Positions 1 to 64,000 of a stretch of DNA of 64,000 nt are shown here, one piece after another. The first letter of the stretch is position 1. Each line of letters opens with the position of its first letter. The translations under genes were made by a program, and so were the position numbers. Where the stretch lies: IMG/VR virus record IMGVR_UViG_3300032562_000003, positions 186,001 to 250,000 of that record; one strand, written 5' to 3'. Below the pieces are notes generated by a model, which did no database searches, was not told where the DNA came from, and worked only from the letters and a program-made list of their open reading frames with translations.

Positions 1-11
1 ATTAGAAACAT

Positions 12-212
12 ATGAACTCTAAAGAATTAGACATCAAACCTGGAATGAAGATTAAATTTGATGGACCATGGTGGAATAATAAAGATATACACTATACTGT
101 AGTAGAAGCATCCTGGTATAACAAAGAAAAGGAATCTACCGCAGTACAACTCAAGCTTGAGGAAATTGATCATATTACAGTTGTTTCTAGAAACGGTATA
201 AAGATTGTATGA
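12..212 (+). CDS. hypothetical protein
   Basis: 66-aa ORF overlapping next gene by 4 nt (ATGA coupling). Confidence 0.6.
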   Translation: MNSKELDIKPGMKIKFDGPWWNNKDIHYTVVEASWYNKEKESTAVQLKLEEIDHITVVSRNGIKIV

Positions 213-1150
213 GTGACATAGTAGACATTGCCGACTTAGACGTAATCTACTTAAGTTACGATGAACCCCAGAAAGAGGAATTCTGGCTCAAGATTAAGAA
301 CATGGTTCCGTGGGCCAAGAGAGTCGATGGAGTAAAGGGCAGCGATGCGGCACACAAGGCAGCAGCAGAAGCTTCCGACACTGAACGCTTCATTCTAATT
401 GACGGTGACAATCTTCCTAACGAAGACTTCTTCAACATTCAGTTAGATTTTACAGATAAGGATCCTAGCTACAAGTTAGCACAATATCGTTGGCGAGCTA
501 TTAATGCTATTAACGGTCTTCGTTACGGTAACGGTGGTATCTCTAGCTGGACTAAGACATATGTAGCGAACATGCACACACATGAAAGTTCAGACGGTGA
601 TCCAACCACTACGGTAGATTTCTGCATGGATTCCAGTAACAATCTGTATTGGGCAATGCACGACTGTTATTCAGTAACTTACCCAAACTATACCCCTTTC
701 CAAGCCTGGAGAGCCGGATTTAGGGAGGGCGTAAAGATGGTTCTCGATAAGGGTGCAAAGCCCAGCATTGATGATTTTAAAGCTAGAGTGTCAAGTCGCA
801 ATCTAAACAATCTGACAATCTGGCACAACGTAGGTGCGGACGTAGAGAATGGTTATTGGGCAATATACGGTGCTCGGCTCGGAACGCAGATGACGATGCT
901 GACTGACTGGGATCACACCAATGTCATGTGGTTCGACAACTTTCCTGAGTTATGGGACAAGCACAAGAATAATCCGCATCATTACGCAGAAGTTATCGGA
1001 GAAGAACTTCAAGACAAGTTGGATTTGCCAATCTGTACGCTAAGTGCAGACCAAAGTAAGTTCTTCAAGAGACATTATAATGCAGATAAGTATAATTTAG
1101 GTCCTTTAGTTAAAGAGATGGACGTGATTCGTAAAATTGAAGGATGGTAA
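209..1150 (+). CDS. glycosyltransferase-like protein (GT-A-like, DGD motif)
   Basis: DVIYLSYDEP...RVDGVKGSDAAHKAAA...FILIDGDN; homologous to C-terminal module of 14063..16603. Confidence 0.6.
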   Translation: MSDIVDIADLDVIYLSYDEPQKEEFWLKIKNMVPWAKRVDGVKGSDAAHKAAAEASDTERFILIDGDNLPNEDFFNIQLDFTDKDPSYKLAQYRWRAINAINGLRYGNGGISSWTKTYVANMHTHESSDGDPTTTVDFCMDSSNNLYWAMHDCYSVTYPNYTPFQAWRAGFREGVKMVLDKGAKPSIDDFKARVSSRNLNNLTIWHNVGADVENGYWAIYGARLGTQMTMLTDWDHTNVMWFDNFPELWDKHKNNPHHYAEVIGEELQDKLDLPICTLSADQSKFFKRHYNADKYNLGPLVKEMDVIRKIEGW

Positions 1151-1153
1151 AAT

Positions 1154-2551
1154 ATGTCAAATAATGGTTATCAACAACATTTAGAAAATGTTAAAAATGA
1201 ACTAGATTCTGTTAGCAAAACATTCTGTGCTGCTAAGTGGAAACAAGTAACTATGCATCTACAAAATGGACACACGCATAGTTGCCACCATCCTAAAACG
1301 CATCATGTTCCTGTACAAGAAATTCAAATAAATCCTACTGCACTGCACAATAGTAATTATAAAAAATTACAAAGGAAGATGATGCTTGAAGGTGAGCGTC
1401 CAGCAGAATGTGATTATTGCTGGCGAGTAGAGGATCAAGGTGATAGCCATAGTGACAGAATATACAAGAGTGCAGATAAATGGGCTAATCCTTTTATACA
1501 GGATATCGCCAATAAGCCATGGGATGATGATGTTGATCCAAGCTATGTAGAAGTAAGCTTTGGTAATGTATGCAATTTCAAATGCAGTTATTGTGCACCT
1601 CATATCAGTAGTCAATGGATGGAAGAGATCGAACGGTTCGGACCTTATCCTACCACAGATAGGTTCAATAATCTAGATTGGTTGAAAAGCCAAAATATGA
1701 TGCCTATTCTCAATAGAGAAGAAAATCCATATGTAGAGGCTTTCTGGAAGTGGTGGCCAAAGATGTATAATAGTCTACAGCACTTCAGAATTACCGGAGG
1801 CGAGCCGCTACTAAACAAGAACACCTTCAAGGTGCTGGATTATATCATCGATAACCCTAATCCAAATCTAGAAGTTGCCATCAATACGAACATGAATGTT
1901 CCTGATGATATTTTCAATAGGTTCTTAGAAAAGATCAAGATAATATCTGAAGAAAAAAAACTGAAAAACATCAAGATATTCACAAGTGCTGAAGCACACG
2001 GTAAACAGAGTGAGTATATCAGGTTTGGCATGAACTATGAGCGTTGGCTAACTAATATTCATAAGACTTATAGAGAAGTTCCGGGTATACAGTTTACTAT
2101 CATGAGTACCTATAACTTTCTAAGTATAACTTCATATATTCCATTCCTCAAGGATATCTTAGATATCAAGAAAGAATATCATCGTTGGGATGATGTAAGA
2201 ACTCCTATGCTATTAGATATTCCTTATCTTAGATTTCCAACTCATCAGGCAGTATTCATCATAGAGCCTGAACAACTTCAGATGATCTACGATCAGGTGA
2301 CATTCATTTATCAAAACATAGAAAACAAAAACTGGTACGGTACTGCAAATCGCGGCTTTTTTGAACATGAGGCTGACAAGTTAAAACGAATCTATAACCT
2401 CACTAAAGATGATGTGGTTAATGAATGGACAAACACGAATCGCAAGAACTTCATCACTTTCGTTGATGAGCATGACACGCGCCGTGGTACGAATTTCTTA
2501 GAAACATTCCCTGAATATGAGAATGTTTATTATAAGTGGAAGAATATGTGA
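1154..2551 (+). CDS. radical SAM protein
   Basis: CxxxCxxC motif CNFKCSYC, ITGGEPLL, additional N-terminal Cys cluster (CAAKW, SCHH, CDYCW). Confidence 0.85.
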   Translation: MSNNGYQQHLENVKNELDSVSKTFCAAKWKQVTMHLQNGHTHSCHHPKTHHVPVQEIQINPTALHNSNYKKLQRKMMLEGERPAECDYCWRVEDQGDSHSDRIYKSADKWANPFIQDIANKPWDDDVDPSYVEVSFGNVCNFKCSYCAPHISSQWMEEIERFGPYPTTDRFNNLDWLKSQNMMPILNREENPYVEAFWKWWPKMYNSLQHFRITGGEPLLNKNTFKVLDYIIDNPNPNLEVAINTNMNVPDDIFNRFLEKIKIISEEKKLKNIKIFTSAEAHGKQSEYIRFGMNYERWLTNIHKTYREVPGIQFTIMSTYNFLSITSYIPFLKDILDIKKEYHRWDDVRTPMLLDIPYLRFPTHQAVFIIEPEQLQMIYDQVTFIYQNIENKNWYGTANRGFFEHEADKLKRIYNLTKDDVVNEWTNTNRKNFITFVDEHDTRRGTNFLETFPEYENVYYKWKNM

Positions 2552-3336
2552 TGCGTGTAGCACTATGCATAAGTGGTCAGCCGAGGACATGGAAAAAGAC
2601 ATATTCAAATTGGATAGAACATTTGTTACCTAATGTAGAGAAAGATATTTTCTTTCATCTATGGGATTATAATACTTTACCTACGATAGTATTACAGTCT
2701 GGTGTCCGTTCCCTCAAAGACGTACATATCACTGAAGAAGAAAAACAAGATATCATAGATACATATCAGCCAAAGAAATACAAGTTTGATAATAGAAATG
2801 TCAATCCAACACTGTTCGACAAAGATCCTAGTATACTAACTGAGTATGTGAATAATCCGATAGGATGGTGGTGTAGAAGCCAGTATTATAGTATATATTA
2901 TGCTGCTAATCTAAAACGACAATATGAGATCGAACACAACTTCGAATATGATGTTGTGTTTAGGATGCGGACTGATCTATACTTCATGGAAAATCTAAAC
3001 ATGCCCCGTGAAGTTCGTCCCAACTGTTTATATTCTAAGAGCAACGGATACGTGGATAATGTAGAATCATTTATGATCGGTGACACGTTTCATTTTGCTG
3101 ATAGCTATACGTATGACCAAGCAGCAGAATTTATTCATTCATTGCAGTTTATCGATAGTAATCATGTGGTGCCCCCGCACATACAATGTCCCCCGCCGGC
3201 GCCGGAAGTTGCACTATATCCTTTTTTATGTGCTAGTGGAATAAAAAACGTCAGTTGTCCTCAGAGTATAAAGATATTGAGAAGCCAAGAATATCTTGAT
3301 ATCAAGAAAGAGTTAGCATCATATGAAGTCATATAA
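2551..3336 (+). CDS. glycosyltransferase-like protein, paralogue 1 of 3
   Basis: MRVALCISGQPR...DIFFHLWD...LKRQYEIEHNFEYDVVFRMRTD; start moved to ATG 2551. Confidence 0.6.
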   Translation: MRVALCISGQPRTWKKTYSNWIEHLLPNVEKDIFFHLWDYNTLPTIVLQSGVRSLKDVHITEEEKQDIIDTYQPKKYKFDNRNVNPTLFDKDPSILTEYVNNPIGWWCRSQYYSIYYAANLKRQYEIEHNFEYDVVFRMRTDLYFMENLNMPREVRPNCLYSKSNGYVDNVESFMIGDTFHFADSYTYDQAAEFIHSLQFIDSNHVVPPHIQCPPPAPEVALYPFLCASGIKNVSCPQSIKILRSQEYLDIKKELASYEVI

Positions 3337-4189
3337 AATAGCAGTGTGTCTGAGCGGAGAGCCTCGCACATGGAACCATTGTAGCGAGAATATACTTGAA
3401 TTTTTCAAGAGTGATATCCATGACATAAAGTTTTTTGGACACACGTGGACAGACAGTGAATACACGAAAGAACATAGATTTTATGGTATAGAGAAATGTG
3501 AATCTTATCCTAAGGACGAGCTATACCAGAATATGATATCAGCTATAAACTACGAAAAATTATTGATCGAAGATAAAACTGTAATCGATGTCACTCCGAT
3601 ACCAAGCGTATTAAGTTTTGATGAATGTACTTTTGGTATGAAAGTAGCAGCTAACCTAGCTAAACCTACAGTATACGTTCACATGAGCTACAGTATCATG
3701 CAGGCTAACTGGCTCAAAACTATGTATGAAATAGAAAATGACATGCGTTTTGATCTAGTTGTCAGAGCAAGGCATGATAGTTATTATACACCGGGTACAA
3801 AGTTTGAGGATTACTTACCAGGTAGAATAGAACCAACTGCAATATATGGTTCGACAAATACATTCCCGATGGAATATTGGCAGAATCATTTTACTGATGT
3901 GTTATTCTTCGGTTCAAGTAGGGTGATGAATACTGTTTGTGATTTTTATAGATACTATAGTACAGGTAAATTCTGGGAATTATTAGATGCTAACTGGAAT
4001 GATCCTTATATAAAAATATGCGGATATAATGTCTGCTTATATAAATGGCTTATGCTAAAGAATATAAGAGTACAAGAAACAAACCTAATATTTAACACTT
4101 ATATATTTAGGAAAAAGGCAGCAGAATTGTATAGTTTACCGCAAGACGCAGATGCAATACTACAAGTAGAAAGAAATCTATTCAGATGA
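3323..4189 (+). CDS. glycosyltransferase-like protein, paralogue 2 of 3
   Basis: KIAVCLSGEPR...FFGHTW...YEIENDMRFDLVVRARHD. Confidence 0.6.
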   Translation: MKSYKIAVCLSGEPRTWNHCSENILEFFKSDIHDIKFFGHTWTDSEYTKEHRFYGIEKCESYPKDELYQNMISAINYEKLLIEDKTVIDVTPIPSVLSFDECTFGMKVAANLAKPTVYVHMSYSIMQANWLKTMYEIENDMRFDLVVRARHDSYYTPGTKFEDYLPGRIEPTAIYGSTNTFPMEYWQNHFTDVLFFGSSRVMNTVCDFYRYYSTGKFWELLDANWNDPYIKICGYNVCLYKWLMLKNIRVQETNLIFNTYIFRKKAAELYSLPQDADAILQVERNLFR

Positions 4190-5010
4190 AGATTGCTGTG
4201 TGTTTCAGTGGATTGATCAGAACAGGGATAAACTGTTATGTTAACATCACCCGTTACTTAGGAGATATGCTGCCGGATTGTGATTTTTTCCTGCACACCT
4301 GGGATTATGAAACTAATAAACCGTTTGCTAGAACACATTGGAATAATATTCGATTTATTCAACGCCCGGATGAAGCCTTATCTCAAGAAAAATTACAGAA
4401 ATTTATCGAATTATATAATCCGATAAGATACAAAGTAGATAGTTATTCAGAGTTCATGAATAGTCATATGACTAATAACCAATTTCCTATAGTATGGCAT
4501 ACTCTTTGTAGAAGCTTTGAGCTTTAAAGGCAGTACGAGATAGAGAACAATTTTAAATATGATGTAGTCATAAAGATCCGTCCTGATGTTATATTTCCTA
4601 CAGCTAAAAACTTTGGAAGTGAGCTATCTAACATAGACTTATCCAAATCGACGATTTATAGTGACCCGCACTGTGATAATATATTAGCTGATGTTTTTTG
4701 GGTTACAAACAGCAATGTTGCTGATATTATGATTGATCTGGTCAAAGAGCCTGGACACTCAGTGCATGATTCATCTGCTGCATTAAACAGATTTTTACAA
4801 AATAGGGGAATTATAAATCAACCATTGAGCAAAACTAATTTAGTTTGTTACACGATATATCGTTATGAGTCTTATATGTTTGATCCTATGACAAATTTTC
4901 GTGAGTGTTTTATGAATGATTTAATACATTATAGTTCTATATCAGAAGAAGAAATATATAAGGTTTTTCGGGATAACAATGAGAATAAATTATACGGAAC
5001 AATAAGATGA
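4186..5010 (+). pseudogene. glycosyltransferase-like paralogue 3 interrupted by a single in-frame TAA (4525-4527)
   Basis: ORFs 4186..4527 and 4729..5010 share one frame that is otherwise open; EL*RQYEIENNFKYDVVIKIRPD aligns to LKRQYEIEHNFEYDVVFRMRTD of paralogue 1. Confidence 0.75.
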
Positions 5011-5801
5011 TTGATTTTTTATATGCTAACGGATGTAGCTGGACAGCAGGAAACGGTATCGATGATGATCCGAGCTTATCAAACATACCATTAATAGAAA
5101 GATGGAACTATTTTTTGAAATGTGCCTGGCCGTCGGTAGTCGCAGAAAAGTTTGGAGTTGATCATATAAATGAAGCTCTTGGTGCAGGAAGCAATGCACG
5201 TATGGTTAGAACTACATGTGACTTTCTACGAAAGTATCCTAAAGAAAAATATAGTTCATTAGTAGTTATGTTAGGCTGGACAACTGTAGATAGGAGTGAA
5301 GTCTATTTACACGAAGGACAGAAAGAGGGGTGGTGTATGTTTAATGCTACGCAGCCGGTAAGTTCGCATGATGTACTCTTTAGACCTGACTTTAGTAATG
5401 ATTATTTAAAACTTATTGATGACTGGCAGAAAGACTATATTTTGAATGTATATTCACTTCGTGCCAATTACATCAGATTTTTTCAAGAAATGTATATTAT
5501 GAAAAATCTATTAGAAAACTTAGGTGTAAAGTACTTGTTTTTTAGTAGTCTGCCGTGGCGAACAGTATGGTTACCGGAATATAAAAAAATTAATATATCA
5601 AAACAATTTGAACAAGAAATTTCAGTATTGCAGAAACCATGCATTCTGAATACACGTTCATGTGATGAATCATTAAATGTGATGAGTCTTTTTTGCGTAG
5701 CTAATCAAATTCCAATGGCTGCTGATCATCATACTATGATAGAAGGTCACAGAAGATGGGCAGAGCATTTATATCAGGAGTTTAATAACATCTATGAATA
5801 A
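5007..5801 (+). CDS. SGNH/GDSL-like hydrolase/acyltransferase paralogue 1
   Basis: NGCSWTAG, GSN, GWTTVDR, C-terminal DHHTMIEGHRRWA. Confidence 0.65.
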   Translation: MIDFLYANGCSWTAGNGIDDDPSLSNIPLIERWNYFLKCAWPSVVAEKFGVDHINEALGAGSNARMVRTTCDFLRKYPKEKYSSLVVMLGWTTVDRSEVYLHEGQKEGWCMFNATQPVSSHDVLFRPDFSNDYLKLIDDWQKDYILNVYSLRANYIRFFQEMYIMKNLLENLGVKYLFFSSLPWRTVWLPEYKKINISKQFEQEISVLQKPCILNTRSCDESLNVMSLFCVANQIPMAADHHTMIEGHRRWAEHLYQEFNNIYE

Positions 5802-6597
5802 AGAAAAGATCGTGGTGTGCGGTGATAGTTTCAATGTCGGCATTGGACTAGTTGATATGGAAAAACAACGGTATGGTCAACTTGTCGCAGATAAGTTAGA
5901 ATATGATTTGGTCGTATTAGCTAGGGGCAGTGCGTCTAATTATGCAGTATTCCTCCAAGGTGTATATGCTAGTAAGATGCTGTCCAAACCAAAGTGCGTT
6001 ATTTTATGTGTAACTAGTTATGATAGGATCGAATGGTTAGAAGACGAATTTCAAAAGCATATAACATTAGACCTATCACATTTGAACTACCATCAGTATC
6101 CGCCGCATCATCATGCACAACCGCATCATGATCGACCGTTAGATTTTTATCTAAAAGATGATGCAAGCTATAATCCAAAGTTGCTCACTGAGCAGGTCGG
6201 GGCGATACCTGATTATCTACAGACATTAGAAAAACAAAAGAAAATGCCTAGCGATTATTACCAACGTCTACATTCACAATCACCTGAAAAACTAAAAATG
6301 TTATTAGAACATTATCTAACTGTTTGGTCTAACAATAATATCAAATCTGATTATGATAGAGGGTTGATACTGTCTGCATACACTAGAATAACAAACAGTG
6401 ATATACATTGCTTAGTGCTTGCAAGTGACGATAAGTTCGATGATCTGATACCTAAAAAAGATTTGATACATCATAATTGGGGAGAGCTGACTCTACAATA
6501 TCCTGATACTATAGGAAGTCAGCATGCAGATTATCCAGCACATGAATATACTGCACAGTTGATAATTGAAAGGTTATTAGAGAATGGCTACACCTGA
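5794..6597 (+). CDS. SGNH/GDSL-like hydrolase paralogue 2
   Basis: CGDSFNVG, GSASN, TSYDR, QHADYPAH. Confidence 0.6.
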   Translation: MNKEKIVVCGDSFNVGIGLVDMEKQRYGQLVADKLEYDLVVLARGSASNYAVFLQGVYASKMLSKPKCVILCVTSYDRIEWLEDEFQKHITLDLSHLNYHQYPPHHHAQPHHDRPLDFYLKDDASYNPKLLTEQVGAIPDYLQTLEKQKKMPSDYYQRLHSQSPEKLKMLLEHYLTVWSNNNIKSDYDRGLILSAYTRITNSDIHCLVLASDDKFDDLIPKKDLIHHNWGELTLQYPDTIGSQHADYPAHEYTAQLIIERLLENGYT

Positions 6598-7465
6598 TGA
6601 ATTGATTTTGATAACGAACGGTGATAGCTGGACGTTCGGGTGTGAGATAGTAGATCCTGCTTTAGTACAAAAACATCCAGGTAATCATCTGACTACTATC
6701 GACTATCTTCCTAAGAATGATAGTTATAGATTACCGCGGATATGGCCAACTAAGCTAGCAGAACTATTGAGATGTCGTGTGATAAACCTAGCTGAACCCG
6801 GAGATGATAATGCTAGTATCTTAGCTAGGACGCAAGAATATGTTTTGCACCTACTAAACCAAGGTATAAACCCGGATCGTCTGTTTATCATAGTAGGTTG
6901 GACTACGCCGGAACGCAGAGATTTTTGGTACAAGAGTGATGATGACAAAGAAAGCTACAAGTTTAGGCTCAATCCGCACATGACTGATCATAAACAAAAA
7001 CCATTAGCCAATCTTACTAAAACATATGTATTGAATTTTTGGAATCCTGAAGAATACATTACTAGGTATATTACTACAATATTGAACTTCCAGAATTTTT
7101 GCCTAACGAATAAAATCAGATTCTTAAACTTCAATGCTTTTTATAGATTGAATCAGATTAATATCGATCAGTGGCAAGACATCAATGTTGAAGAACAGAT
7201 AAACTCTTTAGGTTTAGGTAATATCAGTATATCAGATGATGATGTCCGTATCATTCATAAAATAAACTATAACACTATATGGAAAACGATAGATAGTATT
7301 AGGTACTATAACAAAGACATCACTAATAATTCATTCAAGACATATGTAGATGAAAACTGCGGAGAAGCTGGATATACTGGCTGGCATCCAAATGAACTAG
7401 GTCATACTGTTTGGGCTGATGAATTATTAAAATACATACAAGATCATGAGTTACTAAATATTTGA
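6584..7465 (+). CDS. SGNH/GDSL-like hydrolase paralogue 3
   Basis: NGDSWTFG, GDDN, GWTTPERR, WHPNELGHTVWA. Confidence 0.65.
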   Translation: MATPDELILITNGDSWTFGCEIVDPALVQKHPGNHLTTIDYLPKNDSYRLPRIWPTKLAELLRCRVINLAEPGDDNASILARTQEYVLHLLNQGINPDRLFIIVGWTTPERRDFWYKSDDDKESYKFRLNPHMTDHKQKPLANLTKTYVLNFWNPEEYITRYITTILNFQNFCLTNKIRFLNFNAFYRLNQINIDQWQDINVEEQINSLGLGNISISDDDVRIIHKINYNTIWKTIDSIRYYNKDITNNSFKTYVDENCGEAGYTGWHPNELGHTVWADELLKYIQDHELLNI

Positions 7466-7466
7466 C

Positions 7467-7916
7467 ATGAGTATAAATGAAATCAAAACTGTAGTCAAGC
7501 ACTGGGGTCATGAAGTCTGGATAGCAGATGGTGTCAGGACACCATATGCACTAAAGCGTATATTCTTCAAGGCTGGCAATAGAACAAGCTTGCAAGTACA
7601 TCAACAAAAATTCGAAACCAACTATGTTTTTTCCGGTACAGGAACATTGTACATAAGCAAAGAAAAATTTGATGTAGAACATTTTCTATCTAACCCGATG
7701 ACCGCAGAAGAAGTTTCTGAATACGAATCAACGTTTGATATCATTCGACTTGAACCTGGAGTATCATTCGACGTTCATCCGGGCTATGTTCACCGTGTCG
7801 TTGCTATTACAGACCTTGAATTCTTTGAAGCAAGTACAACAGAACTTGATGATGTGATAAGGCTTCAGGATGATCAAAATAGAACGCACGGTAGAATACA
7901 GCATGAGCACCGTTAA
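7467..7916 (+). CDS. cupin (mannose-6-phosphate isomerase-like)
   Basis: KHWGHEVW, TSLQVHQQKFETNY, HRVVA, EASTTELDDVIRLQDD. Confidence 0.8.
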   Translation: MSINEIKTVVKHWGHEVWIADGVRTPYALKRIFFKAGNRTSLQVHQQKFETNYVFSGTGTLYISKEKFDVEHFLSNPMTAEEVSEYESTFDIIRLEPGVSFDVHPGYVHRVVAITDLEFFEASTTELDDVIRLQDDQNRTHGRIQHEHR

Positions 7917-9462
7917 CACAGTAGTTATACCTACAGCCGGTATAGGCTCTAGGATGGGCAATCTGACTAAGAATCTAAACAAAGCACTGTTGCCCTACAA
8001 GAATAAACCGTTTCTATCACACATAATAGATCAGTTTCCCAAAGACACGCACTTCATCATTCCTGTTGGTTATCTGAGCCAGCAGGTTAAAGACTATTGC
8101 ACAGTAGCACATGATGATGTAAATATCACATTTGTTGATATCGATGACTATACCTCTAGTCGGAGTGGTACTGCCTACACACTGAAAAAATGTACTAACC
8201 TATTAGATAAACCATTCTGGTACATACCGTGTGACACTTATTTCGATACAGACTTGATATCAGAGATCAAAGATACAAGTAAAAACTACTATTTCACTAA
8301 ACAGGTAAGTGAAGATTTATCTGACCTATACACTATGTTCAAATTAGACAACTTGACGATCACTGATATGGTGTTTAAAGAACACTGCCCTGCTGATTAT
8401 GTTGCTTTTACTGGCGTGATGTATCTAGGTGATCATGTAGATTTCATCACCCGGTTAACCGAACTAAACAATAATGAGTTTATCTTTGTTATAGAAAAAG
8501 GTGAGTCTATTGTTAACCTAGACAGTTGGATCGATTTTGGCAATATAGAGAGTTATGCGAATGCAGTTAATAGCAGCCAAAAATTTGACTTTAGTAAAGA
8601 AGATGAGATCACCTACATAACCGATTCTAAAGTTATCAAATGGTGGGCGAATAAAACTATCACTGAGAACAAATATAAACGAACGCTAGATCATGATGGA
8701 ATATATCCCGACAATTGCAAGATTGTTGGCAACTATCTAGCATACGATTGGTATTCAGGAAAAACATTATACCAACACAATGATGTTGAGCATTTCAATA
8801 GTCTATTGAATTGGTTAGACAATAATGTCTGGCACCGGGCTGATGTTGACATCAAAGATGAATGCATAGAATTTTATAAAAATAAGACATTAGGTAGGAT
8901 CGAAAAATACTTGACCAAGTATAACACACAAGAAAAGGTTAGCAGTATTAACGGTGTTGACGTAAAGGACTATGCATATTACCTAAACAACATCGACTAT
9001 TCTTATCTTACTGAGACAGTGCAAGCATCTTATATACACGGTGATTTGCAGTTTGATAATATCGTAATAGGTAAAGACTTCAAGCTCATCGATTGGCGCC
9101 CTGATTTTGCAGGTAATACCAACACCGGCGACATATATTATGACTTAGCAAAACTCGCCGGCGGATTCATCATAAATTATAGTAAGATCAAAGAGAACAA
9201 CTTCAAGGTTGATATTAAAAACAATCATGTTACTTTAGAGATTCCTTATATAGATAACCACGAACAGTATTTCACCCTATTAAAAAAGTTTGTGAATGAA
9301 AAACAGTTAGAGTGGAAGAAAGTGGAATTATTGATTCCTATTATATTTTGGAATATGTCTCCATTACATACTAGTCCCTTCGACAAATTTCTCTGGTACT
9401 TAGGTATAAAATTGTTCCAAGAGTATGAAACTAAATACTCTAGCAATGAAGCAGTTTTATAG
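7903..9462 (+). CDS. bifunctional sugar nucleotidyltransferase / APH-choline-kinase-like phosphotransferase
   Basis: N-term VVIPTAGIGSRM...KALLP; C-term IHGDLQFDNI, IDWR, GDIYYDLAKL; start at ATG 7903. Confidence 0.8.
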   Translation: MSTVNTVVIPTAGIGSRMGNLTKNLNKALLPYKNKPFLSHIIDQFPKDTHFIIPVGYLSQQVKDYCTVAHDDVNITFVDIDDYTSSRSGTAYTLKKCTNLLDKPFWYIPCDTYFDTDLISEIKDTSKNYYFTKQVSEDLSDLYTMFKLDNLTITDMVFKEHCPADYVAFTGVMYLGDHVDFITRLTELNNNEFIFVIEKGESIVNLDSWIDFGNIESYANAVNSSQKFDFSKEDEITYITDSKVIKWWANKTITENKYKRTLDHDGIYPDNCKIVGNYLAYDWYSGKTLYQHNDVEHFNSLLNWLDNNVWHRADVDIKDECIEFYKNKTLGRIEKYLTKYNTQEKVSSINGVDVKDYAYYLNNIDYSYLTETVQASYIHGDLQFDNIVIGKDFKLIDWRPDFAGNTNTGDIYYDLAKLAGGFIINYSKIKENNFKVDIKNNHVTLEIPYIDNHEQYFTLLKKFVNEKQLEWKKVELLIPIIFWNMSPLHTSPFDKFLWYLGIKLFQEYETKYSSNEAVL

Positions 9463-10183
9463 TCTAAGTCAATATCCTGGCAAAACCGGAACTTATTACT
9501 ACAATTTGTTTTTTGATAAGTTTGGCATTGACGCAACCTATACGGCTTTAGCTTGTAATCCAAACGAGTTCGAAGATACTTTCAAGCACTTAACAAGCGA
9601 TCATACTACATATGGTATTAGCGTGAGTATGCCATATAAGAACACTGTAACTTATCTGTGTGATAATCTAGATAGTCTAGCACATAAGTATGGTATTTGC
9701 AATACCATAGCTGTGAATAATGGACATACCGTTGGCTACAATTGTGACATATACGGATTGATGGGTATCATATCTGAGATTTCAATCGATGATAAGATTT
9801 TGATACTAGGTGACGGATCGATAGGACAGATGTTCTATCATTATCTCATCGAAAACGATTATATGAATGTCAATATGTATAGCAGAAAAAACAACAACTG
9901 GCATGACAGACATGAACCGGCTGACATTATAATCAATTGTACTAGTTTAGGGACGAGTGAAGAGGCATCACCATTGCTATCAGTTCCTGATAAAACAAGA
10001 TGCGTAATTGATCTAGCACTACGTAAAACTATTTTATATGAACAAAGTTTGCAGAGTCAAGTAAAGTATATAAGTGGTCTGAGTTTTTATGCCCATCAAT
10101 TTCTAAAGCAGTTTGAGATATATACTGGTATGCATATCACGATTGATCAATTTAACGAGGCTACAGGAAATGATTATAGATAA
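9446..10183 (+). CDS. shikimate dehydrogenase-like (AroE-like) oxidoreductase
   Basis: SVSMPYK, ICNT, GYNCD, ILGDG, IINCTSLG, SGLSFYAHQ. Confidence 0.7.
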   Translation: MKQFYSLSQYPGKTGTYYYNLFFDKFGIDATYTALACNPNEFEDTFKHLTSDHTTYGISVSMPYKNTVTYLCDNLDSLAHKYGICNTIAVNNGHTVGYNCDIYGLMGIISEISIDDKILILGDGSIGQMFYHYLIENDYMNVNMYSRKNNNWHDRHEPADIIINCTSLGTSEEASPLLSVPDKTRCVIDLALRKTILYEQSLQSQVKYISGLSFYAHQFLKQFEIYTGMHITIDQFNEATGNDYR

Positions 10184-10661
10184 ACTCATTATCGATGTTG
10201 ATGGTGTATTAACATCCGGACACATGCTGTACAACAATTTAGGCAAAACTTTTAAAGTTTTCGGACCGCATGACAGAGATGGTCTCAAGCTGATCAGTAA
10301 GTATATAAATGATATCACTTTTATTACTGCGGATAAGACTGGATTTGACATCACTTACGCAAGAATTGTCACTGATTGGAAGTATCGGGATGATCAGTTA
10401 GTCTTAGTTCCGGAAGAATCTAGACTAGAATGGTTTATAGAAAATTGTAATTTCAACACAACCGCATATATCGCAGATGGATATCATGATGCTGTTATAT
10501 TAAAAAAAGTAGCTCTAGGCATCGCACCTAAGAGTGCTAGAATTGAAGCGAGAACTAGTGCTAAGTATGTGACACCGAGTGATGCTGCTAGCGGCGCAGT
10601 TCTTGATGCATGTTTATATATTGAAAAGATGATCAAAGGTTGGTGGTGGCGCCAACTATAA
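10170..10661 (+). CDS. HAD phosphatase, KdsC-like
   Basis: DVDGVLT, ITAD, YIADGYHD, GAVLD. Confidence 0.8.
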   Translation: MIIDKLIIDVDGVLTSGHMLYNNLGKTFKVFGPHDRDGLKLISKYINDITFITADKTGFDITYARIVTDWKYRDDQLVLVPEESRLEWFIENCNFNTTAYIADGYHDAVILKKVALGIAPKSARIEARTSAKYVTPSDAASGAVLDACLYIEKMIKGWWWRQL

Positions 10662-10681
10662 TCTATATGAAAGAATGATCG

Positions 10682-11686
10682 ATGGACTTGAAACGATTTA
10701 ATTTAGGTATAGGTCCGATGAGCAAAGAAATAGTTGAGCTATGTCTCAGCTATAGTCATCAGAACGACTATCCACTAATGATTATTGCTAGTCGCAATCA
10801 AGTAGACTATGATAGTGGCTATGCTATGAACACTAAAGAACTATCTGACCTAGTATTCAATAGTGAGTATTATGACCGAGATAGAATATTGCTGTGTAGA
10901 GACCACTGCGGACCTTACTTTAGTGATGCAGACAAAAATCTAGACCTCGAAACGGTAATAGAACGATGCATGAATACGATCAAAGCTGATGTCGATGCAA
11001 AATTCTACCTAATTCATATTGACGTGAGCAGAGTCGAGACTGACAAACAACGTGCTGTTGCAGAAAAGTTGTTTTCTTATGCTATGGCATTGAATCCGAA
11101 AATTATGTTTGAATTCGGTACCGAAGACAACACTGGTAATACGACAGAAACCTTGAACATGTTGAATATGCAACTAGAGTATGTCAAGCCTTGGCAAAAT
11201 AATATATGTTATATTGTTTCCCAGACTGGAAGCTTGACTAAACAAACTCAAGTAGGTACGTTCAATGTAGAACAAACACAAAAACTGATAAATGTAATAC
11301 ATCAGAATGGTTACATGTTCAAAGAACACAACGCTGACTACCTTACAGTTGACCAAGTAAAGTTACGTAAAAATACAGGAGTGGATGCATTAAATATTGC
11401 TCCGCAACTCGGTACTGTAGCTAGTAGTGTGTTATATACATTGGGTTTGGGTACAAAAGAATTAACTAAGTTCATTGATGTTGTGATAGAATCAGGATAT
11501 TATAAAAAATGGTGTACGGTTGATGTAGATAATGACAAAGACCGCTTTATCAGTTCAGCACACTATCTATTCGAACATCCATGTTGTAAAGAATTAAAAC
11601 AAGTAATAGATATGCGAGAATATAAAGCACTATTACAAGACCGATTGTTTTCTATTTTAGATGAATATAGATTAGGATACCATTAA
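10682..11686 (+). CDS. GatZ/KbaZ-like class II aldolase / ketose-phosphate epimerase
   Basis: IIASRNQVD..GY, RDHCGP, HID, EFGTE, KEHNADY, NIAPQLG. Confidence 0.65.
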   Translation: MDLKRFNLGIGPMSKEIVELCLSYSHQNDYPLMIIASRNQVDYDSGYAMNTKELSDLVFNSEYYDRDRILLCRDHCGPYFSDADKNLDLETVIERCMNTIKADVDAKFYLIHIDVSRVETDKQRAVAEKLFSYAMALNPKIMFEFGTEDNTGNTTETLNMLNMQLEYVKPWQNNICYIVSQTGSLTKQTQVGTFNVEQTQKLINVIHQNGYMFKEHNADYLTVDQVKLRKNTGVDALNIAPQLGTVASSVLYTLGLGTKELTKFIDVVIESGYYKKWCTVDVDNDKDRFISSAHYLFEHPCCKELKQVIDMREYKALLQDRLFSILDEYRLGYH

Positions 11687-11711
11687 TAGATTTAATGATA
11701 AGGGAATAACA

Positions 11712-11813
11712 ATGCATTTTATAAGAACATTAATCAATAAGATTAAACGTGAGATTCTATATAGAAAAAGGATTAAAGAACTAAGAAAAAGAGATCCCTT
11801 TATATACAAATAA
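11712..11813 (+). CDS. 33-aa basic peptide ending KRDPFIYK (below ORF-track cutoff)
   Basis: ATG 11712 to TAA 11813: MHFIRTLINKIKREILYRKRIKELRKRDPFIYK; fills gap before carbamoyltransferase. Confidence 0.65.
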   Translation: MHFIRTLINKIKREILYRKRIKELRKRDPFIYK

Positions 11814-11817
11814 TAGC

Positions 11818-13299
11818 ATGAATTATGTAGGTGTCAGTTGCGGGTTTCACGACGCTGGATTGAGTGTCATTGATGATGCTGGCAATATCCTATACGCCGG
11901 CCACAGTGAACGATACAGTAAGAAGAAGCATGACGCTGATCTTTGTTTAGGCTTATTAAAAGATGCCCACAAATATATAGATGGGCATTATGAGCTTCAT
12001 TATTATGAGAAGCCTTGGTTAAAGGTAATCCGCCAGCTCAGAGCTGGACAGAAGTTAGGACCTTTCTCTGCAAAGGATGTCATCGGTAAAAACATGATGG
12101 TTCGTTTTAGCCATGACGGAGAAGTGAAAACACACAATCATCACTTATCTCATGCTGCTGCTGGTTTTCAAACTAGTCCATTTGACCATGCTACTGTAGT
12201 CATTATTGATGCTATCGGCGAGTTAGATACGATTACTATCTGGGATGCGTATTATGATGATAACGGTAGAGCCGTATATAAGAGGCTTTGGGGAAAGCAA
12301 TATCCAGATTCTATCGGTTTATTCTATTCTGCTATGACTGCGAAAGTAGGACTGAAGCCATTAGATGAAGAATATATTCTTATGGGAATGGCTGCTTACG
12401 GTAAACCTATTCATGTTAATACGATTCAAAAAGCGTTGATTCATAATAGTGGTACATTATCTTTCAAAGAAAATCTACATACCGGGGTGAGAGATGATTT
12501 CCTCAAAGATGCTGATAATATGGATATAGCTTCATCTACTCAAGAACTTACTGAAAGTTTGATACACCATGTCATAGCAAAAGCTATTAATATCGGTAAA
12601 AGTCATAATCTTGTTTTTGGTGGAGGAGTCGCACTCAACTGTGCAGCAAATCGTAATCTAGGCGGATACTTCGATAACATCTGGATCATGCCTAATCCGG
12701 GTGATGCAGGAAACTCATTGGGTGCTGCTGCATTAGGTTATGGAAAACGAGTAAATTGGGTCGATGCCTTTTTAGGATATAATATAAAAGGCAAATATCC
12801 TATTAACAATGTAATTAACCAATTGTATACTAAGAAGATGGTTGGTGTTGCTAGCGGACGAGCCGAATTCGGTCCTAGAGCATTAGGCAATCGTTCACTA
12901 TTAGCAGATCCACGCGGCCCTGATATAAAGGATACAGTAAATGAAATCAAGCGAAGACAGCAGTTCAGACCCTTTGCGCCGGTCATTCTGGAGGAACTAT
13001 GTGGCGATTATTTTAATATGCCTTGCGGTTGGAACAACAGTAGGTATATGCAAGTCATCGCTCCTTGTAGGGCTCCTGACTTATTTCCTGCTATCGTTCA
13101 CGCTGACGGGACTTCTCGTGTACAGACAGTACCGAAAGACGGTTCGGGAATCAGAAGACTCTTAGAACGTTGGTATAATGAGACACGCTGTCCAATGCTA
13201 CTTAATACATCCCTAAATATTAGAGGTGAGCCTATGGTAAATGACCGGGCAGATGCTGATCGGTTCCAGCTACTATATGGGGTAAAAGTCTGCTCTTAA
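11818..13299 (+). CDS. carbamoyltransferase (NodU/CmcH/NolO family)
   Basis: GFHDAG, HHLSHAA, DAIGE, EYILMG, GGVALN, RAEFGPRALGNRS, HADGTSRVQTV, LNTSLN. Confidence 0.92.
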   Translation: MNYVGVSCGFHDAGLSVIDDAGNILYAGHSERYSKKKHDADLCLGLLKDAHKYIDGHYELHYYEKPWLKVIRQLRAGQKLGPFSAKDVIGKNMMVRFSHDGEVKTHNHHLSHAAAGFQTSPFDHATVVIIDAIGELDTITIWDAYYDDNGRAVYKRLWGKQYPDSIGLFYSAMTAKVGLKPLDEEYILMGMAAYGKPIHVNTIQKALIHNSGTLSFKENLHTGVRDDFLKDADNMDIASSTQELTESLIHHVIAKAINIGKSHNLVFGGGVALNCAANRNLGGYFDNIWIMPNPGDAGNSLGAAALGYGKRVNWVDAFLGYNIKGKYPINNVINQLYTKKMVGVASGRAEFGPRALGNRSLLADPRGPDIKDTVNEIKRRQQFRPFAPVILEELCGDYFNMPCGWNNSRYMQVIAPCRAPDLFPAIVHADGTSRVQTVPKDGSGIRRLLERWYNETRCPMLLNTSLNIRGEPMVNDRADADRFQLLYGVKVCS

Positions 13300-13302
13300 A
13301 GC

Positions 13303-13370
13303 ATAAATAGATGTGAGTCGCGGGACTGCAATCCCCACTCACTCTAATGCTAGAAGGAGCTATCAGCATG
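13303..13370 (+). promoter_or_regulatory. late promoter + conserved structured leader of HNH gene (copy 1)
   Basis: TAAATA 13304-09; GTGAGT/ACTCAC stem (13313-18/13337-42); AAGGAG SD; blocks shared with 24124..24194(-). Confidence 0.7.
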
Positions 13371-14030
13371 TCTATTTATCGTAAAATTTACGAACAGAAT
13401 TTTGGTCCCATACCCAAAGACGGTGACGGAAGAAGTTGCGATGTTCATCATATAGATGGTAACCGCAATAATAATGTACCGGAAAATTTAATCGCATTGT
13501 CTATACAAGATCATTACGATATTCATTATCAGCAAGGAGATTATGGTGCATGTTGGCTCATTTCAAGAAAGCTACGGTTGACGCCAGAGGAACTATCAGA
13601 CCTCGCCAAATTAACCGGCGCCAACCGCATCGCAAACGGCACACATCACTTTTTAAAAAGGCCAGATGGGTCATCGTTAGGAAAAGACAGTGTACTCAGA
13701 CAAACTGAAAACGGGACGAATGCTTTCTCTGGAGGAGAAGTTCAAAGAAAATCTAACGCTAAGCGAGTGAGGGAAGGAACTCACCATTTTCTTAGTGGTG
13801 ATATACAAAGAAGAACTCAACAAAGGTTGGTGGAGAACGGGACTCATCATTTAATGGGGAACGGAGAATTTCAACGAAATGTTCAGAAAACATTGTTAGA
13901 GAATGGAACTCACCACTTTCTTACGAATCATCCAAATAAAATTCAGGTAACTTGTCCGCATTGCAACAAAACTGGCGGAAAAACTAACATGCATCGATAC
14001 CATTTCGATAAGTGTAGGGTCTTAAAATAA
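13368..14030 (+). CDS. HNH homing endonuclease with GTHHF repeats and C-terminal Zn finger
   Basis: HHIDGNRNNNVPENL...HYDIH; repeats NGTHHFL; CPHC...HFDKC; start at ATG 13368 after SD. Confidence 0.85.
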   Translation: MSIYRKIYEQNFGPIPKDGDGRSCDVHHIDGNRNNNVPENLIALSIQDHYDIHYQQGDYGACWLISRKLRLTPEELSDLAKLTGANRIANGTHHFLKRPDGSSLGKDSVLRQTENGTNAFSGGEVQRKSNAKRVREGTHHFLSGDIQRRTQQRLVENGTHHLMGNGEFQRNVQKTLLENGTHHFLTNHPNKIQVTCPHCNKTGGKTNMHRYHFDKCRVLK

Positions 14031-14062
14031 TATGACATACTGTAATTAGTGTAAATATTGTT

Positions 14063-16603
14063 ATGGCAATTAGAGAAGTATTCTACTCCGGTTCCAAACC
14101 CAATGTCCATCCAAGAGAAAAATTTGCTGAATCACTAGAAGATGCTAGGAATCAGTGTACGACTGAGCATTTTTGGATTATCAACGAGTTTTGTGACTAC
14201 CGTAAATTTGATTGGGACTTTGATTTCGAGCTATTACCTGACGAAGATATTTGGGCAGAGGCACACGACAATGTATGGCCTAGCCAACATCAAAAAGATA
14301 GTGGTACATGGCTGTGTCCTAAGGTAGCCGGTGATTATACTATCTATCGAACCGATGTTCCCCCAATTCAACGCAAGAATGAAATCAATGATTTTTGGAT
14401 TATAGATCCGGCCCTGGATAAATCTAGGTTTGACTTTTCTTGGCACCCAGATCCTACGTCTCCTCCATACATATATCAATTCGGTACTCTGCTCGATGAA
14501 AACGACGGACCCAGATACGTCACTCCCTATAATGACGGAACCATAGTACATCTAGAACGCAAGGAGGTCATACTAGAAGACCTAGAGTTTTCGAAGTACT
14601 ACATCACTACTACATTGGAAGATTTAATCAACGACCACACTAATGAAATCTTTTGGGCATTGAATCCTGAAATTGATTATTCTGGGTTTGACTTTAAATG
14701 GGTCCCTGACAGTAAGAACGTATATCACATAAATGCATTTGGTACGAAAGACAATATAAACTCCCAGACTTACTTTGTTAATGGTAAGATGTGGGCACGT
14801 GGTTATCGGGACATTAACTACATTGAGGATAAGGTACTAGATGTACGAACCAAGATCGATATTTTCTTTGTCGATAAAGGAAATCCTCAGGCACAAGAAC
14901 GCTTTCAGCAATTATCTGAGCGTATGGGCAACGTAACTAAAACTAGATATCTGAACAGCTGGGTTGACACGATCAATCGTTGTGTGACTAAATCAACTAC
15001 CAATCTATGTTGGATTCTCAATAGTGAATTAGACTATTCGTCATTTGAGTTTGATTTCTATCCTAGCCCATGGCAGATGAACTTAGTTCATGTGTTTGGA
15101 ACTCAGTGGTCACACTGGGGAACAACCTTTATGGTTAACAAAAATACATTTGCTGATGATACCAAATATATAAAAGTCATTGAGCATTTGCCTAATATAA
15201 ATTTTGTAAAACGATCACCTGCTAAGGCAGTTGATTGTCTTTATGCTATAGTAATCATCGACCATGGTAACGGTGTTGATACAGTAAAAGATGATCTACT
15301 CAGTAAAAATCTGAGCGAAAGAAACATCATTGCTGTGAAATATGATACCAATTATCTAAAAACATTCAAGGAGGTACTCAGTAAATTAGATGTCAATCGT
15401 GAACATTATGTATGGATTTGTAGTAGCGTGTGTGATTATAGCAGATTTGATTTTAGCTATATCTGCGATCCGTACACCAAAGAACAACTCCACGTCTTCC
15501 CGAGCGGTAATCAAAAATTAGGAGACACGTTTCTAGTAAACGTCAACAAGCTGCGCAAATTGATAGCAGATATGCATCGTCTAGAAGACTATGAAAAGAT
15601 TAATTATAATCAACATCAAGTTGTCTCAAGATTGATGACACCCACAACTATCGAAGGTGCATATTTTCCAAATGAAACACATATGGATTATGCTAGAAAT
15701 TATGAATGGGATTTTCCTTATGTAACTCTAGTAACTGAAGAAAACTGGGATATGGATCCTGAAATTGATCCCGAACCTATGTGTCTTTGGTCACCCGAAC
15801 AGAAAGCAATCATTATTTCTAGTACAGGTGCAACTAGAGTTACGATTCCTCGCGAGGCTAAAAACTATGTCAAAAGTGAACTGTATGATTACCCGTATAT
15901 AAAGCGAGCAAAAAAACTAACCAAATCTAAACCGATGGACATAGTGTATCTCAGTAACGGTGAAGCCGGGGCCGAAAAAAACTGGGAGCATCTACTTCAA
16001 ATTACTAAAAACATACCAAATAGGGTAGTCAGAGTGGATGGAGTTAATGGTCGAGTTGCTGCATATCATGCTGCTGCCGAAGCCAGCGAGACACCATGGT
16101 TATTTACGGTATTCGCTAAGTTACACATCAATTCTAATTTTGATTGGTCATGGCAACCAGATCGAATGCAAGCACCTAAGCATTATATCTTTCATGCGAA
16201 GAATCCGGTCAATGGATTGATCTACGGTCACCAAGCGATGATCGCGTATAATAAGCAATTAGTGCTAGAGAATGACGGTTATGGACTAGACTTTACGTTG
16301 GATGACCTGCACGAAGTTGTTCCACTCATGTCCGGTACTGCAAACTATAACACTGATCCGTTCTCTACTTGGCGTACCGCATTCCGTGAAGTGGTCAAAT
16401 TGAAGGCCGAAGATACCGACATTGCCCGAGAGCGATTAGAAGCTTGGCTTACTAAAGCTGAAGGTGATTTTGCAGAATATAGCATCAAGGGTGCAAAAGA
16501 CGCAGAAGCCTATTACGATGAAGTTGATGGCGATTTTGATGCACTGCGATTGAGCTACGAGTGGGAATGGTTAAAATCACGCTTCGTGCAAAAATACGGT
16601 TGA
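14063..16603 (+). CDS. large multi-module glycosyltransferase-like protein
   Basis: about five repeated W..(D)Y..FDF.W.P modules; last module resembles 209..1150. Confidence 0.55.
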   Translation: MAIREVFYSGSKPNVHPREKFAESLEDARNQCTTEHFWIINEFCDYRKFDWDFDFELLPDEDIWAEAHDNVWPSQHQKDSGTWLCPKVAGDYTIYRTDVPPIQRKNEINDFWIIDPALDKSRFDFSWHPDPTSPPYIYQFGTLLDENDGPRYVTPYNDGTIVHLERKEVILEDLEFSKYYITTTLEDLINDHTNEIFWALNPEIDYSGFDFKWVPDSKNVYHINAFGTKDNINSQTYFVNGKMWARGYRDINYIEDKVLDVRTKIDIFFVDKGNPQAQERFQQLSERMGNVTKTRYLNSWVDTINRCVTKSTTNLCWILNSELDYSSFEFDFYPSPWQMNLVHVFGTQWSHWGTTFMVNKNTFADDTKYIKVIEHLPNINFVKRSPAKAVDCLYAIVIIDHGNGVDTVKDDLLSKNLSERNIIAVKYDTNYLKTFKEVLSKLDVNREHYVWICSSVCDYSRFDFSYICDPYTKEQLHVFPSGNQKLGDTFLVNVNKLRKLIADMHRLEDYEKINYNQHQVVSRLMTPTTIEGAYFPNETHMDYARNYEWDFPYVTLVTEENWDMDPEIDPEPMCLWSPEQKAIIISSTGATRVTIPREAKNYVKSELYDYPYIKRAKKLTKSKPMDIVYLSNGEAGAEKNWEHLLQITKNIPNRVVRVDGVNGRVAAYHAAAEASETPWLFTVFAKLHINSNFDWSWQPDRMQAPKHYIFHAKNPVNGLIYGHQAMIAYNKQLVLENDGYGLDFTLDDLHEVVPLMSGTANYNTDPFSTWRTAFREVVKLKAEDTDIARERLEAWLTKAEGDFAEYSIKGAKDAEAYYDEVDGDFDALRLSYEWEWLKSRFVQKYG

Positions 16604-16629
16604 CATGCAATGTCATATATGATTAAATA
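16600..16629 (+). promoter_or_regulatory. sigma70-type promoter overlapped by TAAATA late motif, driving tmRNA
   Basis: TTGACA(16600)-17 nt-TTAAAT(16623); TAAATA 16624-29. Confidence 0.6.
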
Positions 16630-16635
16630 GTATTT

Positions 16636-16965
16636 GTTCGTTGATACGGACTTAAAACCGGGGAAGACAGGGGTGCGATTCCCCTCGCCTCCACCAGTAA
16701 ACACACGATAACAGGACGCTGGCTCTGTGAAGCGGGATATCGGGGTAGCTGCCGAGAAGACGGGGAGAGCATCGTGTGTTTTCTTATGGGGGCGTATAGT
16801 ATCGATTCACGGCTAGTAGGAAAGTGGAGAACACGGTAAGAAACGACCGTCAATCAGTTCAAATTACTAAATGCAAACGAAAATGATGCATATGAAGGCC
16901 TTGCGTTAGCCGCATAAGTCTTTTGGGCTTTGCTAGTTGAGCCTCGAAACAGAATCAACTAGCAC
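16636..16965 (+). ncRNA. ssrA: circularly permuted (two-piece) tmRNA
   Basis: T-arm AGGGG-TGCGATT-CCCCT + CGCCTCC-ACCA (ends 16696) precedes GGGGGCG (16788), giving acceptor stem with G3.U70; tag ORF 16873-16917 ANENDAYEGLALAA*; terminal hairpin 16931-16964; outer ends approximate. Confidence 0.92.
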
Positions 16966-17037
16966 CTATAAAACCTTTAAATATGATATATCGTCCTATA
17001 GGTCATAAATAATTTTGACATGTTAGGAGAACAAATC

Positions 17038-17409
17038 ATGAAAAACAAGTCAATTATTGCAATCGCTGCATTGGTAGCACTAAGTTTGGCTGCACCTGCA
17101 TCCGCACACCACTCGTTCGCAATGTTCGACAACCAAAAGTCGGTGACATTGGAAGGAACAGTAAAAGAATTTCAATGGACTAATCCGCATTCTTGGATTC
17201 AACTAATTGTGACTGATTCCTCTGGTAAGCCAGTTGAATGGTCAATCGAAGGCGGTAGCCCAAATGGTCTATCACGTTCCGGTTGGAAGCGCACTTCATT
17301 GAAGTCCGGCGATAAGGCTGTCGTAGTTGTACATCCTCTTAAGGATGGCACGAACGGTGGCTCGCTCGTATCTGTTGCGGTTAATGGACAACCAATCGGC
17401 AGTCGTTAA
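17038..17409 (+). CDS. secreted DUF6152-like protein
   Basis: signal peptide then AHHSFAMFD...GTVKEFQWTNPHSWI; family name recalled, not searched; TAAATA upstream (~17006). Confidence 0.7.
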   Translation: MKNKSIIAIAALVALSLAAPASAHHSFAMFDNQKSVTLEGTVKEFQWTNPHSWIQLIVTDSSGKPVEWSIEGGSPNGLSRSGWKRTSLKSGDKAVVVVHPLKDGTNGGSLVSVAVNGQPIGSR

Positions 17410-17455
17410 TTCTTTATATAAGTGAAGTTAGTTGATGTTCATTACTAAATACAGT

Positions 17456-19465
17456 ATGGACATCAACGAACTTCATTCTTTTAAATTATCAGATGCGGTC
17501 AAATTCCACACCAAACTAAACCCAAAGCTTTGGAAGAATGACCAGCTTGATCCATTGGTCAGAGACCAATTATTAGTCATAGCAAAAGATTTTGTGAGCC
17601 AATTGGGCGTAGGTGATCTTGATGTGGTTGACGTAACTATATCTGGATCTAACGCAGCTTTCTCATATACTCCTCATTCTGACTTAGACCTTCACGTTGT
17701 TGTGAATATGAGCAAGCTACACGACGATGAAGTCTATCAGGAATTGTTCAGAGCAAAGAAAACTCTATATAACGATTCGCACGATATCACAGTGCATGGC
17801 ATTCCAGTCGAACTATATGCGCAGAATGCCGCAGAGCCGGTCGTATCATTAGGTGAATACAGCCTGCTTCATGACAAGTGGATCAAGATTCCTAAAAGAA
17901 AAACAGCCAATCTAGATCAAAATGCTACCAAAGCAAAGTACGATCAATTAACCGACCTAATCAGTCTAGCAGTAAAGACTAAAGATGAAGATCGTGTCAA
18001 CAAAGCTATTAAGCTAATTAAGAGATATCGCCAGGCAGGTCTTGACACAGGTGGCGAATTTAGTCCAGAAAATCTTGCATATAAAGCAATTCGTGCGCAA
18101 GGCGGAATCGATGACCTATATGCAGTGCGTGATTCTCTACACAGTAAAAAGCTAAGCATCGAAGAAGATGACCAGCTACTAGATAAACCAACCCTCACCG
18201 TAGATGAACTGGCTAGAAAACACGGTGTAGACCGAATGTCCATAGCAAAGCAACTGGACAAAGGTATAAAGGTCGAACTAGAACATACTAGTCATAAAGA
18301 CATTGCGCGAGAGATTGCATTGGATCATATCAGCGAGGATCCGAAGTATTATGACAAGTTAGCTAAGGCTTCTTTGGAGGAACAGACTTTAACTGAACTA
18401 GCAGATGCTCCTTATCCGTATACTCTAACTTCTAGCGGACCTCACATGCTAGAGTACCAATTTACAGCAGCAAATAATATAAAATATATAGTTGAACTTA
18501 AAGTTATGTACGGTGGAGTTAGTTTGCGATTTCATGCTGCGGGACAGTCTAGCAATGATGATAGATTTCGCATCACTAAAACCGGCGACTCTATTAAGGT
18601 AATGTCTACTATCGCTACAATTCTTCGTTCATACATAAAAGAAAATTCACCGTCTTCAATCTCATTTGGATGTTATGCAGACGAACCCACAAAGGTTAAG
18701 CTGTACACTAGTATGGCAAAACGTCTGTCAAAAGAGTTTCCATATGAAGTTGGTGGACCATATTCGTATAGAGATCCTACATACGGTAATTCTGTGGGAT
18801 TCAGATTGACCAAAAAAAAACAACAATCAGGTAACGTAAACAAAGACTCAGGATACATTCCAAACAGTGCCCAAAAGAATGATCCTGTATTATCTCTTGT
18901 CGATAAAGCAAGAGAAAGAATGGGCGAAGATGCATTATACGGTGGAAACTGTGGAATGTTCTCGTTGGCTTTAGCAAAAAAATTGAAAGAGGATGGAATC
19001 CCGGTCACGCTGGGTTTGCTGTTTAATGATGCTAATAATTTAGGAACCCCTTCTGATATTGTAGCCAACGAAGCTGACTTGTATCATGTTGTAGTTGAAT
19101 ATAACGGCAAATATTATGATGGCACAGGGGTCGTGACACCTAACACGCTGTTAGATATCGCCAAAGACCAGTACGGTGATGACAACCCGGGATGGTTTAC
19201 TGATGCTGATCCGTTTGATCCGAGCGTACAGCGAGTAATTCGTAGTGAAACAAACTGGAACAAGCCTGCGTCTACTTTCTATCAAGCGCTAACCGAAGCC
19301 TCAGGGTACATTCCAAGCAATTCCCAAAAGAACGATCCTCGTTTTAAAACCGCGCTTACGGTAGACGTGAAACCGAACGCAATAAAGAAAAATGCTAAGG
19401 CATTCGGATGGCTAACATCACGGGCAGGTATACCTCCACAAGCCAATCCTAACGGAAAGATTTAA
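17456..19465 (+). CDS. multi-domain head-type protein: Pol-beta nucleotidyltransferase + DUF5661-like + unknown + Cys-His-Asp hydrolase-like
   Basis: GSNAAFSYTPHSDLDLH; GIKVELEH...ALDHISEDPKYY; GGNCGMF...YHVVV...YYDG; TAAATA 17446-51. Confidence 0.6.
   Translation: MDINELHSFKLSDAVKFHTKLNPKLWKNDQLDPLVRDQLLVIAKDFVSQLGVGDLDVVDVTISGSNAAFSYTPHSDLDLHVVVNMSKLHDDEVYQELFRAKKTLYNDSHDITVHGIPVELYAQNAAEPVVSLGEYSLLHDKWIKIPKRKTANLDQNATKAKYDQLTDLISLAVKTKDEDRVNKAIKLIKRYRQAGLDTGGEFSPENLAYKAIRAQGGIDDLYAVRDSLHSKKLSIEEDDQLLDKPTLTVDELARKHGVDRMSIAKQLDKGIKVELEHTSHKDIAREIALDHISEDPKYYDKLAKASLEEQTLTELADAPYPYTLTSSGPHMLEYQFTAANNIKYIVELKVMYGGVSLRFHAAGQSSNDDRFRITKTGDSIKVMSTIATILRSYIKENSPSSISFGCYADEPTKVKLYTSMAKRLSKEFPYEVGGPYSYRDPTYGNSVGFRLTKKKQQSGNVNKDSGYIPNSAQKNDPVLSLVDKARERMGEDALYGGNCGMFSLALAKKLKEDGIPVTLGLLFNDANNLGTPSDIVANEADLYHVVVEYNGKYYDGTGVVTPNTLLDIAKDQYGDDNPGWFTDADPFDPSVQRVIRSETNWNKPASTFYQALTEASGYIPSNSQKNDPRFKTALTVDVKPNAIKKNAKAFGWLTSRAGIPPQANPNGKI
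18848..19339 (+). repeat. 39-nt direct repeat pair (18848-18886, 19301-19339) encoding SGYIP.(N/S).QKNDP
   Basis: 34/39 identical by manual alignment; brackets the Cys-His-Asp domain. Confidence 0.85.
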
Positions 19466-19466
19466 C

Positions 19467-20045
19467 ATGAAAATCAAAGATGTACTGAACGAAGGAATGA
19501 CGTTTAATCCTGTAGTAGAAAAATCTTTTACTAAAGGGGAACATGCCGGCGAAACGTATTGGACTGGTTCTGATTGGGAACGCAAAGAGAAACACGAATG
19601 TCCTGACTGCAAAGGTACAGGCAAGGGAACATATTCAAACGGCGAATTTCCTTGCGTATTCTGCGGCGGCAAAGGGTACGAAGAGGAAACTTTTTCAGAT
19701 GCGCCGGAGCTTTCGGTCAGTAACGCCAATGGTAAAATTATTCAAGAAATGTTAGGTTTGGATCCGGATTATTCAGGTGTCATTCATAATAAAGACTTAT
19801 CTAACATAATGCGTCGATTGATACTGCTTAAAAACAAAGGTGCTCAGCAGTACACCAGAGAGCCTAAACAAGAACGTGGCCCGACACATCAATGGACAGA
19901 TGACCATGGAATCACACATATAGGTCGCGGCCCAACGATGCACGACTATGGCCTCAGTCAAGATCAGATTAATAAGTACGTGGACAGACTCATTCAGATT
20001 ATTCAATTCGCACAAAAAAACAATGCGAGTTTGGGCTGGGGTTGA
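19467..20045 (+). CDS. protein with DnaJ-type zinc finger
   Basis: CPDCKGTG and CVFCGGKG. Confidence 0.65.
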   Translation: MKIKDVLNEGMTFNPVVEKSFTKGEHAGETYWTGSDWERKEKHECPDCKGTGKGTYSNGEFPCVFCGGKGYEEETFSDAPELSVSNANGKIIQEMLGLDPDYSGVIHNKDLSNIMRRLILLKNKGAQQYTREPKQERGPTHQWTDDHGITHIGRGPTMHDYGLSQDQINKYVDRLIQIIQFAQKNNASLGWG

Positions 20046-20076
20046 CATTTACCCAAATGCTTATTAATGTGCGGAC

Positions 20077-20346
20077 ATGATTACATTTCTAGACTCCATC
20101 GAAGCGCAGACTGTCCTAGTCGATCTAACTAAACAACTCAACCGACTTCCTTATAATTCCGACTTGCACAGGTTACATATTAATCTGTATGGTCTGATTT
20201 CAGAACTAAGCAAACTTGAGGTGTATGCAAGGAGAACCGGCCCCCGCTCTCGTTGGACTATCGCACGTAATAAGAAGAAGGCGGAGATCCAAACTGCCAT
20301 GTCCTACTTAGCTCAATTGCTACTCATTGCGCAGTTGATGGCTTGA
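20077..20346 (+). CDS. hypothetical protein
   Basis: 89-aa ORF in gap, TTGACA upstream at 20042. Confidence 0.6.
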   Translation: MITFLDSIEAQTVLVDLTKQLNRLPYNSDLHRLHINLYGLISELSKLEVYARRTGPRSRWTIARNKKKAEIQTAMSYLAQLLLIAQLMA

Positions 20347-20369
20347 AACATTCAGAAACAAAAAAGCGG

Positions 20370-20398
20370 TTGACTTAGCTTTCTAGCTGCGTTATTTT
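20370..20398 (+). promoter_or_regulatory. sigma70-type early promoter
   Basis: TTGACT-17 nt-TATTTT upstream of MoxR gene. Confidence 0.55.
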
Positions 20399-20469
20399 TA
20401 ATCATAGATTGACCAACAGGAAACAAATCTCAATCTCGTTTTTTAACAAACTTAAGGAGCTATATAAAC

Positions 20470-21570
20470 ATGTCTCGTGATATTGACACTCACACGATTA
20501 CTTCTACTCAGGCCCGAAAGGCCATCCTCACTGCTTTCAAGGCAAAGCGTCCTGTCTTCCTCTGGGGTCCTCCGGGCATCGGCAAGTCGGAAGTCGTTCA
20601 GGAAATCACTGACGAACTCGGTGGTATCATGTTTGATCTGCGTATGGCGCAGATGGAACCTACTGACATTCGCGGTATTCCCTTCTACAATAAGTACATC
20701 GGCAAGATGGATTGGGCTGAGCCCGTCGATCTGCCCAGTCAAGAAGTCGCCGATCAATATCCGATCGTCGTTCTGTTCCTCGATGAAATGAACTCTGCTC
20801 CCCCTTCGGTGCAAGCTGCTGGCTATCAGCTGGTTCTGAACCGTCGAGTCGGTAAGTACGTCCTCCCCGATAACGTCGTCATCGTTGCTGCTGGCAACCG
20901 TGACAGTGACAAGGGTGTCACGTATCGTATGCCCATGCCCCTTGCTAATCGCTTCGTTCACCTCGAAATGAAGTATGATTTCGCTTCTTGGCAGATTTGG
21001 GCGGTCAACAAGAACATTCACAAGGACGTTGTCGGCTATCTGTCTTTCTCTAAGCAAGACGGTTATGACTTCGACGCTAAGAGCTCCAGTCGAGCCTTCG
21101 CTACTCCTCGTTCTTGGACTTTCGTGAGCGATCTGCTCGTTGACGAACAAAACGTGGATAACGATACTCTGTTCAATCTCGTTGCCGGCGCGATCGGTGA
21201 TGGTCTCGCAACGAAGTTCATGGCTCACCGTCGAGTTGCTGGTCAGATGCCTGACCCGGCTGACATTCTTGAAGGTAGGGTCAAGGATCTTAAGGTCAAG
21301 GAAATCTCGGCTATGTACTCGTTGACGATCTCCATGTGCTATGAACTGAAGGACGCTCTCGAAAACAAGCGTGTGGACAACAAGAAGTTCCATGAAATGG
21401 GCAGCAACTTCATCGAATACATCATGAATAATTTCGAGACGGAACTGGTGGTCATGGGCGCTAAGATCGCCCTCAAGACTTACAAGCTGCCGCTTGAGCC
21501 CTCGCAACTGCGTAACTTTGATGAATTCTACAAGAAGTACGGCAAGTACATTGTAGAAGCTGGCAACTAA
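20470..21570 (+). CDS. MoxR-like AAA+ ATPase
   Basis: GPPGIGKS, LFLDEMNSA, AAGN, LANRFVHL; AAGGAG SD. Confidence 0.9.
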   Translation: MSRDIDTHTITSTQARKAILTAFKAKRPVFLWGPPGIGKSEVVQEITDELGGIMFDLRMAQMEPTDIRGIPFYNKYIGKMDWAEPVDLPSQEVADQYPIVVLFLDEMNSAPPSVQAAGYQLVLNRRVGKYVLPDNVVIVAAGNRDSDKGVTYRMPMPLANRFVHLEMKYDFASWQIWAVNKNIHKDVVGYLSFSKQDGYDFDAKSSSRAFATPRSWTFVSDLLVDEQNVDNDTLFNLVAGAIGDGLATKFMAHRRVAGQMPDPADILEGRVKDLKVKEISAMYSLTISMCYELKDALENKRVDNKKFHEMGSNFIEYIMNNFETELVVMGAKIALKTYKLPLEPSQLRNFDEFYKKYGKYIVEAGN

Positions 21571-21583
21571 GTCAGCGGCTCCT

Positions 21584-21617
21584 GGGGAGGGATTAGAGAC
21601 AGTCCCTCCCCTTTTTT
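21584..21617 (+). terminator. intrinsic terminator
   Basis: GGGGAGGGA/TCCCTCCCC stem followed by T6. Confidence 0.85.
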
Positions 21618-21627
21618 CTATTATCTA

Positions 21628-21656
21628 TTGCATATCATGCCGCATTCTGTTATATT
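21628..21656 (+). promoter_or_regulatory. sigma70-type early promoter
   Basis: TTGCAT-17 nt-TATATT. Confidence 0.55.
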
Positions 21657-21685
21657 GTCTTATAACTTAATCAAAGGACACATTC

Positions 21686-22975
21686 ATGAGCGCCGTAATT
21701 ACCCCTACTAAAAAGAGCAAGCGTACTCGCAGCAAGAAGTACGAAAATCTTATCGGTCCTATGGATCCTAAGATTGATGCTCAAGCCCGCGAACGTCTTG
21801 TTACGGCACGCATCGGTCTCCTTCTGCGTCATGCGTTTTTCGGCAACCTTGCTACTCGTCTTGCTCTTACTAATGCGGACGAATGGTGTCCGACTGCTGC
21901 GACCGACGGTCTGAGATTTTACTATAACTCTCGCTTCATCATGATGCTCAAGACGAAGGAAGTTGAATTCCTCGTTGGTCACGAAGTTCTGCACGTGGTC
22001 TACGATCACATGGGTCGTCGTGACAATCGTGATCCGGAAATCTGGAACATCGCTGATGACTATGCAGTCAACGCAGACTTGAAGCGTCACCGCGTGGGCG
22101 AATTTATTACTACTGTGCCTTGCTTGTATGAGTCTAAGTACGAAAACTGGGCCGCAGAAGCCATCTACGATGACCTCATGAAGAATGTCAAGTACATCAA
22201 TATTGAGGATCTCCTCGACAAGATGTTGGACGATCACGTTGACGGTGACGACGACGGCGACGGCCGCGCAGGCGGCGACAAACCTGGCAAGGGCCGCCCC
22301 AAGCTTTCTCAGGAAGAAAAGGACCGCATTCGTCAAGAGGTCCGTCAAGCGGTAATCAACGCTGCTTCTACGGCTGAGGCTGGCACTGTTCCGAAGGGCG
22401 TTGAACGCATGATCAAGCAACTGACTAGCCCGATCATGCCCTGGCGCGAATTGATCCAAACTAATCTGACCTCTGCTATCAAGTCTGATTATACTTGGAT
22501 GCGTCCTTCTCGTCGCAGCTGGCACATGGACGCTGTCATGCCCGGCATGAATCCTGGCGAAGAAATTGACGTTGACATTTATATCGACATGTCAGGTTCT
22601 ATCTCGCAGAAGCAAGGTATGCAGTTTCTTTCGGAAGTTGCCGGCATGATGGATGCGTTCGATGGCTACAGCCTTCGGGTCTCGACATTCGACACTAAGG
22701 TCTATAACACTCAAGAATTTTCTTCTGAAAACATGGAAAACATTGAGGAGTATCAACTGTTCGGTGGCGGTGGCACTGACTTTGACTGCGTATTCGATGA
22801 CCTTAAGGAAGCAGGACGAGTTCCGGCTCGTCTGATCGTCTTCACGGACGGGTATCCTTGCGGCAGCTGGGGCGATCAAAATTACTGTGATACGACTTGG
22901 ATCATTCACGGTGACCCCGATCCTCACCCGCCCTTCGGTCAATGGGCCATTTATGATGACCATCGCAAGTCCTAA
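21686..22975 (+). CDS. metallopeptidase-like (HExxH) + VWA domain protein (DUF2201-like), MoxR partner
   Basis: TAATDG, HEVLH, MIDAS-like DMSGS, GGGGTDF, VFTDG. Confidence 0.85.
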   Translation: MSAVITPTKKSKRTRSKKYENLIGPMDPKIDAQARERLVTARIGLLLRHAFFGNLATRLALTNADEWCPTAATDGLRFYYNSRFIMMLKTKEVEFLVGHEVLHVVYDHMGRRDNRDPEIWNIADDYAVNADLKRHRVGEFITTVPCLYESKYENWAAEAIYDDLMKNVKYINIEDLLDKMLDDHVDGDDDGDGRAGGDKPGKGRPKLSQEEKDRIRQEVRQAVINAASTAEAGTVPKGVERMIKQLTSPIMPWRELIQTNLTSAIKSDYTWMRPSRRSWHMDAVMPGMNPGEEIDVDIYIDMSGSISQKQGMQFLSEVAGMMDAFDGYSLRVSTFDTKVYNTQEFSSENMENIEEYQLFGGGGTDFDCVFDDLKEAGRVPARLIVFTDGYPCGSWGDQNYCDTTWIIHGDPDPHPPFGQWAIYDDHRKS

Positions 22976-23257
22976 CTTCAAGGGCATACTAAGCATCGGG
23001 GAAGTAATCTATGAATCCCCAGATAGCGGAAAGACGATCTACGCCAGAAAGCGTGGGTCGTCTGATCGCATTCTAGTACAAGATTTAAAATCTGAATTAG
23101 GACAGCAGAATCCGATTATAGAGCGCGTAAAAAACGTTGCGATATCATGTATGACATAGTAAGGCTAGCAGAAAACAACGTTGCACTAAACGACCAACTT
23201 GAAAAGCTGGAAATGTTATACGCACTTGTTAAGGCAGAAAACCGTGAAAACAATTGA
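22953..23257 (+). CDS. small protein requiring a -1 frame change at A_AAA_AAC (23129-23135)
   Basis: frame 0 IYESPDSGKTIYARK stops at 23159; -1 frame continues DIVRLAENNVALNDQLEKLEMLYALVK to TGA 23257. Confidence 0.6.
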
Positions 23258-23495
23258 CGACATTAACATAAATCAGTGGTTCATGGACCGAGAATTAAGT
23301 CATACCCCTGAACATTTTATAAGATCAAGCACTCCTTTTACTATCGAGTCGCGCATGTGGATTTTGGAAAGCCTTCAAGGCAGATTTTCTACACATTACC
23401 CCAACACATCGACCTATATTATGAATAGAATAGCACTTTGTCCATCGTTTGAAGATCCACAAGAAGCAGTGTTTTACGAACTCAAGTGGGGCTAG
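23244..23495 (+). CDS. small protein with C-terminal F.L.W-type motif
   Basis: likely GTG start 23244; ends SFEDPQEAVFYELKWG. Confidence 0.6.
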   Translation: MKTIDDININQWFMDRELSHTPEHFIRSSTPFTIESRMWILESLQGRFSTHYPNTSTYIMNRIALCPSFEDPQEAVFYELKWG

Positions 23496-24126
23496 GTCTT
23501 ACTAGTTCCCACCCTCCAGTAGCGTTAAGTCCTTTGTTATTTACAATACGACTAATTGCACCGGACTTGAGATTATAACATGTCCTTAATTGATAATTCG
23601 TCATTGATACTACCTCCCCGGTCATACGATTTTTCCAAGTTCTAACAGTATGGTCATACTGCGGATGTTTTTCTTTTTTCTTGGGGTCATTAACAAAATG
23701 ATGAGTCCCGGCAGCAAGTCTGTTTAATTGTCGTTTACTGGCAGCTTCCCTGTCCAACCAATTATGTGTTCCATTAAGAATGCGGTCTCTGTTTAGTTGC
23801 GCTTGGTGCTTGTTGGGCCCAACCCAAGGATGCTTGCCCGTTTTAACTAGCTTGTTAGCATTTTTTGTTGCGAGGGCTACTAGCTCATCGGGAAGTAAGT
23901 TGATCCTACTTGACATTTTTACACAAGCTGCCCAATCACCCTGTGAATAATGAATGTTGTAATGTTCTTGTATAGATACACATTTCAAGTTAGCAGGATT
24001 ATTATTGGAATGATTTCCGTCTATATGATGTATTTCATATGACCGACCCGACTCTTCCTTAGGAATTGGACCGTAGTGATGTTCATAGATATTACGGTAC
24101 TTGTTTGTACCACAATAAATACACAT
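23482..24126 (-). CDS. HNH homing endonuclease (paralogue of 13368..14030)
   Basis: YGPIPK...GRSYEIHHIDGNHSNNNPANL...HYNIHYSQGD; inverted relative to neighbours. Confidence 0.85.
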   Translation of the reverse strand: MCIYCGTNKYRNIYEHHYGPIPKEESGRSYEIHHIDGNHSNNNPANLKCVSIQEHYNIHYSQGDWAACVKMSSRINLLPDELVALATKNANKLVKTGKHPWVGPNKHQAQLNRDRILNGTHNWLDREAASKRQLNRLAAGTHHFVNDPKKKEKHPQYDHTVRTWKNRMTGEVVSMTNYQLRTCYNLKSGAISRIVNNKGLNATGGWELVRPSPT

Positions 24127-24194
24127 GCTGATTGCTACTTATAAGCTGTTAGAGTGAGTGGGTACTAGTAATACTGCGACTCACACTTATTTAT
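24124..24194 (-). promoter_or_regulatory. late promoter + conserved structured leader of HNH gene (copy 2)
   Basis: reverse complement ATAAATA-AG-TGTGAGTCGC...CCCACTCACTCTAA...ATCAGCATG matches copy 1. Confidence 0.7.
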
Positions 24195-24251
24195 CTTTTT
24201 TATACCAACACACCCTACTCACTAAATACTTTTAGCAAAGGAGAATTAATA

Positions 24252-24956
24252 ATGTCATTTATCCGCCATGTAGGGAAGCACGGAGACCGTAAGGTAGCAA
24301 TTGTATTTCGGGAAGTGCCCGGTGAACCCCATATGTGTCTAGTAGTGTATACGGAACTACTCAATCAGAATATTCACGATCCGATGATTCAATGCATCGA
24401 AAGCGATATTGGTCAAAGCAGTGAAGACCTAGCTAACGCACTTAACCGGTCTTACACCAAAGATGGACAACTTATTCTACAGAAGTTACATGCTGAAGGT
24501 ATGTTGAAGAAGGTTCAGACTGAACATATCGTTATGACACCTGCACCAAACACAAGAATCAAGCTCAATGAGCTTAATAAGATTCTAGACGAAATGAAGC
24601 AAGGTGAGCAAGCAGTAAAGAAGCTAGCTGAAATGGACAAGCAGATGGGTATGCAAGACCCAATGCAAGTCGCTAAGAGAATGCGCGGCGATAGTGAACC
24701 AAAGCCCACAGCACCAGTGGGGCTTCAAGCAAGCGGTGATGCTTTAGGTGATTCGGTATTAGCTAACAATCTTCGTCAACAAGCAGAACGCATGAGTGCA
24801 GAAGCTAAGGGGCTACTAACCGAAGCAGATCGGTTACTCAATGAAGCCCGGTCGTTAGATCCAACTGTAGTGCCACAAGCAACTACGGTTTCGGTAAAAA
24901 CATCCGAAGATAAGAAGACACGAGGTAGACCAAAGAAGGTCACCATTACCGCATAA
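24252..24956 (+). CDS. conserved phage hypothetical protein
   Basis: GGAG SD, TAAATA upstream, 234 aa. Confidence 0.75.
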   Translation: MSFIRHVGKHGDRKVAIVFREVPGEPHMCLVVYTELLNQNIHDPMIQCIESDIGQSSEDLANALNRSYTKDGQLILQKLHAEGMLKKVQTEHIVMTPAPNTRIKLNELNKILDEMKQGEQAVKKLAEMDKQMGMQDPMQVAKRMRGDSEPKPTAPVGLQASGDALGDSVLANNLRQQAERMSAEAKGLLTEADRLLNEARSLDPTVVPQATTVSVKTSEDKKTRGRPKKVTITA

Positions 24957-24970
24957 AGGCTAGTAAATAA

Positions 24971-25267
24971 ATGTCCCCTGAATTTATTCAAAAATGGGAG
25001 CGGTTAATTGAAGGTGTTGACAAGCAGACCTTTCCGTTACAGTTTGTCAAGAAGCTAATATTACGTTTACGCGGTAAAAAGCAACAGACAATTAATATTG
25101 CTAAGCTATTGGGTCAAGGAGTTGCTCCTGAGGAAATCGAAGAAGTGATAAGCAGAAAACTTATCGAACTTGGCGATGATGTGCTTAGTATTGAGTTTAT
25201 GTTAGATATACAAAGCATAGCAGAAACTGTTCAGCCTGAAACAGATAAACTATTGAATGGATTATGA
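24971..25267 (+). CDS. hypothetical protein
   Basis: 98-aa ORF coupled to DHFR. Confidence 0.7.
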   Translation: MSPEFIQKWERLIEGVDKQTFPLQFVKKLILRLRGKKQQTINIAKLLGQGVAPEEIEEVISRKLIELGDDVLSIEFMLDIQSIAETVQPETDKLLNGL

Positions 25268-25728
25268 AACTCAGTATTGCAGCGGACCCCAACGGTGGAA
25301 TAGGATATAAAAACAGATTGCCCTGGATTAAACTTCAGGGCGATTTGCCAAGATTTAAGTATTTAACCGATAACCAAACCGTAATTATGGGAAGAAACAC
25401 CTGGGATAGTCTTCCTATAAAACCGTTGTACAATAGGCACAATATAGTAGTTTCAAGTCAAACGTTTACCATGCCTGAAAAATCGGAATGCATTACATAC
25501 GCTGCCCTAATAAAAAACATGTCATCATTTGATGACGCATGGCTCATCGGAGGTGCTCAGCTTGTAAATGCATGTTGGGATTACGTAACCGAAGTTTATT
25601 TGTCTAAGACCTTTGCCCAATACGATTGTGATAAATTCATTGATTTGTTATACTTAACAGATCATTATTATATATTAGACAGCGATGTATTTCCTGACCA
25701 TGAGTATCAAATTTGGAAGCGTAAATGA
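25264..25728 (+). CDS. folA: dihydrofolate reductase
   Basis: GGIGYKNRLPW, DLPRFK, IMGRNTWDSLP, IGGA. Confidence 0.95.
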   Translation: MKLSIAADPNGGIGYKNRLPWIKLQGDLPRFKYLTDNQTVIMGRNTWDSLPIKPLYNRHNIVVSSQTFTMPEKSECITYAALIKNMSSFDDAWLIGGAQLVNACWDYVTEVYLSKTFAQYDCDKFIDLLYLTDHYYILDSDVFPDHEYQIWKRK

Positions 25729-26618
25729 AAGAATACTTAAACCTATTACAGGACATTTTAGATAATGGTGAATTACGAAATGACCGCACTGGTGTAGGCA
25801 CGATCAGTGTTTTCGGGCGCCAACTTCGCTTTGACTTGTCAAAAGGATTTCCGGCAGTAACGACAAAGAAACTTGCGTGGAACGCATGTAAGTCTGAATT
25901 ACTTTGGTTTTTAGAAGGAAGTAATGATGAACGAAGGTTATGTGAGATTCTACACGATACCAGAGAGTCAGGGTATAACACGATCTGGACAGGAAATGCT
26001 CAAGCAACTTACTGGGCAGATAAAAAGAGACACGTCGGAGACCTTGGACGAGTATACGGAGTCCAGTGGCGGCACTGGAGAACACCGCCGGATTACATCT
26101 ACGAACACGGAGACTTGCATGTCTCAAGTGGTCCAATTGCAGAAGTTGACCAAATAAAGAATCTAATCGAAGGCATCAAGAAAGACCCCAATGGTCGTCG
26201 CCACATCCTATCGGCGTGGAACGTAGGTGAATTAGATCAAATGGCACTTCCTCCGTGTCACGTTATGAGCCAGTACTATGTCAGTACGGGCAGAAAGCTA
26301 AGCTGTCATATGTACCAAAGGAGTGTGGATGTCTTTTTAGGCCTTCCCTTTAACATCGCAAGTTACGCTCTACTAACTAGCATGATTGCGCATGTATGTG
26401 ATCTGGAAGTAGGAGAGTTGATAATCTCTACTGGTGATACTCATATCTATCAAAATCATGTGGAACAAGTTAAGGAGCAGTTGTTAAGAGAACCGTATGC
26501 TTCTCCCATTCTTTATCTGAATCCAGATGTAAAAGATATTGACAAATTTACAATGGATGATATAGTGTTAGATGACTACATCAGCCACAGTACCATAAAG
26601 GCCGTTATGGCTGTATGA
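25725..26618 (+). CDS. thyA: thymidylate synthase
   Basis: DRTGVGT, ELLWF, LPPCH, YQRSVDVFLGLPFNIASY (Asn, dUMP-type), HIYQNH. Confidence 0.97.
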   Translation: MKEYLNLLQDILDNGELRNDRTGVGTISVFGRQLRFDLSKGFPAVTTKKLAWNACKSELLWFLEGSNDERRLCEILHDTRESGYNTIWTGNAQATYWADKKRHVGDLGRVYGVQWRHWRTPPDYIYEHGDLHVSSGPIAEVDQIKNLIEGIKKDPNGRRHILSAWNVGELDQMALPPCHVMSQYYVSTGRKLSCHMYQRSVDVFLGLPFNIASYALLTSMIAHVCDLEVGELIISTGDTHIYQNHVEQVKEQLLREPYASPILYLNPDVKDIDKFTMDDIVLDDYISHSTIKAVMAV

Positions 26619-26845
26619 AAACGAATTATAAGTATCTCATATATGAGTATTATTCTACTGCCTATGAACTTCCGGCGTCGTTGCAGTGGTGTTTGCCGCA
26701 AGATAAATCAGATTTCTTAGACCGTAATAGAATTGCGATAAATCATGAGCAATTACGGGACGCGCAGCGAGACCTAACAATACATAGAATATATGGAATT
26801 TTTACCCCTGAACTTTTAACTTTTTGGAAGCTTAAATTCGAATGA
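26615..26845 (+). CDS. small hypothetical protein
   Basis: coupled ORF; ends FTPELLTFWKLKFE. Confidence 0.6.
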   Translation: MKTNYKYLIYEYYSTAYELPASLQWCLPQDKSDFLDRNRIAINHEQLRDAQRDLTIHRIYGIFTPELLTFWKLKFE

Positions 26846-27168
26846 TTAACTTGACATTTAGCATCACTAATCCATTTTGGAATTCAGACTACTTTGCTTC
26901 TGTCTACGAGAAGCACGGCAAAATCTCCGAACATAAATGTTGGGAGATTCAAGGTATGAGAGACGATAGTATCCTAGCGGTTGATTTTAGAATCACATCT
27001 AGAGAAGATCATGCTGGTATTACTTTAGAATTGGGACTTGTGGGCCACCGTATTGCCTTCCAAATCTACGATAATCGGCATTGGAATTACGATGAACAAC
27101 GTTGGTACAATTACGGGGAAGAATTAGATGCCTGCGGAGTCGAAGATAATGAAGACGAGAAAACTTAA
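26842..27168 (+). CDS. hypothetical protein
   Basis: coupled ORF, 108 aa. Confidence 0.65.
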   Translation: MINLTFSITNPFWNSDYFASVYEKHGKISEHKCWEIQGMRDDSILAVDFRITSREDHAGITLELGLVGHRIAFQIYDNRHWNYDEQRWYNYGEELDACGVEDNEDEKT

Positions 27169-27325
27169 AGACGGCAGTGAAGTGCCAGAATTGGACAAGC
27201 CAGTCACTTTGCACGTAAAGACAAAGTGTCCAGAGAAGTGGTTGCTAATAGACATGGAAACTGATGAAGTTTACGTCGGTAGCGCAATTGGCCCGCTTCA
27301 TTGGGATAAGGTTGAGGAAGAATAG
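27149..27325 (+). CDS. small hypothetical protein
   Basis: MKTRKLKDGSEVPEL...; start moved to ATG 27149. Confidence 0.6.
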   Translation: MKTRKLKDGSEVPELDKPVTLHVKTKCPEKWLLIDMETDEVYVGSAIGPLHWDKVEEE

Positions 27326-28300
27326 TTGAAAGTCTTAGTAACTGGCGGATATGGTTTTATAGGCCATAACGTTGTTCAACAGTTAGAACATCTGGGTCAT
27401 TCAGTTGTCATAGTTGATAACTGTACAAATTATGATAGCATTCCATGGAAAGAACTGTTCTCACTTCAGAAAGAACGCAGTCAGTTTATAAAAACTAATG
27501 CAAACTATCGTTTAGATATAGAATCTAAAGTACTTAATAAGGTTTTTCAAACACATTGTCCCACCATAGTAATTCACTTAGCCAGCTTTCCTAGACAAAA
27601 GACGGTAAGCGCTGATCCTATTATGGGTGCAAGAACGATGATAGAAGGATTAGTGAATCTGTGCGAACTTAGTCGAGAGCATAAAGTAACCCGATTCGTA
27701 AACGTCAGCAGCAGTATGGTATATGGAGATTTTGTTGAAAATGTACCAGAAACAGCGCTATGTAACCCGCAAGGTCAATACGGTATTCTAAAACACGCAG
27801 GGGAAAAAATAGTACAAGATTGCACTGCACACGGGTACTTTGATCACACGATTGTTCGCCCTAGTGCAGTATATGGCCCTCGTGACGTTGAAGATAGAGT
27901 GGTTGCTAAGTTCATGTTAGCTGCCATCAGGGGTGAGACTTTAAATGTTAACGGCTCAAAAGAACATTTGGATTTTACTTATGTAGAAGATGCTGCCGCC
28001 GGCATAGTGGGAGCAGCATTAAGTGAAAACACTGCTAATAAAACTTACAATATAACACGAAGCCAAAGCCGTAGTCTACTGGAAGCTGCTGAGTTAGCTA
28101 TAAAAATTGCAGGTAAAGGCAATATTGTCATCAATCCCAAAAATCAAAATTATCCTAGTAGAGGGTCTCTCAACACCTTTGCGGCGCAAAGAGATTTTGG
28201 TTTTAATCCAAAAATAGATATCGAAGAAGGATTCCAACGATACTATGAGTATCTTACAAGTTCCCTTTACTGGTCTAGCAAGACAGTACAACAATCTTAA
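27326..28300 (+). CDS. NAD-dependent epimerase/dehydratase (SDR)
   Basis: VTGGYGFIG, SSSMVYG, YGILK, RPSAVYGP; TTG start. Confidence 0.92.
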   Translation: MKVLVTGGYGFIGHNVVQQLEHLGHSVVIVDNCTNYDSIPWKELFSLQKERSQFIKTNANYRLDIESKVLNKVFQTHCPTIVIHLASFPRQKTVSADPIMGARTMIEGLVNLCELSREHKVTRFVNVSSSMVYGDFVENVPETALCNPQGQYGILKHAGEKIVQDCTAHGYFDHTIVRPSAVYGPRDVEDRVVAKFMLAAIRGETLNVNGSKEHLDFTYVEDAAAGIVGAALSENTANKTYNITRSQSRSLLEAAELAIKIAGKGNIVINPKNQNYPSRGSLNTFAAQRDFGFNPKIDIEEGFQRYYEYLTSSLYWSSKTVQQS

Positions 28301-29321
28301 GGATGAGTTAGCATCAGCAACTCACGATGCCCTTAAGGAAGGAATCCTTGTTTCCGGGCCGCAAACTGAAATGTTTGAAGCTTGGTTGCGGGACCGATGC
28401 TGTGCCGAATTCGCGTTGGTAACTCATTCCGGAACACAAGCACTAGAGATTATTGCCCGAGCCGAATTGAATGTAGAAAAAGAATATCACTATCCAGTAT
28501 CAGATACTATTCGCATTCCTAATCTGACATATCCTGCAACTCTCAACGCTTTTTTGACTGCAGGATGGAATGTGGAATTAGTCGATGTTGATAAAAACGG
28601 ATTGATAACAGAATTCCCGCACAACATACATACTTGTTACGTAGGATTATACGGCGCCGCCGGCAGTAGAAGCTTAGCTAAATTTGAGCAAGTTGCAGAT
28701 ACTCATATAATAGTAGATGGCGCCCAGCATTGGTTAGCAGATCCTAGTAACATAGGTATCGCTATGGCAATTAGTTTTGATCCTACTAAAAATCTAAATG
28801 CCTCTGGTAATGGTGGTGCCATCGTCACTAATGACATAGAAATTTATAAGTTTGCTAAAGATTATGTGTCTAATGGCGGAAAGAGACATGAATGCGCAGG
28901 TACTAATAGTAAGATGAGCGAAATAGATTGCTCGCACCTATTAGTCAGATCCAAATATATAGACGGATGGCAAATCCGTCGAAAGAAAATTAGACAATAT
29001 TACTTGAATGCATTTAAGGATTTGCCCCTGCGCTGTCTAAGTAGAGACTTCATGTTTCATATGGATCAAAAATTTGTTATTGAAACCGACCGTCGGAATG
29101 AATTAGCAGCTTACCTTAATACAAATGGTATAGAAACGAAAGTTCATTATCCTTATGCTCTAAGTGAACTTCCTATTGCAAAGAACTTAGTCAAGCCAGA
29201 TTTCATTAGTACCGGCGTGATGCTTACTAGAGGTGTATTAAGTTTACCTATATATCCCGAGCTTACGGACAATGAAATTGAATATATTGCTAATACGGTA
29301 ATTACTTTTTACAGTATGTAA
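28245..29321 (+). CDS. DegT/DnrJ/EryC1/StrS sugar aminotransferase
   Basis: HSGTQAL, IVDGAQ, SFDPTKNL, GGAIVT, GTNSKMSE, LSLPIYP. Confidence 0.92.
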   Translation: MSILQVPFTGLARQYNNLKDELASATHDALKEGILVSGPQTEMFEAWLRDRCCAEFALVTHSGTQALEIIARAELNVEKEYHYPVSDTIRIPNLTYPATLNAFLTAGWNVELVDVDKNGLITEFPHNIHTCYVGLYGAAGSRSLAKFEQVADTHIIVDGAQHWLADPSNIGIAMAISFDPTKNLNASGNGGAIVTNDIEIYKFAKDYVSNGGKRHECAGTNSKMSEIDCSHLLVRSKYIDGWQIRRKKIRQYYLNAFKDLPLRCLSRDFMFHMDQKFVIETDRRNELAAYLNTNGIETKVHYPYALSELPIAKNLVKPDFISTGVMLTRGVLSLPIYPELTDNEIEYIANTVITFYSM

Positions 29322-29351
29322 TTTATTCAACAAAGTATAAATAAAGTTGTT

Positions 29352-29819
29352 ATGCTTTGGTTGCTTTCTTTTTTTCCGGGTCTTTTGATTCACCTGCTCT
29401 TGTTAGCAGGAGGCCTTGCCCTTTTGGTTTCCTATTTTCTCGGACCTATACCTTTTGTAAAGCAATATACTATTCCAATTCGTGTTTTAGGATACGTTCT
29501 AGTGTGTTTTGGTTTGTACTACGAAGGTGGACTGTCATACAAAAAAGACTTAGATTTACGTACAGCAAAAGTAGAAACTAAGATTGCAGTGGCTGCTGAA
29601 AAAAGCGCCAGCACAAACACTCAAATTCAAAATAAAGTGGACGCCGCCGAAAAGATCATTCACGAAAAGGGTGATGATATCATTAAATATATCGACAGAG
29701 AAGTTGTGAAGTATGATAATGCATGTGTAATTCCGCAAGAGGTAATTAAAGCACACAATATAGCAGCAACTATCAATGCTGAGGCGACCGAAGCACCATC
29801 TTCTGGAGCACCGCAATGA
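29352..29819 (+). CDS. inner-membrane spanin (Rz-like)
   Basis: N-terminal TM segments, coiled-coil periplasmic part, overlaps lipoprotein gene. Confidence 0.65.
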   Translation: MLWLLSFFPGLLIHLLLLAGGLALLVSYFLGPIPFVKQYTIPIRVLGYVLVCFGLYYEGGLSYKKDLDLRTAKVETKIAVAAEKSASTNTQIQNKVDAAEKIIHEKGDDIIKYIDREVVKYDNACVIPQEVIKAHNIAATINAEATEAPSSGAPQ

Positions 29820-30082
29820 AACCACTAATAATAACATTGCTCGCAGTAATGTTAACTGGATGTGCAACCGTAGTTGCTGCACCTAAATTTCCAGATAGGC
29901 CACCTGCGCTTTCTAAAGATTGCGAAGAACTATCATTGTTAGCGGAAAACGCTAAACTTAGTGATCTTTTAAAAGTGGTAACTGAAAATTATGTCAAGTA
30001 TCATATCTGTAAAAACCAAAACAAGGCTTGGAATAGCTGGTATGACGAACAAAAAAAGATATATCAATCTGCTATCAAGTAA
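29816..30082 (+). CDS. outer-membrane spanin lipoprotein (Rz1-like)
   Basis: lipobox LTGC, Pro-rich segment, CxxL...C. Confidence 0.7.
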   Translation: MKPLIITLLAVMLTGCATVVAAPKFPDRPPALSKDCEELSLLAENAKLSDLLKVVTENYVKYHICKNQNKAWNSWYDEQKKIYQSAIK

Positions 30083-30134
30083 GTAGAATTGTAACTTCCG
30101 TTAGATAAATACTTAATAACAACGGAAGGTCTCT

Positions 30135-30692
30135 ATGAGTACGACACCTCAATACAGTCAAGAAATTATTAATATTGGCGCAGCACCTAATGACCAACAA
30201 GGTGATCCGTTACGTGTTGCATTCAGTAAGATCAACAATAATTTCTCAACTCTGTTTCAGACCTTTGTAAATTCAACTATATCATATACATCCGGTAATG
30301 TTCCAGGACAAGTAATATTTGAGACACCGGTCTCTACGTTTACTGAGGGACAATTCTACATCAAGTCATACAATGACGGAACACCAGACAGCCAGACAAT
30401 TCAGCTATATGCACAAGTTAACGATGGCGGTAATGCAGTAAAATTTACTGGATATGGATCGACCTTTTTTGGAAACAGCGTATCACTCTATGACATGATT
30501 GTTGATTCGGGTAGCGGAAATGTACAAATACTGTCCAATCCTCTACTGTCAGCGGACTTAACACACTTCATTTCTTCTCAAATTATGTGGGTTGGTCCAA
30601 ATGTTCCGGGTGCATATATCTCCACAGAAAACTCCTTAAATTCGTCTCTGGCTACTGAAACAGTAGTAGACATCACCACAGAGCAACCGTAA
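30135..30692 (+). CDS. baseplate/tail-associated structural protein
   Basis: INIGAAPNDQQGDPLRVAFSKINNNF resembles T4 gp9/gp10-type N-terminus; TAAATA upstream. Confidence 0.6.
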   Translation: MSTTPQYSQEIINIGAAPNDQQGDPLRVAFSKINNNFSTLFQTFVNSTISYTSGNVPGQVIFETPVSTFTEGQFYIKSYNDGTPDSQTIQLYAQVNDGGNAVKFTGYGSTFFGNSVSLYDMIVDSGSGNVQILSNPLLSADLTHFISSQIMWVGPNVPGAYISTENSLNSSLATETVVDITTEQP

Positions 30693-31117
30693 TGAGAGCT
30701 TGGGAGTTTATAGTAGAAAGCGCACAGCCGTTACTTCCGGAACAACCAGGCTCTCCTACACCACCGGAAACTAAACTTTTACCAGACCAATTTGATGCTT
30801 TACCTGCAACGTATACTATACCAGGATTACCTAATCAGGATCCCTATCTACAGTATAGATTTGGTGTAGCTATTGCTGGAGCCAAAGGTGCTTCTGCCCG
30901 CAGGGATGACGGAGTAAGCAGCATGACTCGTGAAAGTCCTTTCGGCGAGGGTGAGATAGTAGTTAGTTATGGTCATGATGCTGGACCATACATTGATGAC
31001 GCACTAAAACAAATGGGACTGCGAGGCAAAAAGATGATTAGCAGCCCTACTAGTATTGAAACTAAGGATGTTGATAAAAGCAGTCCATTGAAGGCATTTA
31101 AAGGATACAAGAGATGA
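30692..31117 (+). CDS. putative internal head protein, paralogue A
   Basis: MRAWEFIVE N-terminus; YRFGVAIAGA; SPLKAFKGYKR. Confidence 0.5.
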   Translation: MRAWEFIVESAQPLLPEQPGSPTPPETKLLPDQFDALPATYTIPGLPNQDPYLQYRFGVAIAGAKGASARRDDGVSSMTRESPFGEGEIVVSYGHDAGPYIDDALKQMGLRGKKMISSPTSIETKDVDKSSPLKAFKGYKR

Positions 31118-31497
31118 GAGCGCACGAATTTATTACTGAATCTGACACACCTGCAAACCCTAAGGCATTTGCTGATGGTCAAATGGATGCTATCAAGGGC
31201 GCGATCAGCATGCCGGATATAAGCATCAATAAGTCAAACGGTAATCCTTATCTGGCTTGGCGTTTTGGTATTGCGATGGCCGGAGCTCCGGATTATCCAA
31301 CTCCGCCGGTTGGTCCGATGGCAGGCGACCCTCTACTTTCTACCTACACTGATGTTGAACTAGAAATAATCAATGTTGCTGCTAAAACAGTTGGTGCGGG
31401 CAGAGTAAAGAAACTGAGTGATAATCGTAGTACAGAGCTATCTAACACTCAAAAGAATAGCCCAATTAAAGCATTTAAGGGCTATAAGAAAAAATAA
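31114..31497 (+). CDS. putative internal head protein, paralogue B
   Basis: MRAHEFITE; WRFGIAMAGA; SPIKAFKGYKKK. Confidence 0.5.
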   Translation: MRAHEFITESDTPANPKAFADGQMDAIKGAISMPDISINKSNGNPYLAWRFGIAMAGAPDYPTPPVGPMAGDPLLSTYTDVELEIINVAAKTVGAGRVKKLSDNRSTELSNTQKNSPIKAFKGYKKK

Positions 31498-31526
31498 CTG
31501 AGTTGTTTTCATGAATAAGTAATTTC

Positions 31527-32231
31527 ATGACAACATCAGCAGACATCAATCAAACTCTAGACCTAGTTAAGCTACGTTTTTATAACGATTGGCTATACCA
31601 TGCTCATATCTATGATGAAGGTGAAAGCCAATTTCACGCTCAACTTACTAAACAAGTTGTGGAAACGTACATCGATCCGCTTAACCTGCCTAAGGATGCA
31701 CACATCTTAGATTTGGGATGCGGCACCGGATATTTTCTAGATGAAATGAAGGAACGCAACTATACTAATCTGGTCGGAGTGACACTAAGTCCTGGAGATA
31801 TCCAAGTTTGTGAAAATAAGGGTCATACGATCAAGAAGTATGATTTATCATTTCTGCCTCAAACTGACGGTTACTATGATGAATCAGTAGACTTTATTTT
31901 CTTGCGCCATGCATTGGAACATTCACCCTATCCTATTTTCTCTCTTATGGAGTACAATAGAGTTTTGAAGCAAGGATCAAAGATTTATATCGAAGTTCCT
32001 GCACCTGACTGCGAGCGTCAGCATGAGTTTAATCTCAATCACTATAGCATTTTAGGTTCTAACCAATTGGGTGCCCTTCTGATTAGATGTGGATTCAACA
32101 TTGATCAGTTTAATAATCTAGAGTTTGACTTGAATGTACCAGATGCGGAAGATCCTACTAAAACTAAAACTGTTAAAGAAAAGTACTTCTGCATAGTAGC
32201 TACTAAAGCTAGACCTCTGGATATCAAGTAA
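31527..32231 (+). CDS. class I SAM-dependent methyltransferase
   Basis: ILDLGCGTG, RHALEH, YIEVP. Confidence 0.88.
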   Translation: MTTSADINQTLDLVKLRFYNDWLYHAHIYDEGESQFHAQLTKQVVETYIDPLNLPKDAHILDLGCGTGYFLDEMKERNYTNLVGVTLSPGDIQVCENKGHTIKKYDLSFLPQTDGYYDESVDFIFLRHALEHSPYPIFSLMEYNRVLKQGSKIYIEVPAPDCERQHEFNLNHYSILGSNQLGALLIRCGFNIDQFNNLEFDLNVPDAEDPTKTKTVKEKYFCIVATKARPLDIK

Positions 32232-32287
32232 TGTAGGAAATGAATTTTCTACAAGCCATGATAAATACATTAAAGGGTTAGATATCA

Positions 32288-32849
32288 ATGGCATCATATA
32301 TTCAAACACCGTCGGGTTCAACCGCAAGAGTTGGTCCCATATTAACAGACAAAGTGAGAATTGCTACTACTTCATCGGCAATTGCGGTGAACGTAGGTAA
32401 TTCTAGTGTCACCGCAAATGTTACTGCATGTGAAGTAATTCCTGCAAATACAGTAGAGCGCAGCTTCCTGGTAGGACAAGGCAATTATATTGCCTATATT
32501 AATGTTAATGGCACCGCTGCACCGTTCTCGATAACGGAATTGGGAGCCCCTCATGTAAACACAGGATCTGAATAATGGACGCACCGGCCAAATTACAACC
32601 GCAAACACTACTATAAACAAGGGCACGACAGCAGCTTTTACTGTTAATAATTCATATATTACTAGTGCAAAAGATATGGTCATTGTAAACATCGCTAGCG
32701 GTGCATCTGTAAATTATTCAGTCAGTGTCAATTCTGTAAATGCCGCAGGTAGTTTTGTAATAGTAATTGATAACTGTGATGGTACAGGCTCGGGCTCTAA
32801 TGCCGCAGATACATTGGTAATCAATTTTGCTGTTATAAAGGTAAGTTAA
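32288..32849 (+). pseudogene. virion-type beta-rich protein broken by +1 frame change near 32570
   Basis: frame 0 stops 32575; start-less +1 frame 32571..32849 encodes NGRTGQITT...FTVNNSYI...VNIASG...INFAVIKVS. Confidence 0.55.
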
Positions 32850-32850
32850 C

Positions 32851-33129
32851 ATGTTTGATGCATTTAAACAAGCAAAACTACAAAATGCATATCAGACTAT
32901 GCGCAACTATCAATTGCCGCCGGAAAAAGAAACGACGATTGAAGAACTAAAACGTCTCAGTGGAAACGGCAGGGTAAATGGTGAAGTAGAACCAGTAGAC
33001 CCTGCCCTAAACACCAAAAAGCATCAATATATCCGGGACAACAATATTAGGCCCGGAGCTCCGGAATGGTTTAAAGTAATGTTTGCTAAACCACATCTTA
33101 CTGGTGAGGATCCCTTCTCAAAAAAGTAG
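32851..33129 (+). CDS. hypothetical protein
   Basis: 92-aa ORF upstream of terminase. Confidence 0.7.
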   Translation: MFDAFKQAKLQNAYQTMRNYQLPPEKETTIEELKRLSGNGRVNGEVEPVDPALNTKKHQYIRDNNIRPGAPEWFKVMFAKPHLTGEDPFSKK

Positions 33130-33150
33130 TATATTATACTAAATAATATC

Positions 33151-34698
33151 ATGAGCAATCAACCAACACTAATAAAAGATCCATATAAGAAGACGGTCTT
33201 CAAGAATAAAAAAGAACTTGAGGACTTCATGAAGTGTTGTGATCCTGAAACCGGATATCTATACTTTATGGATAACTTTTTCTACATTCAACATCCTACT
33301 AAAGGTAGTATGTTATATCACCCGTGGCCTTATCAAGAAAGATTGATAGAAACATACCACAAGTATAGATTCTCTATATCGCTAATGCCTAGACAGTCAG
33401 GTAAGTCAACATCCGCTGCTGGTTACCTACTTTGGTATGCAATGTTCGTTCCTGACTCTACGATTCTTATTGCAGCACACAAATATACTGGTGCACAAGA
33501 AATCATGCAGAGAATAAGGTATGCGTATGAAAACTGTCCAGATCACATAAAGGCAGGAGTCACTACATACAATAAGGGCTCTTTAGATTTTGAAAACGGT
33601 TCTCGTATTGTATCCGCCACTACTACTGAAAACACCGGTCGTGGTATGTCTATCACGCTGCTATATCTTGACGAATTTGCGTTCGTTAGACCTAGCATTG
33701 CTAAAGAATTTTGGACATCCATTACTCCTACGCTAGCAACTGGTGGTAAGGCAATCATCACGTCAACGCCAAACTCAGACGAAGACCAATTCGCGTTGAT
33801 TTGGAAGGGTGCAAATAAAACGGAAGATGAGTTCGGTAATACGACTGAGTTAGGTGTAAACGGATTCAGAGCATATCGAGCTTATTGGAAAGAGCAGCCA
33901 GGAAGAGATGAGAAATGGGCAAACGAGATCCGCGCCCAGTTAGGTGATGATCGTTTTGGTCGAGAAATAGATTGTAACTTCATCATTGCGGATGAAACCT
34001 TAATAAATCCAAATACACTGTTGATGTTAGATGGCATAGAACCTATAACTAGAATGGGACAAGTTCGCTGGTATAAGACACCAGAAAAGGGAAAGTTGTA
34101 TGTAGTTGCATTGGACCCCTCATTGGGTACTGGTGGAGATCCGGCTGCTATGCAAATATTTGAAGCCAGTACGACTACTCAAATAGGTGAGTGGAAGCAT
34201 AACAAAACTGATATTCCCAGTCAGATTAAGCTAATGGCACAGATCACCAAATACATAGCTGAATGCACTGGTGAGCCCAACAACATTTATTATTCTGTGG
34301 AAAATAACTCTATTGGTGAAGCGTCATTGATCTCACTGGCAGAATACGGAGAAGCCAACATTCAGGGTACGTTTATCAGTGAACCAGGTAAGAAACGTAA
34401 AGGATTCAACACTAGCCAAAAGCCCAAATTAGCAGCGTGTGCAAAATTCAAGACACTGTTAGAATCAAAAAAGATGACAATATATAGCCGATCGCTGATC
34501 AGCGAACTTAAGGCTTTTGTCGCAAACGGGGGCAGTTATGCTGCTAAGATCGGCGATACCGATGATTTAGTTATGTCATCCCTGTTAGCAGTTAGAATGA
34601 TGCAACAACTAGCGGATTTTCATGGTGATCTGGAATCTCAAATTCGTGACCATGACGAGTTTGTTGCTCCGCTTCCATTCTTTGCAATCTTTGGCTAA
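33151..34698 (+). CDS. terL: terminase large subunit (T4 gp17-like)
   Basis: PRQSGKST, LYLDEFAF, ITSTPN, ALDPSLG, DDLVM; no intein. Confidence 0.95.
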   Translation: MSNQPTLIKDPYKKTVFKNKKELEDFMKCCDPETGYLYFMDNFFYIQHPTKGSMLYHPWPYQERLIETYHKYRFSISLMPRQSGKSTSAAGYLLWYAMFVPDSTILIAAHKYTGAQEIMQRIRYAYENCPDHIKAGVTTYNKGSLDFENGSRIVSATTTENTGRGMSITLLYLDEFAFVRPSIAKEFWTSITPTLATGGKAIITSTPNSDEDQFALIWKGANKTEDEFGNTTELGVNGFRAYRAYWKEQPGRDEKWANEIRAQLGDDRFGREIDCNFIIADETLINPNTLLMLDGIEPITRMGQVRWYKTPEKGKLYVVALDPSLGTGGDPAAMQIFEASTTTQIGEWKHNKTDIPSQIKLMAQITKYIAECTGEPNNIYYSVENNSIGEASLISLAEYGEANIQGTFISEPGKKRKGFNTSQKPKLAACAKFKTLLESKKMTIYSRSLISELKAFVANGGSYAAKIGDTDDLVMSSLLAVRMMQQLADFHGDLESQIRDHDEFVAPLPFFAIFG

Positions 34699-34716
34699 GT
34701 TGGCATAAATATCATT

Positions 34717-36576
34717 ATGGCCACAGATTCAGAATCCTTTAACCGCGATTTGTACGACTTACTTAAAGTGAGAGGGTATAAACCTGTACCGCTCGATTCA
34801 AAAAACCAACGTGTTCCTGCATCGCAAAGTGCAGATGTTATGGAATTTACGTTTGTCAAGGATGACAAAGAGTATGGTAAAGCTTGGGTAAGTATCGATG
34901 ATGTACAAAATGTCATTGTGTATTATGATAGTGAACAACAAGATAGTCCCAATAATATAACACCGGGAGTCGAATACGATGATACCTGGACAGGGTTCTT
35001 AAAGAACCTTAAGACATGGGCACAACGTAGACAGCTTAGCTTCGAATTATCAAACAAAGATCGCTTGGGCGACGACATGAGACAACGGGAATATTACAAG
35101 ATGAAAGAAAAAGTTTCAGAAGGCTACTACCCGATGGGTAAGAAGGCCAGCTACAATGACGCAGTACCAAACGTAAAGATCATCCTACAGCACAATCGCA
35201 ATATCGAAGAAGGTGAACAGCGCTATCGCAACGTCGCTCGCATCTATCTAGAAAACGTCGATGGCGAAAGATTCTTAGCACCTACAAACAAGCCAGGTGT
35301 CGCACGAGTGTATGCACGTCATATTGCTGAAGGTGGTCTGCCTAATGATGAGCGCTGGAACCACATCAAGGGACTATGCGAAGAATACAACAAGATGGCA
35401 GGCTTTGTGAGAGCTACCCGTAATAAGCAATTTAACGAATCAGCACAAGCTTTAGTTAATGAGGGCTTAAATCATTATAATAAGTTGCGCGAAAACCTAA
35501 ACAAAATGACTGGTCATCGCGGATACACTGCATATTTCGAATCATGGACTCCTACTCTTATGGAAAACGAAAACGATTCGTCTTCTATAAATGAACTTTT
35601 CGTACAAGAAACTACTGACCCTCGCATCGAATCAGTAATGCCTATCCTTGCTCGCCTTCAGAAGAAGGTAAATGAAATGAGCGAAGTCAACGAACTAGCA
35701 GAGTGGGCTGATGGAATCGCTAACGAGCATCTGGAAGAAGTTTCTGATCCGTACAAGAAAGACGAAATGAAAGATTTCAAGACCCAACAGCGTCAAGGAT
35801 TAAAATCAACCAATCCGGATCTCAAAAATGTAGAGGATTTGGATGATATTGAAGAAGCTACTGGTACTGAAAAGATGTTAAGAAAGATACCAGGATTCAA
35901 GAGATATCAAGCTGGTGAAAAGTCTAAAGACAATAAAACTCTTGCTAATTTAATGTTACACGGAGAAATAGAAGGTGATTCTGCGACTGATCCTAAGGAC
36001 ATTAATTTAGGTAAGTCTGCGGCCCGTGCGGCACAAAGATTTGACAAAATCGCTAAAGGTAAAAAGCCATTCAGTAATGAAGAAGTAGAAGAAGCTTTAG
36101 AACCTTGGATGGGTAAGGACCTTGATACGCCTGCTTACCTTCGTAAGAAGAAGTATGACGATGCAAAGAAGGACGCAGAATTGGGCGGACCAAAACTTCG
36201 TAGAGTTAAGGACAATCCAGAAGAAGTAAAAGAAACTGCTTACGAAAAGGATCTAGCAGATCACGAACCTAGAAAGGTTTCTGGAGTTTATGGTGCAAAG
36301 TCTAAGTCCTTTAACAAGAAGTTTAAAAATCAAGCGGCACAAGACAAGTTTTTTGATCATCCAGATAACGAGGGCAACTACGAAATCCACTACGTGTCCA
36401 AAGTAGATGAAACGGTTGAAGAAGACTTAGATGCAAATCAAAAGCGCGCCGGACAACTTGGACCTACAGAAAAGGTCAAGAATAATAATATTGGCAAACT
36501 AGTAGGCGCAAATGAATCGACTGAATTCCCAGAAGAATTACAGCGTATTATGGACATTGCCCGTTTTAGACTATAA
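34717..36576 (+). CDS. large late hypothetical protein
   Basis: TAAATA upstream; 619 aa with acidic/low-complexity C-terminus. Confidence 0.75.
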   Translation: MATDSESFNRDLYDLLKVRGYKPVPLDSKNQRVPASQSADVMEFTFVKDDKEYGKAWVSIDDVQNVIVYYDSEQQDSPNNITPGVEYDDTWTGFLKNLKTWAQRRQLSFELSNKDRLGDDMRQREYYKMKEKVSEGYYPMGKKASYNDAVPNVKIILQHNRNIEEGEQRYRNVARIYLENVDGERFLAPTNKPGVARVYARHIAEGGLPNDERWNHIKGLCEEYNKMAGFVRATRNKQFNESAQALVNEGLNHYNKLRENLNKMTGHRGYTAYFESWTPTLMENENDSSSINELFVQETTDPRIESVMPILARLQKKVNEMSEVNELAEWADGIANEHLEEVSDPYKKDEMKDFKTQQRQGLKSTNPDLKNVEDLDDIEEATGTEKMLRKIPGFKRYQAGEKSKDNKTLANLMLHGEIEGDSATDPKDINLGKSAARAAQRFDKIAKGKKPFSNEEVEEALEPWMGKDLDTPAYLRKKKYDDAKKDAELGGPKLRRVKDNPEEVKETAYEKDLADHEPRKVSGVYGAKSKSFNKKFKNQAAQDKFFDHPDNEGNYEIHYVSKVDETVEEDLDANQKRAGQLGPTEKVKNNNIGKLVGANESTEFPEELQRIMDIARFRL

Positions 36577-36613
36577 CGCAATAAACTATTATATTACTTA
36601 CCCATTACTGGGG

Positions 36614-36650
36614 TAAATACATTGACATCTGATGAAGTATACGTTATATT
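36614..36650 (+). promoter_or_regulatory. TAAATA late motif + sigma70 promoter for SSB
   Basis: TAAATA 36614; TTGACA(36622)-17 nt-TATATT(36645). Confidence 0.65.
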
Positions 36651-36734
36651 TCATCATATGTTAGTTGTCTCCAAACAACGACATTAAAACATACTCAGGC
36701 TCAACTTAGGCACATTTAAAAGGAGAAAATAAAA

Positions 36735-37715
36735 ATGGCTAGTCTAGCAGAAATCCGTGCGCGGTTAACGGCACAAGAAAATCGCAGTCAGACCAAGGCT
36801 TCTGGCACTCAATCAGATAACGCAATCTATCCTTTCTGGAATATTGACGAAGGAGCAACTGCTTCTATTCGTCTGTTGCCAGACGGCAATCCTACTAACG
36901 AATTCTTTTGGGTAGAACGTCAAGTTATCAAGCTTCCGTTCAATGGCGTTAAGGGTGATTCCAACATGAAGCAAGTTACTGTACAAGTTCCTTGCGTCGA
37001 GATGTATGGCGATAATTGCCCGGTTCTCGCAGAAGTTCGTCCGTGGTACAAAGACGACACTCTTAAGGACCTTGCTAACAAGTATTGGAAGAAGCGTTCA
37101 TATCTTTATCAAGGCTTTGTTCGCCAAAATCCACTAGGTGATGATCAAACTCCAGCGAACCCAATTCGTCGCTTCATCATCTCCCCGCAAATTCAGACTA
37201 TTATCAAGGCATCTTTGATGGATCCGGAACTTGATGAATTGCCAACCGACTACGTTCACGGTCTTGACTTCAACATCAAGAAGACTTCTAAGGGCGGTTA
37301 TGCAGACTATTCAACTTCCACTTGGTCTCGTAAGGAGTCACCGCTTACGGAAGCCGAGCAAGCAGCGATTGATTCGTTTGGGTTGTACAATCTCGCTGAC
37401 TTCTTGCCAAAGAAGCCAAGCGAAGCCGAACTTCGGGTCATTAAGGAGATGTTTGAAGCATCAGTTGATGGACGCCCGTATGACACTGATAAGTGGGGCG
37501 CATATTATCGTCCGTATGGCATTGAAGCTCCGTCCAGCACCGCACAAGCACAAACTGCTTCTGCTGCACCTAGTGCACCGACTACGGTAGCATCTGCGCC
37601 AATCGATGAGCCTCCTTTCGAAGTAGATCAACCAATCGTTGTTCCTACTGCACCAACGAGCGATAAGGCACAGGACATTCTAAAGATGATCCGCGAAAGA
37701 CAGAATAAGGCCTAA
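36735..37715 (+). CDS. single-stranded DNA-binding protein (T4 gp32-like)
   Basis: RLLPDGN, CVEMYGDNCPV, YWKKRSY, G.DF.IKKT, YADYSTS; AAGGAG SD. Confidence 0.88.
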   Translation: MASLAEIRARLTAQENRSQTKASGTQSDNAIYPFWNIDEGATASIRLLPDGNPTNEFFWVERQVIKLPFNGVKGDSNMKQVTVQVPCVEMYGDNCPVLAEVRPWYKDDTLKDLANKYWKKRSYLYQGFVRQNPLGDDQTPANPIRRFIISPQIQTIIKASLMDPELDELPTDYVHGLDFNIKKTSKGGYADYSTSTWSRKESPLTEAEQAAIDSFGLYNLADFLPKKPSEAELRVIKEMFEASVDGRPYDTDKWGAYYRPYGIEAPSSTAQAQTASAAPSAPTTVASAPIDEPPFEVDQPIVVPTAPTSDKAQDILKMIRERQNKA

Positions 37716-37720
37716 TTAGG

Positions 37721-37750
37721 TTTGGGGAGGAGAAATCCTCCCCAAAATTC
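37721..37750 (+). terminator. GAAA-tetraloop hairpin/terminator
   Basis: TTTGGGGAGGA-GAAA-TCCTCCCCAAA after gp32 stop; weak T-tail. Confidence 0.65.
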
Positions 37751-37767
37751 TGGCTAAGGAGAATACC

Positions 37768-37998
37768 ATGACCAATTCAGATGATAGATACCGTGCAATA
37801 AAGCAAGGTAAAAAACTGTTGGAGGAACTGTGTGATCCAGGCAAAACTCCAAGAGTTCCGAGTATAGTAAGAGACCGGGCGCGGAGCGTACTAAGACATT
37901 TTCCGAATGACTATGAATTAGACCAAATCGCAGTGAATAGTCCCGAATTACTCGAAAAATTATCAGTTAATGATAAGATGAAACAGATTGTAAGATAG
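37768..37998 (+). CDS. small conserved hypothetical protein
   Basis: GGAG SD; DDRYRAI...LRHFP. Confidence 0.7.
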   Translation: MTNSDDRYRAIKQGKKLLEELCDPGKTPRVPSIVRDRARSVLRHFPNDYELDQIAVNSPELLEKLSVNDKMKQIVR

Positions 37999-38007
37999 GA
38001 TATATAC

Positions 38008-39081
38008 TTGACAACTAAACCTTTCGACCTCAGCAAGTTCCGTAAAGACATTACTAAGGCCATCGATGGTCTCAGCATTGGATTTAATGATCCCACTGAT
38101 TGGATCAGCACAGGAAACTATGCACTTAACTACCGCATCAGCAGCGAATTTGACAAGGGAATTCCTCTTGGAAAAGTAACCGTATTTGCTGGTGAATCAG
38201 GAGCCGGCAAATCATATATTTGTTCCGGAAATATTGTACGACATGCCCAAGAACAGGGCATTTACGTAGTTCTAATTGATAGCGAAAACGCACTAGACGA
38301 ATCATGGCTACAGGCACTTGGTGTAGACACTAGTGCAGAAAAGCTACTAAAGCTTAATATGGCAATGATTGATGATGTTGCAAAGACGATCAGCGAGTTC
38401 ATGAAGGGCTATAAGGGAATGAGCGAAACGGATCGCCCTAAGGTTCTTTTCGTTATCGACTCACTTGGTATGTTGCTTACTCCTACTGATGTAAATCAGT
38501 TTGAGGCAGGCGATATGAAGGGTGATATGGGTCGTAAGCCTAAGGCTCTTACATCTTTGGTACGTAATTGTGTTAACATGTTCGGTTCATGTAATGTAGG
38601 ATTAGTGGCCACAAATCACACATATGCATCACAAGATATGTTTGATCCTGATGACAAGATTTCAGGTGGACAAGGCTTTATCTATGCGTCTTCTATCGTA
38701 GTTGCGATGAAGAAGCTAAAGCTTAAAGAGGACGAGGACGGAAACAAGATTTCACAAGTGCGTGGCATTCGTGCAGCTTGTAAGGTCATGAAAACTCGTT
38801 ATGCAAAGCCTTTTGAAAACGTACAAGTTAAGATTCCGTATGACACAGGAATGAGTCCGTATTCGGGATTAACTGAGATGTTTGAAGGTATGGAGATTTT
38901 CAAGAAAGAAGGAAACTCTCTCGTCTACACTAAGCTTGACGGGTCTATCATTAAGAAGTTCCGAAAGGGATGGGAACGAAATGATGACGGTTGCCTAGAT
39001 ACTGTTATGGAAGAATTCCACAAAAGGGCAGATACTGCACTAAGTACTGTCGCTAGCGAGGAAGAGGAAGTAGCAGAATGA
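38008..39081 (+). CDS. uvsX: RecA/UvsX recombinase
   Basis: AGESGAGKS, LIDSENALD, VIDSLG, NHTY, SGGQGFIYASS; TTG start. Confidence 0.93.
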   Translation: MTTKPFDLSKFRKDITKAIDGLSIGFNDPTDWISTGNYALNYRISSEFDKGIPLGKVTVFAGESGAGKSYICSGNIVRHAQEQGIYVVLIDSENALDESWLQALGVDTSAEKLLKLNMAMIDDVAKTISEFMKGYKGMSETDRPKVLFVIDSLGMLLTPTDVNQFEAGDMKGDMGRKPKALTSLVRNCVNMFGSCNVGLVATNHTYASQDMFDPDDKISGGQGFIYASSIVVAMKKLKLKEDEDGNKISQVRGIRAACKVMKTRYAKPFENVQVKIPYDTGMSPYSGLTEMFEGMEIFKKEGNSLVYTKLDGSIIKKFRKGWERNDDGCLDTVMEEFHKRADTALSTVASEEEEVAE

Positions 39082-39359
39082 GCAACTTAAGTTTGGTTAA
39101 TGAAATTTGGAAGGTACTTAGACCTAATATTGAAGCAGGTGACATTAGTACTGCCGCAGAAGTGTTGGTCAATTATCTAGTTGATGAAGACTACTCTCCT
39201 AATGAAATTAAGCAAGCATTTCGAGGAGACTCGGACATTAAGGATGCACTGTCTTTCTATCTAGAAACCCCAGAAGATGGCTTATATCATCAAGTTAAAG
39301 AAGAATTATTTTACGATGAGTACTATGACGATGAAGATGGGTATGACGAGGACTACTGA
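39078..39359 (+). CDS. hypothetical protein (acidic C-terminus)
   Basis: coupled ORF. Confidence 0.7.
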   Translation: MSNLSLVNEIWKVLRPNIEAGDISTAAEVLVNYLVDEDYSPNEIKQAFRGDSDIKDALSFYLETPEDGLYHQVKEELFYDEYYDDEDGYDEDY

Positions 39360-39817
39360 TGTCCTGGTATAGCCGAATTACCGGCGATCTATCCGTTCTC
39401 CCTGACTTCATCTCTCATTACGAGAATGAGCTAGTCTCTGCCAAACAAGATGTTAAGGTGTATGGCAATGTAGAGAAAAACATTGCCGCACTTCCTGGAA
39501 TAACTGAGTACCGTTTCAACCAACTCCAAGAAATCGAAGCGGTACTCAATTTTCTAAACATCCAGCTTCGCAAGATTCGTAGAAAACACTTTCAAAAATA
39601 TCTTGAAGGTTATGCTCGTGCGTTAACGTCACGGGACGCAGAGAAGTATGTTGACGGTGAACAAGAAGTCATCGATTTTGAAGTTCTCATAAATGAAGTT
39701 GCACTACTTCGCAACAAATGGTTGGGCGTGCTTAAAGCAATCGAATCTAAAAACTTCATGCTGGGTCATGTGGTGCGTCTACGTACCGCAGGCATGGAAG
39801 ACATTAGCATTGGGTAA
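39359..39817 (+). CDS. uvsY: recombination mediator UvsY-like
   Basis: helical ~150 aa, LTSRDAEKYVDGE, position after uvsX. Confidence 0.7.
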   Translation: MSWYSRITGDLSVLPDFISHYENELVSAKQDVKVYGNVEKNIAALPGITEYRFNQLQEIEAVLNFLNIQLRKIRRKHFQKYLEGYARALTSRDAEKYVDGEQEVIDFEVLINEVALLRNKWLGVLKAIESKNFMLGHVVRLRTAGMEDISIG

Positions 39818-39878
39818 CAAGTTTATTGTATTAATGTAACAAGTATTCTATTATAAGAATAATAAGGAAATCAAAAAG

Positions 39879-40634
39879 ATGCACCCAGCATTCACTTCTC
39901 TAGATGATACTAACGAAGATGATGACTTCTTCGCTTCGTTAACCGCAACTACACAAGCAAAGCAATCTGCGGAAATGTTTACTACAAAAGAAGACGTTTT
40001 GGTTCTTAGTTGTGTATTGTATAGATTAAAAACAACCGCTACCACTGAAGAAGACAAAAATTATTGGAACGCATTTGGTCTACTTTCTGTACCCACAGAC
40101 AAAATTACACAAGACGATAGAATACTAGCAGACCACGTTCGTTCTTATTTTAATAGTAAGTTAGTATTGGCTAGAATACGAGGTGAATCTCTATCTAAGT
40201 ACAGAACTGATCTATCTAAATTTTTAAATACAGCTTATTCTATCGCTGACGGATACATGTATCCTATTAACTTTGCCGGATTGATATACAAGCTTCCTTA
40301 CTTTCATGAATATGATCAGGGTTTGTATGAAGTATTTGGCGGCGACTATTACAATCTTCGTGGACCTGGTAATCGATTAAGTGGCAACAAAACTCTGACA
40401 TTTATCAAGCGATTGGATCCTCATCGTAGACTGCTTGCGGTTGAAGATTTTTGGTTTTCGGACGAACACGGTAACCGAATATTGCTAACGATTGACAAGA
40501 AGAATCCACTCACTCCATTGTTCGAAACTGTTCTTAATCATAAGGTCAAGATTGAGGCAAATTATGATCCTCGTCATAAGGACACCCTCAATTTTTATCA
40601 AGCTAACTCTTGGAAATTCGTTTCGGTCGATTAA
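39879..40634 (+). CDS. hypothetical protein
   Basis: 251-aa ORF with AAGGA SD. Confidence 0.7.
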   Translation: MHPAFTSLDDTNEDDDFFASLTATTQAKQSAEMFTTKEDVLVLSCVLYRLKTTATTEEDKNYWNAFGLLSVPTDKITQDDRILADHVRSYFNSKLVLARIRGESLSKYRTDLSKFLNTAYSIADGYMYPINFAGLIYKLPYFHEYDQGLYEVFGGDYYNLRGPGNRLSGNKTLTFIKRLDPHRRLLAVEDFWFSDEHGNRILLTIDKKNPLTPLFETVLNHKVKIEANYDPRHKDTLNFYQANSWKFVSVD

Positions 40635-40640
40635 TTTTGG

Positions 40641-40669
40641 TTGACACCGCATAACTCTGTTGCTATGAT
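40641..40669 (+). promoter_or_regulatory. sigma70-type early promoter
   Basis: TTGACA-17 nt-TATGAT. Confidence 0.7.
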
Positions 40670-40694
40670 TTAAAGATAGCAAAGGAGCTACGAC

Positions 40695-40901
40695 ATGGGC
40701 TACAAGAATCTTCCTGAACGTGATGCTAAATGGCAACCGCGTAAGGGCCTTGAAGGTCCGTTCGTGTATCCTAATGGTCGGGTGATCTACTACGATCCTA
40801 AGGAAGGTGCTTATTGGGATCCGACGACTGATTTTTATCTGTCATATGAGGAATCGTCCTCGCTACAAAATTCTGTCTTTGACATTATTCGTGGAAAATA
40901 A
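40695..40901 (+). CDS. small hypothetical protein
   Basis: AAGGAG SD; GLEGPF...YYDPKEGAYWDP. Confidence 0.75.
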   Translation: MGYKNLPERDAKWQPRKGLEGPFVYPNGRVIYYDPKEGAYWDPTTDFYLSYEESSSLQNSVFDIIRGK

Positions 40902-40902
40902 A

Positions 40903-41058
40903 ATGACGTTCGAAGAATGGTGGCAACAGGTACACCTGCCGAGTTATGCGTATTCAAACATTACCGATGAAGAATTAGATGCTGCGCAATCGGCAGCACG
41001 ATCTGCATGGGAAGCCGCATATGATTTTGGTTATGATCAAGGCCGAATAAATAATTGA
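40903..41058 (+). CDS. small hypothetical protein
   Basis: MTFEEWW...AWEAA; start moved to ATG 40903. Confidence 0.6.
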   Translation: MTFEEWWQQVHLPSYAYSNITDEELDAAQSAARSAWEAAYDFGYDQGRINN

Positions 41059-41093
41059 GCACGATCAATGGTGCATGAAAGGGTTGATTTAAA

Positions 41094-42299
41094 GTGAATT
41101 ACGAATTCCCTGTAATTAAGAATATCTCAGAGGTGCTTCCTGCGATTAAGGATGCTCCTGAGTTCGTTGTGGCTGAGCGTGACGGCTATACCGTCATCAA
41201 CTACAACGTAATGATGTCAGATACCTTTCCCACCATTAACGTCGCTGGCGGTTCTGCTAAGATGCGTGCAGAACGCTCTTTGCACAATATGCTGCGGCGT
41301 GAGTGTCGCGGTATCATCTTCTGTTCGAAGACCGGAGACCTTCTGCGGCGTCCCCTGCATAAATTTTTCAATGTCAACGAAAGAGAAGAAACCCAAGACC
41401 ATGTTTTGGATCTGTCTCGTCCGCACGTTATTCTTGAAAAGCTTGACGGCTCTATGCTAGTTCCTTTCATGCTCAACGACGAAGTTCGTTGGGGTACTAA
41501 GATGGGTCTGACTGACGTTGCTGCTCCTGTTGAGGAATTCGTTAAAAATAATCCTAAGTACGAGGAATTCGCTCGCGTTTATCTAACTCAATCTTTCATC
41601 ACCCCTATCTTTGAATGGTGTTCGCGTAAGCAACGCATCGTCATCGATTACGGGAGCAAAGATCACTTAGTCCTTATCGCTCTCCGTTTTAATGACACAG
41701 GTGAGTATGTTAAGTATGATAAAATGACCTTTATTGCTAAGAACTGGAATCTCCCAGTCGTAAAGGCTTTCGAGCCTGCTACGGATATGAATGAATTTAT
41801 GGCTTATGTTGCTGGTCTGAAAGATATGGAAGGCTTTGTGATTCGTTTCGATGACGGTCACATGGTTAAGGCTAAGTGTGACTGGTACGTTCAAATTCAT
41901 AAGGCTAAGGAAGCCATTCTGCAAGATCGTAATATCGTGGAAATGATCCTGAGCAACACCCTCGATGATGTTAAGGCTCATCTTCTTACTGAAGATCGAG
42001 TTCGCCTGGAAGAATTTGAGGATAAGGTTGTCACTCGCATCAAGTATCTGGCTCGTGAACTGCATGACAATGTGGCTCATATTCGTGCCCGAAACGTTGA
42101 TCGTAAGAACTTTGCGCTGAACGAATCTCAAAATTTTGATTCGCTCATGAAAGCAGCGATCTTCTCGCTGTTTGACTGTTGTACTATTGAGTCTGCCCAG
42201 GAACATATTACTAAAACTGTGGCTATCAAACTGTCGAGCAACAAGAGCTATGACCTGATTAAGGACGTTTGGTTTAAAGGAATTAAACATAATGACTAA
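41094..42299 (+). CDS. rnlA: RNA ligase (T4 Rnl1-like)
   Basis: RECRG, PLHKFFN, motif I EKLDGS, FEW, EGFVI, KAKCDWY. Confidence 0.9.
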   Translation: MNYEFPVIKNISEVLPAIKDAPEFVVAERDGYTVINYNVMMSDTFPTINVAGGSAKMRAERSLHNMLRRECRGIIFCSKTGDLLRRPLHKFFNVNEREETQDHVLDLSRPHVILEKLDGSMLVPFMLNDEVRWGTKMGLTDVAAPVEEFVKNNPKYEEFARVYLTQSFITPIFEWCSRKQRIVIDYGSKDHLVLIALRFNDTGEYVKYDKMTFIAKNWNLPVVKAFEPATDMNEFMAYVAGLKDMEGFVIRFDDGHMVKAKCDWYVQIHKAKEAILQDRNIVEMILSNTLDDVKAHLLTEDRVRLEEFEDKVVTRIKYLARELHDNVAHIRARNVDRKNFALNESQNFDSLMKAAIFSLFDCCTIESAQEHITKTVAIKLSSNKSYDLIKDVWFKGIKHND

Positions 42300-42574
42300 G
42301 CAATATCGACTAAGAGAAATATTCAATTACAATACCACTGGACCTACATACTTTGTTGTAGAAGAAAAGAAGCTTTTTGTCTGGAAGAATGTATATGGTG
42401 ACGCTTGTTCTTTATCTGTATTGTGGCCGCGATTCCTTTCCGTATGATGAAGCCAAACAAAGGCTAGAAAATTGTATCGAACAAGCAGCACTAGACGAAG
42501 AAGCCAGTAACCGGTATAAGGCATTTAAGCCTCGTATTCTGACTCCGCCTCTACCGGACAAGGAACCGGAATAA
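42292..42574 (+). CDS. small hypothetical protein, possibly frame-broken (42292..42447 and +1 frame to 42574)
   Basis: ATG 42292 ORF of 51 aa overlaps +1 frame ending PPLPDKEPE. Confidence 0.4.
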
Positions 42575-42580
42575 TTTTGG

Positions 42581-42609
42581 TTGATACCTTGCGTCATTCA
42601 GTGCATAAT
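42581..42609 (+). promoter_or_regulatory. sigma70-type early promoter
   Basis: TTGATA-17 nt-CATAAT, preceded by AATTTTGG as at 40633. Confidence 0.6.
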
Positions 42610-42634
42610 GCACTTTGTAATGAAGGATAAATAC

Positions 42635-43102
42635 ATGCCTAAGTGTAACATTCTCGTCGGTCTTCCCGCTAGTGGCAAGAGCACCTTTTTGGAAAAGGTG
42701 CAGGCTCGTAATGTCGCGTCTTCGGACAATATCATCGACCAAATTGCTAAGGAACGAGGTTCCACGTACAACGAGGTCTTTGCTGACGCTATGAGCATCG
42801 CTGATGCCCAGTTTTGGAAGCAAATCAAAGCGTACTGCGAAGCCGGTGAGGACTTTGATGTTGATCGTACTAACATGTCGGTCAAGAGCCGTAAGCGCAT
42901 CATTGACATTCTCAAGCCCTATGGCTACACTATCGACGCTATCGTGTTTGAGAAGCCCGACGACGCTGAATGGAATCGCCGCCTGAATTCTCGTATCGGT
43001 AAGACTATTCCGAAACACGTTCTGACTCTTATGGAACAGAATTTTGTCATGCCCACTGAGGCCGAAGGATTTTCTGAGATTCGAGTGTACGCTGCGAGTT
43101 GA
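42635..43102 (+). CDS. P-loop kinase (polynucleotide kinase-like, AAA_33)
   Basis: GLPASGKST, SSD, VDRTN, RLNSR.GK.IP; start ATG 42635. Confidence 0.82.
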   Translation: MPKCNILVGLPASGKSTFLEKVQARNVASSDNIIDQIAKERGSTYNEVFADAMSIADAQFWKQIKAYCEAGEDFDVDRTNMSVKSRKRIIDILKPYGYTIDAIVFEKPDDAEWNRRLNSRIGKTIPKHVLTLMEQNFVMPTEAEGFSEIRVYAAS

Positions 43103-43127
43103 CAGCAGCAAAATGTTCTGTTATATT
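43099..43127 (+). promoter_or_regulatory. sigma70-type early promoter
   Basis: TTGACA-17 nt-TATATT. Confidence 0.7.
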
Positions 43128-43158
43128 GAAATATAAAACAATCGACAAAGGATAACGC

Positions 43159-44169
43159 ATGTCTCGAATTTTGATCAAGAGAGGTGAATACCGTAACCAG
43201 CCGGTCGTCAACACTCATTTCACTTTGGTGAAGGGTTTTCAAATCGGAAAAAAGGGCAGCTACGTCACCGTAAAGAATGACGGGCACTTCTCTGTTGCTA
43301 TCGACACCATCAAAATTAAGGTAAATTATATCTCTGACATTGAGTTTGTTGATGGTGAACCAGTAGAAGCCGCTCCGGCGGAAATCGAGACCGACGAACA
43401 GGCGATGGATCGCATTGCTGCTCGATTTAAGATCCTTGACGAAATGTCTGCTGCGTGTATTAACGGTGACATTCGTGCGATGATCGTGTCTGGTCCACCT
43501 GGCGTAGGCAAGTCACACGGTGTTGAAATGCAACTTGAGCGGGCTTCTATGTTCGACAAGATCGCTGGAAATCGCATTAAGCATACTGTGGTTAAGGGTG
43601 CTATGACTGCGCTGGGTCTTTACGCCCAGCTATACAAGTACAGTGACAAGAAAAATGTGCTAGTATTTGATGACTGCGACAGCGTGTTCGGTGATGAATT
43701 GTCACTGAACATTCTGAAGGCGGCGCTGGATTCTGGACGTCATCGAAAGATTTGTTGGAATTCGGATTCTCGTCTGCTTCGTGATGAAGGCATTCCGAAT
43801 TCCTTTAACTTCAACGGGTCTGCTATCTTTATCACTAACCTTAAGTTTGACAGCGTGAAGTCTAAGCGTATGCAAGATCACCTTGAAGCGCTGGAATCTC
43901 GTTGTCACTTCTTGGATCTGACTATCGATTCTCAGCGTGACAAAATGTTGCGCATTCGGCAAGTGGATCGTGATGTTGAAAATGGTCTGTTTGGTAGCTA
44001 CAACTTTGCTGATGATCAAGGCGCCGAGATTTTCAAGTTTATGGAAGATAACGAGTTGAAGCTAAGAGAACTGTCCATTCGAATGGCGCTCAAAATCGCT
44101 GATCTAGTTAAGATTTCTCCCAACAACTGGAAATCTCTTGCGCTGAGCACTTGTACTAAGCGTAATTAA
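43159..44169 (+). CDS. AAA-family ATPase
   Basis: GPPGVGKS, LVFDDCD, FITN, ALESR. Confidence 0.8.
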   Translation: MSRILIKRGEYRNQPVVNTHFTLVKGFQIGKKGSYVTVKNDGHFSVAIDTIKIKVNYISDIEFVDGEPVEAAPAEIETDEQAMDRIAARFKILDEMSAACINGDIRAMIVSGPPGVGKSHGVEMQLERASMFDKIAGNRIKHTVVKGAMTALGLYAQLYKYSDKKNVLVFDDCDSVFGDELSLNILKAALDSGRHRKICWNSDSRLLRDEGIPNSFNFNGSAIFITNLKFDSVKSKRMQDHLEALESRCHFLDLTIDSQRDKMLRIRQVDRDVENGLFGSYNFADDQGAEIFKFMEDNELKLRELSIRMALKIADLVKISPNNWKSLALSTCTKRN

Positions 44170-44192
44170 CAAAAACTGAATTTTAGTGAATT

Positions 44193-44237
44193 AAAATCCC
44201 TTTGCCTTACATTATTTATGCATGACAAAGGGATTTT
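44193..44237. terminator. 12-bp inverted repeat (bidirectional terminator-like)
   Basis: AAAATCCCTTTG / CAAAGGGATTTT with 21-nt loop, T-run downstream. Confidence 0.6.
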
Positions 44238-44241
44238 TTAA

Positions 44242-44575
44242 ATGGCTATACCTCCTCCGCCATACAGCGGTATTAATGGCTTATATGTACAGATTGATAA
44301 GCACGTTGATGACACTAAAGCAAACTACGACGGAAATGCGCGTCCAGGCCAACTAGTAGTCGATACTAGTGATTATTCTTTGTACATAGGTAATTCAAAC
44401 GGTGTTCTAAATTTAGTAACCGGCGGCGGAGGTGGCGGATCCTTCGGTAACCTAACGGCCAGCAATGTCACTATTAATACGATAACTTCAGGTAACCCGA
44501 CAATTGTACGCAACGGGAATGTTCCAGCTATACTATGATCCGACTACTGGCGAAATTGTCTATTATCAAACATAA
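44242..44575 (+). pseudogene. short tail-fibre-like protein with +1 frame break near 44520
   Basis: GQLVVDTSDYSLYIGN and Gly run; +1 frame gives FQLYYDPTTGEIVYYQT* (to 44575). Confidence 0.5.
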
Positions 44576-44625
44576 TAGGTAACCTTAACTATTGCTTTTT
44601 ATCGCAAGTATGTCATAATGCTAAG

Positions 44626-45618
44626 ATGAACTATAAAGAACACCTCCTGCATTTTTTCCTTCAAGGTAAAATAAGCTTAAGTCAATACGACTATAAGTTC
44701 ATGTCGAATCTTCAACAGATGATTCACGCGAACCATAGGATTACGACTAATCAGGTTGAACTGTTCGATAAACTGGTCAGTAAATATCGTAAACAGTTGA
44801 TTAAGACCGAATTTAATGTAGATACACTGAAGTCGTTGCCATGGAAAACTTCAGTTGTACAAAGCACCGAAGAGTATACCAGCGCCAAAGTCAGTTTGGT
44901 AGGCAATGAATTAACTATTAAGCTACCCTTCAACAAAACGTTCATTTCAGAATTCAGAGATATAAAGTACAACACATTCGAATGGAACAAAGATCGAAAA
45001 GTGTACACTGCACCATTCAGCACGACTGCATTGCATGTTGCTGCTACTAAGTTACAGAAATATTTTTCTGTAGTTAGGTTTTGTGATACCTTACAAGCCA
45101 TACTAGATCAACTTAAGCAGTATGAGGCCGCCACAGTTTGGGACCCGACTTTGGTAAAAGTGGGGAATTCATATTTTATTGCAGCGTGCAATCCGATCAT
45201 AGCTGATGTACTCTCTGATGTGGAATTAAATACTGAACCTAAAACTCTGTATACGCTATCTAATGCGGGTGTTAAGGTTGATCCTGCCTTGCTTACAGAA
45301 CCAAAATTGAAGTTTGCACATGAATATTCTACGCAAGTGGACTTATGTGATCTTACGTCGCTCATATCTTGGTTACAAGAGTTAGATTGTAAAAATGTAA
45401 TTTTGGGTAGAGGAATCACATTAAATAAGCAGGTATATAATGAGTTGACACTCAAGTTAAATGAGGCAAACATCTACTATAGGTCCTTGCAAGGTGCAAC
45501 CTTAACCAAAGCAGACGTGCTAATTCAACCAACCTCAACATTAACGATAGATCGCGGCTTTAGAGATTTAGGTAAAATAGTAACCCTATCAAATTCAAAT
45601 CCAGTAGTAGTTAAATAA
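44626..45618 (+). CDS. conserved hypothetical protein upstream of UvsW
   Basis: 330-aa ORF. Confidence 0.7.
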   Translation: MNYKEHLLHFFLQGKISLSQYDYKFMSNLQQMIHANHRITTNQVELFDKLVSKYRKQLIKTEFNVDTLKSLPWKTSVVQSTEEYTSAKVSLVGNELTIKLPFNKTFISEFRDIKYNTFEWNKDRKVYTAPFSTTALHVAATKLQKYFSVVRFCDTLQAILDQLKQYEAATVWDPTLVKVGNSYFIAACNPIIADVLSDVELNTEPKTLYTLSNAGVKVDPALLTEPKLKFAHEYSTQVDLCDLTSLISWLQELDCKNVILGRGITLNKQVYNELTLKLNEANIYYRSLQGATLTKADVLIQPTSTLTIDRGFRDLGKIVTLSNSNPVVVK

Positions 45619-45671
45619 CGAAATCTCATTATCAACAGGCTATGGAGAAGGAAAGACCCAAGGAATAAACA

Positions 45672-46697
45672 TTGAAAACAGCAACAATAGAAATTAAGGA
45701 CGAAGTAAACGTTAAAATTTTAGGACTTGAGTTAGATGTAAGGCGCGCTCTCATGAAAAAATTTGAGTACGAGAAGCCCGGTGCCAGATATCAACCAGCA
45801 GTTCGATTGGGTAGATGGAATGGTAAGATCAGCTATTTTTCTTTAGCAGGGAGTACCTATCTAAATCTACTGGATGAAATCATTCCGATACTAATCGATT
45901 ACGGCTATGACATAGTACTAGACGACAAGAGAAAAAATCACTTAGACCTAAAGTTTGACCTGATAAACGAGAATACTTTTGCTAACATATGCTGGCCCGC
46001 CGGACATGAACGTGAAGGTCAACCTATAATTCTGCGTGATTATCAAGTGGAAATCGTCAATAACTTTTTAGCCAATCCACAGTCACTTCAAGAAATAGCA
46101 ACAGGCGCTGGCAAGACATTAATGACAGCCGCATTGTCTAAAAGTATTGAGCCATATGGTCGATCTATCGTAGTTGTTCCCAACAAGTCGTTGGTAGTAC
46201 AAACCGAAGCAGATTACAAAAATCTTCAACTTGAGGTAGGCGTGTACTTTGGTGATCGAAAGGATTACGGTAAAACACATACCATCTGTACATGGCAATC
46301 ACTGAACAATTTGCTCAAGGTTAAAGCTGAACAAGATCCTAACAAGGATCCTGATATGGAAGACTTTTTCTTTGATGATGTTGTTTGTGTCATGGTTGAT
46401 GAATGTTTTCACGGAGAATCAGTGGTGCTAACCCCGGTTGGATATGTACCCATCAAGGACATTAAAGCCGGAGATAAAGTAATCAATTATTGTGAACAGT
46501 CCGGAACCTTCAAGGAAGATACAGTGGTAAAACAACAGCACAATCTTACTGTGTCGTCCACTGAAAAAATGTATGAGATGGAATTTGATAACGGACGTGT
46601 AATTAGGGTTACTGGAAATCATCAATTTCTAACAAATCTAGGCTGGTGCCGGGCTGACGAACTTACTGAAAATCACGAAATAGTAAATAAAACATAA
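45672..46697 (+). CDS. uvsW: UvsW-like SF2 helicase N-extein (244 aa) fused to split-intein N-half (46404-46694, 97 aa)
   Basis: LRDYQ, ATGAGKT, VMVDE|CFHGES (block A Cys1), TGNHQF (block B); TTG start. Confidence 0.92.
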   Translation: MKTATIEIKDEVNVKILGLELDVRRALMKKFEYEKPGARYQPAVRLGRWNGKISYFSLAGSTYLNLLDEIIPILIDYGYDIVLDDKRKNHLDLKFDLINENTFANICWPAGHEREGQPIILRDYQVEIVNNFLANPQSLQEIATGAGKTLMTAALSKSIEPYGRSIVVVPNKSLVVQTEADYKNLQLEVGVYFGDRKDYGKTHTICTWQSLNNLLKVKAEQDPNKDPDMEDFFFDDVVCVMVDECFHGESVVLTPVGYVPIKDIKAGDKVINYCEQSGTFKEDTVVKQQHNLTVSSTEKMYEMEFDNGRVIRVTGNHQFLTNLGWCRADELTENHEIVNKT

Positions 46698-46703
46698 ATA
46701 CAT

Positions 46704-47645
46704 ATGGCTAAGGCAGGAGTATTCATGAAAATTACATATGAACAATGGAAAGATCGGTTAAACAAGCGACTAGCAGAACATAACCAACAGGTAAGGGTCG
46801 TTACTTTTGGAAAATCAACACTAGAATTATCAACCGGCGAGATATTAATACAGCCCGAGTTTAATAATTTTAAAAAGAGGGTAATGAATTCCAAGACTGA
46901 TCTTTGGGTGAAGAATATGGATTTGCTTCTATCCGGATTAATATCTGATCGGGAAGTCAAGGCTAAGCTTGCTGCAATTGGTGGCGAAGCCGTTCATAAA
47001 TTACATCCTGAACTTAGTAGTCGCAATTTAAATACAGGTGTGCCGTGGAATAAAGGGAAAACAGGACTACAAACTTCTTGGGCGAAGGGTTTGACTAAAC
47101 AAACCGACAGTCGGGTTGCTGCTAGAGTAAATAGCGGGGAAGCAAACGGTATGTATGGTGTAAAAATGTCTGACCAGGATAAAAAATTCCGATCGGATAT
47201 AATGAAGGATAAAATTTTATATGGAGACTTTACCCCAAATTCCAACAATAGAAACACGCACTGGGAAGCAACGTTTAACAGAAAGAAATATAGATCGAGT
47301 TGGGAAGCGTTGTTTCAGTATATGTATCAGGATGCAGCGTATGAAACATTGAGATTAGAATACATTATCAACGGTAATCGAAAAATATACATAGTTGATT
47401 TTGTTGATTATAAAACCAAACAGGTAGTAGAAGTGAAGCCGACGGAGTTATGCCGAGGTAAGATATTTGACGCAAAAATGGTTGCCCTTAAAGAGTGGGC
47501 AGATCAAAATGGGTTTAGTGTCATTGTCGCAACACGGGAATGGCTATTGAATAATAGCTGCCCTTCCGACCTCTCTGGATTTGATGAAAAAACCGCAACA
47601 AAGATAAGGAAGTTATATGAAGCTAATAAGAAAAACCGAAATTGA
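46704..47645 (+). CDS. free-standing homing endonuclease (PD-(D/E)XK/TnsA-like, NUMOD3-like repeats) between intein halves
   Basis: PWNKGK, GEANGMYG, YRSSWE, YIVDF...VEVKP; TAAATA immediately upstream. Confidence 0.75.
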   Translation: MAKAGVFMKITYEQWKDRLNKRLAEHNQQVRVVTFGKSTLELSTGEILIQPEFNNFKKRVMNSKTDLWVKNMDLLLSGLISDREVKAKLAAIGGEAVHKLHPELSSRNLNTGVPWNKGKTGLQTSWAKGLTKQTDSRVAARVNSGEANGMYGVKMSDQDKKFRSDIMKDKILYGDFTPNSNNRNTHWEATFNRKKYRSSWEALFQYMYQDAAYETLRLEYIINGNRKIYIVDFVDYKTKQVVEVKPTELCRGKIFDAKMVALKEWADQNGFSVIVATREWLLNNSCPSDLSGFDEKTATKIRKLYEANKKNRN

Positions 47646-48453
47646 TAAACCTGACGAAGTGTTCAATCTCCACATTGAAAATGATCATAATTACATAGTT
47701 GACGGTGCAGTAGTATCCAACTGTCACATGGCAAAAGCTGATGTTCTCAAGCAAATGCTTACTGGGGTATTCGCTGATGTTCCTATTCGCTGGGGATTAA
47801 CCGGTACCATACCTAAAGCCGAAATGGATCGCGCTTCGATTCTAGTATCTCTTGGGCCAGTCATCGGGAAGTTAGCAGCAAGTGAGCTACAAGATCGAGG
47901 TGTTCTTGCAAGTTGTCACGTTAACATAGTGCAGCTTAAAGATACTTCGGAGTTTACAAACTATCAAAGCGAGTTAAAGTTTCTACTAGAGGACGGCCAT
48001 CGTTTAGACAAAATCGCTGATCTTGTACGAGCCGTCAATAAAACAGGCAACACATTGGTTTTGGTTGATAGAGTAAATGCAGGTAAAGAACTAGTCAGCA
48101 GACTACAAAATTCAGTGTTTGTTAATGGTGGAACAAAACTAACAGAACGCAAAGAAGAATACGATGAGGTTGCGATCAGTGATGATAAGATAATTGTAGC
48201 TACATATGGTGTTGCGGCTGTGGGCATCAACATTCCTCGAATCTTTAATTTGGTTCTCATCGAACCAGGCAAATCATTTGTACGAGTTATACAGAGCATT
48301 GGTCGTGGCATAAGAAAAGCAGAAGACAAAGACCACGTGCAGATTTGGGACGTTACTAGTACGTGTAAGTTTGCAAAGAGGCATTTAACCCAGCGTAAGG
48401 CTTTTTATAAAGAGGCTAAATATCCCTTTACTATAGAGAAACTGGATTACTAA
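47617..48453 (+). CDS. uvsW: split-intein C-half (47617-47721, 35 aa) fused to UvsW C-extein (243 aa)
   Basis: MKLIRK...VFNLHIENDHNYIVDGAVVSN|CHMAK; helicase motifs GLTGT, VGINIP, QSIGRGIR; TAAGGA SD. Confidence 0.92.
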   Translation: MKLIRKTEIDKPDEVFNLHIENDHNYIVDGAVVSNCHMAKADVLKQMLTGVFADVPIRWGLTGTIPKAEMDRASILVSLGPVIGKLAASELQDRGVLASCHVNIVQLKDTSEFTNYQSELKFLLEDGHRLDKIADLVRAVNKTGNTLVLVDRVNAGKELVSRLQNSVFVNGGTKLTERKEEYDEVAISDDKIIVATYGVAAVGINIPRIFNLVLIEPGKSFVRVIQSIGRGIRKAEDKDHVQIWDVTSTCKFAKRHLTQRKAFYKEAKYPFTIEKLDY

Positions 48454-48457
48454 AATG

Positions 48458-48486
48458 TTGACTTTTACACACATTGTTGCTAGAAT
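48458..48486 (+). promoter_or_regulatory. sigma70-type promoter
   Basis: TTGACT-17 nt-TAGAAT. Confidence 0.6.
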
Positions 48487-48492
48487 AACACT

Positions 48493-48996
48493 ATGAGAAT
48501 TTTATCACTGGACACCAACGAGGCATATAATCTAGAACATCTACCGGAAGAAATTGATGATTTGCGATTTGCAATATTAGACAACTCTACTCCCACAAAC
48601 GTAGACTATCATTTTATTCCTCTTATTTTTCTAGAATCATTTAATTCACCGGCACTGGTTTTAAAAATTGGTGAGAGAACAATCAAGATGCCGGTCGACT
48701 GGCAAGTCTTGATAGGTGAACAAGAACACGGTGACCTAGAGACTCTACCCTTATCAAGCTTGAATGATCGTGGATTTCATGCATTTCAATTTAATCCGTT
48801 GACTTCTCATTCCCCGACATTTTTACCAATTGAAATTGTTGATATCTATACAGACGTGACATGGTATGCACCGAGATTACGTAATGGACAATTTTTAGCA
48901 GTACCAATCGATGATGGACCTAAACCAAGGTGTGTTTACTTTGTCAAGGAAATCAGCAGGAACTGTGAGACTGTAGACTATAGCCAAGCATTTTAA
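48493..48996 (+). CDS. conserved hypothetical protein
   Basis: 167-aa ORF. Confidence 0.75.
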   Translation: MRILSLDTNEAYNLEHLPEEIDDLRFAILDNSTPTNVDYHFIPLIFLESFNSPALVLKIGERTIKMPVDWQVLIGEQEHGDLETLPLSSLNDRGFHAFQFNPLTSHSPTFLPIEIVDIYTDVTWYAPRLRNGQFLAVPIDDGPKPRCVYFVKEISRNCETVDYSQAF

Positions 48997-49005
48997 GGAG
49001 AGAAA

Positions 49006-49152
49006 ATGATTAAGACAGACGAACTTGAAAAGTTTCAGGACAACAACAAGGATTTCGATATCGTAGGTGTTATTAGAACACTTTATCCGAAGATAGAAAT
49101 AAAGGTCTTGCTAGACTTAACTGCAAAGGATGATACGTATGAAGTGGTTTGA
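49006..49152 (+). CDS. 48-aa hypothetical protein (below ORF-track cutoff)
   Basis: AAGGAG SD then ATG 49006: MIKTDELEK...DLTAKDDTYEVV. Confidence 0.6.
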   Translation: MIKTDELEKFQDNNKDFDIVGVIRTLYPKIEIKVLLDLTAKDDTYEVV

Positions 49153-49456
49153 TCGATGGTTTGCTAAAATGTGTCGCCGGGTCTGGGACGAGCCACAAGA
49201 TGAATTTATATCTTCTCCCAAAGCACGGTTAGTTTCTAACAGTAGACGTACTCCGGGACGTACTCCGGAAGGAAATTGCATCAATTTCACTGTCTTTAAG
49301 GCTGACGGAGGATTCATTGTACAATACATGTCAGACGCATCATACGCTAATGTCACGTCTGCAAATCATATGCCCAAACTAACTATAGTCCCGCATGGAA
49401 CAGATTTGGGTCAGACTGTTGCACATATCATAACTCTGGAAGCGCTAAAGAACTAA
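49139..49456 (+). CDS. hypothetical protein
   Basis: MKWFDRWF...; start moved to ATG 49139. Confidence 0.65.
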   Translation: MKWFDRWFAKMCRRVWDEPQDEFISSPKARLVSNSRRTPGRTPEGNCINFTVFKADGGFIVQYMSDASYANVTSANHMPKLTIVPHGTDLGQTVAHIITLEALKN

Positions 49457-50043
49457 TGGCAAAGGAGCAGGTTCCCGTAGACGAAACGTTGCCCGATCAG
49501 GACCTAGTTCTATTTGACGTTTTGGCTGCTATAGACAGAAAAGACTATGGGTACTATGATAGATTAACAGCCGCACAACAAAAGAAAATTGTTCCATTTG
49601 TTTTAATGCATTGGGTCAGTGCAGTAAAAGCTAACAGAGATATCCAGCGCTATTACGTTCAAAGTACCGACTATCATGCCAATAAACATTTCTTTAACGA
49701 GAATGTACAAGAGCATCCTAAATTGCTTTGGATGATGCTGTGTGCATCTAGTCCGGGTATAGGCAAACAATTCCATCAGTGGGTACCCCAAATCAAAGAA
49801 CGTGTAGTTAAATTACGCGAAAACGCAAAGCCTAAAGAAATTAAGGAATATTTCAAGAAGATTTATCCTAAATCAAGTGATGCAGACGTTGCCCTAATCA
49901 CTGAGGTTTACATTGAAAATCACAAGAAAAAGATGTATCTTGCTGATAAGTTCCCTACATTAAAGTACGACGAGATTGAGTTGTTAAGTGACCTTATTAC
50001 AGACGACGACATTGAACACTACGAAAAAGCCTGGGGAAACTAA
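49456..50043 (+). CDS. possible clamp-loader small subunit (gp62-like)
   Basis: LFDVLAAID.K, HPKLLW; weak recalled similarity. Confidence 0.4.
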   Translation: MAKEQVPVDETLPDQDLVLFDVLAAIDRKDYGYYDRLTAAQQKKIVPFVLMHWVSAVKANRDIQRYYVQSTDYHANKHFFNENVQEHPKLLWMMLCASSPGIGKQFHQWVPQIKERVVKLRENAKPKEIKEYFKKIYPKSSDADVALITEVYIENHKKKMYLADKFPTLKYDEIELLSDLITDDDIEHYEKAWGN

Positions 50044-50719
50044 ACCAGAATTTAGTTGTGAGTTTTGCAATCGTGGGTTTCAGAAAGAAACGACCATGAT
50101 GAATCACCTATGCGAAAATAAACGCAGATGGCAAGATAAGGACTTAGCTGGAAACAGAATTGGCTTTCATTCTTGGTTACGCTTCTACAAAAAGAACACG
50201 GCTTCCAAAAAGACAAAAACATATTTGGACTTTACAAAAAGTGCATATTACCTTGCTTTCGTTAAGTTCGGTCACTATTGCGTGAACGTTAACGTACTTA
50301 ATGTCAACGCTTATGCGGATTGGTTGCTAAAGAACGATGTTAAGATTGACAGTTGGTGCAGCGATACGAATTATACTAAATTCATCATTGATTATCTAAA
50401 AACCGAAGACCCCCTAGACGCGATTGCTCGCAGCATAGAAACCTGTATTGCTAAGGCCAACGAAGAAGGTATTCAAAGCAAAGACTATCTTCGCTACGGC
50501 AATCGTAACAAGCTATGTCACATTATAACTACGGGTAAAATCAGTCCATGGATGTTATATCAATGCCCTAGTGGCATCGATTTACTAGAAAGTTTTGACG
50601 AACTACAACAGAAGATGGTTCTAGATTACATTAATCCAGAACAATGGGCAATTAAATTTAGACGAAGCGCTGATAGAGTACCTCAAGTAAAATCTCTGTT
50701 AACTTCGGCCGGATTTTAA
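49988..50719 (+). CDS. C2H2-like zinc-finger hypothetical protein
   Basis: CEFCNRGF...HLC; start uncertain. Confidence 0.6.
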   Translation: MTLLQTTTLNTTKKPGETKPEFSCEFCNRGFQKETTMMNHLCENKRRWQDKDLAGNRIGFHSWLRFYKKNTASKKTKTYLDFTKSAYYLAFVKFGHYCVNVNVLNVNAYADWLLKNDVKIDSWCSDTNYTKFIIDYLKTEDPLDAIARSIETCIAKANEEGIQSKDYLRYGNRNKLCHIITTGKISPWMLYQCPSGIDLLESFDELQQKMVLDYINPEQWAIKFRRSADRVPQVKSLLTSAGF

Positions 50720-50997
50720 TGATGTACTATCAACAGGATATAAATCCGTTCAGTGAACCACCAAGTTTTGCGTATATATACGGTAAGACATATTACATAG
50801 TATATACATTTAATATTGCAGAATGTAAAGAATGGTGTACGCGAATGTTTGGAGAATCAGGTAATGATCAAACCATTTCAGCTAGATGGTATGATCCAGA
50901 ATTAGTAAGTGGCACTGGTGCTCGGTACAAGATACCCAATGCGTTCTACCTAAGAGATGAAAAAGACCTGTTATGGTTTAACATGAGATGGTCATGA
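50719..50997 (+). CDS. small F.L.W-motif family protein
   Basis: ends LRDEKDLLWFNMRWS. Confidence 0.65.
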   Translation: MMYYQQDINPFSEPPSFAYIYGKTYYIVYTFNIAECKEWCTRMFGESGNDQTISARWYDPELVSGTGARYKIPNAFYLRDEKDLLWFNMRWS

Positions 50998-51188
50998 CGG
51001 AGATAACTGTTGTAAAGTTAAATACCGAAAATACCGATAATCTGCGAGAAGTAGAAAATTGGGCAATTAGCAATTGTCCTACATTTTTAGGATTGGAACT
51101 GGATTGCGGGTTATATGGTTTTACCTACACTGAGTTTTATTTTGAAACCGACAAAGATGCGGTTATGTTTTCATTGAGGTGGTTATGA
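50988..51188 (+). CDS. small F.L.W-motif family protein
   Basis: ends FETDKDAVMFSLRWL. Confidence 0.65.
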   Translation: MVMTEITVVKLNTENTDNLREVENWAISNCPTFLGLELDCGLYGFTYTEFYFETDKDAVMFSLRWL

Positions 51189-51400
51189 ACACTGCTGATC
51201 TTGAGCGCCGCCTATTTGATATGTACGCCTTTGCTGAATATACTCCTGCTTTGATAGAACAAATAAAAGATGAGATAATGCAAATTTATCCGGAACTAGA
51301 TGATGTTATCATAACAGTTGACTCAGATTACAATATGAGTGTCCGACTGGTAATACACGATGAAGCTATTTTAGCTTGGTTTATGCTTAAGTATCAATGA
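51179..51400 (+). CDS. small F.L.W-motif family protein
   Basis: ends IHDEAILAWFMLKYQ. Confidence 0.6.
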   Translation: MVMNTADLERRLFDMYAFAEYTPALIEQIKDEIMQIYPELDDVIITVDSDYNMSVRLVIHDEAILAWFMLKYQ

Positions 51401-51699
51401 TTTATAGAGAACATTATAATCAGCAGGTTAGAGTAGTAGATTATGATTCATCTATTAAAGAACAAATGAATTGGCAAGAAACCAAACCGGGTTGGTATGA
51501 GGCAGTAGTCATACATAACGGAACAACCTATCAAGCACAGCATCGAAAGCACGACGAAGTAGTACAATGGTTATATGATAACATAGACATGTGCGAGCGG
51601 CATTGCAGATGGGCTGTGGATCCTAGTAACAATCCTAATGCTACTAGAGTTAAGTTTAGATATGAGAAAGATTATATGTGGTTTAAGTTGCGATGGTAG
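51397..51699 (+). CDS. small F.L.W-motif family protein
   Basis: ends FRYEKDYMWFKLRW. Confidence 0.65.
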   Translation: MIYREHYNQQVRVVDYDSSIKEQMNWQETKPGWYEAVVIHNGTTYQAQHRKHDEVVQWLYDNIDMCERHCRWAVDPSNNPNATRVKFRYEKDYMWFKLRW

Positions 51700-51905
51700 A
51701 ACAACGAAAAATACGGAAAAAGATATGGTTATACGGTGAATGGCATGATATGACATTCATTCTGTTGCCACAAACTAAGGAATTAGAAGACTGGTGCAAC
51801 CAGTATTATCGAACCAAACGAGAATACTTAGGTGCATGGTTTAAAACACATTCACATATTGTCATGGACGAGAAAACTTATGTCCATTGGAAGCTATGTG
51901 AATAG
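51693..51905 (+). CDS. small F.L.W-motif family protein
   Basis: ends MDEKTYVHWKLCE. Confidence 0.6.
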   Translation: MVEQRKIRKKIWLYGEWHDMTFILLPQTKELEDWCNQYYRTKREYLGAWFKTHSHIVMDEKTYVHWKLCE

Positions 51906-51968
51906 TTATCCGAATTACTTGAATCACACCATAATGTAAAGTATGTTTAAATTTGAAAGGTACTAACT

Positions 51969-52517
51969 ATGGCACATATTATGCTTGACATGGAGACGCT
52001 GGACACAGCGCCAACCACTGTCATTCTAACTATCGGACTCGTTAAGTTTGATCCGCGCGGGTCAGGCGTAATCGAGAAACTAGAACTTCGTCCAACCATT
52101 GACGAACAAACAGATACTTTTGGTCGAAGCATCAGTGACGACACCCTTCGTTGGTGGAGTACTCAGAGCGCAGAAGCGATCAACGAATCTATGGGAGACC
52201 AGGACAGAATCTCTTACAAAGAATGTATGGAAAAGCTGTACAAGTTTTGTTGGAATCAACAGGCTATCTGGTCCAACGGCGCAGGGTTCGATGTGGTGGT
52301 AGCAGAGAATGCATTCCGTGAATTAGACATGCGTATTCCCTGGCCCTTTTGGACTATTCGTGACTGTCGTACAATCTACGATCTTGCAGGTGTGTCGTTG
52401 AAAGATGACGGGCACGTCACTACTCACAAAGCAGTAGAAGATGCCGAACGCCAGGCTATCGTGGTTCAACGTGCTTACCAAAAGTTAATTAAGGCTGGCT
52501 TTACTCATATCAAATGA
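51969..52517 (+). CDS. DEDDh 3'-5' exonuclease (RNase T/Rv2179c-like)
   Basis: MLDMETL, WSNGAGFD, RDCRT, HKAVEDA. Confidence 0.88.
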   Translation: MAHIMLDMETLDTAPTTVILTIGLVKFDPRGSGVIEKLELRPTIDEQTDTFGRSISDDTLRWWSTQSAEAINESMGDQDRISYKECMEKLYKFCWNQQAIWSNGAGFDVVVAENAFRELDMRIPWPFWTIRDCRTIYDLAGVSLKDDGHVTTHKAVEDAERQAIVVQRAYQKLIKAGFTHIK

Positions 52518-53095
52518 GAATAGATTCAGACATTGACATTGATTTGGGAAATCGTGACGCAGTGTTGTCACTGATTAAGCATGTCCATGCTGCAATGCGA
52601 AAAGTCAATCCTATCAGAAAGCACCCGTCTGGTATATATCCCACAGATATTCCTTATGATCCCGTGTATGACATGGCTGCAATCGATTATGCAGAAGCAG
52701 AAGCCCGTGGCTATTTTAAGATTGATTTACTGAATGTTTACGTATATAATATGGTCAAAGATGAAGAACATCTAATTAGGTTAATGCAAGAACCGGATTG
52801 GTCAATGCTCAATGATAAAAATATCGTTGAGCAACTGATTCACTTGAATAGCCAATTTGAAGCAGTTAGACGAATGCCGGAGCCTATAAACTCTATTCCT
52901 AGGCTGGCCATGTTTCTTGCAGCAATTAGACCTGCGAAGCGACACTTGCTTAATAAGACCTGGAAAGAAATAAACGAGACTGTTTGGGAAAAGGATCAGA
53001 CTGGTTATGCTTATAAACGTAGCCACGCGATTAGTTACAGTCACTTAGTGGTGGTACACATGAATTTACTAAAAGAAAACAGTGAGAAAGTTTAA
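52514..53095 (+). CDS. minimal DNA polymerase III alpha (DnaE)-like protein
   Basis: DIDID, KHPSG, GYFKIDLL, AAIRP, YAYKRSHAISY in 193 aa. Confidence 0.75.
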   Translation: MRIDSDIDIDLGNRDAVLSLIKHVHAAMRKVNPIRKHPSGIYPTDIPYDPVYDMAAIDYAEAEARGYFKIDLLNVYVYNMVKDEEHLIRLMQEPDWSMLNDKNIVEQLIHLNSQFEAVRRMPEPINSIPRLAMFLAAIRPAKRHLLNKTWKEINETVWEKDQTGYAYKRSHAISYSHLVVVHMNLLKENSEKV

Positions 53096-53124
53096 ATAAA
53101 TACTACATACAATGGAGTATTTAT
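53096..53124 (+). promoter_or_regulatory. hairpin pairing late promoter with SD of downstream endonuclease
   Basis: ATAAATACT (53096-104) / AGTATTTAT (53116-124); GGAG 53114-17; ATG 53125. Confidence 0.75.
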
Positions 53125-53814
53125 ATGGGAAGACCAAAAGGTTCAAAGAACAAGATTCAATCAGGTATTGCTTATCCTCGAAAATGCAATCATTGCGATT
53201 ATGTATCTAATAATCCACAGATGTGGCATTATCACGACAAGACACACCAAATGATACCTGATGGAACTAGGTGTCAGTTTGGCTGTGGGAATACCGCAAG
53301 ATTTAGGAATACCAAAGGAACTTATTCCTGCTCTAAAATATCACAACACTGTCCGGGTTATTTAGAGAAACATTCCGAAAGAATTAAAGAACACTGGCAA
53401 AGACCGGAAGCAGTAGCTAGAAAAGAAGAAACTGCAAGGTCACTACGAAAACGTTTACACAATAATGAAAATTATGAAAAGGTGTCTAATACTAGACGCA
53501 AAAAGTTTGGAACATACGATCCGGAACGAGCGGTAGATTATCGCCACTACGCCCGGCTTGTCCGGGCTCGGGCCCAAAAATGGGCTACTGAAAATGGGCA
53601 TGTTTTGGGAAAACAGACTTATCATGTTGATCATCGGTTTAGTGTATTAGACGCATGGAAGAACAACTTACCGGAGCATATAGTTAATCACCCTGCCAAT
53701 CTTCGCATACTTGAAGCAAGGGTAAACTCAAGTAAAGGGTCAAAAAGCGAGTTGACTCTTGACGAATTATATACTATGATCGAAGAACATGATACACGAA
53801 ATGATGACACCTAA
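53125..53814 (+). CDS. putative HNH-type homing endonuclease with Cys-rich N-terminus
   Basis: CNHC, CQFGCG, C-terminal HVDHRFS...HPANLRIL...NSSKG. Confidence 0.7.
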   Translation: MGRPKGSKNKIQSGIAYPRKCNHCDYVSNNPQMWHYHDKTHQMIPDGTRCQFGCGNTARFRNTKGTYSCSKISQHCPGYLEKHSERIKEHWQRPEAVARKEETARSLRKRLHNNENYEKVSNTRRKKFGTYDPERAVDYRHYARLVRARAQKWATENGHVLGKQTYHVDHRFSVLDAWKNNLPEHIVNHPANLRILEARVNSSKGSKSELTLDELYTMIEEHDTRNDDT

Positions 53815-53876
53815 GCAAGTGCTTTCTAGGAACAAAATTTTAGAAGTTGACGTTCAAGTTTCCATAATGGAACAAA

Positions 53877-54224
53877 ATGCGTAATCACATTCGAGAAATG
53901 TGTGAAAAGCATTTCAACGAACCAGTACTGGTAGACACTGAGGTTGTGCGGTTGATTGGATACGCCGAAGACAAACACGATGCCTATCTGATCATGAAAA
54001 AGGCAGACGGATCTGTCTACTGGCACAGTGCAGTAGGTGGATACATATTTCTTGATTGCCTAAAAAGTCAAGGATATGTCATCTCAACTGAGGGTGAACC
54101 GTGGGATGATTTTTACAGGTTGGACTGCCAGTTGGAGTTTAGCAGTTGTCCCAAAGAAAAAGAATTCTTAATAGACCTGAGACCAGAGCAAGGTTGGGAA
54201 TGGGAAACTGATGACAGTGAATGA
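53877..54224 (+). CDS. hypothetical protein
   Basis: 115-aa ORF. Confidence 0.65.
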   Translation: MRNHIREMCEKHFNEPVLVDTEVVRLIGYAEDKHDAYLIMKKADGSVYWHSAVGGYIFLDCLKSQGYVISTEGEPWDDFYRLDCQLEFSSCPKEKEFLIDLRPEQGWEWETDDSE

Positions 54225-54495
54225 AGAAATTCTAGTTATTACAGCAGAAGAATGTGCCGAGGTAACACAGATAGTAACTAAATCACTTCGATTTGGTTTG
54301 GACTCTAACTTTACTGGTCCGACTAATAGACAGCTACTGGCTAATGAGTTAGGTGATCTATTGTGCATGGTAGACTTATTGGTATCACGAGGAATTATCT
54401 CAGCAGACCAACTAGAGATATCAAAGGCAGCTAAGCTAGAACGTCTAAAAATCTGGTCTAACATTTTTGCAGGAAAAGGAGATGAAATTAATTAA
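54211..54495 (+). CDS. MazG-like NTP pyrophosphohydrolase
   Basis: EECAEV...ELGDLL. Confidence 0.75.
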   Translation: MTVNEEILVITAEECAEVTQIVTKSLRFGLDSNFTGPTNRQLLANELGDLLCMVDLLVSRGIISADQLEISKAAKLERLKIWSNIFAGKGDEIN

Positions 54496-54730
54496 CATTA
54501 GGTTAGTATTACAGGCCATCTGGGACGGTGTAAAGTGGTTACCTATTACAATTGGTGTTGTTGCGTTGATATTTAGTGAAATATATGCGTTAAGACATTT
54601 TGGATATGTTGCGACCGCCATCATATTTGGACTGATAGTACTGATAACAGTCATTGTAGTTAGATATGTGCAACTATACGACGAAGACAAAATGGGTAAA
54701 GAAAAAATGATGGATGTGTTAAAGCGATGA
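54482..54730 (+). CDS. small membrane protein (2 TM)
   Basis: two hydrophobic segments. Confidence 0.6.
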   Translation: MKLINIRLVLQAIWDGVKWLPITIGVVALIFSEIYALRHFGYVATAIIFGLIVLITVIVVRYVQLYDEDKMGKEKMMDVLKR

Positions 54731-55224
54731 AATTAGAACTCTTAAAAGAAAACGATCCGCAACTATTAGAAGTTTCCGAATTATGGGATTTTGAAGTTGA
54801 CGGTGATCCGACCGATCTAGTAAAGGAAATGGTTCGTGTTCTAACTGAAAACGGGGGCGTCGGTCTTGCCGCTCCGCAGTGCGGAATTAAGAAGCGTATC
54901 TTTATCATGGGTAACTTTACTAAGATGGTTGTCTGCATCAATCCAAAGATTGTCGCGTTATCAGAGGAACGAGACTTTTCGCTTGAAGGCTGTCTAAGCT
55001 TTCCTAATCTTTACCTTAAGGTAAAGAGGCCCGCCGGCGCCATGGTTGAATATCAAACGACCACAGGAGAAACCAAACAAGAAGAAATTTCTGGGTTTAT
55101 GGCCCGTGTTTTCCTTCATGAGTATGATCATCTGATGGGAATAACATTTGATCAGCGTGTGGGTGATCTTAGTATGAAAATGGCTAAAGAAAAGAGAACC
55201 AAAGACGCAAAAAAAGGCCGCTAG
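54727..55224 (+). CDS. def: peptide deformylase
   Basis: GVGLAAPQ, EGCLS, HEYDHL. Confidence 0.96.
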   Translation: MKLELLKENDPQLLEVSELWDFEVDGDPTDLVKEMVRVLTENGGVGLAAPQCGIKKRIFIMGNFTKMVVCINPKIVALSEERDFSLEGCLSFPNLYLKVKRPAGAMVEYQTTTGETKQEEISGFMARVFLHEYDHLMGITFDQRVGDLSMKMAKEKRTKDAKKGR

Positions 55225-55601
55225 GGCAAACGCTTAACCAGTGTGATGCTCTTTCTTTTAGCCCGCTTTTTAGTAAATTCAGTAATGCTAACTACGGGTC
55301 CGTGAAGAACGATCAAACTCTTGTTATTGAATGTTCGAATGTATGGTCTAAAGATAGCCCATTCTTCTTTGAGAAATATGTTGATGGGGATCGATCTATT
55401 CGATTCCCACCACCATATATCACCTAATTCTAAAAACTTAGCTCGCAACTCAGACTGAACTATTGCACCATAGTCATAGAGCGTAGTGACCATATCATCC
55501 CTGTTTTGAATGATGCCCACATAATCTTGTTGCGCATAGGAACACACCGAAATAAACGGGTGATTTTCACTTAATTTCTTGAAAAATTCGTTGCTGCTCA
55601 T
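55221..55601 (-). CDS. conserved hypothetical protein
   Basis: 126 aa; TAAATA on minus strand just upstream (~55612-17). Confidence 0.75.
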   Translation of the reverse strand: MSSNEFFKKLSENHPFISVCSYAQQDYVGIIQNRDDMVTTLYDYGAIVQSELRAKFLELGDIWWWESNRSIPINIFLKEEWAIFRPYIRTFNNKSLIVLHGPVVSITEFTKKRAKRKSITLVKRLP

Positions 55602-55689
55602 ACTATACTATATTTACACTATTTTGCCCAAAGATAATATTTTCATATTTCTAAGACTAAATATATGATGATAGGGATAACAAGTAACC

Positions 55690-56469
55690 ATGGCTTATAG
55701 TACTCAAGTATTCGTGTATGTCCAACGCCAGATTGTTGTCCTACTAGTAGGTAACTCAGCGAGAATATACATGCCCCAGTACGCCAAACCACTAACGCTA
55801 CACAGAGGTGTGGACAATAAAATCCAATTTCAGTTTCTCAATCAGGAACAAAAGCCCGTCGACATTACAGGTAAATCAATCACCTGCAGAGTTATCAGCT
55901 ATGACGGTAATGCTGTATTAATTAACAAAGCCTTAGATTTGGATCTTCCTCTTACTGGAATTGCGTCTTTGAATTTAAATGCGGCTGACATCGAGGACAT
56001 TCCTGCGCAGAAATGTCACTATTCTCTAGAGATTCCTATCGGAGACTTCGGATATCCGGTCTTCGTGGATCAAAATGCAGGCGCAAGGGGCGATATGAAT
56101 ATTGTCAATTCTGTGCTTCCTGCATTTGTCCCTTCATCCAATGTTACTATTCCGTCTGGTCAAGCCTTTCCTAATCTAAACAATAATGCTGAATGGTCTG
56201 TTCCTGCGAATTCAAGAGCATACTATAGTAGTGTCATAAACACAGAAGACAATCCTATACTCACTATACAGGCTAGCTATGACCAATACAATGGTGATGT
56301 GACAATTGAAGGATCTACCCAACCTGACGCTGATTGGTATCCTATTCTTAACAATACATACGAGGATGTTACTGATACTTTTGGATACACTATAAAAGGT
56401 TTCCATCCGTTTGTTCGTATGGTATTTTCTAGCAACGCCGGCGCGGTCACCAATATTCTATCTCGCTAA
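55690..56469 (+). CDS. putative virion structural protein (BppU-like beta-sandwich)
   Basis: TAAATA upstream; NQEQKPVDITG motif. Confidence 0.5.
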   Translation: MAYSTQVFVYVQRQIVVLLVGNSARIYMPQYAKPLTLHRGVDNKIQFQFLNQEQKPVDITGKSITCRVISYDGNAVLINKALDLDLPLTGIASLNLNAADIEDIPAQKCHYSLEIPIGDFGYPVFVDQNAGARGDMNIVNSVLPAFVPSSNVTIPSGQAFPNLNNNAEWSVPANSRAYYSSVINTEDNPILTIQASYDQYNGDVTIEGSTQPDADWYPILNNTYEDVTDTFGYTIKGFHPFVRMVFSSNAGAVTNILSR

Positions 56470-56516
56470 GTTACCGTATTACTTGAGTTTTACTCAGTAA
56501 GTGTTACAATACCTTT

Positions 56517-57494
56517 ATGTTTAATATTCTGTCAGTAATTCCGGGAAAAAAGAAGACTACCGGTAGTGGCTGGATTAGCTTTAATGCACCGTGCTGTCAT
56601 CATCGCGGTCATAAAGCAGATAAACGTATGCGCGGCGGAATCAAGTTTATAACAGACGTTAACTGGTCGTTTCATTGCTTTAACTGCGATTACAAGTGCG
56701 GATTTACCTTAGGTAAACAAATTAGTAAGAATCTACGACAATTATTGCTTTGGTGCGGTGTCGGTGACAGTGAGATTACTAAATGGAATTTTGAGAGCCT
56801 TCAGCATCGAGATTTAGTAGACCTATATACGATAAAGAAAAATCTCAAGAAAGTAAGATTTAATGAGATACCGCTACCACAAAATGCTATAATGATTGAT
56901 TCTGCCTGTCCTGAGCATAAACCTTTTATAGACTATCTTTCCACAAGAGGATTTCAACCAAACGATTATCCATTTTTAATCACTCCTAAAGATGAAGGTA
57001 GAAATGCTAATAGAATTATCATTCCATATACTTTCAATAATAAAGTTGTCGGTCATATAAGCAGATATCTAGATGACAGATTTCCCAAATATATTAAGGA
57101 GCAACAACCCGGATTCGTATTTGGCTTCGACTTACAAAAACCAGAATGGGAAGTATGTATCGTTGTTGAGGGCATATTTGACGCACTCAGTATCAATGGC
57201 TGCGCACTAACTCATGATACTATAAGCGACGAACAAGCAGAGGTTCTTCGTCGCCTTAATAAACGTATTATTGTAGTTCCTGATTTGGATAAGACAGGGC
57301 TAGCTATATGTGACCGAGCGCTAGATTTGGGTTTTCAGGTGAGTATACCAAATTGGGCCGAAGGAATAAAAGACACCAATGATGCTGTTAGAAAGTATGG
57401 AAGACTTCCTACTCTGCTAAGTATATTGCAAAGCGCAACTACTAGCAAAATCAAGCTTAAGATGCAACGGAGAACGCTTGACAAAAGAATATAA
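56517..57494 (+). CDS. DNA primase (T4 gp61-like)
   Basis: Zn finger PCC...HCFNC, TOPRIM VEGIFD and PDLD, KDTNDA. Confidence 0.88.
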   Translation: MFNILSVIPGKKKTTGSGWISFNAPCCHHRGHKADKRMRGGIKFITDVNWSFHCFNCDYKCGFTLGKQISKNLRQLLLWCGVGDSEITKWNFESLQHRDLVDLYTIKKNLKKVRFNEIPLPQNAIMIDSACPEHKPFIDYLSTRGFQPNDYPFLITPKDEGRNANRIIIPYTFNNKVVGHISRYLDDRFPKYIKEQQPGFVFGFDLQKPEWEVCIVVEGIFDALSINGCALTHDTISDEQAEVLRRLNKRIIVVPDLDKTGLAICDRALDLGFQVSIPNWAEGIKDTNDAVRKYGRLPTLLSILQSATTSKIKLKMQRRTLDKRI

Positions 57495-58887
57495 CATAGA
57501 CGTACAGACGCTCTTTCTACGTATGATGGTAACCAACGCCGAGTTATATACTCGCGTCATAAACATCATGAATCCAAATAATTTTGATAGGACGCTGAGA
57601 GCATCCGCAGAATTCTTGGTAGAACACGCTACCAAATATAATGTTATGCCGGATCCTATTCAGATCAAGGCTACGACTGGTGTTAGCATAGAACCTATAC
57701 CAGAGCTTACTGATGGACACTATGATTGGTTTCTAGAAGAATTCGAATCATTCACTAAGAGACAAGAGCTTGAGCGAGCCATTCTTAAAGCAGCGGATAT
57801 GCTAGAGAAGGGCGACTTTAATCCAATTGAAAAATTAATAAAAGATGCTATTCAGATTTCATTGCAACGAGATATGGGTACAGACTACTTTGCTGATCCA
57901 AAAGAGCGACTAAACAAATACTTCAATGCAGGTGGTCAAGTAAGCACAGGTTGGCCACAGCTTGATCGTGTCATGTATGGTGGCATGAGTCGAGGAGAGT
58001 TGAACATCTTTGCAGGTGGTTCGGGCTCGGGTAAATCATTGGTGATGATGAATCTGGCTCTAAACTGGCTACAGCAAGGGTTAAGCGGAGTATACATAAC
58101 GCTAGAACTATCAGAAGAATTGACTTCGCTACGTACTGATGCCATGTTGACTAGCATGAGTACAAAAGATATTCGAAAGGATATGGATACTGCTGAGCTA
58201 AAAGTCAAGATGGTTGCTAGAAAGTCTGGTAAGTATCGTGTTAAGGGTCTTCCGGCACAGTCTAACGTAAATGATATTCGAAGCTATCTAAAAGAAGTTC
58301 AGATTCAGACTGGCATCAAAGTAGATTTTGTGATGATCGATTATCTCGATCTAGTCATGCCAGTCTCCGTAAAAGTAAATCCTAATGATCAGTTTATCAA
58401 GGACAAGTATGTTTCAGAAGAACTACGTAATCTAGCTAAGGAATTAGGTGTTCTGATGGTTACGGCATCGCAGTTGAATCGTTCGGCAGTTGAAGAAATT
58501 GAGTTCGATCACTCACACATTGCTGGTGGTATTTCAAAGATCAACACAGCAGACTATGTGTTTGGTATTTTCACTTCCAGGTCAATGCGTGAACGCGGAA
58601 AGTATCAAATTCAGTGTATGAAGTCTCGTAGTTCCACTGGAGTGGGTCAAAAGATCGACTTAGAATATAACATCGAAACCATGAGAATAACCGACGAAGA
58701 TCCAGAAAATGATTACAAACCACAACCGTCTGCTAATGACATTATCAGTAAAATAAAAACAACTAGCCAAGTTGGCTCAGTAGACGCAGCGGTACATGCA
58801 ACTGTAGAAGCAGCACCAAAGCACGTAGTTGCAGATGTCAAATCTGCACAATTAAAATCGTTGTTAAATTCTCTCAAGAAATCATAA
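57478..58887 (+). CDS. replicative DnaB-like helicase (T4 gp41-like)
   Basis: GGSGSGKS, LELSEE, MIDYLDL, TASQLNR, MKSRS; no intein; TTG start. Confidence 0.93.
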   Translation: MTKEYNIDVQTLFLRMMVTNAELYTRVINIMNPNNFDRTLRASAEFLVEHATKYNVMPDPIQIKATTGVSIEPIPELTDGHYDWFLEEFESFTKRQELERAILKAADMLEKGDFNPIEKLIKDAIQISLQRDMGTDYFADPKERLNKYFNAGGQVSTGWPQLDRVMYGGMSRGELNIFAGGSGSGKSLVMMNLALNWLQQGLSGVYITLELSEELTSLRTDAMLTSMSTKDIRKDMDTAELKVKMVARKSGKYRVKGLPAQSNVNDIRSYLKEVQIQTGIKVDFVMIDYLDLVMPVSVKVNPNDQFIKDKYVSEELRNLAKELGVLMVTASQLNRSAVEEIEFDHSHIAGGISKINTADYVFGIFTSRSMRERGKYQIQCMKSRSSTGVGQKIDLEYNIETMRITDEDPENDYKPQPSANDIISKIKTTSQVGSVDAAVHATVEAAPKHVVADVKSAQLKSLLNSLKKS

Positions 58888-58912
58888 ATACTGTCAGTAG
58901 GATCTTTACCCA

Positions 58913-59161
58913 ATGCAAAAGAAAACAAAAAGCCTTCTTGAGGAATTACAAGCATATGGTGAAAACCGTGATGTCAATCATATTATTGAGTCTCGGGCTT
59001 CCAATATTATTACCAGTGCTATCAATCTAATTGAATTGATGAATCGTAATTATTCTCCTGAAAAAGCAGAATTTCTTGAAAAGAAATTGCTTAGCGCTAT
59101 CAAAGGTAAAGATCAAGCAAGATTTTCGAAGTCCATAAGGAGGAATCATGAAGATAAATGA
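58913..59161 (+). CDS. hypothetical late protein
   Basis: TAAATA upstream. Confidence 0.7.
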   Translation: MQKKTKSLLEELQAYGENRDVNHIIESRASNIITSAINLIELMNRNYSPEKAEFLEKKLLSAIKGKDQARFSKSIRRNHEDK

Positions 59162-60485
59162 GTTTAATTCACCTAAGCAAGTAGATGAGGGTCTATTGAG
59201 CAACGTATTTGGAGATTACGGAGCATCTACTATTACGAATACACTCGGTAAGTACGCTGAGCCAATGATGAAACGGGCACAACAGAATTTAACCCAGAAA
59301 AACTTCATCAATAGCTTTCTTAAGAGTGCATCAACGGCTTTGGCTAATGTAGCTGCTCCTGCCACTAGGGTATCAGCAGCACCAGCTGCCCCGACAGGGT
59401 CTGCGGGTCCAACAGCAGCATCTTCTGCCCCGACAGGGTCTGCGGGTCCAACAGCAGCATCTTCTGCCCCGACTGCTGCAACTGCAACTACACAAAATAC
59501 AGCATCCACAGACCCTTATGAAAACCTTAAAGGACAAGTACGTAGTATTCAACCTACACCAAATGCAAAGCCTCTTCCGGCTAATATGGTTGCAAGCTTG
59601 CAAGGAGATATGCAAAAATTAGCTAAGGGTGATAAGGAAAGTGGCGCCTTTGCTGCTAATAAGATTTTAAAATTTGCAAATGCTGGATACGATGTCAGTA
59701 AGCTAGCACCAGCATGGACAGCAAGCAGCAAGGCAGGTGAAAGGTTCTTGACCCAGAGTGTATATCGCGCTATAAGTAAAATGCTTAAGGAACACGGACT
59801 GGTTTGGGCTAATCTAGGTCTTCGTATTAGGTTGACTGAAAGTGTTAAAGGATCTGGAGTCTTTATAAGCACTTGCAAGCCAGTTTCCGTCGTAGTCTCA
59901 CCGTATGATAGATTAAATTACGTACTTGAAAGTATCATATCAGAATATGATCCTACTTTGGCTAGAACTACCGGCAATGCACCAAAACCAACTGCGCCTA
60001 AAGCGGTTAATACTCCTAGATTCGGCACAAAGCCTGCGTCATCGGCCGCCGCACCAAAGACGGTAGCGCCACAGGCCGCCGCACCAAAGACGGTAGCGCC
60101 ACAGGCCGCCGCACCAAAGACGGCGCCACCACAACCCGCTGCCCCTAAAGGAAAACCTTCTCAGATATTGAATAGCTGGTTTTATAACTATATGCACGGA
60201 GTAAACATTAATGATAACCAACAAAAGCTAATCAGTGATTTACTTAGCCAAGTAGATGCTACGTATAGCAAAGACAAGGGCAATGAAGCACTCCAAAAAT
60301 TGGCATTATTAGCGTTCAAACTTACAGCCGCAGCTAAACCTGAATTAATAAAAAATACCCCATCTACATCAGGGTCACTCTCTACTTCTTCGGAACAAAT
60401 AAAGGCCTCGTTGGACTCACTAAAAAACAAAAACCCAGCTGAATATAAAAAAATTATAGCAGACATTAATCAAACAGCACAATGA
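59148..60485 (+). CDS. late protein with Ala/Pro-rich tandem repeats
   Basis: MKINEF start; two repeat tracts. Confidence 0.7.
   Translation: MKINEFNSPKQVDEGLLSNVFGDYGASTITNTLGKYAEPMMKRAQQNLTQKNFINSFLKSASTALANVAAPATRVSAAPAAPTGSAGPTAASSAPTGSAGPTAASSAPTAATATTQNTASTDPYENLKGQVRSIQPTPNAKPLPANMVASLQGDMQKLAKGDKESGAFAANKILKFANAGYDVSKLAPAWTASSKAGERFLTQSVYRAISKMLKEHGLVWANLGLRIRLTESVKGSGVFISTCKPVSVVVSPYDRLNYVLESIISEYDPTLARTTGNAPKPTAPKAVNTPRFGTKPASSAAAPKTVAPQAAAPKTVAPQAAAPKTAPPQPAAPKGKPSQILNSWFYNYMHGVNINDNQQKLISDLLSQVDATYSKDKGNEALQKLALLAFKLTAAAKPELIKNTPSTSGSLSTSSEQIKASLDSLKNKNPAEYKKIIADINQTAQ
59386..59473 (+). repeat. 39-nt tandem repeat x2.3 (APTGSAGPTAASS)
   Basis: perfect copies at 59386 and 59425, partial at 59464. 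Confidence 0.95.
60044..60123 (+). repeat. 30-nt tandem repeat x2.7 (AAAPKTVAPQ)
   Basis: perfect copies at 60044 and 60074, partial at 60104. Confidence 0.95.
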
Positions 60486-61627
60486 GTGACCTCAGGGCCT
60501 TAATAGATAAACTGGAATCCATCAACACCGTAGTTGTTGAAGGCAAAGGTCATTTGGATCATCCTGAAGATTTAGTTTTTTTAGGGGATGAGGAAGGTGC
60601 AAAACGCGCAATATCTGCAATAGAAGCAACTGTAAATCAACCAAACTCTATAACTATCAAATGGGACGGGTATCCTGCGCTTATATTCGGTCGAGGATCT
60701 GATGGAAAATTCTCCATCATGGATAAGCACATGTTTAATAAAAAGGACGGCACTGGTAGAGCAGTATACAGTCCTGAACAATTTATGGAATATGATCGGG
60801 CCAGAGGAGTAGACAGAGGAAATCTATACCATCTGATTGGTACTATTTGGTCTGGTTTGGAAAAAGATGATCGCGGTGGAAATGGTTACTACTGGGGTGA
60901 TCTTTTATTTAGCAGTCCACTTAAGGATGAAAATGGGGTATTCAAGTTTAGAGCCAATCCTAATGGAATTGCATATACAGTAGATGTAAACAGCGACGTT
61001 GGTAAACTACTAGCAGGAAAAGCCGCTGGTATTGCTGTCCACCAGTTTATACCGGCTCAGTCGGCGTCAACTGATGAGGCTGTTTCATTGAACGGATCAT
61101 TGGGTAATCTACAAAATGCTTCTAATGTAGCTATAGTACCTAGTAAGATGCCGATTACACCTAAATTAAAAATGCCAGCTAGACTCAAGAACGTAGCAGA
61201 AAGAGAACTACAGCAGTATGGACCATCAATCAAAGATTTGATGAATACTGCCCCTCAGGCTAGAAATACATTCAATCAACTTTTTACAGTTTACATCAAC
61301 AAGAAAATTGTGTCAGGTAGTCTTACTAATTTAATAAAAGACTTTTTAGAGTATGTAAAAGCTAGACCTATGTCCGACGCCATGAAGCAAAAAATTCTAG
61401 AACATCTAGAAGTAAACAAAGAAGGCCTAGTAGGTGCCTTCAAAGTTTGGATATCATTGTACAATCTTAAAATGAATGTAGTGAAACAATTAGACGCATC
61501 AGCTACACATAGTCCCGTAAAGGGATATTTGCAGGATGGATCACAGACACATGAGGGTTTCGTCGCACAAGGTCTTAAGTTTGTTGATCGTATGGGATTT
61601 TCTCGTCAAAATCTTCAAGGCCGATAA
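60482..61627 (+). CDS. DUF6267-like protein with ligase-like KWDG motif
   Basis: GHLDHPED, TIKWDGYPA, YYWGDLLF, HEGFV, KFVDR. Confidence 0.6.
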   Translation: MSDLRALIDKLESINTVVVEGKGHLDHPEDLVFLGDEEGAKRAISAIEATVNQPNSITIKWDGYPALIFGRGSDGKFSIMDKHMFNKKDGTGRAVYSPEQFMEYDRARGVDRGNLYHLIGTIWSGLEKDDRGGNGYYWGDLLFSSPLKDENGVFKFRANPNGIAYTVDVNSDVGKLLAGKAAGIAVHQFIPAQSASTDEAVSLNGSLGNLQNASNVAIVPSKMPITPKLKMPARLKNVAERELQQYGPSIKDLMNTAPQARNTFNQLFTVYINKKIVSGSLTNLIKDFLEYVKARPMSDAMKQKILEHLEVNKEGLVGAFKVWISLYNLKMNVVKQLDASATHSPVKGYLQDGSQTHEGFVAQGLKFVDRMGFSRQNLQGR

Positions 61628-61708
61628 CCCAAAACCGACTTTTTTGTTGCCAGGCATAAATATTAATATGGAACAGCAGGTTCCAAATATTAATAAGGAT
61701 CCATCAAG

Positions 61709-62092
61709 ATGGCACAATTTACAAAGACACATGGTGATTTTCAACCAGTACTACACATTGACTCACCAGCATATACAACTGGCGCTCTTAACGCTGTAAC
61801 TTCAGGCGTAGCTGTACAACCACAGGGCCCAAAGCTTGACTACTTCACTTCTACTGCTACTGGCCACTTGACTGGCGCCCAAGTTCTAACCATTGTTCAG
61901 ACTCTTGAGCAACTTGCAACAGTACACATCTATCAGTTCACAACTGGTGGCTCAAACGACACCTTCGCTGCTGCTCTTTACCCAGCATCAGCTTGGACTG
62001 CTTCTGCAATCGACACTGCTCTAACCGCAGCTGGCGTAACTGGTACAACTACTGCAACCGGCGCAACTTTCGTTGCTGGTTCAGACCTCTAA
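61709..62092 (+). CDS. putative virion protein
   Basis: TAAATA upstream, Thr/Ala-rich, AAGGA SD. Confidence 0.6.
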   Translation: MAQFTKTHGDFQPVLHIDSPAYTTGALNAVTSGVAVQPQGPKLDYFTSTATGHLTGAQVLTIVQTLEQLATVHIYQFTTGGSNDTFAAALYPASAWTASAIDTALTAAGVTGTTTATGATFVAGSDL

Positions 62093-62117
62093 TATAAAAA
62101 GTTATTATTAACTAACG

Positions 62118-62150
62118 AAGCCCGGAAATAATATTATTTCCGGGCTTTTT
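62118..62150 (+). terminator. perfect 30-bp palindrome / intrinsic terminator
   Basis: AAGCCCGGAAATAAT-ATTATTTCCGGGCTT + TTT. Confidence 0.85.
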
Positions 62151-62168
62151 GTTGCTCTAAATAACACT

Positions 62169-62609
62169 ATGCATAGAATTCGGTGCTATACGTTATTTGA
62201 CATCACCCAAACTGGAGTGATGAATCGTTCTAGACCGAATGTGGATGACATTGACGGTTGGCTACGTAAACGTAATACACAATGCAATTTCGATACAGTA
62301 CTTCAGATTATATCTTTAAGATCGCAGCCTGAGGTAACTAAATTACCTACTAAAATAGAAATGAGTGAATCTGAATTTGAAAAATTTGGGTTTGCATATG
62401 AGATGCAAGATAAATTTAGTTACTGCTGGAGTTTCGAGTTTGAGATTCAACACACTAGCGTATTTGAAAATGGAATTGTACCGTTGGGATCATTGTACAG
62501 CGATTGTGACGGAGTACCGATGATAGTTTGCGGAGAACAGAATGTTCCCACTTCATCCTTTTTAAATACTACAGTAGAGTTAAAAAATATCTATTTTGAG
62601 ATAATGTAA
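62169..62609 (+). CDS. hypothetical late protein
   Basis: TAAATA upstream. Confidence 0.7.
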   Translation: MHRIRCYTLFDITQTGVMNRSRPNVDDIDGWLRKRNTQCNFDTVLQIISLRSQPEVTKLPTKIEMSESEFEKFGFAYEMQDKFSYCWSFEFEIQHTSVFENGIVPLGSLYSDCDGVPMIVCGEQNVPTSSFLNTTVELKNIYFEIM

Positions 62610-62610
62610 T

Positions 62611-63099
62611 ATGAAAAATGTGGTAAAACTAGCTAAATTTTTTGACGAAGAATTGAATTCTAACCTCAGTGAAGTGTTAGTTACTAAATACCAATTTGGA
62701 GAATATGGTCTATTTGGTAAATATTTAGTTAAACTCACACCTGCAGGTTGGTATAAAGTAGTTGTATTAAAAAATAAAGACGCCCATGAGTTTACTACAC
62801 TAAGAAATGCTGTTACCTGGTGTACATTGCAGCATGCTGATTTGGGAAAACAAGCAAGAAGGTTACAACAACTAGATGCAAAACTTAGTAGCTTGCAAGT
62901 AGAGATTACTCTACATAAAAATATGAGCAGAACATCAACCAATGTTTACACTAAACAAATGTATAGAATGAAGTTACAGGAAGACACCTTTCAGAAAAAA
63001 CAAGTAGTCAATGAAGTCAATTCTTTCATAAATAGTTCTATGATGATTCAGGCTCGTAAGTTTGACAAGTCAAAAGAACGTAAATTTACATACCGATGA
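62611..63099 (+). CDS. hypothetical protein
   Basis: 162-aa ORF. Confidence 0.65.
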   Translation: MKNVVKLAKFFDEELNSNLSEVLVTKYQFGEYGLFGKYLVKLTPAGWYKVVVLKNKDAHEFTTLRNAVTWCTLQHADLGKQARRLQQLDAKLSSLQVEITLHKNMSRTSTNVYTKQMYRMKLQEDTFQKKQVVNEVNSFINSSMMIQARKFDKSKERKFTYR

Positions 63100-63130
63100 T
63101 AAATATTACAATCAACAGGAAGATTAACTT

Positions 63131-63838
63131 ATGAAACTTAACGATTTAGACAAGAATAACGTTGCTGAAAGAGCACTTAAGGAATCCTTTTCTATGAATT
63201 TTGACGTATCGAACTTAGACCGCGCAAAAACCCGTGCTATGTTAAAGAAGGTTACTGGTCTGATCAACGAATCAAGACGATCACCTAATTTTCATAAAGC
63301 ACAGAACAATCCAACTTATTTGAAGTTGAAGTTTATGGAGCAGGCTCTAACTCAGCATTTACCTTATGCTAAGTCTCCTCGCATCGTATTTGAAAATGAA
63401 GAAGTAGAGAAGTCACAGGTCATTCTTGCTGCACAAGATATGGTTGACACTGTACAAAAGTACTATGAAGATGTCAATGATATGCTTGTTAAGGAACTTC
63501 CGGCACTGGTCGATTCGATTCAATCAGAAATTGGTGTCAACGAAAGCACACAATTCAATCAGCAAGTGTCCGAAGCACTTACTACTCTCAATAGCACTCT
63601 ACAAGAAACAAAGGCTGCGCTTCAAGGTGCGCTAGGCACACTCACTGGTCAAGGCGGCGAAGATGCATTTGCAACCAACGAACCTGAGCTTGGAGCTGAC
63701 ATGGGTGCAGAGTTAGGAGCCGACTTAGGTGGCGAACTTGGTGACGAAGAAGATTTAGATATGGATCTCTCTGAACCAAAGTCTGATGAGGAAGAACTTC
63801 CACCTAGATTCAGCGGTGCAGGCCGCCCAAAGCGATAA
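63131..63838 (+). CDS. acidic coiled-coil late protein (scaffold/core-like)
   Basis: TAAATA upstream; ELGAD repeats; acidic tail. Confidence 0.5.
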   Translation: MKLNDLDKNNVAERALKESFSMNFDVSNLDRAKTRAMLKKVTGLINESRRSPNFHKAQNNPTYLKLKFMEQALTQHLPYAKSPRIVFENEEVEKSQVILAAQDMVDTVQKYYEDVNDMLVKELPALVDSIQSEIGVNESTQFNQQVSEALTTLNSTLQETKAALQGALGTLTGQGGEDAFATNEPELGADMGAELGADLGGELGDEEDLDMDLSEPKSDEEELPPRFSGAGRPKR

Positions 63839-63842
63839 TTTA

Positions 63843-64000
63843 ATGTTTCTTTTTGAATTCGATCAGGATAGCGCACAAGTCGCAAAAATTGTTGCGCTAA
63901 CCAATCAATTGAAAGATGATGTAGAAAACGGCGAAGTTGATAGTGACAATTTTACCGTTGATGAATTGCTGGATTACTTTCAACAATATGACGTTATTCT
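63843..64000 (+). CDS. hypothetical protein, truncated by window end
   Basis: ATG 63843 MFLFEFDQD..., open to 64000. Confidence 0.6.
   Translation, partial: MFLFEFDQDSAQVAKIVALTNQLKDDVENGEVDSDNFTVDELLDYFQQYDVI

Follow-up and report, generated by a model that had tools for sequence, protein, structure and literature searches.

The locus at 45672-48453 of the window (the whole 64,000-nucleotide stretch of viral DNA analyzed here) raises the question of whether two separate open reading frames (ORFs), each encoding part of a UvsW-type helicase, still give rise to a single enzyme. We consider it very likely that the locus is a fractured gene, in which the uvsW of an uncultivated jumbo phage was invaded at motif II, between DE and xH, by a mobile split-intein cassette. 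This cassette would comprise a class-1 mini-intein, in turn divided by a homing endonuclease gene that stands free.

Anatomy of the broken uvsW locus

ORF A (45672-46697, + strand, 341 aa) has a TTG start codon, with a ribosome-binding site (AAGGA, 45660-45664) 7 nt upstream of it. It encodes a 244-aa N-extein (45672-46403), comprising the UvsW N-terminal domain and motif I (GAGKT) up to the 'DE' of motif II (VMVDE), followed by a 97-aa IntN (46404-46697, including the TAA stop at 46695-46697) whose Cys1 (46404-46406) is residue Cys245 of the ORF and whose block B reads TGNH. This single TAA and 6 nt separate ORF A from a putative free-standing homing endonuclease gene in the same reading frame (46704-47645, + strand, stop TGA at 47643-47645), the predicted product of which combines NUMOD3-like DNA-binding modules with a C-terminal TnsA-like PD-(D/E)xK domain. 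The first ATG of this gene is at 46704, and a likelier start is the ATG at 46725, which has GGAG at 46716-46719. ORF C (47617-48453, + strand, 278 aa) lies in a different frame from the endonuclease gene and overlaps its 3' end by 29 nt, such that the AGGAAG ribosome-binding site (47607-47612) and ATG (47617-47619) of ORF C fall inside that gene (47607-47619, + strand). Its residues 1-35, MKLIRK...HNYIVDGAVVSN, form IntC (47617-47721, + strand), with block F (..NLHIENDHNY..) and Ser-Asn as the last residues. The 243-aa C-extein that follows (47722-48453 with its stop, + strand) begins with the +1 Cys and the His of motif II (CHMAK) and continues through motif III and the second RecA-like domain. 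The predicted spliced UvsW would have 244 + 243 = 487 aa. As in other naturally split inteins, IntN ends one ORF and IntC opens another, with stop and start signals between them; as in other fractured genes, a putative free-standing endonuclease gene of the same orientation separates the two halves within a single locus.

The intein and helicase pieces were searched separately. The N-extein matched Pfam ResIII (6.7e-14, above the cut-off), with DEAD and UvsW_N (5e-4) below their gathering scores, and PHROG 16259 'DNA helicase' (3.8e-62). The C-extein matched Pfam Helicase_C (1.4e-7, above the cut-off) and PHROG 9690 (1.5e-52). T4 UvsW (1RIF/2OCA) was the best PDB match for both halves, and the alignment of the C-extein to 2OCA starts at Cys234 (E = 2.6e-15). 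The neighboring genes in the window encode a gp32-like SSB, UvsX, an RNA ligase, and a gp41-like helicase. The gene thus has the N-terminal domain, the two RecA-like domains, the helicase motifs, and the T4-like recombination gene context of uvsW. A sequence-only reading of this DNA had proposed the same ORF coordinates, the VMVDE end, the 97-aa IntN, the 35-aa IntC, the CHMAK junction, and the 487-aa product, all of which were correct in every detail. Its central proposal, that a naturally split intein interrupts UvsW at motif II, agrees with the family models, the alignment to the T4 UvsW structure, the empty-site alleles, and the conservation described below. The interposed endonuclease gene that it had assigned likewise held up, as the ORF at 46704/46725-47645 carries a PD-(D/E)xK signature and matches a PHROG annotated as 'endonuclease'.

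The broken uvsW locus is not an assembly error. Three IMG/VR contigs, each recovered from a different sample (L004, L005, and L009), show 100% identity in all five of its parts, and 106 database protein clusters contain N-halves of ~338-345 aa with the same IntN, the inspected representatives terminating directly after it. We therefore regard it as extremely unlikely that the break is a sequencing or assembly artefact and that the true gene encodes a single uninterrupted intein containing an endonuclease domain. Such an error might be suspected from the shared frame of ORF A and the endonuclease ORF, given that IntN is fused in frame to the endonuclease in one relative (P0237). However, besides the three independent contigs, the IntC ORF is out of frame with the endonuclease gene that it overlaps, and identical break points occur in independently sequenced genomes of cultured phages. 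A megablast search of 45500-48600 against 50,697 phage records returned nothing; relatives were found at the protein level only.

The region 46300-47900 contains no group I or group II intron and no other significant Rfam match, nor is there an Rfam match at the gathering threshold anywhere near the uvsW locus. No terminator-like site was found between the three ORFs, each of which has its own ribosome-binding site, and we expect them to be co-transcribed. A scan for sigma-70-like promoters performed no better than on shuffled sequence. We also considered and rejected a late promoter of the T4 type where IntN stops and the endonuclease gene starts (..CATAAATA..): TATAAATA occurs 2 times in the window versus 6 expected, and this rarity gives no sign that the phage uses the late-promoter motif. 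In related loci that have lost the endonuclease gene (L006, L017, and L028), its final ~12-75 codons are still present, and with them the ribosome-binding site and ATG of the IntC ORF.

Intein halves and the residue at the insertion site

The resemblance to inteins is not due to chance, as both halves score above the curated NCBIfam cut-offs: intein_Nterm (TIGR01445) at 40.5 bits (cut-off 24.5) over ORF A residues 245-321, and intein_Cterm (TIGR01443) at 21.6 bits (cut-off 15.6) over ORF C residues 14-36. The N-half has the class-1 block A Cys1 and the block B T-x-x-H as TGNH, and the C-half has blocks F and G, the terminal Asn, and the +1 Cys, reading ..DHNYIVDGAVVSN and then C. Across the 106 clusters of IntN homologues, the block-B Thr/Ser and His are present in all (106/106 each), and Cys1 and the preceding DE in 105/106 each. 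The terminal Asn of IntC and the +1 Cys are kept in every relative read. We computed dN/dS for the cassette parts, extein dS being saturated in most comparisons, and obtained 0.07-0.18 for IntN and 0-0.16 for IntC with lineages lacking the endonuclease gene included; in those lineages the intein halves are intact (dN/dS 0.05-0.14). The penultimate intein residue in the window is Ser instead of the usual His, while relatives have Ser, Ala, or His. Ser at this position is tolerated in DnaE split inteins.

Among solved structures, the closest to IntN are DnaB mini-inteins (4O1R, 1.9e-6; 6FRH and 1MI8; to 1e-4), with which it shares the block-B context ..TGNHKFLT..GW.R.DEL... These are contiguous and reside in bacterial replicative DnaB helicases, whereas the window intein is split and resides in UvsW. 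With the cyanobacterial DnaE split inteins (Ssp and Npu) it has in common Cys1 plus a Cys +1 nucleophile, halves that are ~100 and ~35 residues long, and the canonical position of the split, which falls between blocks B and F; the Npu intein also ends in ..Ser-Asn. The halves of DnaE-type split inteins are complementary in charge, whereas the window halves lack clear acidic/basic complementarity: we looked for electrostatic complementarity and found none overall (IntN -4, IntC -3, variable in relatives). Sequence similarity to the DnaE split inteins is weak (E = 0.13-0.2), and, unlike in the window, the DnaE halves are encoded in distant loci without an endonuclease gene (PMC2677866).

The insertion site corresponds to the junction between E233 and C234 (DECH, motif II) of T4 UvsW. 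Empty-site alleles were present in ~58 related viral contigs with a continuous uvsW, to which the window is 68-78% identical in the N-extein and 74-89% in the C-extein. The exteins are colinear with these uninterrupted homologues, with no loss or duplication, and the N- and C-extein matches lie exactly one codon apart. This codon, the +1 position, encodes Val or Ala in the empty alleles and Cys in all occupied ones, a difference that is expected only if the Cys serves as a splicing nucleophile. Since motif II is DEVH or DEAH in the most closely related alleles without an intein, the +1 Cys came with the intein. The earlier expectation that splicing rebuilds DECH thus stands for the predicted product, which does read DECH, but not for its ancestry, as the Cys is not the ancestral residue in this lineage.

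From these features we infer protein trans-splicing of the UvsW halves. Specifically, the N-piece (244 aa plus IntN) and the C-piece (IntC plus 243 aa) would associate via the intein halves, and Cys1, the block-B Thr and His, the terminal Asn, and the +1 Cys would then drive trans-splicing to a UvsW of 487 aa whose motif II reads DECH. Helicase activity may then depend on splicing, as the sequence-only reading suggested. Alternatively, the pieces might form a non-covalent complex through the intein halves or the exteins, splicing having been lost or being unnecessary. NrdA of Aeromonas phage Aeh1 is reportedly encoded by genes in pieces, split by a homing endonuclease with no intein, and this precedent, like the replacement of the penultimate His by Ser in the window, would fit such a complex. 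Another intein-free fractured enzyme is known from an SbcD-like locus (Dassa et al., 2009; PMC2677866). We nevertheless consider a non-covalent complex unlikely, given that the splicing residues are conserved across >100 diverged copies of an intein under purifying selection, that occupied alleles always have the +1 Cys where empty ones have Val or Ala, and that the ATPase site would probably be impaired if a 132-aa intein remained within the Walker B/DExH motif.

Another reading is that the invasion killed uvsW, leaving a decaying pseudogene in a phage that lives without UvsW or uses another helicase. Homing endonuclease genes do decay, and some relatives carry deleted or truncated ones (L006, L012, L017, and L028). 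However, the loci without an endonuclease gene keep the intact, constrained intein halves described above, the extein ORFs are intact with helicase domains (ResIII and Helicase_C) and motif I and II residues kept, and the exteins retain 75-89% protein identity to relatives even though synonymous sites are saturated. Moreover, the architecture persists in the 106 clusters and in viable cultured phages. A pseudogene is therefore very improbable.

The putative nuclease between the halves

The protein encoded between the intein halves is, as judged from its homologues, a putative nuclease that combines NUMOD3 with a TnsA-like PD-(D/E)xK domain, and not a GIY-YIG or Vsr-like enzyme as in the described fractured genes. 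It matches PHROG 22417 (6.9e-38) and PHROG 15427 'endonuclease' (5.9e-24), and we found 406 homologues. In 32 of these, E201, D232, E243, and K245 (313-aa numbering; E...D...ExK) are invariant, and Pfam detects TnsA-like_N (PF08722) in 18/32 (best 5e-7) and NUMOD3 in 16/32. The assignment rests on these homologues and invariant residues, as the window's own protein has no Pfam match, its sequence and profile gave no match in the PDB, and structural matches were weak. Its AlphaFold2 model has a mean pLDDT of 81.7, and the C-terminal secondary structure fits an alpha-beta-beta-beta-alpha-beta core. In Foldseek all matches of this model had E > 0.01, the top ones being mostly PD-(D/E)xK nucleases; TnsA was matched with probability 0.97 but E = 0.05, RecE, Cas4, and I-Bth0305I were also listed, and 3R3P (probability 0.66, E = 0.3) represents fold-level resemblance only. 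The endonuclease dN/dS is 0.15-0.38.

With TnsA (Tn7) and the PD-(D/E)xK-fold homing endonucleases I-Ssp6803I and I-Bth0305I, the window protein would share a restriction-endonuclease-like fold and the E...D...ExK signature, but, unlike TnsA, it lacks the TnsA C-terminal domain and any transposon context. Its NUMOD3 motifs are N-terminal to the nuclease domain, an arrangement also seen in some homing endonucleases of the Vsr-like type. Membership of the Vsr-like (I-Bth0305I-type) family was rejected, since E...D...ExK is invariant and the nuclease domain has no conserved His-Asp motif. The Vsr-type active site lacks the canonical Lys and has, besides a conserved Asp, His, and Asp, one additional Glu (Dassa et al., 2009; PMC2677866). 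A member of the same nuclease family (36-40% identity over ~120 aa) lies between the ATPase halves of split terminase large-subunit genes in T4-like phages (for example Yersinia phage phiR1-RT g166/g167/g168), where the break follows Walker B (..IDE, with C next). That system differs in its host gene and, as read by eye, in a split that seems atypical, IntN being very short and IntC long.

We propose that the middle protein acts as a nuclease that would cut intein-free uvsW alleles (DEVH/DEAH) during co-infection, and that repair would then copy in the whole cassette together with the Val-to-Cys change needed by the intein.

Distribution, mobility, and significance of the element

The element is common in metagenomes, and among cultured phages it is carried by the Salmonella phages S16, STP4-a, SEA1, and CF-SP2 and by Proteus phage PM2. 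These phages have the three-gene layout (gp114/gp114.1/gp115 in S16) and the same site between DE and CH as the window. Their intein parts are 46-59% identical to those of the window (IntN 55-59%, IntC 46-49%), compared to 32-33% for the middle ORF and 26-29% for the exteins. The S16-type hosts are T4-like Straboviridae in which the native motif is already DECH, and their IntC ends in His-Asn, as opposed to Ser-Asn in the window. The exteins of S16 (occupied) are almost the same as those of STML-198 or Melville (empty), whose UvsW corresponds to the S16 halves joined.

Between phages, the cassette is much more alike than the uvsW sequence that surrounds it, as a comparison with locus L007 illustrates. 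The IntC of L007 is 100% identical to that of the window while its exteins are 75-85% identical; pS is 0.81-0.89 (saturated) in the exteins and 0.29-0.39 in the cassette, and nucleotide identity rises from 0.65-0.70 to 0.80-0.96 across 46407-47756. On the extein tree at least 6 changes of intein state are required, and the sister of the window allele lacks the intein (SH-aLRT 97). Together with the patchy distribution, these comparisons show that the cassette moves laterally as a unit between phages, and to judge from them and from the conservation of its parts, the UvsW element is real, selected, and mobile. Other states of the same site are also present: a contiguous mini-intein (P0261 and P0235), the in-frame IntN-endonuclease fusion (P0237), deletion of the endonuclease gene with the halves still in separate ORFs (L006, L012, and L017/18), and an endonuclease remnant (L028).

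That split forms persist under selection after endonuclease loss might indicate that trans-splicing has been co-opted as a regulator, second-order assembly or Cys1/Cys+1 redox state gating or delaying UvsW in the course of infection, in which case the element would not be purely selfish. The same persistence also fits the difficulty of precise intein excision, and is already accounted for if the intein has to be removed exactly from within an essential motif (an argument that is reviewed in PMC2988022). Moreover, the distribution is patchy with many close intein-free relatives, which makes the intein look dispensable. We therefore regard a regulatory role as quite improbable.

Fractured genes have so far been described mainly from short metagenomic fragments. 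Dassa et al. (2009; PMC2677866) described gp41-1 to gp41-8, NrdJ-1, NrdA-2, IMPDH-1, DnaE, and loci of ligase and terminase, in agreement with the list given in the sequence-only reading. The window shares with them a phage DNA-metabolism enzyme halved by a canonical-type split intein, a same-strand endonuclease gene between the halves, and expression signals of the downstream half that are carried by the 3' end of the endonuclease gene. It differs in that its host, the SF2 helicase UvsW, is absent from their eight enzyme types (PMC2677866), in the insertion inside motif II between DE and xH, and in the putative NUMOD3 and TnsA-like PD-(D/E)xK endonuclease in place of a GIY-YIG or Vsr-like one. 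The intein of the window is also a distant relative of gp41-1 (E = 0.34) and NrdJ-1 (E = 0.0037).

We lean toward the view that the locus represents an undescribed family of naturally split inteins (a 'UvsW motif-II intein') accompanied by a homing endonuclease of a type not previously recognised in association with inteins (NUMOD3 plus TnsA-like PD-(D/E)xK), and that every stage of gene fracturing is extant. The kind of element is known, and for UvsW it appears to be undescribed though common in public sequence data. No description of an intein in UvsW or the S16 helicase was found in the openly accessible literature that was searched. The novelty that had been suggested for the arrangement holds for the literature searched but not for the sequence record, as the same arrangement is present, unannotated, in S16, STP4-a, SEA1, and PM2 and common in metagenomes.

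Fractured genes are a proposed link between ordinary and naturally split inteins. The UvsW element is now on record from cultured phages of Salmonella and Proteus as well as from long contigs of jumbo phages, and empty, contiguous, fused, fractured, and endonuclease-deleted states are all available. If our interpretation is true, the proposed origin of split inteins and split-intein homing become directly testable, and the near-isogenic pair of S16 versus STML-198 or Melville, grown on a laboratory Salmonella strain, offers a system for homing, co-conversion of the +1 residue, and persistence of the split form after endonuclease loss. It would also provide dozens of naturally occurring versions of a Cys1/Cys+1 split intein that may be orthogonal. 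The pool comprises >100 diverged pairs of canonical split inteins, possibly orthogonal to DnaE, gp41-1, and NrdJ-1, and the homing-endonuclease repertoire would gain a new putative nuclease architecture. Finally, the carrier records annotate the three genes as 'helicase / hypothetical / helicase' and do not mention the intein; in many phage genomes this series would be re-annotated as one gene and a mobile element.

The uvsW locus and its split intein

Three open reading frames, all on the same strand, occupy 45672-48453. ORF A (45672-46697, + strand; 341 aa) starts at a TTG that a ribosome-binding site, AAGGA, precedes by 7 nt, and consists of the UvsW N-extein (residues 1-244, C-terminal end VMVDE) followed by the N-terminal intein half, IntN, which forms the last 97 residues, with the Cys245 codon at 46404-46406 and TGNH within. 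ORF B (46704-47645, + strand) encodes 313 aa from its first ATG, but more probably starts at the ATG at 46725, which has GGAG before it; this start matches the family's nearly invariant Met8 and a 306-aa database gene call. The third frame, ORF C (47617-48453, + strand; 278 aa), begins with the C-terminal intein half, IntC (residues 1-35, ending ..HNYIVDGAVVSN), and continues with CHMAK; by sequence reading, its translation signals (AGGAAG at 47607-47612 and the ATG) sit within the final 29 nt of ORF B. ORF A is read in the frame of ORF B, with only a single TAA plus 6 nt between the two (46695-46706, i.e. TAA and two codons), and ORF C lies in a different frame. We found no terminator-like site in 45400-48700.

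The layout described in the sequence-only reading is confirmed, and its interpretation as a UvsW helicase broken at motif II by a split intein is supported by NCBIfam, Pfam and the alignment to T4 UvsW. Both intein halves pass the NCBIfam cut-offs, ORF A residues 245-321 scoring 40.5 bits against intein_Nterm (cut-off 24.5) and ORF C residues 14-36 scoring 21.6 bits against intein_Cterm (cut-off 15.6). Pfam assigns ResIII, DEAD and UvsW_N domains to ORF A and Helicase_C to ORF C, and two PHROG 'DNA helicase' families span the two ORFs end to end, intein parts included. T4 UvsW is the best solved relative of both exteins; the C-extein alignment begins at its Cys234, which places the insertion between residues E233 and C234 in the DECH motif II of T4. 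In the best-ranked matches among cultured phages, the two UvsW halves hit adjoining, contiguous stretches of one helicase gene. Over the whole locus, identity is 100% among three IMG/VR contigs of 102-259 kb that come from different samples, which makes an assembly error very unlikely; we give a sequencing or assembly artefact hardly any weight. The source metagenomes are IMG 3300032722, 3300032562 and 3300032676. The C-half was also found on a 305-kb contig. The source is a jumbo phage, and the closest cultured UvsW relatives likewise belong to jumbo phages (Sinorhizobium phage Phosso, Agrobacterium phage Atu_ph07, Pseudomonas phage PA5oct and Rak2-like phages).

Distribution, selection and mobility of the cassette

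In a database search, the intein-bearing end of ORF A matched 106 clusters at the 90% identity level; almost all are 325-346 aa long with helicase and Hint domains, and several lie on contigs of 180-440 kb. Across these N-halves, Cys1 is present in 105/106, and the block-B Thr/Ser and His in 106/106 each; in every copy read, the last IntC residue is Asn and Cys comes next. The dN/dS ratio lies at 0.07-0.18 in IntN, 0-0.16 in IntC and 0.15-0.38 in the endonuclease gene, and the intein range also holds in lineages without the endonuclease gene. Judged from these sequences, the intein cassette (IntN, endonuclease gene and IntC) is under selection to work; that the fractured uvsW is merely a decaying pseudogene seems to us highly improbable.

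Among cultured phages, ten records hit ORF A by way of its intein region, a set made up of Salmonella phages S16, STP4-a, SEA1, CF-SP2, AKM_NP4 and UTK0003 and Proteus phage PM2. They have the same three-gene layout, labelled helicase / hypothetical protein / helicase, with the DE|CH junction identical in position and with homologous IntN, IntC and middle ORF. The arrangement was thus already public in the S16 record (HQ331142), where the intein was not recognised. UvsW is not among the proteins listed by Dassa et al., 2009 (PMC2677866), namely gp41, IMPDH, DnaE, NrdA, NrdJ, ligase and terminase, and a full-text literature search found no paper linking UvsW or the S16 helicase to a split intein; papers in which both words occur use them in unconnected passages. 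The proposal that the arrangement was new in UvsW therefore appears to hold for published descriptions and not for the locus itself, which is present, unannotated, in cultured phages. The fractured-gene mechanism is already known; what is new is the interrupted protein, the site of insertion and the type of endonuclease, and the element appears undescribed.

We compared 80 related viral loci by a five-part tblastn search and then read their junctions, which gave four states. The split intein with its endonuclease gene was found at 16 loci, and at about 58 uvsW is continuous and the site empty. Elsewhere, the endonuclease gene has been deleted with the halves still separate ORFs (L006, with two in-frame stops, L012, and L017/L018, with a frame change) or persists as a remnant of about 75 codons (L028). 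The piece that survives in L006, L017 and L028 is the 3' end of the endonuclease gene, because the IntC translation signals lie there. At the related loci, motif II reads DEVH (L024 and L038, for instance) or DEAH in empty alleles and DE|CH in every occupied one, so that the +1 Cys nucleophile comes with the intein in the window's lineage. The earlier suggestion that splicing would rebuild DECH therefore fits the predicted spliced junction but needs amending in that this Cys is intein-borne here; in T4-like phages, the native motif II is already DECH.

The cassette has been transferred laterally between phages. Between the window and L007, one of these loci, pS reaches saturation in the exteins (0.81-0.89) but is no more than 0.29-0.39 in the cassette parts (IntN, endonuclease gene, IntC), and nucleotide identity rises from 0.65-0.70 to 0.80-0.96 across 46407-47756 before falling again. 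An extein tree built from 68 loci requires, on its well-supported branches, no fewer than six gains or losses of the intein, and it pairs the window allele with the empty L024 as sisters (SH-aLRT 97). Compared with the S16-type phages, the window's intein is 46-59% identical and its exteins 26-29%, and the exteins of S16, which is occupied, are nearly identical to those of the intein-free STML-198 and Melville.

A search with IntN alone against 1.84 billion representatives gave 1459 matches, some of which were read. Among them are full-length UvsW proteins in which a contiguous mini-intein occupies the same position (P0261, of jumbo-phage type, and P0235, of T4-like type) and an N-extein-IntN-endonuclease fusion without a stop codon (P0237). 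Contiguous mini-intein, IntN-endonuclease fusion and split forms make up the series that Dassa et al. predict in their gene-breaking model. UvsW N-pieces of relatives also have a second intein site in Walker A (GK|T), holding a contiguous mini-intein (P0013, P0019) or a large intein (P0227, P0234). Because the proteins P0006 and P0036 start inside the Walker A intein, uvsW may in some phages be divided into three parts by two split inteins. The window's own Walker A (~46104-46118) is intact.

The middle gene and the proposed mechanism

ORF B has 406 homologues. E201, D232, E243 and K245 are invariant in 32 of them and form what is, by sequence, a canonical PD-(D/E)xK signature. Pfam detects TnsA-like_N in 18/32 and NUMOD3 in 16/32, the window's own copy falling below detection. 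Searching the PDB with the ORF B sequence, and with its profile, gave no match. The AlphaFold2 model of ORF B (mean pLDDT 81.7) shows two domains predicted with confidence and a disordered linker between them, and its Foldseek matches in the PDB, although weak (best E = 0.05), are at the top mostly PD-(D/E)xK nucleases, including TnsA (probability 0.97), RecE, Cas4 and I-Bth0305I. The family is unlike either of the endonuclease families reported from fractured genes, GIY-YIG and Vsr-like. The same type of nuclease domain also lies between the halves of the gene for the terminase's large subunit in several T4-like phages, as in Yersinia phage phiR1-RT (g166/g167/g168; L085 1396-4245). There the terminase N-piece ends ..IYIDE|CVSKDT.., the break falling after Walker B (..IDE|C) as in UvsW, and the sequence that follows looks like an atypically short IntN. 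Shewanella phage Thanatos-2 (L084 467-3567), where the annotation places the nuclease inside the first of its two terminase ORFs, is possibly the same case.

The fractured-gene reading is supported by the endonuclease-type ORF between the halves, the empty-site alleles and the conservation of splicing residues. We consider it probable, with good confidence, that co-transcription, trans-splicing, homing and later endonuclease decay act together. The three ORFs would be co-transcribed, and the intein halves would associate and trans-splice to give a 487-aa UvsW (about 55 kDa) with DECH. A non-covalent assembly of the UvsW pieces would need no splicing, and we think it very unlikely; that trans-splicing has been co-opted for regulation we regard as comparably far-fetched. 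Under the homing mechanism, the endonuclease would cut the intein-free uvsW of co-infecting relatives, and repair would copy the cassette in, bringing the Val/Ala-to-Cys change with it. After fixation of the cassette, the endonuclease gene would be free to decay and the split intein would remain, since nothing short of an exact deletion would give motif II back. The locus offers a complete evolutionary series of one intein element, a tractable cultured-phage system for testing split-intein homing and a pool of candidate orthogonal split inteins.

Genomic context

The uvsW locus attracts further homing endonucleases: one lies just upstream of the uvsW N-half in S16 (L002 2779-3414), another between the uvsW C-half and uvsW.1 in PM2 (L003 6146-6856), and T4 segE adjoins uvsW and cuts it (PMC2988022). 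The window itself holds a second selfish nuclease, a free-standing HNH endonuclease gene (21686-22975, +; PHROG 1314, 3.4e-106). Its replication and recombination module is T4-like, with a large terminase, gp32-like SSB, UvsX, RNA ligase, gp41-like helicase, HNH endonuclease, and exonuclease and polymerase pieces. The large terminase (33151-34698, +; 515 aa) covers only positions 435-865 of the 890-position PHROG profile, which probably includes an insertion (an intein?) absent from the window copy. At 51969-53095 (+), two adjoining short ORFs match only parts of longer phage proteins, one of 182 aa positions 180-365 of a 436-position 'exonuclease' profile and one of 193 aa a 'DNA polymerase' family; together with small ORFs upstream, they may represent another gene in pieces. 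A permuted two-piece tmRNA gene of alphaproteobacterial type (16596-16963, +; Rfam tmRNA_permuted 113.8 bits, alpha_tmRNA 78.2 bits), with the tag peptide ANENDAYEGLALAA according to ARAGORN, hints at an alphaproteobacterial host, in agreement with the Sinorhizobium and Agrobacterium jumbo phages as closest cultured relatives. Two auxiliary genes encode a Nol-like carbamoyltransferase (11818-13299, +; 2.7e-91) and a protein with a weak match to a radical-SAM-domain protein (1154-2551, +).

Follow-up and report, generated by a model that had tools for sequence, protein, structure and literature searches.

A probable fractured uvsW gene with a split intein and a nested TnsA-like nuclease gene in a lake-water jumbo phage

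The window that we analysed is a stretch of 64,000 nucleotides (positions 186,001 to 250,000 of the IMG/VR record IMGVR_UViG_3300032562_000003). It comes from an uncultured lake-water jumbo phage with a genome of 259 kb, whose relatives are Phosso, Atu_ph07, PA5oct and the Rak2-like phages. Reading the ORFs and their frames, we find a locus of three ORFs, with all features on the plus strand: the first part of the helicase gene uvsW followed by the N-terminal half of an intein (uvsW-N and IntN, 45672-46697), a nested nuclease gene, and the C-terminal half of the intein followed by the rest of uvsW (IntC and uvsW-C, 47617-48453). A megablast comparison of this 2.9-kb locus with the phage collection gave zero matches, and no second copy of the nuclease or of the intein was found in the 259-kb genome.

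The N-extein (45672..46403, 244 aa, TTG start) consists of UvsW_N and the half of the helicase that carries motifs I-II, and it ends in ...VMVDE. It matches the Pfam families ResIII, DEAD and UvsW_N as well as PHROG 16259 ('DNA helicase', 3.8e-62), and from residue 2 onwards it runs collinear with the helicases of Phosso and PA5oct, which have no intein. The C-extein (47722..48453, stop included) starts with the +1 Cys followed by HMAKAD... and contains the C-terminal half of the helicase; it matches Pfam Helicase_C and PHROG 9690 and is 50-63% identical to the helicases of the jumbo phages Phosso, Atu_ph07 and PA5oct. The intein interrupts uvsW at helicase motif II (DE|CH). The two host ORFs are adjacent and co-oriented, and their joined exteins give a predicted spliced UvsW of 487 aa that aligns without gaps to the intact, intein-less helicases of Phosso and PA5oct. 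Because of this collinearity, we can say that a presence/absence polymorphism of the intein exists.

The N and C halves of the intein lie at the inner ends of the two uvsW ORFs. IntN (46404..46694, 97 aa) is the N-terminal half of a split class-1 mini-intein, with Cys1 (CFHGES...) and a block B TGNH. ORF residues 241-338 match Pfam Intein_splicing, PT-HINT and Hint, and IntN is 55-61% identical to its counterparts in the uvsW genes of S16 and PM2. IntC (47617..47721, 35 aa, ending in ...DHNYIVDGAVVSN) gives a weak match to Pfam Intein_splicing at profile positions 126-155, and it is 61-100% identical in 87 of the 91 fetched loci, all of which have the end [SAHT]N|CH. Its ATG (47617) is in the +1 frame, and there is an overlap of 29 nt with the nuclease gene, just as the original prediction had described. 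An SD-like AAGGAAG for the C-fragment ORF can be read within the 3' end of the nuclease gene (47606..47612); this region is strongly conserved, and metagenome contigs branch there. The residues of a class-1 intein are present (C1, T-G-N-H, N35 of IntC and the +1 Cys), and wherever a fetched locus still has the ends of the intein, Cys1, TxxH, the terminal Asn and the +1 Cys are conserved. The penultimate residue of the intein is Ser (Ala in 26 loci) and not His.

A model of the IntN/IntC complex supports a binding of the two halves to each other. The model reached a score of 0.71 as compared to 0.02 for the best control, although this score may partly reflect a memory of solved split inteins. 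A mark of 0.71 was attained by 51 of 78 solved complexes and by 2 of 108 mismatches. Agreement between the runs was at least 94%, with a partner pLDDT of 75.

Between the two halves lies a separate, free-standing nuclease gene (46725..47645, 306 aa) with its own SD and a conserved ATG; an alternative ATG upstream (46704) would give 313 aa. The protein matches PHROG 22417 at 6.9e-38 and PHROG 15427 ('endonuclease') at 5.9e-24. It is built of an N-terminal domain, a linker of NUMOD3-like type and the catalytic core. Its AF2 model has a pLDDT of 83.5, with low values in a NUMOD3-like repeat or linker region (residues about 101-146, 47025..47162; motifs PWNKG and SWAKG), as would be expected for an extended DNA-binding linker. 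Pfam NUMOD3 (PF07460) is matched by 17 of 33 family members, some of them above the gathering score, and the window protein itself gives no match. The catalytic domain of PD-(D/E)XK type (residues 157-284, 47193..47576) carries an E..D..ExK pattern in invariant alignment columns: E194 (47304-06), D225 (47397-99), E236 (47430-32) and K238 (47436-38). In the family alignment the invariant residues of this domain are E194, E207, R210, D225, E236 and K238, with no invariant His. Taken with these residues, the AF2 model has a restriction-endonuclease fold with E..D..(D/E/Q)xK.

The top fold match is TnsA (1t0f_A), with a VIA Z of 7.9 over 117 residues and a Foldseek probability of 0.94-0.97. These fold scores are middling; Foldseek on the full nuclease model gave only a weak E of 0.06, and an exhaustive aligner was therefore added. 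Furthermore, 19 of 33 close homologues match Pfam TnsA-like_N (PF08722) at E<=0.01, in several cases with more than the gathering score, and the window's own protein has no match to it at E<=1. Sequence and profile searches against the PDB returned nothing for the nuclease at E<=10, Vsr and I-Bth0305I included.

The nuclease could potentially belong to the Vsr-like (EDxHD) family that is known from fractured genes. The order of domains is the same, an N-terminal NUMOD-type DNA-binding part followed by a C-terminal restriction-endonuclease fold, and both kinds of enzyme are found in phage split inteins. The fold matches do include Vsr (Z 6.0) and I-Bth0305I (Z 5.5), and a few JGI automatic annotations read 'very-short-patch-repair endonuclease'. 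However, homing endonucleases of the EDxHD type, such as I-Bth0305I, use a catalytic set of E, D, H and D with His as the general base (PMC3239194), whereas the family studied here has a canonical ExK in place of the His, no EDxHD pattern and no detectable sequence similarity to those enzymes. TnsA comes first in both fold searches, and the six Pfam families matched by the 33 members include no Vsr-type family. We consider a Vsr-like assignment very unlikely indeed. The models and alignments support a TnsA-like PD-(D/E)XK enzyme with NUMOD3-like repeats, in line with the original prediction, which had drawn the same conclusion from the motifs YRSSWE, YIVDF, VEVKP and PWNKG, all of which are present.

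A shared restriction-endonuclease fold with E..D..(E/Q)xK links the protein to TnsA, the endonuclease subunit of Tn7, and to T4 gp4. Unlike TnsA, it has neither the TnsA C-terminal domain nor a transposon context; it is equipped with NUMOD3-type and other DNA-binding modules and resides in an intein. The likeness to gp4, which has been described as a TnsA-like nuclease (PMC7824862), raises the question of whether the protein is maybe a domesticated phage nuclease, for example a relative of the head-completion protein gp4, that sits in the gap of the intein and is no longer, or never was, involved in homing. Weak matches to PHROGs annotated as 'head closure' (phrog_218 at 7e-5 for the window protein and 2e-9 for the homologue from TB34) would fit this explanation. 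On the other hand, in every locus examined the nuclease gene lies between the split-intein halves of conserved genes (uvsW, terL), the N-terminal DNA-binding modules are swappable within the family, related phages are polymorphic for presence and absence, and control by a late promoter and hairpin is typical of phage homing endonuclease genes (PMC2677866). Domestication thus appears improbable to us.

The nuclease gene is preceded by a leader of 35 nt (46693..46727) that contains a promoter-like element, an SD and the ATG. Its column conservation in about 85 related loci is 0.91, as compared to 0.61-0.65 for the flanks. The late-promoter-like element CATAAATA (46693..46700), for which the consensus in this genome is NATAAATA, agrees in 7 of 8 positions with the T4 consensus TATAAATA, and it is near-invariant among the relatives. 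The number of octamers is not informative: CATAAATA occurs 8 times in the window (5.5 expected), a count not above chance, and TATAAATA only 2 times (6 expected). What matters is the placement of the heptamer ATAAATA, of which 48 out of 91 genomic copies lie at most 60 nt upstream of the start of a same-strand ORF, where about 4% would be expected. The genes downstream of these copies include virion, baseplate, lysis or spanin-like and homing endonuclease genes. For Rak2-like jumbo phages, the same heptamer has been predicted to act as the late promoter (PMC5259590), and the genome of the window encodes a late sigma factor of gp55 type (G000:C1, about 145.9-146.8 kb; PHROG 12791 at 6.3e-75, T4 gp55 at E 1e-5). 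Judged by its positions, the heptamer is a genuine upstream signal. Because of the genome-wide placement, the encoded late sigma and the strong conservation of the leader, the reading of CATAAATA as a putative late promoter, which had been part of the original prediction, holds up.

The IntN stop (TAA, 46695..46697; the ORF ends ...AAA ACA TAA) lies inside this heptamer, exactly where it had been placed before, and 51 related loci share this arrangement. In 29 other related loci, IntN passes through the motif and stops 15 nt further at the TAA in CTAAAGC. The promoter motif is kept even in loci in which IntN reads through it in another frame.

The leader can be folded into a hairpin that pairs the promoter with the start codon of the nuclease. 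Its 5' arm CATAAATAC (46693-46701) contains the promoter motif and its 3' arm GTATTCATG (46719-46727) the start codon; the SD AGGAG (46715-46719) is in the loop (46702-46718) apart from its final G (46719), with which the 3' arm begins. In the folds of 23 out of 39 unique leaders, motif and ATG are fully paired. Two loci (L080, L087) have perfect stems of 11-12 bp, and extended or alternative compensating stems occur in L080, L087, L035 and L059. The window's own hairpin is weak (one A.C mismatch, -5.9 kcal/mol, z -0.4), and about one third of the unique leaders have no hairpin.

Given this pairing, CATAAATA could be conserved as an RNA element only, namely as a hairpin arm that controls translation, couples IntN and the nuclease through termination-reinitiation, or takes part in the processing of RNA. 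In most loci the motif is exactly complementary to the region of the start codon, and the IntN stop lies in or beside the stem, such that terminating ribosomes would unmask the start of the nuclease. However, the heptamer is concentrated upstream of many unrelated genes of late type that do not have this hairpin, a sigma of gp55 type is encoded, and the motif is invariant where the complementary arm has been lost (L021-28, L071-79). A role purely as RNA is rather unlikely in our opinion, and we keep to the interpretation of CATAAATA as a putative late promoter.

As for the start of the nuclease, ATG 46704 is indeed in the frame of IntN, two codons past the stop, and opens a 313-codon ORF that ends at 47645. 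The original prediction had taken it as the start codon. In most relatives, however, this codon reads ATA; it also lacks an SD and is located no further downstream than the site at which late transcription is predicted to begin. ATG 46725, in contrast, is kept in the relatives, has the AGGAG upstream and is the start of an exactly matching database record of 306 aa (P0001). Comparison of the leaders suggests that the true start is probably ATG 46725.

The same layout of three ORFs is found in all 80 IMG/VR loci, in metagenome contigs and in the cultured phages S16, STP4-a and PM2. In addition, there are fusions in which UvsW-N, IntN and the nuclease form a single ORF (P0142, P0157, P0223, P0235, P0261, L011). 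Every fused form still translates IntC-UvsW-C separately. A word-limited search for proteins with the nuclease in a longer ORF turned up nothing but N-fused forms (617-676 aa); no allele that runs through IntC in one piece was among them. The locus has two breaks, of which the TAA is one; the other, the frame change between nuclease and IntC, is common to every relative.

The original prediction had proposed that the promoter, by supplying the stop codon, splits the intein, and that the window may be a snapshot of a contiguous intein with an in-frame nuclease in the course of being split by this gain. IntN and nuclease are indeed in one frame here and in 51 related loci, and in an unrooted tree single-ORF IntN-nuclease fusions fall outside the large clade of split forms, which would allow a fused deep ancestor. 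Against this stands the fact that the universal split, present even in the IntN-nuclease fusions, is the nuclease/IntC break and not the TAA, and that the IntN stop is outside the promoter in one third of the related loci. Furthermore, the leader is a complete expression cassette, which is unlikely to arise within a linker. Free-standing members of the nuclease family also occur in TerL inteins, where the split point is another, atypical one; in phiR1-RT and TB34, the terL intein consists of a short IntN and an IntC of roughly 107 aa. (These two terL loci had been considered as intein-less, having no Pfam Hint match, which was rejected when the translation showed the atypical split intein.) Finally, L082, the only fusion whose direction of change can be read, is derived from the split form. 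We therefore regard a contiguous ancestor as unlikely. The IntN stop within the promoter is a by-product of an AT-rich leader that closes two of the three frames and not the cause of the split; the doubling of a promoter as a stop codon is real, yet incidental.

L082 branches from within the split forms, with support of 100/99. Its promoter is still recognisable as the point-mutated CATAAGTAC and its second stop as the mutated CGAAAGC, and SD and ATG have been kept; two point mutations have erased the promoter and both stops of the leader. Because of this nesting and these leftovers, the sequences indicate a change from split to fused. The same intein at the same site of uvsW comes in three forms, namely with a free-standing nuclease (with promoter, hairpin and SD), with IntN joined in frame to the nuclease as in L082, and in the older N-fused version, and the break on the C side persists in all three. 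Tentatively, the nuclease family may represent a living series of intermediates between a free-standing homing endonuclease and an intein domain, in which the IntN stop in the hairpin arm may couple translation of the nuclease to the synthesis of UvsW-N; this is possible, though we would not rely on it. If it were true, the fusion step long postulated in the fractured-gene model, along with a new mode of coupling, could be tested in S16, PM2 and phiR1-RT.

The closest known system to the window's locus are the fractured genes described by Dassa, London, Stoddard and Pietrokovski in 2009 (PMC2677866), including hairpins with TATAAATA and 3' overlaps. Here as there, adjacent host ORFs on the same strand carry the halves of a split intein, a free-standing endonuclease gene lies between them, an RNA hairpin with a late-promoter element of T4 type is found just upstream of the start of the nuclease, and the 3' end of the nuclease gene overlaps the downstream ORF; the origin is a phage, and the host gene encodes an enzyme of DNA metabolism. 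Unlike in those cases, the host is uvsW (motif II), which does not figure among the eight hosts reported there, the nuclease belongs to neither the GIY-YIG nor the Vsr-like type, and the relatives include in-frame IntN-nuclease fusions. We conclude, with a probability of about 75%, that the locus is a 'fractured' uvsW gene, that is, a naturally split intein with a nested gene for a free-standing nuclease and a late-promoter/hairpin cassette.

As to novelty, the layout is known, and neither uvsW as a host nor this nuclease family is reported for fractured genes in the literature searched. We found there no description of a uvsW intein or of a TnsA-type homing endonuclease in split inteins. The alternative offered by the original prediction, a new family of homing nucleases that live in mini-inteins, fits the data best, but the arrangement has been known since 2009, and the family (896 clusters at 50% identity) was already present, unnamed, in PHROGs and in the cultured phages S16, PM2 and phiR1-RT. 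The split uvsW genes of S16/STP4-a and PM2 (gp114/gp114.1/gp115) have the same insertion site, a homologous intein and a nuclease of the same family (36% identical). They differ in that they have no ATAAATA element, their ORFs overlap in different frames, the N-terminal module of the nuclease is another, Cys-rich one, and the middle ORF is annotated as a hypothetical protein.

For I-TevI, soc and e of T4, a late promoter in the 5' arm of a hairpin accompanies masking of the start on read-through transcripts, while late transcripts do not contain this arm. Control by a late-promoter hairpin is also described for nrdA/mobE of Aeh1 (PMC2677866). The predicted arrangement in the window is similar: a hairpin would mask the start, and the late promoter is part of its 5' arm. 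In contrast to these examples, it is mainly the start codon that would be masked here, with the SD mostly in the loop, and the stop codon of the upstream ORF lies inside the stem.

Three proteins would be made from the locus: UvsW-N-IntN, the nuclease and IntC-UvsW-C. The intein halves would associate and splice in trans, giving the UvsW of 487 aa, and the targets of the nuclease would be uvsW alleles without the intein (DEAH) in co-infecting phages; after the cut, repair would copy the whole cassette of intein plus nuclease. By analogy to the T4 and Aeh1 paradigm, the hairpin would mask the start of the nuclease on early or middle read-through transcripts, and late transcripts, with their 5' end predicted some 6 nt beyond the motif (about 46706-08) and thus without the 5' arm, would allow translation from ATG 46725. 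The DNA contigs of four lake metagenomes contained no intein-less joint. A single metagenome joint (46049->47780, side of 22 nt, 90% likeness) is off the intein boundaries and was dismissed as another organism. A look-up for RNA runs with this locus listed none.

With this locus, the phenomenon of fractured genes gains a third nuclease lineage (canonical PD-(D/E)XK, TnsA-like, with NUMOD3) and a new host gene, uvsW, interrupted at motif II. With about 900 clusters at 50% identity, the family is a large one, and its occurrence in cultivable phages makes tests of homing, trans-splicing and control by the late promoter feasible. Material for studying the proposed route from free-standing to intein-embedded nucleases comes from the in-frame IntN-nuclease fusions, of which one clearly goes back to a split form. 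Furthermore, the UvsW inteins split into 97 and 35 residues and the atypically split TerL inteins are candidate tools for protein ligation.

The stem itself raises an objection to the hairpin switch, since ribosomes that end at the TAA in the 5' arm would open it. On early mRNA that is being translated, the start may consequently be masked only leakily, or the stem may instead couple the two ORFs.

The uvsW N-fragment ORF (45672-46697, + strand) has a TTG start, with the alignment of its homologues beginning at residue 2, and codes for UvsW_N and the first half of the helicase up to ...VMVDE, followed by IntN, which starts with CFHGES. Its 3' end is AAA ACA TAA, and the TAA (46695-97) lies within CATAAATA (46693-46700). 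The longest form of the nuclease ORF (ATG 46704 to 47645, + strand, 313 codons) is in the same frame as IntN, while the C-fragment ORF (+ strand, from ATG 47617) is in the +1 frame, overlaps the nuclease ORF by 29 nt and reads MKLIRK...DHNYIVDGAVVSN|CHMAKAD; in stop codon, frames and overlap the sequence is as the original prediction had described it. The computed boundaries, all on the + strand, are 46404-46694 for IntN (97 aa), 47617-47721 for IntC (35 aa) and 47722-24 for the +1 Cys of the C-extein. Splicing would restore DECH, that is, helicase motif II of UvsW.

The window has Cys1, TGNH, the terminal Asn and the +1 Cys, and every fetched locus with preserved intein ends keeps them; the penultimate intein residue is Ser in 60 loci, Ala in 26 and rarely His. 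The complex of IntN and IntC, predicted with five extein residues each, scored 0.71, a value to which memory of solved split inteins may contribute, compared with 0.02 for the best control. Of 78 solved complexes, 51 attained this score, as did 2 of 108 mismatched pairs. The contact agreement between runs was at least 94% and the partner pLDDT was 75, and the prediction supports binding of the two halves. The locus belongs to the fractured genes that Dassa et al. 2009 (PMC2677866) described, here with uvsW as the split gene, and we infer late transcription, masking, trans-splicing and homing for it. In the literature searched, neither uvsW as a host gene nor this nuclease family is described for fractured-gene loci.

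Next, we asked whether the stop codon embedded in the promoter is what splits the intein, as had been proposed; this is true only to a degree. Among about 85 related loci, many of them near-duplicates, the IntN stop is indeed the TAA inside the heptamer in 51, whereas in 29 IntN passes the motif in another frame and stops 15 nt downstream within CTAAAGC; in a few loci the stop is elsewhere, and two loci are fused. The AT-rich leader simply leaves one of the three frames open. Since the heptamer is invariant regardless of the frame used by IntN, it is not conserved for coding. The second break is the junction of nuclease and IntC, with its frame change and overlap. In fused proteins (L011/P0157, P0235 and others) UvsW-N, IntN and the nuclease are one ORF, and IntC-UvsW-C is a separate one. 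The nuclease/IntC junction is thus the universal break, and the overlap of promoter and stop is real but incidental.

The original prediction allowed for two readings, a contiguous intein caught being split or a new homing-nuclease family in mini-inteins. Within the limits of our sequence searches, we found no uvsW allele that is contiguous through IntC. In the related locus L082, one ORF runs through IntN and the nuclease; the junction is the leader with two substitutions, CATAAGTAC replacing the promoter/stop and CGAAAGC the second stop, and SD-like purines and an ATG are still present behind it. In a maximum-likelihood tree of the nuclease (59 distinct sequences, unrooted), L082 falls within a group of split forms whose leaders are intact (support 100/99). 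This position and the remnants of the leader point to a change from split to fused, which agrees with the fractured-gene model, where such a step is postulated on the way from endonuclease to intein domain (PMC2677866). On the other hand, the other fused forms sit on long branches outside the large split clade and, as the tree is unrooted, the deep ancestor may have been fused. With no contiguous allele found and L082 derived from split forms, the reading as an intein being split is not supported, and a nuclease family that lives in mini-inteins, and presumably homes, is the better one.

The UvsW C-half of the window shares 50-63% identity with its counterparts in the jumbo phages Phosso, Atu_ph07, PA5oct and the 121Q/Rak2 group, all helicases. 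Phosso and PA5oct each encode the helicase in a single uninterrupted gene with DEAH at the insertion site, and the predicted spliced UvsW aligns with both without gaps; element-free alleles therefore exist among the relatives. The viral record, of which the window covers bases 186001-250000, is 258,859 bp long (completeness estimate 73%), and its phage is present in lake-water metagenomes.

The nuclease of the window has no Pfam match of its own, but the profile search found PHROG 22417 and PHROG 15427 ('endonuclease'). A word search found 511 proteins of its family, and an exhaustive HMMER search 896 clusters at 50% identity. Among 33 homologues, 19 match TnsA-like_N and 17 NUMOD3 in Pfam, several relatives scoring above the gathering scores, and none matches a Vsr family. 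Invariant in alignment A2 (306-aa numbering) are E194 (RSSWE), D225 (IVDF), and E236 and K238 (EVKP). In the AlphaFold model (pLDDT 83.5), residues 1-100 form a confidently predicted N-terminal domain; a disordered NUMOD3-like stretch links it to the catalytic domain, which is alpha/beta. TnsA is the top Foldseek match, with a probability of 0.94-0.97 but an E-value of 0.06, and also comes first with an exhaustive structural aligner, where 117 residues align at Z 7.9 (Vsr 6.0, I-Bth0305I 5.5). These scores are middling and establish a restriction-endonuclease fold, not a specific family. Given the invariant residues, the top fold match and the Pfam matches of the homologues, we read the family as canonical PD-(D/E)XK, TnsA-like, with NUMOD3, as predicted. 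It is also not Vsr-like, since it lacks EDxHD, the defining signature of the Vsr-like homing family (PMC3239194). Weak matches of the nuclease to PHROG 'head closure' families would fit T4 gp4, which was reported as a TnsA-like nuclease (PMC7824862), and a relationship to gp4 is possible.

The three-ORF layout of uvsW is the same in all 80 IMG/VR loci and the metagenome contigs. Among cultured phages, S16 and STP4-a of Salmonella and PM2 of Proteus have it as well (gp114 / 114.1 / 115). Their IntN is 55-61% and their nuclease 36% identical to that of the window; they differ in having no ATAAATA leader and a different, Cys-rich N-terminal module of the nuclease. A shorter version of the nuclease lies between two terminase-large ORFs in phiR1-RT, TG1, HY03, SG1 and others. 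For example, the split terminase-large locus of Yersinia phage phiR1-RT (L002 1396-4245) has the same nuclease family in an atypically split intein, and in that of Escherichia phage TB34 (Krischvirus; L003 1169-4316) the N-fragment and nuclease are one ORF. Pfam detected no Hint domain in the terminase loci. The N-ORF end translates as ...IYIDE|CVSKDTKVTI..., and the C-ORF opens with a segment of about 107 aa ending in ...VESHN|C. Judging from these translations, the terminase loci contain an atypically split intein that escapes the Pfam Hint models; its IntN is very short (about 25-40 aa in phiR1-RT and TB34, directly after IYIDE|C), and its IntC of about 107 aa ends in SHN|C. It resembles the AceL-TerL split intein. 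The loci also resemble the unusual terminase locus of Dassa et al. 2009 (PMC2677866).

The database protein P0142 (798 aa) has a second intein in the uvsW N-extein, after Walker A (...SSGK|C) and ending in ...HHN|T. In L036, L049, L053 and L055 the first N-extein part is about 2 kb upstream of the nuclease, with a second insertion in the uvsW N-extein, and uvsW seems to be a repeated intein target. In Prevotella phage Lak-B2 (record 386020-387429), a distant IntN match (33% identical) is followed about 0.8 kb downstream by one to the nuclease catalytic domain (39%), so that Lak megaphages may have a cassette of this kind in a gene that is not annotated. In lake metagenomes, the breaks and overlaps of Logan contigs coincide exactly with the conserved leader (window 46694-46723) and the IntC start (47604-47636), and word depth climbs at both breaks (e.g. 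from 72.7 to 96.4 and to 127.9 in X2). Both short stretches seem to be identical among co-occurring phage genotypes, so that the nuclease gene acts like a cassette with shared sequence on either side.

CATAAATA occurs 8 times in the window (5.5 expected) and TATAAATA twice (6 expected). One octamer by itself is no proof of a promoter; it is the placement of the heptamer ATAAATA that carries weight. Genome-wide, 48 of its 91 copies lie at most 60 nt upstream of a same-strand ORF start (about 4% expected; the genome is 93% coding), and copies in the window have an SD and ATG 10-50 nt downstream. Among the genes downstream of such copies are those for virion structural proteins, a baseplate wedge protein, a spanin-like protein and two HNH homing endonucleases. 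A gp55-type late sigma is encoded in the genome (G000:C1, about 145.9-146.8 kb, - strand; L093 1408-2301), matching PHROG 12791 at 6e-75 and T4 gp55 at an E-value of 1e-5. ATAAATA upstream of structural genes is the proposed late promoter in the Rak2-like phages CBB and GAP32 (PMC5259590), relatives of the window phage with the same heptamer. Because of the heptamer placement, the late-type genes, the sigma and this precedent, the promoter reading of CATAAATA is likely, and we treat it as a putative late promoter.

The encoded sigma (298 aa) is longer than T4 gp55 (185 aa), and the match is confined to its C-terminal part. The two HNH genes (13302-14030, + strand, and 23482-24194, - strand; PHROG 12324, E 5e-48 and 2.5e-29) both have ATAAATA upstream and then a common leader, ..GTGAGTCGC.., suggesting that several selfish nuclease genes of this phage share one late-promoter cassette.

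The ATG at 46704, originally taken as the nuclease start, is mostly ATA in relatives, which keep ATG 46725 and a purine-rich SD upstream of it (AGGAG, 46715-19); the database record of the nuclease is the 306-aa form. By T4 rules a late transcript begins about 6 nt after the motif. Here it would begin at or beyond 46704, so that ATG 46725 is most likely the start. In the 34 unique loci with canonical spacing, per-column conservation is 91% over the leader (46693-46727, 35 nt from the motif C to the ATG), compared with 65% over the last 90 nt of IntN and 61% over the first 90 nt of the nuclease. The 5' part of the leader, CATAAATAC, is complementary to GTATTTATG, inside which the start codon lies, and motif and ATG are fully paired in the predicted fold of 23 of 39 unique leaders. 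Stems are perfect in L080 and L087 (11-12 bp) and different but equivalent in L035 and L059; that of the window has one A.C mismatch and, at -5.9 kcal/mol, is no better than shuffled sequences. The same arrangement, a late promoter within a hairpin, was reported at 10 fractured-gene loci and Aeh1 mobE (PMC2677866).

At 42626-42642 of the window, GATAAATAC stands immediately before ATG 42640, probably the true start of a polynucleotide-kinase/ATPase-like ORF whose listed start is 42581 or 42608. The motif and the ATG are only 2 nt apart, so that a late transcript would either have no leader or begin within the gene.
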